Shown here piece by piece: positions 1-64,000 of a stretch of DNA of 64,000 nucleotides. The stretch lies in the NCBI GenBank assembly GCA_033442325.1, contig JAWQFM010000015.1, positions 435,735 through 499,734 on the forward strand. The letters run 5' to 3'. A program made the position numbers and the translations under genes. Below the pieces are notes generated by a model. That model ran no database searches, was not told the DNA's origin, and saw only the letters and a program-made list of their open reading frames with translations. Every line of letters begins with the position of its first letter. Position 1 is the stretch's first letter. The DNA comes from Salpingoeca rosetta (taxonomy: Eukaryota > Protista > Choanoflagellata).

Positions 1-503
1 ACGCACACGCACGCACGCACGAATGCACACACAACACATCCATCACCAAGCAGCTCGCTGCCTGCCTTCCATCATCATCAGCTCACCCCACGAGTTGCCA
101 CATCGCACTGGCTGTGTGAAGTTGGTGGTGCAATTGGCGGAAAATGCGTGCACACGAAAAACACACCCACACAAATCCACCCTGAACTCAGGGTTGTATA
201 CATCTCATGGTGTTCCTACCTGTGTTGTGAGGCGTGTTTTCCCCCCTTGGCTTGCTTTGCCGCGCCTTTCGTATCCAACCATTCGCTCGTCTCGGCTTTT
301 GCTTGGTTTGACCGCAACAACAACAACATCACATCATCCCAGCTTTGTTGTGGTTGGCTGTTGTGGTTGGCTGTGTTGTTTGTTGTCTTCACGCACGCGT
401 TCTTCGTGTGTGTGTGTGTGTGTGTGAAGGTGACTCTTTGTGCGTCGCACACGCTCTCTCCCTCTCTCTCCAGCACAAGTAGACGCAAAGCAGACGCGCA
501 GGC

Positions 504-1702
504 ATGGACCGCCATCGCAGCCGCTCCGTGTCGTTCTTCCGCAATGGCTTCCTGAACACCAGGCGCAGCTCCCTGCGCAACAAGCACTCGTCCTCGTCGT
601 CCATCACAGAAGTGAACGAGAGCAGCTACGACACCCACGACGGCGACACCTTTGACGGCGACAGCTCCAGGGCAACGCCAACGACGCCCTCAACCCCAAA
701 CGGCACGGCTGGGTCCGCCTCCTTGCCTGCTTCCGCTGTCAAGCAGCGCCCATCCTCCGCCAGCAACCTGTCGCGTCGCCGGTCTTCCTCCCTCTCCCGC
801 GCACGCCTGCGCTCCGACAACAGCGATGACGGTGGTGGCCGCCGCGCCATGTCCAAGAACACGTCTGGCTCCAGCCTGCTCAACGAGGCCAGCACCACGC
901 CGCTGCGCCGCTCCTCTTCCTTCCGCCAGCGCCGCACGTCCGTGGACCGCACGCCCACGTGGTCGGACCGCGTCGAGCGCCTCCACAACCCGCCCAAGCA
1001 GGAAAAACACCAGGGCGAGCAGGTGCGCCGCGCAGTTGCTTTGGTGTGTGTGTGTGTGTGCACTTGTTTGTGTGGGTGAACAAGGCTGCACGCGCTTGCT
1101 GCACGCACGTGTTGTGTGCGACGTGTTCCTGTCGTGTCATTGTTTTCCTCATGGACTGTGCACTGCCATTTGCTCGAATCAGGTGACGATTGGAGACCGC
1201 GTCGTGGTGAATGGCACGTGGCCGGGCGTGCTTCGCTTCCTCGGCTCCGTCCAGTTTTCGCACGGCATCTGGGCAGGCATTGAACTCGACGAGCCAGGTG
1301 AGCCGCGTCGTGTTTGGATGTGCAAATGCAGGCAGGAGCACTTTCATGCGATGTACTTGAACGTTCGGTCACGCTCTCGCTCGTGTTGTTGCAACAACAC
1401 AAGTGCGCACACACTCTCACCAATTCAATCAACTGCTGCCTCTCGCCCACACTCACTCCATCACACGTGCGTTCTCTTACTCGCCCTTTGCCCTGCAGTT
1501 GGGCAACACGATGGCAAGATGCAGGGCCGCCGGTACTTTGACTGCCCCCGCAACTGCGGTGTGTTTGTGAAGAAACATCAGATCACACGCGAGCTGCACG
1601 TAGAAGGGCAGGCCATCCCCGCATATGTGGAGAGCCTGCAGGAGCGACACAAGGAGACGGAGGACAAACTCAAGGCTACGGTGCGGTGCACATGTGTACT
1701 TT

Positions 1703-1735
<33 letters not shown>

Positions 1736-1990
1736 CTTTTTGTGTGTGTGTGTGTGTGTGTTTGCGTGTGTGTGTGTGTGTGTGTATGTTTGTGCATTCC
1801 AAGGCGCAGCTGTATCAGCTTGTGCATTGCCCCCTACAACAACGCTTACACACTTCCGTGCACCCGTGCTCCAACAGGAGAATGAGTTGGAGCAGACGAA
1901 GCTGATTCTGGCGAGCGTCAAGGACAGTTTTGTGCAGGAACTTGCCGCTGCACAGCGCACTGCCGAGGAAGCAAAGGTGGCAACACCGTG

Positions 1991-2084
<94 letters not shown>

Positions 2085-3808
2085 TTCTGCACTCCCATTC
2101 GGCTACATTATCGAGCTCTTCATCACATGTGCGCATTCTCCTCACCAATGCATACCCACCCGTGTTCACATGTTTATGTGTGTGTGTGTTTTCAGGCGAA
2201 GATGCAGGAGATGGAGCAGCAAGTTACCGAAATGACGCGCGAATACAACGCGAAGGACGTCGAGGTGTCAAACTGCAAAAGGTACCACCGCCTTGCAGCC
2301 GTGTACGTGCATGTATACATGTGTGTATTTCTGTGTTGTTATCATTGTGCACTTGCTATCTTGCTTGGATGTCTCCTTGTTCTCGTTTCAACCCAATCCT
2401 GTGCGCGCCCCCCCCCCCCCTCTTCACGTTGTTCAACGCACACCACAATTCACATCAACACCTCATCTGCTCCTCTTTCCTCCCCCTCCTCGTGTGCTTG
2501 GCAGCGAGATCTCGCGACTGCAAGCGGAGGCGGCGTCGGTTGTCGAGACGAACCAGCAGCAGACCCGCGACATCACCCGCTTGCAGGACGAGCTGCAGGC
2601 TGCGCGCACAGAGATGACCAAGCTCAAGGCATCACTGCAGGTGTGTGTAGATGTGTGTTGGGGATTTGCGATTTCATGAGGGTGTGGTGTCCTGTTCGGG
2701 CTGCACACATCCACACACACACACACGTTCACGCACACTCACTCACTCACTCACTCACTCACTCACTCACTTAATTACTCACTCACTCACTCACTCACTC
2801 ACGCACTCACTCACGCACTCACTCACTCACTCACTCACTCACTCACTCACTCACTCACTCACTCACTCACTCACTCACACACACGCACTCACTCCTTCAC
2901 TCACACACACGCACTCACTCCTTCACTCACTCACTCTCACCACCAGCGCAATGTGGATGAGGGCAAGAGCAGCGAGATGGCGTCACAACAGCGCATCAAG
3001 GATTTGGAGCGAAACGTTTCAGAATGGAAGGAGCGCAGCGAAAACACGCGCCTGGAGCTCCAATCCACCAAGCTGTCCTTGGAGCACACGGAGTACCGCG
3101 TGCAGCAGCTGGAGACGGAGAACAAGCAAGTCGTCGCACAGCTCACAGACGCACAGCAACAGCTTGACGATGCACGCAAGCACAACGAAGCAAACTCCCA
3201 GCAGCAGCAGCAACAGCGGCAGCACCAGTCGACGGCCGAGCAGCTGAAGCGGGAGGCCGCAGAGGCAAAGGCAGCGGTGTCGCGCCTCGAGTCACGACTC
3301 GCAACCACGCTCACCATGAAGGACCAGCTCGAGGTGCGCGCGCATGTGTGTGTGTGTGTGTGTGTGTGCTTGGGAACACCTGCGAATCCATCTTCGCATG
3401 CGCTCGTACCATACCAAGCACACCATCTCACCGATATGTCTGTCGCCGCCACCACCGCCACCACCGCCACGATCATGATGACAGGAGGAGCTGATGAAGT
3501 CATCCTTGCAAGTGAGCTCGTTGAAGAAACAGCTGCTCAGCAAAGATACCGACCTCGAGGAAACACACGCAAAGTGCAGTGCTCTCGAGGTACCACTCGC
3601 TTTGTTTGTTTGTTTGTTTTGTTGACTTCTTGACTTGCTCGTGCTGTGATTTGTCTTCGCTCTCGTATCTGAGCTCACCTGTTCCTTCGCACTCCCTCCT
3701 TCTTGTTCTTCGTAGCGCAAAGTGTCCCGGCTGGAATCTGAGGCCGCAGCAAACACGGTACAGCCATGACACCTCTTACAGCTGTGGTGAAATGCACAAC
3801 AACCGCTA

Positions 3809-3884
<76 letters not shown>

Positions 3885-5079
3885 AAGTACACACCCACGT
3901 CTGCTCTCAACCACTCCTCAACCACTCCCCCCCCCTTTACCACGGCAGGGCACGGACGTTGCCTCATTTGAAAAGTTGACGTCGCTGACATCGGAACGCG
4001 ACCGTCTGCGCCGGCAGCTTGTCGAGATGGAGACGGACAACGCGGACCTCAAGGGCCAGATGGCACGTGTCTCAAAACTCCTCCAGGTCAGCCTCGTGTC
4101 GAGCAATGTGTCATCATCAACAAACGCACCCCCCCCCCCACACACACACACATCAAAACATCAACACACGAACCTGCTGCTTGTCATCTCACTCACTCAC
4201 TCACGCACACACACGCACACACTGTTTTGTTTTCTTCTCCCCACACACCGCTCCATCCATCCTTGCCACAGGACGCCGGTGTGCAGAGTCCGTTTGAGGT
4301 TGGCGCGACCATCGCCGCCCTGCGTGAGAGGAGCAGCGAGCTGGAGAAGCAGCTGGAGAAATTGTCCGCCACGGCCTCGTCGTCGTCGTCACTGGCCGCT
4401 GCTGAGGATGTGCACACGGGCGAATTCACAGTCAAGGTGGGGCAACATCGCAGTGTAATTGTGTGTGTCTGTCTGTCTGTTTGCCTGTCTGTCTGTCTGT
4501 TTGCCTGCCTGTCTGTCTGTCTGTCTACTTGTGTGGGTGGTTGCTTGGTTATTGTGAATCACGGTCGTTTAAATGTTGTCCATTCGCAGTTGTCCTTTCA
4601 AACACACGCACACTCACATGTGCACACTGTGTCCGCCAACACCATCAGATCCAGGCGCTGGAGCAACACGTGCAGCTGCTGAAGAAACAGAATGAGGAGC
4701 TGCGACAGGCGCGCCACGATGCAACATCCAGCAACACGCGTGCACTCCAGGCTGCAAAGGCCGCAGCGAGCGACGCGCAAGAAAAGCTTCACGCCCTGCA
4801 GATGCAATACGACAGCGCCCAGCGTGAGCTTCGGGCTGCCATGGCAGAACGCGATGCAACAGTTGCGGATATGAAGCGAACGCTCGAGAAGGAGCGCGCT
4901 GAACACAAACGCGCACTCGACGGCCATAAGGACAGTGGCGACGCAGCCAAGGTGTGGCTTACGTGCATATGTATGTGTGTATGTGTGAACATGTACTTGT
5001 GAATGTGTTTGTGTGTGTGTATGCCTCTGTGTGTGTGTGTGTGTTTGTGTGTGTGTATGCCTGTGTGTGTGTGTGTGTG

Positions 5080-5132
<53 letters not shown>

Positions 5133-6539
5133 GTGTGCGTGTGTGTGTGTGTGTACAGCGTTGTTGTGCCTCGGCTTCCACAAGTGCTTGACCAGTGTTT
5201 TCCCATCCACCCATACACCCCCTCCCCCAAACTGACATTTCGCTCTCCCAACCCGACCCATCACATCCCACCCCGTACTGCCCCTCCCTGCAACAGCTGC
5301 GCGTGCTTGAGGCGGAGGTGTCGTCGCTGCGCACCCAGCACGAAATGGCCAAGGCGAACCTCGACCGCGCCCACCGCGATCTTAAGACCGCACAGGAGGA
5401 GCACGCGCGTGCACTCGATGAGGAGCGCAAGAGAACGGCTGCAGTGCAATCACAACTGGACGCCCTGCTTGCATCACGGGACGCCGATGGCAAACACAAC
5501 AGCAGCAGCAGCAGCAGTGGCGACGGAGAAATGCGTGACGCGGAGGCGACGGCAACAGCTGATGCCCTTCGCCTGGAGGTGCAGCATCTGCGCACAACTG
5601 CAGAGGAAACAGAGGCAAGACTGCAGGCGGACCTCACACGTGCACGTGCGGACGTTCAACAAGAGCGGGATGAGGTGTCACGCTTGACAGCTGAGGTGCA
5701 AACGCTGCAGACGAAACTGCAGCAGGCAGACGACGCGCGCACAGCCGCCGAGCAGCGCGAACGGGAGCACAACGCCAAGCTGGCCACCACCGCCACTGCC
5801 ACTACAACAGCACCGACAGCAGCGCCGGCGACAAGTGCCGCTGATGAGGCGGAACTGAAGCGCCTGCGTACAGAGCTGGACAGCGCAACACGTGCTGTTG
5901 AGAGCAGCAAGGCAGAGACAGCGCGGCTGCGGCTGCAAGTCGAGGCACTCACGCGCGACAAGGCGGCATGGGCCAGCAAGGAGGCGAGCCTGCAGGCAAA
6001 GGTGGGGCAGCTCGAGCAGAGCTCGTCACGCCTGCAACGCGACTTGCAAGCACGTGACGCCAGCGTGCGGGAGCTGGAGCAGCGTGTCAAGTCACTCACA
6101 GCACAGCTGCAACAGTCGCGCACAGCAGCAGCAGCAACAGCAACGGCAGCACGGCGAAGCAGCCTCTCTGCCACGACGTCATCTGACGTGGGCGCCCGCA
6201 GCGCTGCAGTGGCGGAGATGGAAACGGCGCTGGCGGCCATGAAGCGCGAGAAACTCTCGCTTGAGGAGAAGGTCGCCAAGCTGGAGAGCCAGGTATCATG
6301 TGTGTGTGTGTCTGTGTGTGTGTGTGTTCTGTTTGCTTGCATCTTTGGCTGCGATTGAGCTTCATTGACTCCGCTTCTCACACCGACCCACACGCACACA
6401 TGCACACACCCTCAAATGGTTACGCGAGCAGGTGAAGGAACAATCTGAGGACCTTGAGGATCTTGAGGAGATGCTGGCTGGGGAGCGGCAGGCGGCGGCG
6501 CGCCTGAAGCAGCAGCTCGCCGGCCAAACATCCGCGTGA
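504..6539 (+). CDS. CAP-Gly domain, long coiled-coil protein (CLIP-170/Tip1-like), ~1126 aa, 14 coding exons
   Basis: Exons 504-1022, 1183-1297, 1499-1680, 1878-1976, 2196-2281, 2505-2640, 2947-3333, 3485-3589, 3716-3757, 3949-4086, 4272-4436, 4649-4951, 5297-6292, 6432-6539; all GT-AG and phase-consistent. S/R-rich N-terminus, then CAP-Gly ([55 protein letters not shown]), then E/Q/K/A-rich coiled coil. Confidence 0.85.
2737..2940 (+). repeat. (CACT)n tetranucleotide tract immediately upstream of a 3' splice site
   Basis: Directly visible; a similar tract lies at ~27940-28018. Confidence 0.9.
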
Positions 6540-7012
6540 CGAGCAAACTTGGGATGAAGTCACACAAGGCACTGTGTTGTGTTGTGTGTGTGTGTGTGTG
6601 CTTGCGAGGTTGTGACTGCTGTGAGCATTCATCAATATTCGTTGGCTGTTGGAGTGCACGTGTCTTTTGTGTCCATCGTCCATTGCGTCTTGCGTATTGC
6701 GTTTGCACTCGACATTGTGATGTTGTGCTTTTGGGTGCTGTGTGTGCTTCTTGACCTGACCCTTCTGCTGCCTGTGTATGTGTGGGATATGGCTGGTTTG
6801 ATTGATGCATTTTATGCCTGTATTGCCTGCTTGTGTATGTTAACATCTTCCCCTTCTCTGTGCCCCATAGATTAAATGACTCGCGTGGAAGCCATGTGCA
6901 TGTACATAACAACAACAGCGTACGCTGTGCCAACTCCCGCTCTCGGTCCTGCTGGCTTGCTTGCTTCGGCGCTCGCTGTGGTTGTGTTGCCTGCAAGCAA
7001 CGCACGTTGTTA

Positions 7013-7214
7013 TTATGCCTTGCGCCAGCGCCCCGCTCCTGCTACGCGACACGCCCCGTCCAACTCAGCCACCACGGCTTTCAGGGCATTGCGCAGAGAG
7101 GGAATGTCCACGTCAAACGAGTTGCACACCACCCAGTCCCGCCCGGCCACCTTCACCTCCCGTCGACACGTGCTCGTGTCGCACTGCACATTGCGAGAGA
7201 GGGAGAGAGAGAGA

Positions 7215-7257
<43 letters not shown>

Positions 7258-10138
7258 GTTTGTGGGTGTCAAGTTGTAAGAACGCGAGCGCGGAACTGAT
7301 TGTGGACAGAATACATTGGCAGTAGCTGGTGTGTTTATGGGTTTTCAGCCTATACACGAGAGGCAAACAACAATAAAAGTTACTCACACACATGCACACA
7401 CACACACACACATGCACACACATACATACACGTGCACACACATACACGCGCGTACAGCCGATCCAAAGCCCTGACCTCTTGTTTCAAACGCTGGCGCTCC
7501 TTTTCTGCGCATTCGAGTGTGGCGCCACATTCCATCGCCGCCATGGATGCCTTCCGTAACTGATTGTGCTGCGCGGTGTTTGCACGCTGGCGAATGCACC
7601 CAGATCTGCCAGCAATCGTGAGCGTGGGATGCGAAACGAAAGTAGGGTTTGTTCAAGGCGTGTGATTGCAGGCCAAGTTAATGCTGCGCAACATCAATCA
7701 TCGCATGCTATTCACACCCCTATGTCACACACGCACACACACCACATACATCACACACACGCACGAAAGAAACTATTGCTCACAGGTTTGAGGCGCCAAA
7801 GGCGAAGCGGTAGTGGATGTTGAAGTTGGCGGCAGCTTGGGCAAAGTGCGAATTGAAGATAACGGGCACAGCCTCCACAACAGCAGAGTTGGGGTGCATC
7901 CACGCCATGCCAAACACCTGCGAGCTGTGGCTGCTGATCACAAGCCCTGCGTCGCGGAACACAGCTGCCTGGTCGTACAGTGACGTGCTCTCGTTGGTGG
8001 TGGCGACAGTCGCAGCGATGCCCGTGATGGCCTTCGCCGTGGCTTGCACCGCGTCCATGTTGCTGAACCGTCGCAACTTGTGCCCGGTGCTGCGCTGGAG
8101 AATGACAACGCGCCGTGGTGGACACGCCCCGTCGGCCCATTTGTCTGTGTTTGCGAACATGAAGTCCACTGCGCGGCGGTGAAACATGCCTGCATGCACC
8201 TGCATGGCAGCAATGTAGGCGGGGGAAGCAGGAAAGGAGATTGGGTTACGCGTTCATTATGATGCACGCTTATCTGTGAGCAATCTGCAACGTCCTTGCT
8301 AAGCATGTTGCACACACAAAATGGAAAGAAAACGCCAGGGAACATGCATACACACGCACATGTACAGTGTACACACAAACACGCACACACATGCATACAC
8401 ACGCACACACACACACACACGCACGCACGCACGCACGCACGCACACGCACACGCACACACACACACACACGCACGCACACGCACGCACACACCTTGTTGT
8501 GTCCAAACAGGTCGTATTCGGGGTGATACGCCACAAGGCTGTGGAAGAACCGCGGACGATTGTCATCGATGTCAACGTTGTTGATGCGGTCATGACGAGA
8601 CCCCTCATCGCCAGGGAACAGCGCAGTTTGTCGAAAGTCTGAACGCGCGCATTGTGCATGTGTGTGTGTGTGAAAAGTCGAACTGGAAGCAAGCAAGTAA
8701 CCCTCATTTCGAGTTCAAGTTCAACCCACCCAACATCGTTTTGTCTCACCTAGTCCTGTTTGAAAGCGAGCATTGTGTGTGTCTTTGAACCACATGGCGT
8801 AGTACTTCTCTTGCCAGGCATTCAGGGAAGCGGCCTTGAAGAACGACACGTGCCCGAACGGTGGTAGTGTGGCTGGATTGGGATTGAAGCAGGTACAGGA
8901 TATGAGAACACGTGTGAGAAGCGAGAAGAGGGTAAAGCAGACACGAGACAACGCGGCGACAGTGCATGACACACACACACACATACATGTGCATACTCAC
9001 ACACATACAAACACACACGCACATACAAACACACACGCACATACAAACACACACACATACAAACACACACACACATACACATGCACACTCACACACGCAC
9101 ACACAAAACACACAAACAAACAAACACACACAAGCGCGCGCCATCCACCCCCCCCCCCCCTCCCTAATGTATACCTTTGTGTTGGTGGAGAAGCGTTGGT
9201 AGGGCGGAGAGTTGGATGGATTCGTGAAAGATGTGTGGTGGCTGCGACCAACGCTCCACGCCAAGGGTGGGCGCAAGCACCCCAAAGTCCTTTCCGTCGC
9301 ACTTCGGAGACCACAGCTCCGCTGGAGTCGTAAACACGGGGACACGAAAGGCGTGAAAGCAGGAACAGAAGAGCTGTACCTTGGAGGATGGCACCAGCCG
9401 CTGCGCTGTCCACGCTGATGGATCGTAAGGCTGTTGCATCTTCGCAGACCGCACAGTAAAGCATGCCACGGCCAACTGCCTTGCGTCATCCAGCATTTCC
9501 TCGGGAACAACCAAGACGGTGCGGTATTGGTCCACCACTGCGTTCGTGAACACACACGCGCCATCACCCGACACCCACATCCCAGACGCAAACTGCGGTG
9601 CTGCTGTCGGAACCAGCTCTTCCTGCTCCAGCTGCTGCTCGCGGCGCTGTGTGCGGCCGGCTTCCTCCTCTGGTTCCTTCTCCTTCGCTTCCAGCAGCTG
9701 CTGTTTTGGAATGTCAGCTTGAGCACCGGTGCTTTTGGTCTGCGCAATGGGTGGCAGGACTTGCGTGAACCTGTCCCCAGTGCTTTCGGTGCTTGTTCCA
9801 GCCCGGTCGAGGAGGTGGCTGCCAAGTGTGGTGATTTGCTCGGCAAAGCGGGTGCCGGCATGCACGCACTGCTGGAGATGACGCAAGTACTTGGCCTTGC
9901 TCTTCCCTTTGTCCTTGCATGCCTTGACTGATGTCCGTCCCAGCACGTCGTCAAACATGGGACGCTCAAACTGAACTCTCTGGTGCGTTGTGCCCAAAGA
10001 ACCCGTGTTTCCGAGGACTCCAACAACGGCTCCAGGCCACGAAGCAGGCGTCATGTTTGTCAGCACCACCGTCACCAACAAAAGCTGAACCATCATCACA
10101 CCACAGCGCTGCTGTCTCCTCCTGGCCATCTCCGCCAT
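7013..10138 (-). CDS. Glycosyltransferase family 61 (DUF563; EOGT/POMGNT2-like), ~649 aa, N-terminal signal/anchor
   Basis: Exons 10138-9175, 8872-8750, 8638-8493, 8199-7784, 7605-7476, 7183-7013; phase-consistent. Hydrophobic N-terminus after RRR. GT61-like segments: [65 protein letters not shown]. Confidence 0.75.
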
Positions 10139-10366
10139 GGCGCCTTCCTCCCGCAAGCAAAGGCGCCGCCCATCCAAAGTGCCGAGCACCTGCGAGGACA
10201 GAAGCGCGGACAGAAGACACGACAGAAGGAGGACAGAAGTCGAGCAAGGGATGAAGCAACAAAACAAACAGATGTAAACGGCCAAAGGTTCATTGTCTGC
10301 CTTGACAGTGCGAATGTTTGGTGAAAACATTCACAGATATTCCACAATCGCTGCGGAGCTGCGACG
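10139..10366. promoter_or_regulatory. Probable bidirectional promoter (GT61 / PSMG4)
   Basis: Divergent start codons only 228 nt apart; repeat-free interval. Inferred from geometry only. Confidence 0.5.
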
Positions 10367-11274
10367 ATGCTGGTGGAGACAGAGACGATCCGCTTGGCGG
10401 ATGTGGGCGTGCATGTCATGGTGGTAGTGGCGTCACAGGTCATCTACTTGTGGGCCAACACACAGCCTTTGCTGGGCGCCCTGACCATGGCCATGCCATC
10501 GCGGCTGGTGCGTTTGTGAAGTTGGGGGCGGGGCGGGGCGGGGGGACGTGAAGTGTGGTTGTTTTTCTTTGGTGTTGCCATGTGTTTGCATGTGTGTGTG
10601 TGTTTGCGCGTGTGCGTTTGCATTCACTGACTTGTGCACACATACATACAACCAAACACACGCACACGCACACGCACACATACACACAAGCACACATACG
10701 CACACGCACACATACACACAAGCACACATACACACAAGCACACACACGCACACGCACACATACGCACAAGCACACGCACGCACACGCACACACACGCATA
10801 CAACTCGCTGACATGTTGGCTTCGCTTCGTCAATTGCACAGGACGCCACGCCGCTGGGGATGGTGCTGAAGCGTGGCCTGGACGATGACCTGGCAGAGTC
10901 CTTTGCGAAACGCCTTGGTGAGATGCCTCGCATCTTGCTTCCAACAGCACGCAGCATGCATAATCATGGCACATGTTGGGTTTCCAACACCCTGCTCAAG
11001 CGATGCATGCCTGCTCATGTGATGCATGCGCTTGCTCACATGGTGTACATCCCTCTCTTTCCTTGCCTCTGTTTTGTTTTATGTTTGCGGCGCCACAGCG
11101 AGGAAGTTTGGCGTTCAGGTATTCGTGAGCTGTGAGTTGCCACGGGAGCTTGCGGATCTGCGTGAGGGAGTGGAGAAGCGGCTCACAGATACGGTCAAGG
11201 GCATCGTGGAACGACCCGACGTACAAGCCGCCCTGTTCCCTGCAGCCGAACCCGAAGCCGCCCAGGCCAGCTGA
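10367..11274 (+). CDS. PSMG4: Proteasome assembly chaperone 4 (PAC4)
   Basis: Exons 10367-10507, 10842-10917, 11099-11274. The spliced protein (..[52 protein letters not shown]) follows the PSMG4 pattern (LFLWVG..LAVAMCSR..LAQRLARKTNKQVFVSYNL..VENRI). Confidence 0.8.
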
Positions 11275-11277
11275 CCG

Positions 11278-11332
<55 letters not shown>

Positions 11333-11556
11333 TCTGGACTGCAATCCACTTGAACGCTCTTGTCCTCTGTTTTGGTTGAGCCATGTGCAGGCATTTCTTT
11401 TTTGTCTCTTTTTAATCGAAAGACAGTGAACAAATGAAGACATTCCACACCACCTCGAGTCGACAGTGAAGCAGTAGCAAGCACATCACATCACATCACG
11501 TCATACACGCACACTTCACACAACACATCACACACATCAGAGCAAAGAGGGTCCGT

Positions 11557-14500
11557 CTACTTGGCGCGCTTGCGGTCGTTCTCATCGTCGCTATCCCTGC
11601 ACACAGCACAAAGCATGAGAGAGGCAAGAAGGATGGCGATGGTCGGTGGAGTGAGTGCGAGGAGAAGGGAGAGAGATGGAGGGGGGAGGGGGATACAACG
11701 CACACGTGCACAGCACACACACACACACACACACACACAAACACGCACATCTCCGCATGCCTCTCGAGCCTGTCGACTTACGGGCGGCGGGTGTGGCGTC
11801 GGTATCGTGGGGAGCGCGAGCGCGAACGACGACGATCACGATCACGATCACGATCGCGGTCACGGTCGCGGCGGGCTAGTGGGGACCGGGACCTGCGGCT
11901 GCTGCGACTCGTCCGCGATGCGCGCGGCGACCGGCGGCGGCGGCGTGGCGAACGCGAACGCGAACGCGAGCGGGGACGAGAGCGAGCACGAGAGTGGGAA
12001 CGGGAACGGGAGCGGGAACGAGATGGGCGTCTGTATTGGGGGCGGCGGCGGCGGTCAGCAGGGGAGCGCGGTGGGGTGCGGCGCACCCGTCGCTCCTCGC
12101 GTGCTGCATCATCCCCACGACTGGCACGTGTGTCGTGATCGCGATCACGCTCATCACGCTCATCACGGCTGGCACGTGTGTCATGGTGGCGTGGAGGGCT
12201 GGCGTCGCGTGGGGCGGGGGCCTTGGCGTCGCGTGGCGGGGACGAGCGAGGCGGGTTGGAGGCGCGGGAGCCAGCGGAGATGCGGCGGTCACGCGGTGGC
12301 GGGGAGCGGGGAGGACTGCTGCGACGCACGCTCCTCTCACGACCACGGTCGCGACGACGGTCACGGTCATCATCGCTGTCGCTGCCACTCGATGATGAGG
12401 ACGAGGAGGAGGAGGACGACCCGGAGTCGGAATCAGAATCAGAACCAGACGATGATGACGACGATGAGGATGAAGAAGAGCCACTGCTGCTGCTGCTGCC
12501 ACTGCTGCTCTCATCCGATGACACATCCTCCGTCTTGGCCTGCATCAGCCGCTTTGGGGCGTTCTTCAGCGCCTCGCGCATGTCATCCGTCAGCGCTCCG
12601 AGACCAATTGTCGTGAAAAAGTTGATCGAGAACCGCGTGTCCTTCGGGCTGTCCAGCGGGAACAGGCCCGCGAGCGAGCGCTGCAGCGTGGGGTCGCGCA
12701 GGCGGGCAATGAGCGTCTCCAGGCCCATTGCCGATGACACCTCGAGGAAGAGCTCCTTGATGAAGATGCGACTGGACGAGGTTGTCTCGCGTTCGTTGAG
12801 GTGGATCACCTCCAGCGCCGTCCAGGGAATGGCGTCCATGTACAGCAGGTGCGCAAACAGCTTGGCAATCTGCCGCAGCGGCTTCGTCTCCAGTCGGTGG
12901 ATCGTCACATACTGAGGAACATTGGGAAGGCAGGGGCATAACGTGAGTCATTGCATTGGGTGCAACGACGCTTCAAGTCGTTCGCACAGAGCACAGAACT
13001 CACACACACACACACACGCATGCACGCACACGGCGCATACACACACACGCACACACGCGCACGCACACACGCGCACGCACGCACACACACACACACATAC
13101 ACACACACCTGGTCGGCGAAAGCGGCGACGTATGCATCCTGGTATTCGCGGCGAAGCAAGCAGAGGCGCTCAGCGAGGAGGCCGTACATCTTCAGGTATG
13201 ACCGCTCCTGGCTGCAGCACTCAATCACCATGTTGCACAGCTCAGACTGCACGCAAGCACATGCACAAGGGGAGCGGAAGGGAGATAAGATGGGCATTGC
13301 AGTGTGTGAGGCAACAAATGGGTACAACATGCAAGGAAAGGGCCATGTACGAGCACATCGGCAAGTACAGCATGGCAAGAGTAGTAACACCAACAACAGC
13401 CAGTGACAAAAAGATGATATTTACACATGCACGAACAAGGGCAGGCGAGGCAGTCACGCTTCACCTCGTGGCCCGGGGGCAGGTTGAGCTTCATGAGCTT
13501 GTGTGCAGCCTCCTCGTAGTTGATGGACGACATGATGGTCAGGTACACCGTGCGGCGGAAGGCAACGAGATCCGTGCCCGTCATGTCCATAATCGCCTGT
13601 CCGCCCTCACCACCGGCTGCCGTCTGCGCTGCTTCTTCCTCCTCATCCTCGTCCTCGTCGCTTGATGACTCATCACCACTGCTGCTCTCCCCAGAGCTCT
13701 CATCCCCAAGAATCTCCCGCTGTGGAGGTGTGGGCGGAGGCGGAGGCGGAGGGGACGTGTGAGTGTGTGAAATACGGATTGAGTTGAGTTGAAACGAAGG
13801 AACGCAGCAGTGGCAGCAGCACGTCAACTCACACACAATACACACACACACACACAACTCACACACAATACACACACAAGCACACACACTCACACACAAC
13901 ACACACACGAGCACACAAGCACGCAAGCACACGAACACACACACACACACGAACACACACACACACACAAGCACACACACAACACACAAGCATCAGCGAT
14001 GTACCTTGATTGCGGCGTATTTGCTCTCGTTCTCCTCGTACTGTGGGTCGTACTGGAAGACGTCAATCTTTGACTGGGGATCAATCTCGTCATCGAGGGA
14101 GATGAGGTGGGTGATCTGGTCCGACTCTTCCACCAGATCAAGGCCCTCCGGCACAATCGGGTGGTCCTTGAAGCCGTCCTTCCGCACAGCAAACATCACC
14201 TCGATCATGTACTGCGTGCGCTTCGAAATCTGCACACATGCACGCAGATAAATGGGGAGTGGGAGGAGGTATGAGTCAACAGGCCGTTGTGGGGTCGTGA
14301 TGGAATGGGCATAGAGAGTTGAGTCATGGTGAGGAGATAGACGATGCGAACACGAAGCAACACCTGGTCGAACACACAACACGACACGACACAACACACC
14401 ACAACGCAGGCACACACAACACAACACAACAGAACACAGGAAACAAACATACCAACCAAACGACAAAACCAGCCAGACAAAACCAATCAGACGGACCTGC

Positions 14501-16075
14501 CCCTGGTGGAGGACGTCGCGAAGAGCATCAAAGGTGGAGTTGAGCCCGCGCGGGGCAACGTCGTTCAGGTACTGCCCAACCTCCTTCAGAAACGCAACAG
14601 CAACCTCGATGCTGCGCACATCGAGCATGGGGCGCGAACCGGTCAACTGGTAAGCAAATGGCCAAGACTAAACGTGCTCATTCACATGTGAAACAGCCTG
14701 CCACGTACGCATCCACAACCAACAACAGCGCGTCACCGTCGCCGTTATTACCACTGCCATCTCCATCGCCGCCATAATCAATCACGAGTGTGACAGCAGA
14801 CCGCACCTGTCGTCGGTGGCGTGCTCCAGCAGCAGCGCAAGGATCTCAAGCGCAAGAATCTCGTGCGCAACCTGCAGCATGCACATGGCAGCAGCGCCAA
14901 TGGTGATGGTGGTGATGGTGGTAATGATGGTGAGAACGCGACGGTAGAGCAGCAGTGTACGCAAACACGCAACCAACCACACGTGTATGCAATCACAAGC
15001 AGTCGCTTGAAACCACGCAGCAACACACGCTACCGCTCCACCCTTCTGCTTCCACAGCACCTGCTGGTTGATGAGGTGTGCAATGAAGCGTGCTGTGTTG
15101 AGGCAGGTGAGCTTGTCGTTGAGACGGTAGCGCTTGCGAAACTGCAGCACCAGACGCGACAGGATAAGTTTCCCGACAGACGGCAGCTTCGTGTTCACGA
15201 CAGCAACGAGCCCCGCGTACACGTGCGTGAACGTGGGCGACGAGGCTTGCGCCTGAATGTGGAAGCCAGGAGATGAAATGTGACGCGTGGGAAAGAAAGA
15301 GAGAAGCGAGGGGTTGCGTTGGATGGATTGTGTGGATTGAAGTGAGCAAGGGGGAGAGGAAGCAAAGGTTATACTACTGCGCTGCACATATATGCACACG
15401 CATCCATGTACACGTATTCATGCACACACACATAAGTGTACACCCGCTCACACCCGCTCACACCGACCTTCATGCAGGATCGAGCAAAGAGGCCGCGACC
15501 GCGGACGAGATTGGCGCCAAAGAGATCAACGACAATCGACTGAATGTTCGACACGTTCACTTTGTTGATGAACCCATTGATCTGCTTTCGCAGCGTCTGC
15601 CACGCGAGGCCTGCGCAGTACAGCGCGAGGAAGAGGAAGAGTGTGTGAGCGCATGTGCGGGTGAGCGTGTGTGTAAATGTGTGCATGTATGCGTGTATGT
15701 GTATGTGTATGTGTATGTGTGCATGTGCGTGTTTGTGTGGTTGCGCAAAGCACACAAACCATAAATGCTACACGACGCACGGCACATACGTTGATACTCC
15801 TTGGAGCTCTTGTCTGTGATGTTCTGCTGCATTGCGCGCAGGCGGGCGGGCGGGATGTACGCGCCACCTGGACAGCACGGATGAAGGTCGAGACGAAGTG
15901 AGCCAGGGGAAGCCAAAGTACAAGGCAGCGGGAAGAAGACATATGGCTGCTCACGCAGGTGTGGCTGCTCACGCAGGTGTCGGCAAAACAAGCACTCCTG
16001 TACTCAACACTATCATGCGCACACATGGACACAAACCCAAACCCACACACGAACAACATCCCCACCCCCACCGCA

Positions 16076-16149
<74 letters not shown>

Positions 16150-16974
16150 GCGCGAGTCATGATTGGGTTGGGCTCTGTCTTTGTCTTGCCACGCTTGCGA
16201 GCAAGCTCCTGAGGGTCTGGCTCTGCGCGTTCCTTTGAGCCGCGGTGATGGCGGCGGTGGCGAGGCGACCGGCTGCGGCTGCGGCTGCGGCTGCGGCTGC
16301 TGCGCTTACTGCGGCGACGCTGGTGACGCCGCTTCTCATCCTTCTTTCCGCCATCGCTGTCACTGTCGCTCGAGGAGCTGCTGCTACCACTGCTGCTGCT
16401 GCTGCTGCTGCTGCCGCTTGAGCCAGAGCTGCCGGACCTGCGACCGCGCTCCTTCTTTGTGTGTCGGCGACGGCGTGCACGCTCCGGTGTTGGCGACTTG
16501 GCGGCTGCAGGAGCCGATGCCTCTGCGGGCGCCTCTGATGCTGGCTTTGCATCGCGGGAAGTGGAATCCTCACCCTCGGCACCAGTCGTGGTGGCTGTGG
16601 CCTCTGCTGGTTTCACGTCCTTTGGTGGACGATCTTCACTGACACGGCGTCTGGTGCGCTTGCCCTCATCGCCACTGCTGTTGCTGCTGCTGCTGCTGCC
16701 GGAAGAAGACGAGGAGGAGGAGGAAGAAGATGCAGAGCGCCTGCGACGACGCCTTTCCCTTGAGACAGAGACACAAAGACACACACACACACAGACACAC
16801 ACACACCACAACCACACAGCATTGAGCAGGACAGCAACAAGAAGCGTGAGCGCATCGCTCGAGATCAAGCACAGGCCACTGACGACACACCAATCCCAAA
16901 ACACACACACCCCTTGCCACACGTTCCACTCTTCTGTTGGTGCGAGCCATCACACACCTTTCGTCGCCAGACAT
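11557..16974 (-). CDS. CWC22: Pre-mRNA splicing factor CWC22 (MIF4G + MA3, RS-rich termini)
   Basis: Exons 16974-16958, 16758-16148, 15867-15790, 15610-15468, 15252-15061, 14871-14807, 14611-14497, 14229-14005, 13719-13465, 13246-13109, 12911-11782, 11596-11557. Signatures: [69 protein letters not shown]. Confidence 0.95.
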
Positions 16975-17280
16975 GGTGTATGACGATTCCTGTACGCGGA
17001 AACAGCGTGCGATCCAAGCAGCCTTCGCCCAATCCCGTCAACACAGAGCCAACCAGTGATGTATGTGCTAACGTGACCGAGACACACAGGTGAACGAACG
17101 CAGTTGCTGCCTCCCTTCTGTATCCACAACGTCTCTCTGCTTTTGCCTTCTTGTTCGCTGAAGCAGAAAATCGGGGAACGTGTGCGTGGTAAAGAATTGT
17201 CGTTGAAGATGTACGTAATTTTCTGTTGTTGGCTCTCAGGTGCGCTGCTTGCGATGCAAGAGAGACTGGTGCAACTGGTG

Positions 17281-17500
<220 letters not shown>

Positions 17501-17759
17501 GAGCACATGTACGTGCAGGATATGTGCGCGATAGGCAACGTGTGAGCGCACAAATCACGCGTGCGCAGCTAGTGCGTGGCACTTGACAATACGTTGGCTG
17601 ACAAGAGCAACAAAGCAGATGTAGACGTGTGCTGTGCCATCCAGCGCGGTCATGCACGCACGCTCACCGCCGGTTCTCCCGCTGCACTGTTATTTCAGGT
17701 GTTTTGTGGTCCGTGCTTGCCTTTCCCCGTCTCCAGTGTCATCTTTTTCCCCCGACAAC

Positions 17760-17990
17760 ATGAGCAAACTTGTTGAGCAACTCCTTGGCGTCGTCTTCGC
17801 CGAGCCAGAGGAGAAGGTGTGCCTGGGTGTGTCTGTGTCTGCGTGGGTCTGTGTGCGTGTCTCTGTGTGTGTCTGTGTCTGTGTGTCAGTCTGTGGTTTT
17901 TGTGTTCATGCTGAAGTCACTGAACACATGCGCCAACGTCACTGGTACAACTGGCTGCCGCCATTCCACCACACAAGCTCACACTGACAC

Positions 17991-18029
<39 letters not shown>

Positions 18030-18315
18030 AACACCAGGAGGATCCTCCAGCGGACGAGGGTGCCGAGGAGGAAGAGGACGAGGATGATGAGGATGAGGAC
18101 GAGGAGGAGATTGAGGACCCACTTGTTGAGATCCGCAGCAAGTGCGAGGGCCACTGCCCACAGCTCAAGGCCGAGCTTGAGAAGTGTGCCGCCCGTGTCT
18201 CGTCCCGCAGCAACACCGAGGAGACGTGCACCCAGGAGCTCTTTGACTTTCTGCACTGCGTCGACCACTGCGTACGTTTCCCAAGACGCGGCAAACCAAG
18301 CGGGGGGTGGGGTTG

Positions 18316-18365
<50 letters not shown>

Positions 18366-18640
18366 GCGTGCGTGTGAAGACCATGTGTGCCTGTGTGTAT
18401 CATATGTGTGTGCGTCTGTGTGTAACTGTCTGTCTGTGAAGACCATGTGTGTGTCTGTGTGGGTGGGTGTGACTGCACATAAGGAACAAATGCACAGCGC
18501 TGATGTCAGTGTTGCACGCTCCGTTCCTGTTCCTTTTCCTCACAACTCATCATCATCACCAACAAACACACACATACACACACACCTATACACGCCTGCG
18601 CATGCAGGTGTCGGAAGAGTTGTTCAAGCACCTGAAGTAG
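17760..18640 (+). CDS. UQCRH: Cytochrome b-c1 complex subunit 6 (hinge protein)
   Basis: Exons 17760-17816, 18038-18271, 18608-18640. Acidic N-terminus followed by [56 protein letters not shown]. Confidence 0.95.
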
Positions 18641-19502
18641 AGGGCTGGTGGCTGCTGCTGCCGCCGTCGCTTTGACTCTAGTTCGCACCAGAGCGCCATT
18701 CGTTCTCTGGCACATGCAAACCCACCCCCTCCCACCTCCTTTCCTTCTTCTCTCCAAGCACCCCCCCCCCCCCTTCACCCTTTAATCTCCTCCACGACAC
18801 GATATGCATCCATCCTCCATGGCGCGTGCAGCCCTCTATCCGTCCCATCTGTGCATGTGTGTTCGTTCGTTCATGTATGTGTGTGTTTGGTGGTTGTGTG
18901 TCTTGCTTCTGTTGTGGAAGCGTTAACGTGTGTGAATCGAAGCTTGCGCGTGTATGTGTGTGTGTTTTTGTGTGAGATGTCGGTTTCCAACGTGTATTGT
19001 ACGTGTGTGACTCCTGTGTGCTTCTGTGCATGTGTTCAAGCAAGTAATGAACGAGTAAACCCGCCGTTCACACGCTGTTCGCCAGATATCATCAACATGG
19101 CACAATTGCGCCTGCTTTTATTCACTCAAAAGCCAAGCAAACAACAAGCAAGACATGCACTTGCTCATTCGCACACACACACGCACACGCACACACACGC
19201 GCACGCACACACACGCACACACACACGACAACCAGACACAGGCGCCAACATTTTGCGCTTTGCCTCTCTCTGTTTCTGCTTCTCTGCTCGGCCATTCACA
19301 AGTGCACAGCCACGGTCGTGTGGCATCACACACCGTTGCTCGCGCATGGACACAAGTCGACAGAACATGCACAGGGCACACACCCACACGTCCGCACCAA
19401 CGCCACTACACATCAAACACAACCAACACGCTAACAGATCGACACGTGCGCGCACGCACTCCCAACATGTTTGTTCCTCCGCCCGCTCCTGTGCTGATTC
19501 GT

Positions 19503-20296
19503 TTAGCGCCGGCCAAGCCCCCTGCCGCGACCACGACCGCCGCTCGGCGCACCGCCGCGACCAGCAGCCTTAGCGGCAGCTACAGCAGCAGACGAACGAC
19601 AGTGTGTGTGCGTGTGTGTATGTGTGTATGTGTGTGTGCGTGTGTGCGTGTGTGTGTGTGTGAAGGAGTGGGCACGCTAAAGGGATCAGAAAGAGCAAAC
19701 GTACGGCAACAAATGCAGGTACTGATAGTGTACAAGCATGCACATGCATGAGTGTACAGCTGTGCTTGTGGTTGATTCCGTTGAGGCTGCATACCTTTTG
19801 CCTTGAGGATGCCAGCCTTGCCAACACCGACAGCGGCGCCCTTTGCCCTCTTGAAGAATGGTGCGTTCTTCAGCATATCAGGAAGCACGAAGAACCTGGG
19901 CAGATGTGCGCGATGACGAGGGGTAAGATAAGGTAACAGCCACAACTTGGACCAACCACAACTCGCAGCCATGTCGAACACGCACACACGCACACACGCA
20001 CACACGCACACATGCACACACGCACACACGCACACATGCACACACGCACACATGCACACACGCACAAACGCACACACTTTCCCTCTCCCCCCCCCTTGCT
20101 GCTCTATCGAGCAATGGAAAGTATGCAGGTTGCAACTCACTTGATTTTGCTGCCGCGAATGTACACGGTGTCGAGCTGTGTGACCTGGCCATCGCGGGCT
20201 GTGAAGGTGACGTCCCGCATTTGCGAGTTCATGTTGTCCTCAGCCTGACATTAAAACGGACCATAGAAGAGTTGAGCATCGCGCATCGTGAGTGTG

Positions 20297-20360
<64 letters not shown>

Positions 20361-20539
20361 CGGTGTGGCAGCATCACTGCGCTCAGAAGAGTCCAACGTG
20401 CACATGATGTCAGTGTTCACCACCATCGCCTGACCTCGATCAGCTTGCCGCGGTACATCTCGCCGTTCTTCAGCTCAATTGTGATGGTATGGCCCTCGGC
20501 CTCGTGCATCAACTTCACGGGTACGCTCACGCCAGACAT
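19503..20539 (-). CDS. SNRPD3: Small nuclear ribonucleoprotein Sm D3
   Basis: Exons 20539-20435, 20244-20141, 19895-19795, 19579-19503. [61 protein letters not shown] plus an RG-rich tail. Confidence 0.96.
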
Positions 20540-20921
20540 GGTGCTGTCGTCTGTGTATGTGTGTGTGTGTGAAGGGTGCCTTGTGGAGAACTGTGTGGGT
20601 GCGTGGGTGGATGGGTGGATGCGTGTGCAGTGGCTGGCTGGCTGGGGTCGTTCGTTGTCGTCTGTCTCCGTCGTGCGCTCACAAATGGACAATTTGTTGA
20701 CATCTTTATCTATATTTCGTCAATCGTTCGCTCAGATTTTTTATTCTGTCGCGGATGGCTGTGGACGCGGCGGATGATGTGAGTGTCTCGCATTGTCTTG
20801 TCTCGCTTCCTCTCTTGACCCTGTTCTCCCCCTCCCTCTCCCTCCCTCTCCCTCCCTCTCCCTCCCTCTCCCTCCCTCCCTCCTCTCTCTCTCTCTCTGT
20901 CCCTCTGTCACATCAAGCGAG

Positions 20922-22259
20922 CTACAGCTTCTTCTTCTTCGCAGCAGGTCGATCAAAGTCCTGCGTGTGTGTGTGTGTGCGTGTGTGTGTGTGTGTGTGC
21001 GTGTGCGTGTGTGCGCGCGTGTGTTTATGCGAGAGGTGAGCTCAGTGGGTGGCGTTCGAGGTAGCAGGGCAGAATAGAAGAAAAAAACGACGGATGGCCA
21101 AGCAGCGGTTGGTCAGTGAACACTTGCCTGCTTATGGCCACCCAGTTTTGCCATGGTCTTCTCAACCAACTTTTTATCCTGAAACCACGGCGCAGACCTG
21201 TGCAAGGCGGATGCACAACAAGTGAGGAGAGGTGGCAAGGGGTGAGGACAGAAATCAATTGGTGGCGTTTCCGCAGTCGTCCATGCAGGTGACATTGATC
21301 ATGCCGGCTTGTGATATCACACTCACACACTCACTCAATCACACACACTCACGCACACACACACACACTCACTCACACACACACACACTCACACACTCTC
21401 TCACACACACACACGCACACACACACTCTCGCTCTCTCTCACACACACACACACATATGCACAGTACCTGTCTGTTGTGTCTTGGTCTGCAAGATGTGTG
21501 TATTTTGTGCGACCCATGCGTCCAAAGTTCTTAACCTGCAATGACGGAGAGGGCAGGTGGTGTGATGAGAGGAGAAGGGATCAATCATGACACCAATACA
21601 CATGCACACACGTACACACGCACACGCGCACACACGTACACACGCACACGCGCACACATGCACGCGTACACACACACACACACACGCGCGCGCGCGCATA
21701 CGCACAGACATGCGCGCATACGCAGACATACACGCATACACGCGTACCTGCATGACTTTTGGCAGTACGGTCTTGTCAAATTTGTCCTCGAGTGTCGGCG
21801 CAGTGACATCTCGCTTGAACAGCTGTTGTCGAGGCAGCGGTGGACAGCGGTGGGCAGTTCAAGAGGTTTCGGGGTCACAACAAGTGATGTGCGCAGGCAG
21901 GCATGCGTACGTGTACGTGAAACACACACGAACCACAACATACACAGGCACACTTGCCCAAAAAAAAACACACGCGAGCATACACATCAACCAAAACAAA
22001 CACAGCAACTGAGCAAGCAAACAGACAACACACAAACACAACTGAATACACACACACACACACACACAGACATGAACACACACACATGCAGCTGCTGACC
22101 TCGCTGTCCTCGTCTTGGAAGAAAGCGCCCTTGTGGTAGTACTTCTGCATGAAGCCCATCTTGCCCTTGTCGGCCTTGTTTGTCACCAGCTTGGGGTTGG
22201 CCTTGAAATACTCTTCCCGCTCCTCCTCCGTCATCGCGTGCACCCGCTCAACCTCAAAG

Positions 22260-22357
<98 letters not shown>

Positions 22358-22643
22358 AGTGTGATGATTGTGAGCAATCCTCCGCAAATCTCACTGCTGT
22401 CAAGAAAACCACCACCACCAGCACGATTGCCTGCAGGCCGTTATTTTTTCACCGTTCGCGCTCCATGGCATCCCGTTCCTCGCGGTCACGCTTGATCCGC
22501 TTCAGCTCGCGCAGCTGCGGTCGTGATGGTGGTGGTGGTCGTCGTGGTGGTGGTGGTGCAACATGGTGAGATGAAGTTTGCGAGCACTAGAGTCAATGAC
22601 TCGAGCTCTCGACCATACATCAATGAGCAAACAAGACCCCTTT

Positions 22644-22727
<84 letters not shown>

Positions 22728-23541
22728 ACACCGCCAGCGACTTGCCGACCTTCCAGTGCTCGAATTCCTCCTCCTTATTGGCCGTCTCGTCATCGTCATC
22801 AACAAAGTTGATCTGGCTCGCCTCAAGCTCCTCCTGCACCACCACGAGCAGCAGTAGCACCAGCAGTAGCACGGCAGATGGTGATGGGGTGAGATGGGTG
22901 CAGGACTTGAATGACATGGTGGGATGTCATTGATGAGGGCGGTGGGACACTAACACGGCAAGCGTGAACGACATTGTGGTCAACGCGTCAGCAAGAAGAA
23001 AAAAACAAAAACAAATGCGCAACCGCTATTCTTGTGAGCGAACCTGCATCTCCTGCTGGACGGTTGATTCGATGAAACCACGCAGCTCTTTCCGTTGCTC
23101 TGCACAGACGCGCGGGGTGTTGCAGCAGAGGGAGAGACCAATCATGAGCACGACTACCACGACCACAAAATATGGAAACGCACACGCACACACACACACA
23201 CACACACACCACCACCACCACCTTCAAAACTGTGCAGGGCCACGCCATACCCTCTTGTTGTATTTGCAGGGCCTCCAGCCGCTCCTCCTCGCGAGCAAAG
23301 CGCTCCTCCTCCTCCAACTTGGTCAACCGCTTGTCCCTGCGCAGCGCAAGGGAACAAGGGGTGGTGTGGTGGTAAGGTTTGGTGAGGAATTGCATGGTGG
23401 TTGGGGGTGGTGCATGATGCCTCCTCATTCAGTCTCGCACACACGAGCACGCGCACACACAGGAGCACACACGCGCACGCGCACACATGAGCACGCGCAC
23501 ACACAGGAGCACACACACACACATGAGCACACACACACAGG

Positions 23542-23576
<35 letters not shown>

Positions 23577-25962
23577 ATACACACACACGAGCACACACAC
23601 ACACACACACACAGCGCAGGACCAACGTACTTCTTGACGAAGACGGGTTTGAATATGGGCCGCGTGTCGTCTTCGCTCTCAGACTCTGTGTACGACTCGT
23701 ACTCGCTGCTCTCCTCGTCACTCTCATCATCATCACCGCCACCGCCACTGCCTGCACGTGGTCGCCGTGCCTGTCGTTCGGTGTCCTCGTCCTCGTCGTC
23801 GCTGCTGCCAACGACCTCTGCTGTCGGTTTCATGCGCAGCCGTTGCACCGCCGGACGCGACGACGCAACCTGCCCACCACCACCATCATCGCCATTACCA
23901 ACAGCAACAACAGCAGCAGCAGTAGTAGGCGTGCAAGAGTGAGCAGCATAGCAGAGATTTTAGGGGTGTTAAGGCTACATGTGCAGGTAAGTCGCACACG
24001 CACACACGCAAGCACGCACGCACACACGTACGCACACACACACACATATCTTCCAATCGACAGCAGCGCATCATGTGTATGTGCGCGTGGGTGTGGTTGA
24101 CGAGTGTTTGTATGCATTGGTGGCGAGCGAGCACGCCAGCACGCCACGGCACGTCACACCACGCCACACCACGTCACACCATCTCAACGCGCGTCCTCAC
24201 CTCCTCATCCAGCAAGTCTGTTTCTTCCTCCACCTCCTTTGCTCGCTCCCGTGCCCTTGCCAAAAGCCTGATAGACACAAACACACACAAACACGCACAA
24301 ATGTACACAAGCACACACAAACACACAAATGCGCGCGCGCATGACCAATGTTGGCAGTGTGGGATCAAGCGGTGAGGAAATGCGATGAAGGGCGTGTGCA
24401 TGCATGTGTGTCGTTGCACTCGGTACATACACGCGTGCATGCACGCAGCATTGCTGACATGTGGTTCCAACCGCAAATACTCACAGCAGCAACTCACACC
24501 AAGCATGACGAACGTCAACCACAGCCACAGCAAGAAGAGGCATCAGCATGTGTGTGCATATGGGTGACGTACCTTGCTCGCCGCGCTGCGATTGCATCCT
24601 CGTCCTCTGATTCTGACTCGCTCTCTTCCTCCACAACCTCCGCAACGGCCTGATGGGTTGGTTGGTGCATTGGTTGGTTGGTGATGTCGATTGTGTAGCG
24701 TAGCAAATGGGACAGCTGATGAGCAGCTGCAACAAGCGTAGGATGGGCGCTTTCACACACACACGCGCATGCACACACGCATGCACACACACACACGCAT
24801 GCACACACACACACACATGCACACACACGCGCATGCGCACACCCCTACACGTACAGGGCGGCGGTGCTGCACCCCTTCCTGCCCCTCGTCATCACTCTCG
24901 GCCTAATCGTGGTCGTGGTCATGGTCGTGGTGGTGGCATATGAGGACAGACAGCCCAAGACAATACACCAACACGTGAGCATTCGAGCATAGTGGATGCG
25001 CACACAATCACACGCGCACATGCGCACACACGCGCACACGTACACATACGCAGACATGAAAACGCACACACACACCAACCTCGCGTTGCCTGAGTCTGGC
25101 CAGGCGGGCTGCTCTGTCGGTTGGCACGTGCGCCTGACGCAGCCGCTGCAACCGCCGGTCGTCAGACGTCTTCACCTGCTCAAGTGCGTGTGGGTGTGTT
25201 GGGGGGTGTGGGTGTGGGTGTGGGTGTGGGTGAGTGTTGTGCAATGAGGAATGCGTTAAGGGGGGGGGGTATGAAAATGGTCTGGCTTGGAAGTGAGCAC
25301 GTGTAGCGCGTGTTGTTGCATCCACACAAGGTGCGTCAAAACACACAAGCAGGCAAACACGAGCAAACACGCATCACGTCCAACTTGCCTCGCGATCAAG
25401 GTCCATGGTAAGCGGCTGTGACGTGGTCTGCTTCTTCTTTGTGCGCCTGTCCGATACAAAGACTTCGTCGGAATCATACTCGTCCTGTCGTGGCATGACG
25501 TGGACACGCACACACGCACATACGCACACGCAGGAGCACATGAGATGAGACAAAGCACAATGTCCGCCATCAGTTGAAAGTGAATGCAAGCACTGCACGC
25601 AATCCTTCACCTACATCATCGTCGTCGCGCGCATAGCTCGGGCGCATGCCGGCCTTGTACCTTTGTACTTTGACCTTTTGCATCACAATCTGTATCCAAG
25701 GATGACCCGCAGGTGCGGAAATGAGAAGACGGTCACGCGCTCCCTTGGTTGCACAGTGCCCACGTAACAGCTCACATCCAATGCACACACATACACACCA
25801 CACAGAGTATAACATAGCACACACACGCACGCAGCGTATACACAAACACACAACACATACGCAACACACATAGATACGCATGAACATGCACATCACGCGA
25901 ACCTCGCCCTTTTCATTCTTGATGGGAATAGCGCCAGCAGTGGCGCTGACTTTGGACGACAT
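20922..25962 (-). CDS. MFAP1: MFAP1 (spliceosomal B-complex protein)
   Basis: Exons 25962-25903, 25689-25615, 25484-25389, 25175-25080, 24902-24855, 24649-24573, 24267-24201, 23869-23631, 23336-23251, 23099-23044, 22833-22750, 22514-22453, (22396-22395, inferred), 22260-22100, 21822-21748, 21535-21468, 21197-21128, 20960-20922. Signatures: [77 protein letters not shown]. Confidence 0.93.
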
Positions 25963-26228
25963 TGCTACTTGTGCTTGCTCAAATGCTCGCAAAGCAACCT
26001 CCTCGCCAGTCGAACAATGAAACTGATGGACAGCAACGTGCGATGAGAGACAGTGCGACAACAGGGAGCTGGGTCAGTTGCCTTTCGTGGTCGTTTGCAG
26101 CCGCAGCTGGGTGGTTGGTCTTGCGGAATATTGACGATGTTATCCACTATTTTTCTACAATCACCACAGCCAACCAATCGCTGACACCACCACTGCTTGC
26201 CTGCTTTGCTTTGCTCGCTTGTCGTCGA
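25963..26228. promoter_or_regulatory. Probable bidirectional promoter (MFAP1 / DUF3228)
   Basis: Divergent start codons 266 nt apart. Inferred from geometry only. Confidence 0.5.
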
Positions 26229-28151
26229 ATGTATCTCCGACGCGCTCTGCTTGCTACGCCCCGTCTTCTCGCGACAGCACCTCGCACACTGGCAACGATG
26301 AGCGGTAAAGACCTCTTCTTCTTGGACGACTTTGCACTTCGCCAATTCAACGATGACTCCTACACCGGTGGGTGTTGTCGGTACATGCGTGTGCATGTGT
26401 TGGTGTGTGTGTGTGTTTGCGCACATGTAGCTACCTGTGTGTGTGTGTGTGTGTTTGTTTGTGTGCATCTTGTGTGTTTGCGCACATCTGCGTGTCCACC
26501 TGTGTGTGTGTGTGTGTGTCTGTGTGTGTCTGTGTGTGCTTCTGTGTCTATTTGCGTCCATCTGTGCGTCTGTGTGTGCATTGGTGCACAATGTACCAAA
26601 GTCTCCAGTGCAACCTCTCACAAACACTTTCGCACCAATATGCGCAGGCACGCGGCTGAAGGGCTCGCCAGAGGAGTTTGCCAAGAAGGTGAACGAGCTG
26701 TGCACGTCCGAGGAGGACCTGAAGCCCGGATATGCCCCTTTCTGCAAGCACGTCTTCGTGCCAAACTTTGTGGGAGCTCTATGCCCAGTCATCGCGATCA
26801 CACCGGAAGTGGAACCTCTCATCGTCACCGCATACAAGGCCCGCACCGAGAAGGCGAGCAGCACTTGCCTTTGCCCCTGCAGCGACTTGTTTACGTGCAT
26901 GCACGCACGATCATTCGCTCGCATGCACAAACACTTGAGGTTGCGTTCTCTAATTACTCGCGCACGCCATCGCACTCCAACACACGCACACACGCACGTC
27001 TCTTCTGACAGGAGCTGCCGGTGCTGACGCGCTGGGTGCCTGCAGAGAAGTACGAGGCCAAGCCCGCCAAGATGCTCGACGTCATCCTCTACAGGTGGTC
27101 TATCTGCTGGTGTAGTTGTCTGTGTGTGCACGCGCGTGTGTGTGTGTGTGTATGTGATGTGTATGTGTATGTGCGTGTGTGTGTGTATGTGTGTGTGTGT
27201 GTGTCCAAAACCCTCACCCTTTCACCTTGTCTCTGCTTGCGTAATGTGTTGTTCGCTCCTCTCAAACCCCCCCCCCGCCGCCGCCTCTCCTGTCCCACCG
27301 TCCGGTTGTGCGTGCGTGCAGCCGAGAGCAGGTCATTGAGGAGCGCAAGGCCATGGGCATTGAGGGCGACGTCCCAGACTGCCCGTGGGGCATCATCAGC
27401 GTCAAGGCCCAGGTAGGGGTTGCAGTGGCGGCGGCAGCCGTGGTGTTGTGGAAGACAGGGTGTGGAGGGTAGGGTACACGCGCGCACAATTTGCTCCGTG
27501 TGTGTGTTACGCACACATACACACACGCGCACACATGTTTGCTCACGCGCACACACGCTCACACACACGCACGCACGCACACACACGCACGCACACACAC
27601 ACACGTATGCACACGCTCACACGCTCACACGCTCACACACGCTCACACACACACGTATACACACACACACACGTATGCACGTTTTCCTCTCACGCTTGTG
27701 TCACTTACATTGCGCGCCCCACCTCGAATACAGGATGAATCGTATGAAACGCCCATGCAGCCCATTACAATGTTGCGGAATGCACTTGGCAAAGAGGAAG
27801 GTGGATCCGGCGTTCCACTTGACAGGTGTGGTGCAATCATGTGATGAAGACAGGGACTGATTGTCGCGGCTGTGGTATTCAGCAGTGTTTGCTTGCTCCA
27901 ACGTTTTCGACTCACACGCACGCGCGTGCGCTCATACACACTCACTCACTCACCCACTCACTCGCTCACTCACTCACTCACTCACTCACTCACTCACTCA
28001 CTCACTCACTCACTCACTGACCTACTCTCTCGCTCACCCATGCGCAAACACACGCGTCTGCGCTCTGGTTTCCACACTTGCTTACGACGAGTGCAGGGAG
28101 AAGTACCTTGAGTCTGTCGCGTACTGGAGCAAGCATGTGCCGCTTGCATAA
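26229..28151 (+). CDS. DUF3228 family protein with N-terminal presequence-like extension
   Basis: Exons 26229-26367, 26648-26853, 27012-27094, 27322-27412, 27734-27825, 28097-28151. Motifs: LDDFALRQF, GYAPFCKHVFVPNF, YKARTEKELPVLTRW, LDVILYSREQ, WGIISVKAQ, PMQPITMLRNALGKEEGGSGVPLDREKYLESVAYW. Confidence 0.88.
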
Positions 28152-28681
28152 GACGTCCACCCACCGCTCCTTCTAATGACTTTGCACCAACATACCAGCT
28201 GTCAACGGGCCTTGAGTACGATCATCAAGACACAAAGACACAAAGACACAAAAATGAATCCTGTCATCATCCTCAGTGTGAAGAAGGACAGCAGAAATAT
28301 CAGCAAGGGCTCAGAACTCGAATAGGAGAGTGCCCAACGCAGGGGTAACAAAGAGATGGGTGACAGACGAGGAGGCGCGTTTATGAGGACACGTGTGAGT
28401 CTACCGTGTTAGATGTGAGGCGACAAGAGGAGGACGAGCGAGACAAACAGTTTCAAGCGAACTCCCTTGAGCCCTTGGGCAGTCCACGGTGTTGCTGCCT
28501 CACGAAAGACTTTCGCAGTTTTCCTCTGGCCCCTGCAGGTCAAACCCAGGTCTTTTGTGATTTGTTGATTTGTGCTTTGATTTGGTTTTCAGAGCCAGAA
28601 GTTACACACCTCCAAACCTCACCAGCTCACCAGCGCGCACGAAGCCTTCAACACTAGGACACCGAGGAGGCAGCCGCAACA

Positions 28682-29677
28682 ATGCAAGGGGAGCAACAAG
28701 ACTGTGCCAGCAAGGAGAAGGAGAAGAGCGGCACGTTTGTTGCCTATGGCGAGTGGGGGAAAACCAGATGCACGTACCACCGGGCCATTTCAAAAACACA
28801 CACGCTCACCTTCGACAAGGCCAACGAGACAGACACGGCCCTTGCTGCCTTCGACTACTGTGTGCGGCGGCCACCTGTCTTGGCACGCATTGTGCAGAGC
28901 GACCCCGGCAACGTCACCTGCACCCTGCAGACGTCCCCAGCCTTGCTGACGGTGACAGGTGTCACACGGGAGCAGGCGGCTGCGTTGGCAGAAGAGTACA
29001 CCAGCGAGCTCATGGAGGCGTACTGCGATGCCGTGGCTTTAGGTCGAGGCTCCCTCGACTTCAACTTCTACATGCACCGCTTCTTTGATGACGAGGAAGA
29101 GCACGTTGGCGAGCTCGATGCACACGAGCACTCGGCTTCTTCACGCACCAGCGACAAGGACATCAACTCCAGCACATGCAGTGAGCACAGCACCGCAAGC
29201 GACAGCGACAATGGCAGCAGCAGAGGCAGCGAAGGCTGCAGTGGCAACGAAGGCTGCAGTGGCGGCGAGGTGAGCGACGCAGACAGCGGTGTTCACGGCT
29301 CAGCCTACGCACCCAGCAAGAGCAGCGCCAAGCATGCTGAGCACGCCGAGCACGTTGAGCAAGCGACACAAGCAGCTGCTCGAGCAGTCGAGACGCAGGT
29401 CATCCCTGTCGACATTGCGGGGATGCAGGGTGAGCTTAAGCTGAAGGACGACGACGAGAACTTTGCACTCGTCGCTGCTGCCATCCACCGCGGCCTGGAA
29501 CGACTGCAGTTCACGAAGGACACGGCGTTTGCGGCTGTGGGCCCGAAGATGCCGCTCAAGCCGTCCGCAGACGCCCCAGCTTTGCTTCAGCAGGCCATGT
29601 GCGCACAGCTGTTGCGCTTGAGACAAGAGGTGGGGGAAGGCAGCGAGGATGGCAGAAACGAGGACGGCAACAAACAC

Positions 29678-29709
<32 letters not shown>

Positions 29710-30811
29710 GCAGCAGCAACAGCAACAGCAGCAACAGCAGCAACAGCACCACCAGCAGCAACAGCACCACCAGCAGCAACAGCACCAGCAGCAGCACCAG
29801 CAGCAGCAGCAACAGCAGCAACAGCAGCAACAGCAGCAACAGCAGCAACAGCAGCAACAGCAGCAACAGAAACAACAGCAGCAACAGCAGCAACAGCAGC
29901 AACAGAAACAACAGCAGTTTGGCCTGAAGAAGGAAGACGACAAGGTAGACGAGGAAGACGCGGCAGGGTGCCACAAGAGCGCGGCGCGTGTGTTCATCAT
30001 TGCGTCCACCGACCCAGCTGCACTAGAGGCTGCGCGTGAGGCTCTCAACCACGCCCTTGCAAACTTCCGCCTTGATGTGCCAGGTTATGCCGACCTTGCC
30101 GGTTCTTGGGACCAGATGCTACACAACTTCACGCATCACGCCGATACGCGGCAGAGTATTCTGGATACTCGGGGCATCAAGTTTTACCGCACATGTGCTG
30201 TTCCACCTGAGCTGCGACCTGCGCTTGATAACATTGAGATGGTGTGGCTGCAATCATATCAGCCGCCCACCTTGAAGCAATGGAAGTCCATGGTCAGCCT
30301 CCCAAACATCAAGATACTTGACCTCAACTCGCCGCAAAACACAGCAGAGCTGTTTGAGAAGGTGAAGGCGACGGGCGACGGGGAGCTGGTGCGCCGCTTC
30401 AAGGAGGTGACGGTCCTGTACGACCACACGGGCCTGAGCCCCGAGGAGGCACAGCGGCACCGATACCGGCAGCGACTCGCGTCTGCGTTTGACTTTTTCA
30501 CCATGGTGTGTATGTGCGTTCTTGTATGTTCCTGCACAAGCGACTATGCTTGCGCTTCGCACCGCGTGTGTAGCCATTGCGATCTAGCTTCGCACAAGAC
30601 GCATACTTCATCCTCACGCCCGTGTTCTCTGATGCTTTCTGCTGGCTGGTGTTTGTTTGCTGTTCCTGGTGTTGCCGTGCAGTTCGGGCATAGCCGGGAC
30701 TGCGAAGCGTGCAAGCAGTGTGAGATGAGCTGGTGGTGCCTGTATGACAATCCCGGCAGCTGCGAAGGCGTCGACATCTATGACCCCGACTACTCGGACG
30801 GGCTTGACTGA
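28682..30811 (+). CDS. Uncharacterised protein with long poly-Q/H tract; probable in-frame intron at 30506-30682
   Basis: 709-codon ORF with coding-like composition. CAG/CAA/CAC tract at ~29675-29917. GT..AG segment of 177 nt near the 3' end. No family recognised. Confidence 0.7.
29675..29917 (+). repeat. Coding CAG/CAA/CAC trinucleotide repeat (poly-Q with His)
   Basis: Directly visible. Confidence 0.95.
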
Positions 30812-31401
30812 GATCATGAGATGGTCTTATGGTCTAGGAGGATGGTGAACATGATGGCAACATGGCTAAGTGATGTGCTCATGCCTGTGTGGGACAAGCA
30901 AGGAGTGGGGCTGGCTGTCAAATGTATGATTGGTGGAGTTTGCAACACACGACGTATGTTTGTCCCTCCAAGGCTGCGTGGGTGAGTGTGTTTGGTGTCG
31001 TCTGCAGGTGGGCTGCTTTGAGAGTTCGAGTGCCTTGAGATGAATACAAAATACAACTAGAGAAGAGAACAAGTCACCTATTCGGTGTGTGCAACGCTGC
31101 GAAGTTCCATTGCTTGTACTCCGTCATCTTTCTCCACGCCATCAACCGCCTTCGACATCAAAGACCTGAAGGCACATGTCCTCATGTCGGCTGAACCACG
31201 CTCGCTCAGCTTACGTACCTTGGTTCATGTGTCTATGTGTGCTCGCTTGCCTGGTTCTCGGAGAGTGTTGGCCTGTCTTCGCAGCAGCCGAAAAGCTGAA
31301 AAGTGGGTTGCACATTGAATGAATGCCAGAGTATTTTGAAATGAGCAAAAAACCCACAACAACAACAACAACCCAAAAAACCAAAGAGGATGAGGAGGAC
31401 G

Positions 31402-38082
<6,681 letters not shown>

Positions 38083-38759
38083 TTGTTGTTTTACATCGAC
38101 ACGACACATGCGTTCATGTGCTGTGCCGTGCTGTGATTGATTTTGTGCAATGTGTGCCGTTCCTGGTCGCACTCAAGCACACACACACACACGGCTTTAA
38201 CTTCTCATCGTTTCCTCGGTGTTGTTCTTGAGTTTGTGCCCTTGCGTTGGGGGATATGAACAGACGTCCAAGTAAGGCAAGAATGAGAGAGAGACCAAGT
38301 GAAACGAAATGACACGAGCATGCTGCATGCAGACAAACATCAGTTCTGATAGGATCCCAAAAAGAAAGAAAGAGGAGGGAAGATGAGCGTTCAAATAATG
38401 AAATAGCAAATCAGGCTGTCAATACGAGGCGCGGTGGAAGGGACACCGCGTTGGAGTGTCGCTTCGTTCGCTCCTTATGGCTTTCCTGGTCCCCATTATC
38501 GCTGTCAATTGCATGGCCCATCCAACCTGAAGCACCACAACGCACACACTCTCCAGTTCGCATCGTTGCAGCATACAGCACTTTTGACAACCCCCCCCCT
38601 CTCTTGCGCATGCGCATCACATAGCCACACTATCCGACATCAACCCTACATCCACGATTCGTCATCCTTCCACATCAACAGCAATCAATCCAACGCTTAC
38701 AACACACACACACACACACGCAACACACGCAACACACGCGCCACACACCCCACATGGCG

Positions 38760-40578
38760 TTATGATTGCGATTGGGACTGGGCAGAGGCGGCGAGCATCT
38801 CCTCCTCGCAGTCGCTCAGTTGCTTCTGCAGCAGCGTCTTCACGCGAATCCCGCACGAGATGAGCGCATCCAGCGCACGCCGGCCCTTGGCCAGTGTGGC
38901 CGCACTCGGCGCGTCGCGCCCTTCGCACCACGACTCGTACACCCGCAGCGCATGCACCACAGCCGTGTGCACGTCACCGCGACCAGACACGCCAATGTCG
39001 TCCGTGTCCCGCGCGTGTGTCGCTTCCGTCATCGTGCCGCTCGCATACGTGCACAGGTCGCGAAGCGCAGAGTCGAGCACGGTGATGCTTGCACGCAGCA
39101 CGCTCCGGTCCACCTGCAGGTACGTCGTCGGCTCGTCCACCTGCGACAGGCCCAACCGTGATGTGCACTTGGCGGAGAGCGGCTTGTGCATGAGGTGTTC
39201 GTACAGGAGTTTGACGACCGTCAAGCCCGCCATGGATTGGAGCGCCTCCTGCACCACTGCCGGCTGAAGAATCGTCAGCACGCGCCTGTCCTTCCCTTCC
39301 GTCAGCGCAAGCGTGAGAGGGCGCACACCGCGGTTGTCGGCAGGGTTTGTGCGCGCCCCACTGGCCACCAGCAGCCGCACCACCACCGCCTTGCCGCGCT
39401 GGCACGCCAGATGCAGTGCCGTGCGCCCATCGAGCGGCGACGCCCAGTCGACGCTTGCACCAGCTTGCAGCAGCAGCGCAACCACGCGCGGGTGGGCCTT
39501 GGTCACCGCAATGTGCAGGGGGCGCGTCGCCCGTTCTGCAACGAGGCGCGGCTTGCCGGGCGAGATGAGCACATCCGCGCACGCGTTGGGGTCGGCACCA
39601 GAGGACAGCAGCAGCTGCACCATCTCCTCCTCGTTGCAGGCAACGGCCGTCATGAGCGGGGTGCGTCGCAGCGTGTCGTTTGTGGCGTCGGGCACGTGCC
39701 CAGCAGCCAGCATCAGCGTTGCACAGGGCACATGCCCCTTCTCGCAGCACCAGTGCAGCAGGTCAGCCGCCATCTCCCTGTTCTCGCGCAGACCGCACTT
39801 GACGGGGCCAACGCTGGAGTGGGACAGGGCGAGGTGCGCTGTGTCGCAGTCACCGCGCAGTGCCGCTTGGGTAAACGCCGCCTGCATTGCGCCGGGCACG
39901 CGCGCAACGAGATCAACCATGTGTGGGTCGCCCGTGATAATGCGGTTGAAATCACGCACGACACGTTTACTGCGCGCCGCTGCGGTGGCCAGGGCAGCGG
40001 CTGTGCCCTCGAGATGCGGGGGATCTGCACCCGCGCGAAGCAGCAGCACGAGCGCAAAAAAGTTGCCGTTCTGCTGGGCAAGCGTGGCTGGCGTGTCCAG
40101 GCTGGCGTGGCTGCAGGAGAGGAGGTGGTAGGCGCATGTGAGATAGCTGTTCTTGCGGACGGCGATGCGCAGCGAGTTGTAAGCTGCCGTCTCCTTTGCC
40201 CGCCACACCTGCTCCTGGCTCGCCACGTGCCTGCCGCGCTCCTCGCAGCCAAGCGCGCCCTTTTCCGCGCCGCAGCACGACCACCGCTGCAGGGTGGACT
40301 GGACATCCACCTGCGTGGCGTTGCACGACACGCGCACGCTGGTCTCGCCGGCAAGCTGGCCCGGGTGCACGAAGCACGAGCCGTCCATGTTGTCGCTCTC
40401 GAAGAAAGGATCCTTGCAGGCGGTGCAGTGGAGCCTGACGTGTCGCCAGCTGGTCGGCGCATCTGGTGACTCTGGCTGCAGGTGTCGCTTCACGGTCGAG
40501 GGCACGCTGATCTGGAACTCCACAAGCAAGTCGCCGTGTGTGTGCGTGAGCTTCTCAAAGTCACTCGCAGTCATGCGC

Positions 40579-40616
<38 letters not shown>

Positions 40617-42383
40617 CGTCTTGTCGTTACTTCTGGCGTTGTTACTGCTGCTGCTGCTGCTGCTGGTGGTGGTGGTGTTGTTGTTGTTGTTGTTGTTGTT
40701 GTGGTGGTGGGTCCCATCATGGTGTTGCGGCTGTTCTGCCTCCTTTGCTTCGTGTTGTGTCGACTGCGCTGCTGCTGTTGGTGTTGAAGTGCATGGCATG
40801 CCAAGACCAGGGATGGTGACAACCTGTCCTGGCATGACGCTGTCCATGGGGAGGTGGTGCGTGCCACCGGTGATGGTGGGGATGTCTGTGGTGTGCCCAA
40901 ACAGCGCGCCAAGCAGCGGCACGCGCACCAGCACGTGAAGGTCGGCCCCTTGTCGACGGAACACGCTGTGCGGCTGCTCCTGCAGTGTGATGATGACGGG
41001 AAAGGGGTCTTCGCCGTACAAGTGGTTGCCGGCGCCGGCGAACGTGATCTGCGTGCCGTCCTCGTACCCGGCCTGCGCTTCCACCGTTAGCACAATCTGC
41101 TCCGTGTCAAACGTGCCGGGTGACACCTCCACATACCGCGTGGTCTTGAGCCGCTTCACAAACCCGTTGTACAGCTCCTCAAGCGTGACGGGCAGCGTCT
41201 TGTAGCTTGGCCCCGGCGTCACATGCGCGTGCTCTGCTGCACTAGCTGTGTCATGCGCTGTTGGTGTGCTGGAGGCGTGGTGGTGGAGGTGTTGGTCTTC
41301 GGGCCGACTGTCGTGTGTCGGTGGTGCTGCGTGTGGTGTGGCTGAGACGGGAGTGTAGGGGCATGTGGGCGGAGAGAGCGTGGACGACGATGTGGATGGT
41401 GTTGATGCTGACGACGATGAGCTGAACCGCCCAGAGCACGCGCCCGGTGGGGTTGATGGTGGTGGCTGCGCAGGATGTGTTGTGCTGTTGACGCCACCAT
41501 CCCTGCGCGGTGAAGGCTGCTCCGACTTGGGGTGGGGACGAGGCGGTGAGTGTGCATGGCTGGCGGTTGTGGCAGTGGGCCGGTTGTGGCGAAAGCTCTG
41601 GCTGTGTTGTCTCTGTGATGGAGTTGCAGCTGTTGTTGACGGTTGTGGTTGCGGGTGCTGTGTGTGTGTTTGTGGTTGAGGTTGCTGGTGTGTGTGTTTT
41701 TGCTGTGTGCGTGTTTGTGGTTGCGGCTGTGACGCTGATGTGAAAGCGTGTGCGCTGTAGTGCAGGTTGGTGTCGTCGATGAAGCTGTGTCGCACATGTT
41801 CGCGAGAGGGCGGCATCCAATTGCCACCACCTTGCTGTTGCTGTTGCTGTTGTTGTTGTTGGTGTTGGTGTTGGTATGCTTGCTGCTGTTGCCGCCAGCG
41901 ACGCGGGTCACGCATGGAGGTGGCACGTCGCCCAGAAAAGCTGTGGCGCTGCTGCTGGGGATGGTGTTGATGGGTGGCGGCAGCAGCAGCAGTTGCTGTG
42001 AACAAGTGCGTCTCTGGCTCGTGTGGCTGTGTGGGGGATGGCGCGTGTGCATGAGCGTGGGGCCGCGGGCGGGTGTATGACGCCTGCAGTTTGAGCGTGA
42101 GCAAGGCGTCCTGGAGGTTGAAGTCTGCGCGGTCGAAGAGCGGGTTGCTGATGATGTCTTCGACGGAGGCGTAGAGACCGTTGTCGTACACCTGTTTCCT
42201 GACGGGGTGCGAGAGCACTTGGAAGGCCTGCTTTGCCTCATGGAACTTGTCTGCGGCCTCCTTTGTGTTGTTTTTGTCTGGGTGCCATTTGAGGGCCTGA
42301 GCGCGGTAAGCGCGACGCAGCGCGTCCTCCGACGCTGCCGCCTCTGCCGCGCTGATCCCCAGCACAGCATACAGGTCTTTCAT
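38760..42383 (-). CDS. Single-coding-exon 1207-aa protein: J domain + low-complexity linker + DnaJ C-terminal domain + CHORD/Btk-like Zn module + ankyrin repeats
   Basis: J domain: [38 protein letters not shown]. DnaJ_C: [38 protein letters not shown]. Ankyrins: [31 protein letters not shown]. The upstream part of the track ORF (42827-42384) looks like a 5'-UTR intron (AG 4 nt before ATG; candidate donor ~42839). Confidence 0.85.
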
Positions 42384-42556
42384 CGTTCTGCGTTTGTGTG
42401 TGTATGCAAGAGAGAGGGTGTTTGTGTGTTTGTGTGTGTTTGTGTACGTGTGTGTGTGTGTGTGTGTGCGTGCGTGAAATCGAGTGTGTATGTATGTGTG
42501 AGGCAGGGCGTGTGTGTGTGTGTGCGTGAAATCGAGTGTGTATGTGTGTGTGGGAC

Positions 42557-42595
<39 letters not shown>

Positions 42596-43926
42596 TGTGA
42601 TACGTATTGAGCGATGGACGGGGTGGTTGGTTGGATATGGATTGGGTTTGTTGGCGATGGCTGATGTGGGTGCGTGTGTGCGTGTGTGCAGGTGTGCGTG
42701 TCACCGACAAAAGCGCAAAAGCCACCAACCAACCAACCAAACAAGAAGCAAGCAAGCAAGCCACCAGCCAAAGAAGCACACAGCCAAAGCAAGCCAGCCA
42801 GCCAGTGCTGGTGGTGATGCACCCCACGACGACCGTTACCGGGGAACAAGGTGCGTTGACAGGCCACGCACGCCCAACACTTTCAACACCCGCACCTTCT
42901 TTGCTTCTTCGCTGTTGTTGGCTTGGCGATGAACGTGGATGTTGGTGAATGCCTCAGCGTGGTGGGTATGTCCAGAGCAAAGCGGTGATGATGGGGCACA
43001 TGCACGAACACCTCACCCAAGCACAACCAACACTCTCTGCAGCGGAGCGAGGGCTGGCTGGGTTGGTGGTGGTGGCGGTGGCGGTGGGAGTGTTTTGCGT
43101 GGTGATGAGTGACCGTTGTGCCTGCTTCGGCTTCTTTGTGGCACGAACACTCTGTTGCTTGACGAACAACAACAACGTTGGCAGCCTTCGAGTTTCAAGG
43201 CGGCGCCATTCAGTGGCGTACGGTGCAGGAATGTGACTTCAGACTGAAATCAGTCTTCAAGGTCATCGCATATAGCTACACCTTGTGGTGTTGGATACAG
43301 TACAGTAATCGACACCACAAAACGGGGTGTGCCACACCTGCCTGGAAAGAATTTTCCCTCAGTCTATTTTGCGTGCATGCACGACGCCCTGGTGATCAGC
43401 GCCTGGGTTTTTTTTCTCTCTGCGGTGGCTCGCGTGGTTGCTTCGCTTCTCTGCCTTTTTTGTATTGTGTTGTTGCGCATTTCCCTTCCCCTCCTTGTTC
43501 CGCGTCTCAGGTTGGTTGATGTTTGCTTTGCTTATGGCATCAACGTGGTGCACGCTTGTGCGGGTTGATGGCGCTGCATGTGGGTGGGGGTGTTGGTCTG
43601 TGTGGGTGGGGGTGGGTGTGTGCGTGCGTGCGTGAAGGGCGGGGAAGAAGAGACAGGCGCGCGCTCCCTCGCTGCGTTGCGAAAGAGGGAAGATGGGCGT
43701 GCATGCTGCGTGCGTGGTTGGCAATGAACACGAGAAGACCCCGTCGCGCATTCTCATCTCACTTTCTCTTGCTTGTTGTTGCTTGTTGCTGCTCCCATTC
43801 GCTGTTGTTCCTTTTTCGCTGTTCTCGTTGTTGTTCTCTTGCGTGACATCCTCCTCTCTCTGTCTGTGATTTAGTCTCCCAAGGACCACACAGCAAACAA
43901 ACCAACAACCAACCAATCAACCAGCC

Positions 43927-44990
43927 ATGGCCATGTCAACAAGCCAAAGCCAAGACCCCTCCCGGGTCCAGGATGCTGCCAGGACGCCCAAGCAGTGGGG
44001 TAGGTGCATGTGTGTGTGCATATGCGTTTGTTTGTAGGGTTTGCTTGTATGTGTGTGTGTGTTCGTATATGTGTGTATGTGTACGTACGTATATGTGTGC
44101 ATGTGTATGTGTGCGATGGCGTGTTTCTTAGTCGAGCTTGCCTTCAATTCATTTGTTGGTTCCTCATGTCTTACGCTTCACACAAACACACAAACAAACA
44201 CACAAACACACAAACGAACGAACCTCCACGTGCTGCAGGACAACTTCTGTTCTTCTATTTCTGCTTCTACGGCTGGTTGATCGCCTTCTTCGCCATCTGC
44301 TACTCTGTCATGTTCAGCACCCTCCCCGATCGCCGCTCCCCGCCCAAGCTCGACAACCTCATCAACCCTGGTGTGTATCTGTGTGTGTGTGTGTGTGTGT
44401 GTGTGGCATAGGTTGAGTGTTGGCAGTCATCACACACGTTGACGACTTAACACAGCACGACACACAACACACAGCACGACACACAACACACGACAAACAC
44501 ACACCACCCCCTCTCTNNNNNNNNNNNNNNNNNNNNNNNNNNNNNNNNNNNNNNNNNNNNNNNNNNNNNNNNNNNNNNNNNNNNNNNNNNNNNNNNNNNN
44601 NNNNNNNNNNNNNNNNNNNNNNNNNNNNNNNNNNNNNNNNNNNNNNNNNNNNNNNNNNNNNNNNNNNNNNNNNNNNNNNNNNNNNNNNNNNNNNNNNNNN
44701 NNNNNNNNNNNNNNNNNNNNNNNNNNNNNNNNNNNNNNNNNNNNNNNNNNNNNNNNNNNNNNNNNNNNNNNNNNNNNNNNNNNNNNNNNNNNNNNNNNNN
44801 NNNNNNNNNNNNNNNNNNNNNNNNNNNNNNNNNNNNNNNNNNNNNNNNNNNNNNNNNNNNNNNNNNNNNNNNNNNNNNNNNNNNNNNNNNNNNNNNNNNN
44901 NNNNNNNNNNNNNNNNNNNNNNNNNNNNNNNNNNNNNNNNNNNNNNNNNNNNNNNNNNNNNNNNNNNNNNNNNNNNNNNNNNNNNNNNNN

Positions 44991-45086
<96 letters not shown>

Positions 45087-45284
45087 ACACACGAATTCAC
45101 CATGTCCCGTCCTTCCCCCCTCCCTCAAATGTTCAACCACAGTTCATGGCAACCTACGGCATCTCCTTCACCGACTTCAAGAACCAGCACATGCGCTTCC
45201 TCCCCGCTACCATCACCCCACCCGTCCCTTTCACCAACAACCCTGGCGTGTACAAGGACTCTGTCGCTGCCGTGCAGGTGCGCT

Positions 45285-45362
<78 letters not shown>

Positions 45363-45711
45363 TTGCATGCATGTTTCCATGTTTACGTTGTGGTTTTTTT
45401 GTTTTTTGGACCAAATTGTGAGTGGCTCTGCGCTCTCTGTGTAGTTGTAGGCACATCTTGTGTCCCCCCCCTCCCCAAAACACCACAACACTCACTCACT
45501 CACACCATCACCCAAAACACACACGCACACGCACACACACACACACATGACCGCCGAAAAACAGTTCAACTTCACCTCGTTCCAGCAAGACATCATTGAC
45601 GGTACCCTCGAGTTTGACTTCCGGATTGGCATTCAGTTTGACTATGGCCAGAACAAGCTGCAATCGGTTGGCCGCGGCTACCAGATCCTCGACGTAAACG
45701 TCAGGCAGTAA
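43927..45711 (+). CDS. Na+/K+-ATPase beta-subunit-like type II membrane protein (middle exon(s) in N-gap)
   Basis: Exons 43927-43999, 44239-44370, [gap], 45143-45277, 45565-45711. RTPKQWGQLLFFYFCFYGWLIAFFAICYSVMFSTL..PKLDNLINPG parallels the beta-subunit RTxxSWxxILLFYVIFYGCL..PTYQDRVAPPG. PFTNNPGVYKDSVAAVQFNFT parallels YYPYY..YLQPLLAVQFTNLT. Confidence 0.75.
44517..44990. other. Assembly gap (N run) inside the beta-subunit-like gene
   Basis: N run followed by (CA)n. Confidence 1.
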
Positions 45712-46516
45712 CACGTCTCACACCGCCACCACACGCAGATCCGTGAACACACGCATGAGGGAGCAACCGAGCCTCGTCCCCGTGTTTCACGCGCAATCAA
45801 CTAGTCGAAAACAGCCACCCCGCTTTGCTCGTCTTGTCCCTTTCTTCCCTTGAACGCAAAACCATCTTGCATGCTTTCTTCCATTCCTCCCTTTGCTGAC
45901 CTAACACTCGGCACCTTTTGGTGTGTTGCAACCCAGTCCACCCAATCCACCCAGCCAACTCTTCTTCTTCATCTTCTTCCTTGCCACACGTGCACGTCTG
46001 TTGTCTGTGCGTTTTTGTGTCGGATGTTATCACCACAACGCGCATGTTGTGTCTGCTTGTGCATGTCCTTTACTACTACTCGAGCGAGAAATACAACCAA
46101 TCTGCAAAAGCAACAGCGCCCAGCCACGAACGAGCATGCATGCATTAACTAACAATCAAACGCCGCCATGACAAGGCAACCAACAATACTCAAAAAGGAA
46201 CTTGTGCATGGGTGTGATATGTGATCGACAATAAAGAAAGGAAGGAAAGGCGCGCAAGAGAAGCTCTCTTTGTCGCAAGGTCAAAAAGACATGGAACGAA
46301 ATGAAAGAACAACATAAAGGGAAGAATGGGAAGCGGTTGTGTCAAACAAGCAATCAGACCATATAATGTAACACAACGGCACCACAATGGCGCACTAGCC
46401 AGTACAACACGAGCACACGCACTAGCACACACACTGGCACACACACACACACACATACACATACACACACACTCGCACGCACACACACACTCACAAACAC
46501 ACTCACACGCGGGCTA

Positions 46517-60754
<14,238 letters not shown>

Positions 60755-61025
60755 GGCCGTTGCTCTCTGCTATTCCGCGCCAGCCACACGCACACACGCA
60801 CACACACCAGAGATTGATTGGTGTTGATGATGTTGTGGAGGGGTGAGGGGAAGGCGTGTTGTGTGTTGTGGCTGTTGTGTGAAGTTGGGAAGAATGGTGG
60901 CATTATTCGCGAAATTTCGATGCCGTGACGACCAGCAACAAGACAACAAACAACCGCTTGCTTGCTTGGTGAGCGCAACCGCCTCATCACACACACACAC
61001 ACTCACACACACACACACACACACA

Positions 61026-61088
<63 letters not shown>

Positions 61089-61151
61089 GCTCTCTCTGTG
61101 TGTCTTCAATACAAAGGATACGTACACTCGTACACTGAACACGGGAGCGAG

Positions 61152-61498
61152 ATGACATCGACGACGTCGGTGGAAGACCTGCGGGCGCTGAAGGAGCTGT
61201 TTGAGTTCTTTGATGCAGACAAGAACGGGTCCATTGAAGCCTCGGAGCTAGCGGATGTGATTCGAAGCATTGGCCAATCACCGACAGAGGACACAGTCCG
61301 GCAGCTCATTCGCGAAGTGGACCGAGACGGGGACGGCAAGATCCAGTTCAACGAGTTTCTCGAGATTATGACCCGCAAGATTGACCTGCGCGCGGAGCAG
61401 CATGACACCGTCGACGACGTTTGTGCGTTGAGGGAGGGAATGCAAGGAGGAGGCAGGACTTGGAGGAGGAAGTGGAAGAACAGAAGAAGCGGGTTGCA

Positions 61499-61573
<75 letters not shown>

Positions 61574-62064
61574 TTGCTGACGCACATGGCTCATATGATG
61601 TTGCACTCGTCATGACTGCAGTGAATAGCTTCCGCATCTTTGACAAGGATCTCACCGGCTTTGTCAAGACCTCTGACCTGGAGAAGGTTTGTGTGTGTGT
61701 GTCAGGATGCATCGGCTTACCTGGCATCGGGTCGCTTGCGGCTTGCTTCTCGCTCATGATAACTGATGTTCACACAAGCACATACACACGCGCACACGCA
61801 CAAAACACAAACACACACACACGCAAAACACACACACGCCCTCTGCTGCTGCTCATCACACGTGCACGTTTTGCACAATCACAGGTGCTCACGCAGCGAG
61901 GAGAGAAGCTGTCGAAGAAGGAAGTGAAGAACATGCTTGCGCTGTGCGATGTGACGGTCGACGGATACGTCCACTACGAGACGCTCGTCCGCACCGTCCA
62001 AAATGCGTCTGGTGGCGTGAACCTCATGGACCTCGTCAAGCTGAAGAAGGACAGCAGCAAATGA
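61152..62064 (+). CDS. Calmodulin-like four-EF-hand protein
   Basis: Exons 61152-61422, 61622-61686, 61885-62064. EF loops DADKNGSIEASE, DRDGDGKIQFNE, DKDLTGFVKTSD, DVTVDGYVHYET. CaM-like linkers RSIGQSPTE and GEKLSKKEV. Confidence 0.9.
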
Positions 62065-62091
62065 TGCAGATGTTTGGCTGTGTCTACGTGA

Positions 62092-62134
<43 letters not shown>

Positions 62135-62467
62135 TGCCTTGTCACCCTGTGATGGGATATTCATCTCCTCCAACCCTATCTCCAACTCCACCTCCACATT
62201 TTCTGCCTCAACTTCTCCTCCCCCTTGGCCTTCCTTGCCAAACCTTCTGTTGATGCAGAGCATCACATGCCGCCGCTGTTACCTGCTGTGTTTTGATCTC
62301 TCGCGCTGGCTTGGGCTGGCTCGCATAACTGAACACCGAAGAACGACAGCAACGTGGGGCGGAGCAAACACAAACAAAGCCACAGACGGACATCCATCAC
62401 TCATCACACACCATCACTCATTACACACACACACACACACACATTGGCGCACACGCACCACACAGTA

Positions 62468-62724
62468 ATGAGCATTGTCGCGGTGGTGTGGAGGCTTGCC
62501 GAGCCAGCGAGTGTGCTGGCGGCAAGTGCAGAGGCGAGACAGCCGCTAGTGAACACGTGCGCTCAGCACTTGCAGAAGCAGTTGGAACGTAGTGGTGACG
62601 CGAACGCCGCGTTTCGCGTGTACCTGTTGTTTGATGATGGTCAGCTGCACGCACGCCATGACGTCCTGCAGATCTGCAGCCACATCTACTCCAGCTGTGA
62701 CGCCAACTTGCAGGCAGCAGAGAG

Positions 62725-62805
<81 letters not shown>

Positions 62806-63021
62806 GTCGTCGTGTCTGTCTGACTCTTTGAGCGTGCGATCGCAGGGTTGGTTGTCTTGCCGTGCTCATTCCCGTGATGTGTGATGCGACATGCCTTGCA
62901 GGTATGTGTATGACCTCTTGGTGGTACCAATCTCAGATGCGGATGAGGTGCCCTTGTGCAAACGCGCGATGCTGCTTGCGCCGACACTGTCCATGGTCTA
63001 CAACGAGCCAGCGTCGAGTAA

Positions 63022-63075
<54 letters not shown>

Positions 63076-63080
63076 GTGTA

Positions 63081-63125
<45 letters not shown>

Positions 63126-63574
63126 CAGTGTGTGTCTGTGTGTGTCTGTGTGTGTGTATCGTGCATTCCCTCTGCTGCTCTCTCGCTCTCTGCTCCTTCA
63201 CCTCTCTCCCTCTCTGCTTCTCTACCTCTTGTTCTTCCTCTTCGTTGCTCACTCCAACACACTGTGGTCCAGGTGATGTGCGCGCGCTGGATCAAGAGCG
63301 GAAGGCGGTTGGTGTTGCGCCAGCAGCGATGTTGGAGAGGGTTGCACATCAACACGACGATGCGGACAGAGAGGTTACTGCAGCTGCCACGCGAGACGTG
63401 CAGGCGGAAGCGCGTGTCTTCGATCACTGCTGTATGGGCGGTTCCTTTGACCATTTGCACAGCGGACACAAGCTCCTGCTCACGGCTGCCGCTCTACATA
63501 CGCGCACCTGCATCCACATTGGCATCACCAGTACGTTGTTTGATTGTGTGTCTGTCTGTTTGTCTGTCTGTCTA

Positions 63575-63639
<65 letters not shown>

Positions 63640-64000
63640 GCTTGTCTGTCTGTGCGCGCACTGCACTGCCAATCCCCGTCCCAAACACACGCACACACAA
63701 ACACACACACACACACATGTCCGCTGTCATCTGCAACCGTCTGCTACTCCTACGCTTCTCATTGACCACAGGTGGCAAATTACTCGCAAACAAGAAGCAC
63801 GCACATCTTCTTGAGGCCTTTGATGCCAGGTGAGGGCGCGTGATGGATGGGCGAGTGTGTGGGTTCAGGCGCAGATTGTGCTTCACCTATCTCCAACAGG
63901 GTGGTTTGCCTCACTGCATGTGCACCCGAACTCGCTTTCTTGCGGCAGGCGCCAGAGCGTGACAACGACCATGCACGAGCTCAATCCATCAGTGGACATT
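62468..64000 (+). CDS. Phosphopantetheine adenylyltransferase / CoA synthase-like (cytidylyltransferase family), 3' truncated by window
   Basis: Exons 62468-62724, 62902-63017, 63273-63530, 63772-63829, 63949->end. HxGH motif in MGGSFDHLHSGHKLLLTAAA..IGITSGKLLANKKHAHLLEAFDAR. Confidence 0.85.

What the first reader, a model, noticed from the sequence alone, without database searches (positions are those of the whole stretch)
38760..42383. J-domain co-chaperone fused to a CHORD/Btk-like Zn module and ankyrin repeats
Seen: intact HPD J domain and DnaJ_C, then [23 protein letters not shown]-x22[20 protein letters not shown] (~40430-40225) and at least four ankyrin repeats. Known: CHORD domains (RAR1, CHORDC1, melusin) follow C..C..F..N..CxYHPG..FH..WSCC..GC..GRH and bind Hsp90; the Btk motif shares HPG..WxCC..GC. 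The FH histidine of CHORD is absent here. Inference: one polypeptide that could couple Hsp70 activation, client binding, Hsp90 contact and an ankyrin adaptor surface. I do not know this architecture from any described Hsp40.
Basis: partly seen in the sequence, partly recalled or inferred. Interest (0 to 1): 0.75.

Follow-up and report, generated by a model that had tools for sequence, protein, structure and literature searches.

The report
J-protein with divergent CHORD-like zinc module
A choanoflagellate gene really does encode one expressed 1207-residue Hsp70 co-chaperone that joins a J domain and client-binding domain to a two-zinc CHORD-fold module and an ankyrin platform, but the zinc module has lost the residues that canonical CHORD domains use to bind Hsp90.

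Summary
One ORF (42383..38760, minus strand, 1207 aa) carries a Pfam J domain with HPD, a class-B DnaJ_C domain, a Cys/His module (aa 653-719) and ankyrin repeats.

- **One transcript.** Stranded RNA-seq covers the whole CDS with no splice joint. A sister-species transcript and four metagenomic genes share the same domain order.
- **CHORD-fold relative.** Pfam CHORD misses the module and BTK is sub-threshold. A 58-copy family profile hits human CHORDC1 (E 8e-8) and RAR1 CHORD-II (6.5e-5). An AlphaFold model (pLDDT 88.5) matches only those two structures. All eight zinc ligands are conserved.
- **Hsp90 contact not supported.** The missing "FH" histidine is not a zinc ligand. In RAR1 it touches the ADP bound to Hsp90. 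It, its partner acidic residue, the phenylalanine and the whole Hsp90-contacting helix are absent here, yet present in the genome's own canonical CHORD gene.
- **A generic module.** It belongs to a pan-eukaryotic family found beside SAM, LysM/UBA, PITH, glutaredoxin and exonuclease domains.

My reading is a lineage-restricted, specialised class-B-like J-protein. Its ankyrin and C-terminal helical platform selects partners for Hsp70, and the zinc module acts as a structural or interaction joint. This is a new variant of a known kind, of moderate interest.

The parts
42896..43000 (-). 5' UTR exon 1. Its 3' end is at 42896; its 5' end was not determined and may lie beyond 43000.
   Evidence: Same-strand RNA depth of 8-27 in bin 42853-43000. 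A loose end at 42896 reads on into the first bases of exon 2.
42388..42895 (-). 5' UTR intron, GT..AG, 508 nt. It contains the spurious in-frame upstream extension of the ORF.
   Evidence: RNA depth is about 0 across 42382-42852 in three runs. GT is at 42895-42894 and AG at 42389-42388. Three bridging reads, in run X20 only.
38760..42383 (-). CDS of the 1207-aa J-domain protein, stop codon included. It lies in a single exon.
   Evidence: Continuous stranded RNA cover with no joint on the sense strand. Identical to P0001.
42183..42377 (-). J domain, aa 3-67. HPD at aa 34-36 = 42276-42284.
   Evidence: Pfam PF00226, 63.3 bits, model positions 1-63 of 63. HPD position.
41214..42182 (-). Disordered linker rich in P/Q/S/A/T/H, aa 68-390. 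It is not G/F-rich (G 2.8%, F 2.5%).
   Evidence: Composition. Length varies between orthologues.
40788..41198 (-). DnaJ_C (CTD-I and most of CTD-II), aa 396-532, class-B type.
   Evidence: Pfam PF01556, 88.6 bits. PDB: RSP16 at 5e-24 and DNAJB1 at 2e-23. Foldseek TM 0.8 to DNAJB1/Sis1 CTDs.
40536..40787 (-). Low-complexity S/T/N/H insert inside CTD-II, aa 533-616.
   Evidence: pLDDT about 32. Absent from the orthologues.
40494..40535 (-). Last beta-strand of CTD-II (GDLLVEFQI...), aa 617-630.
   Evidence: G617, D618, L619, F623 and I625 invariant in three orthologues; G617 and L619 in all six. Strand at model 232-239 with pLDDT about 91. It ties the two sides of the insert into one polypeptide.
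40227..40427 (-). Divergent CHORD-fold two-zinc module, aa 653-719. Pattern: C-x2-C-x13-C-x2-H-x29-CC-x8-C-x5-H.
   Evidence: Profile versus PDB: 2yrt at 8.4e-8 and 2xcm_E at 6.5e-5. Model pLDDT 88.5. Foldseek prob 1.00 and 0.98 to 2yrt and 2xcm. VIA-align's only hit is 2xcm_F, Z 5.4.
39300..40217 (-). Ankyrin-type helical-repeat solenoid, aa 723-1028. Pfam recognises aa 839-1016 (39336-39869); the earlier repeats are degenerate.
   Evidence: Pfam Ank, Ank_2, Ank_4. AF2 helix pairs run without a break from the residue after the module. DARPin and ankyrin matches.
38763..39287 (-). Conserved helical C-terminal domain of unknown family, aa 1033-1207.
   Evidence: Conserved blocks in six orthologues. 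Long helices with pLDDT 80-90. No Pfam or PDB sequence match.

Best explanation
This is an expressed gene of a choanoflagellate. An earlier scan note names the organism Salpingoeca rosetta. The gene has a single coding exon and encodes a specialised Hsp70 co-chaperone.

Shown:
- A complete J domain with HPD.
- A long disordered linker.
- A class-B type client- and EEVD-binding CTD-I/II.
- A single two-zinc module of the CHORD fold.
- An ankyrin-type solenoid that starts directly after the module.
- A conserved helical C-terminal domain.

Inferred:
- The J domain stimulates Hsp70 ATP hydrolysis.
- The ankyrin and C-terminal platform binds a specific partner or site, so that Hsp70 is delivered there.
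- The zinc module is a rigid structural or interaction joint between the CTD and the solenoid. It takes the place of the usual free C-terminal end of class-B J-proteins.
- The module is not a canonical Hsp90-N binder.
For: - **Domains:**
- **One mRNA:** stranded RNA-seq depth of about 7-60 across 38300-42381 in three runs, with no sense-strand joint inside the CDS. The Trinity transcript of S. infusionum has the same order. Metagenomic P0003, P0122 (J domain in the ORF just upstream), P0123 and P0127 are co-linear.
- **CHORD homology:**. Eight ligands conserved. They map one-to-one onto the RAR1 ligands C159, C164, C178, H218 and H181, C196, C197, C213 (PMC2935968).
- **Loss of Hsp90 determinants:**, set against the canonical gene.
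- **Generic use of the module:** it occurs with SAM, LysM/UBA, PITH, HAD, glutaredoxin, BTB-SANBR and RNase_T domains. Rex3/REXO1 is a published precedent for a single CHORD outside Hsp90 co-chaperones (PMC12129344).
- **Solenoid position:** it begins at the residue after the last zinc ligand.
Against: - There are no functional data. Zinc binding, Hsp70 stimulation, partners and oligomeric state are all untested.
- Domain packing could not be read, because no PAE or coordinates were returned.
- Reads are masked over the low-complexity stretches 40570-40715 and 41824-41883. Continuity there rests on equal depth on both sides, the open frame, the split CTD-II and the orthologous transcript.
- A non-canonical Hsp90 contact cannot be excluded from sequence.
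Confidence: 0.55

Rival explanations
1. One reading: the module is a working CHORD domain that docks on the Hsp90 N domain. One polypeptide would then bridge Hsp70 (J domain), client (CTD), Hsp90 (module) and an ankyrin adaptor.
For: The module is a true CHORD-fold relative with both zinc sites. Trp701 and a conserved hydrophobic residue after HxG are kept. CHORD domains bind Hsp90-N (PMC2935968).
Against: His188 and Asp189 are invariant or nearly so in CHORDs, and mutating them weakens Hsp90 binding. Their equivalents and Phe187 are absent in all 58 family copies. The helix with E203, F204, D205, F207 and M208 is deleted. The loop that carries the contacts is a 19-40 residue segment, non-conserved even among the six orthologues (the x19 of P0003 is also listed). 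The genome has a canonical CHORD gene with these features. The family occurs in many contexts unrelated to chaperones.
Confidence: 0.1
2. The module is an oligomerisation or partner-binding element in its own right. It might replace the class-B C-terminal dimerisation motif, or bind a CS-domain or other protein. It would then not be a passive joint.
For: It sits about 22 residues after the end of CTD-II, where class-B proteins have their dimerisation helix. Only a 4-residue helix is predicted there. CHORD and Btk-type modules are known protein-interaction modules (PMC2935968). The variable hairpin insert is a plausible specificity loop.
Against: There is no direct evidence. The residues RAR1 uses for Sgt1-CS are specific to plant CHORD-II. 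The insert is poorly conserved among the orthologues.
Confidence: 0.25
3. Annotation artefact: two neighbouring genes (a J-protein and a zinc/ankyrin protein) read as one ORF, or hidden in-frame introns in the low-complexity stretches.
For: Reads are masked at 40570-40715 and 41824-41883. The genome has introns.
Against: No stop in 3621 nt. No sense-strand joints were found. Depth is similar on both sides. The CTD-II fold needs the strand downstream of the insert. The same order is seen in a transcript of another species and in four metagenomic genes that lack the inserts.
Confidence: 0.03

Closest known systems
Class B J-domain proteins (DNAJB1/Hdj1, yeast Sis1; axonemal DNAJB13/RSP16)
   Same: An N-terminal J domain with HPD. 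CTD-I/II without a zinc-finger-like region. CTD E-values of 5e-24 to RSP16 and 2e-23 to DNAJB1, and 1e-11 to Sis1; TM about 0.8.
   Different: There is no G/F-rich region; the linker is 323 aa of P/Q/S/A/T/H. A low-complexity insert lies inside CTD-II. About 580 extra C-terminal residues (zinc module, ankyrin solenoid, helical domain) stand where class-B proteins end with a short dimerisation motif.
CHORD domains of RAR1, CHORDC1/Chp1/morgana and melusin (PF04968)
   Same: Two C3H zinc sites in the same order, plus the motifs C-x2-H-P-G, W-S-C-C and G-C-x4/5-H. Best and only structural matches.
   Different: - A single copy, not a tandem pair, with no CS domain.
- No Pfam CHORD hit.
- The H-to-CC loop is 29 residues instead of 14 and lacks F-H-D/E.
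- The CC-to-C segment is 8 residues instead of 15, so the Hsp90-contacting helix is missing.
Btk motif of Tec-family kinases (PF00779)
   Same: H-P-G ... W-x-C-C-x8/9-G-C. The short CC-to-C spacing is Btk-like. From my memory of the Btk PH-TH structure, the ligands are H143, C154, C155 and C165; I did not check this here. Ten of 52 family members hit PF00779.
   Different: This copy scores 12.5 bits against a cut-off of 24. ITK scores E 0.12 with the family profile. There is no preceding PH domain. It has a second, N-lobe zinc site that Btk motifs lack.
Single CHORD domain of Rex3/REXO1 exonucleases
   Same: A lone, divergent CHORD-fold module found by structure comparison. It sits directly upstream of another folded domain, outside the Hsp90 co-chaperone context (PMC12129344). 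RNase_T proteins are among the structural neighbours.
   Different: The partner domains differ (KIX and DEDDh). I made no direct sequence comparison here.
Skd3/ANKCLP (ankyrin repeats fused to a ClpB-type AAA+ chaperone, holozoan origin)
   Same: An analogy only: a chaperone-system component that gained an ankyrin adaptor in the lineage of choanoflagellates and animals (PMC4339202).
   Different: An unrelated chaperone module. No homology is claimed.

Membership tests
J-domain protein (PF00226) | J domain above the Pfam cut-off with an intact HPD tripeptide | tested here: met
   63.3 bits against a cut-off of 27.8, model positions 1-63 of 63. HPD at aa 34-36. H34, P35 and D36 are invariant in three orthologues.
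Class B J-domain protein | CTD-I/II (DnaJ_C) without the CxxCxGxG zinc-finger-like region | tested here: met
   PF01556 at 88.6 bits. Best PDB matches are DNAJB1, RSP16 and Sis1. No CxxCxGxG in the sequence.
Class B J-domain protein | Glycine/phenylalanine-rich region after the J domain | tested here: not met
   The linker aa 68-390 has G 9/323 and F 8/323. It is dominated by P, Q, S, A, T and H.
Class B J-domain protein | C-terminal dimerisation motif right after CTD-II | tested here: inconclusive
   Only a 4-residue helix is predicted after the last strand, followed by coil and the zinc module. No multimer prediction was available.
CHORD (PF04968) | Eight zinc ligands in the order C,C,C,H,C,C,C,H forming two C3H sites | tested here: met
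   C653, C656, C670, H673, C703, C704, C713, H719, conserved in 6 orthologues and 58 family copies. They map onto the RAR1 ligands. Actual metal binding was not tested.
CHORD (PF04968) | Score above the Pfam gathering threshold | tested here: not met
   No CHORD hit at E<=10 on the isolated module or at E<=1 on the whole protein. The whole-genome scan with PF04968 found the canonical gene on another contig but not this locus.
CHORD (PF04968) | Fold like solved CHORD domains | tested here: met
   Model pLDDT 88.5. Foldseek: 2yrt prob 1.00, TM 0.55/0.57; 2xcm_E prob 0.98; the next hit has prob 0.05. With VIA-align, 2xcm_F (Z 5.4, 60 aligned) is the only one of 48,161 chains at Z>=2. Family profile versus 2yrt: E 8.4e-8 over the whole domain.
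CHORD (PF04968) | Invariant His and Asp/Glu (RAR1 H188, D189) and the hydrophobic Hsp90 patch (A185, F187, W194, F204, F207, M208) | tested here: not met
   Only the Trp is kept, and the A185 position holds a conserved Leu. No [FYW]H[DE] in any of 58 copies. The helix segment is deleted. The canonical gene of the same genome keeps APVFHEG and EFDEFL.
CHORD (PF04968) | Tandem pair of CHORDs, associated with a CS domain or with Sgt1 | tested here: not met
   One module in the protein, and one copy of this family in the genome. No CS domain in Pfam.
CHORD (PF04968) | Binds the Hsp90 N domain in a nucleotide-dependent way | not testable with these tools
   Needs pull-down or ITC, or a multimer prediction with a positive control.
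BTK motif (PF00779) | Score above the Pfam gathering threshold | tested here: not met
   12.5 bits against a cut-off of 24, E 0.14, covering only aa 700-715.
BTK motif (PF00779) | Follows a PH domain | tested here: not met
   No PH domain in Pfam. The module follows DnaJ_C.
Ankyrin repeat proteins (PF00023/PF12796) | Repeats above the Pfam cut-offs | tested here: met
   Ank 84.8 bits in 4 stretches; Ank_2 96.8 bits. Helix-pair solenoid across aa 723-1028 in the model.

The most novel reading that the evidence does not exclude
The module, despite lacking the canonical contacts, still docks Hsp90 or another GHKL/ATPase chaperone through its elongated hairpin. This choanoflagellate protein would then be a single-chain Hsp70-to-Hsp90 hand-over factor with a built-in ankyrin client adaptor. 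The wider family would be an unrecognised class of CHORD/Btk-intermediate chaperone-docking modules across eukaryotes.
Probability: 0.08. Interest if true: 0.75.

Novelty: new variant of a known kind. Interest (0 to 1): 0.45.

Why it matters
J-domain proteins give Hsp70 its specificity. Most specialised ones add a single targeting domain. This one keeps a full class-B client-binding unit and adds a zinc module, an ankyrin solenoid and an unknown helical domain.

It is restricted to choanoflagellate-like organisms, the closest living relatives of animals. It therefore offers a tractable example of how chaperone targeting was diversified near the origin of animals.

The work also shows that the Cys/His module is one copy of a pan-eukaryotic, two-zinc, CHORD-fold family. 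The Pfam CHORD and BTK models largely miss it. Its spacing lies between CHORD and the Btk motif. That is useful for annotation and for understanding how the two motifs are related.

Finally, it corrects a tempting inference: a CHORD-like pattern does not imply Hsp90 binding when the nucleotide-contacting His/Asp and the contact helix are gone.

Tried and rejected
- **Pfam on the module:** scans of the whole protein and of the isolated module gave no CHORD hit, and BTK only at E 0.14 ([wrong frame], 9).
- **Slips corrected:** one search failed on an out-of-frame reference. One search used wrongly guessed orthologue coordinates; both were corrected.
- **Three-sequence profile:** it reached RAR1 only at E 0.0057. 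The 58-copy profile was needed. Its C2H2 zinc-finger hits cover only the CxxC...H half (positions 3-30), so I set them aside.
- **PF26782 (DUF8254):** the Atlas names it for some family clusters, but it is not in the local Pfam copy and could not be tested.
- **C-terminal domain:** no Pfam, PDB-sequence or Atlas lead.
- **Large model:** a Foldseek search returned only the expected DnaJ_C and ankyrin matches.
- **P0003 contig:** its DNA could not be fetched.
- **The search of earlier findings by words:** failed once, then returned nothing.
- **Literature:** a search for a described J-domain/ankyrin protein in choanoflagellates found none.
- **Not available:** model coordinates were not returned, so zinc-site geometry and domain packing could not be measured.
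- **Exons kept apart:** the exons of the canonical CHORD gene were translated separately by reference and were not joined.
Full report
**What is there**

The window has the composition and gene structure of an intron-bearing eukaryote. The genome is 55 Mb in 68 contigs. That fits the nearest orthologue, a Salpingoeca infusionum transcript.

The longest ORF at the site runs 42827..38760 on the minus strand. The protein starts at the ATG at 42383. Translation gives 1207 residues, identical to a protein already held in public collections (P0001).

Pfam finds:
- a complete J domain, aa 3-67, with HPD at 34-36;
- DnaJ_C, aa 396-532;
- four ankyrin stretches.

The quoted Cys/His string is at aa 653-719, window 40427..40227. 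Its spacer is 24 residues, not 22.

**One gene, one transcript**

Three stranded RNA-seq runs cover 38300-42381 continuously on the sense orientation. There is no splice joint inside the CDS. Depth falls to about zero at 42382-42852.

A loose end at 42896 reads on into the bases just upstream of the ATG. The genome shows GT at 42895 and AG at 42388. So there is a 508-nt intron in the 5' UTR, and the upstream in-frame extension of the ORF is intronic. The bridging reads number only three, in one run.

Reads are masked over two low-complexity stretches, so continuity there is indirect. It rests on equal depth on both sides, the open frame, and a structural argument. The last beta-strand of CTD-II (aa 617-630) lies downstream of the S/T/N-rich insert. 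It is modelled into the CTD-II sheet at pLDDT about 91.

Independent support comes from relatives:
- A Trinity transcript of S. infusionum has the same domain order.
- Four metagenomic proteins (P0003, P0122, P0123, P0127) are co-linear from the CTD to the C-terminus and lack the inserts.
- For P0122, the J domain lies in the ORF called immediately upstream on the same contig.

**The J-protein part**

The CTD matches Chlamydomonas RSP16 and human DNAJB1 at about 1e-23, and Sis1 at 1e-11. TM is about 0.8 to DNAJB1 and Sis1 CTD structures. This is the class-B type without a zinc-finger-like region. The linker after the J domain is 323 residues of P/Q/S/A/T/H, with only 2.8% G and 2.5% F. The G/F criterion of class B is therefore not met.

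**The Cys/His module**

The Pfam CHORD model does not see it. BTK scores 12.5 bits (E 0.14), on the W-S-C-C...G-C half only.

A profile of three orthologous modules, searched against 1.84 billion representative proteins, found 55 proteins. Besides the six J-proteins, these include:
- a Chromera SAM protein with two copies;
- ascomycete and plant hypothetical proteins;
- LysM/UBA, PITH and HAD proteins.

An alignment of 58 copies (A5) has C, C, C, H, C, C, C invariant and the last H at >=90%. The pattern is C-x2-C-x13-C-x2-H-x10..58-CC-x8/9-C-x4/5-H.

Evidence that this is a CHORD-fold relative:
- The A5 profile hits the CHORD domain of human CHORDC1 (2yrt) at E 8.4e-8, from the second Cys to the last His. 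It hits RAR1 CHORD-II (2xcm_E) at 6.5e-5. The ITK Btk motif scores 0.12.
- An AlphaFold model built with A5 has mean pLDDT 88.5.
- Foldseek ranks 2yrt (prob 1.00, TM 0.55/0.57) and 2xcm_E (prob 0.98) first. Every other hit is at prob <=0.05.
- An all-against-representatives structural search finds 2xcm_F (Z 5.4, 60 residues aligned) as the only one of 48,161 chains with Z>=2.

**Why Hsp90 docking is unlikely**

The RAR1-Hsp90-Sgt1 structure paper (PMC2935968) gives the zinc ligands as C159, C164, C178, H218 and H181, C196, C197, C213. These map one-to-one on C653, C656, C670, H719 and H673, C703, C704, C713. It is not a zinc ligand. [quoted passage not shown] Both are reported as very strongly conserved in CHORDs (His188 invariant), and their mutation weakens binding.

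The hydrophobic Hsp90 patch is A185, F187, W194, F204, F207 and M208, with R190, R192, E203 and D205. In the present module:
- only the Trp is kept, and the A185 position holds a conserved Leu;
- the loop that should carry F-H-D is a 19-40 residue hairpin, non-conserved even among the six orthologues (the x19 of P0003 also);
- none of the 58 family copies has an aromatic-H-D/E triad there;
- the segment that forms the E203-M208 helix is deleted, giving CC-x8-C instead of CC-x15-C. That is the Btk-like spacing.

The same genome has a canonical two-CHORD gene on another contig. I translated its exons separately, by reference, and did not join them. They keep APVFHEG and EFDEFL. The J-protein locus is the only copy of the divergent family in the genome.

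Structural neighbours in the ESM Atlas carry the module beside glutaredoxin, BTB-SANBR, RNase_T, TIR and CHORD contexts. A single divergent CHORD has also been described in Rex3/REXO1 (PMC12129344). Together these point to a generic two-zinc scaffold, not an Hsp90-specific device.

**The C-terminal half**

In a model of aa 388-1207 (mean pLDDT 77.6), helix pairs begin three residues after the last zinc ligand. They run to about aa 1028. The ankyrin solenoid is therefore longer than the four repeats Pfam recognises, and the module sits at its N-terminal end. Residues 1033-1207 form long helices with conserved blocks in all six orthologues. They have no Pfam or PDB sequence relative.

**Most likely mechanism**

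- *Shown:* the domain inventory, expression, and conservation of the order of domains.
- *Inferred from what is established for J domains and class-B CTDs:* the HPD J domain triggers Hsp70 ATP hydrolysis, and the CTD binds client and the Hsp70 EEVD tail.
- *Inferred from architecture:* the ankyrin and helical platform gives partner or site specificity, and the zinc module is a rigid joint or an interaction element between the CTD and the solenoid.

I put about 0.55 on this reading. I put 0.25 on the module being an active oligomerisation or partner-binding element.

**Novelty**

The protein model is already in databases. I found no paper describing a J-domain/CTD/CHORD-like/ankyrin protein. 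Only six such proteins appeared among 1.84 billion representatives. It is a new variant of a known kind: a specialised J-domain protein. A side result is a pan-eukaryotic CHORD/Btk-intermediate module family. Some of its clusters may overlap Pfam DUF8254, which I could not test.

Read laying was given 4701 letters.

Noticed in passing
window 42388-42895 (minus strand): A 508-nt GT..AG intron in the 5' UTR of the J-protein gene. The 148-codon in-frame upstream extension of the ORF (to 42827) lies inside it and is not transcribed sequence. Exon 1 (>=42896) holds a short upstream ORF that starts near 43002 and ends in TGA.
   Followed up: partly
alignment A5 (proteins P0121-P0172): A pan-eukaryotic family of single or double two-zinc modules, C-x2-C-x13-C-x2-H-x10..58-CC-x8/9-C-x4/5-H. 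It is found in plants, fungi, Chromera, haptophytes and rotifers. Members stand alone (80-140 aa) or sit beside SAM, LysM/UBA, PITH, HAD, glutaredoxin, BTB-SANBR and RNase_T domains. Pfam CHORD and BTK mostly miss it.
   Followed up: partly
G000:C9:1086016-1087780 (loci L001-L004): The canonical two-CHORD gene of the same genome. Each CHORD domain is split by an intron. CHORD-II keeps the Hsp90-contact motifs APVFHEG and EFDEFL.
   Followed up: partly
L018:4910-8309: On a 13-kb metagenomic contig, the gene caller split an orthologue into a J-domain ORF (4910-5908) and a DnaJ_C-module-ankyrin ORF (5913-8309) in another frame. This is probably one gene with a small intron or an assembly frameshift.
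   Followed up: partly
window 36946-38230 and 42400-42830: (CA)n/(TG)n microsatellite-rich intergenic or intronic DNA flanks the gene. It yields long spurious T-H-T-H and C-V-C-V ORFs on both strands. The only joint reported (41678 to 42665, antisense reads with GT-repeat filler) looks like a repeat artefact.
   Followed up: no
P0133 (532 aa, metagenomic): A protein with eight matched stretches to the module profile and a strong Pfam BTK hit (8.5e-15, three stretches). It appears to be an array of Btk-like zinc knuckles without a PH domain.
   Followed up: no
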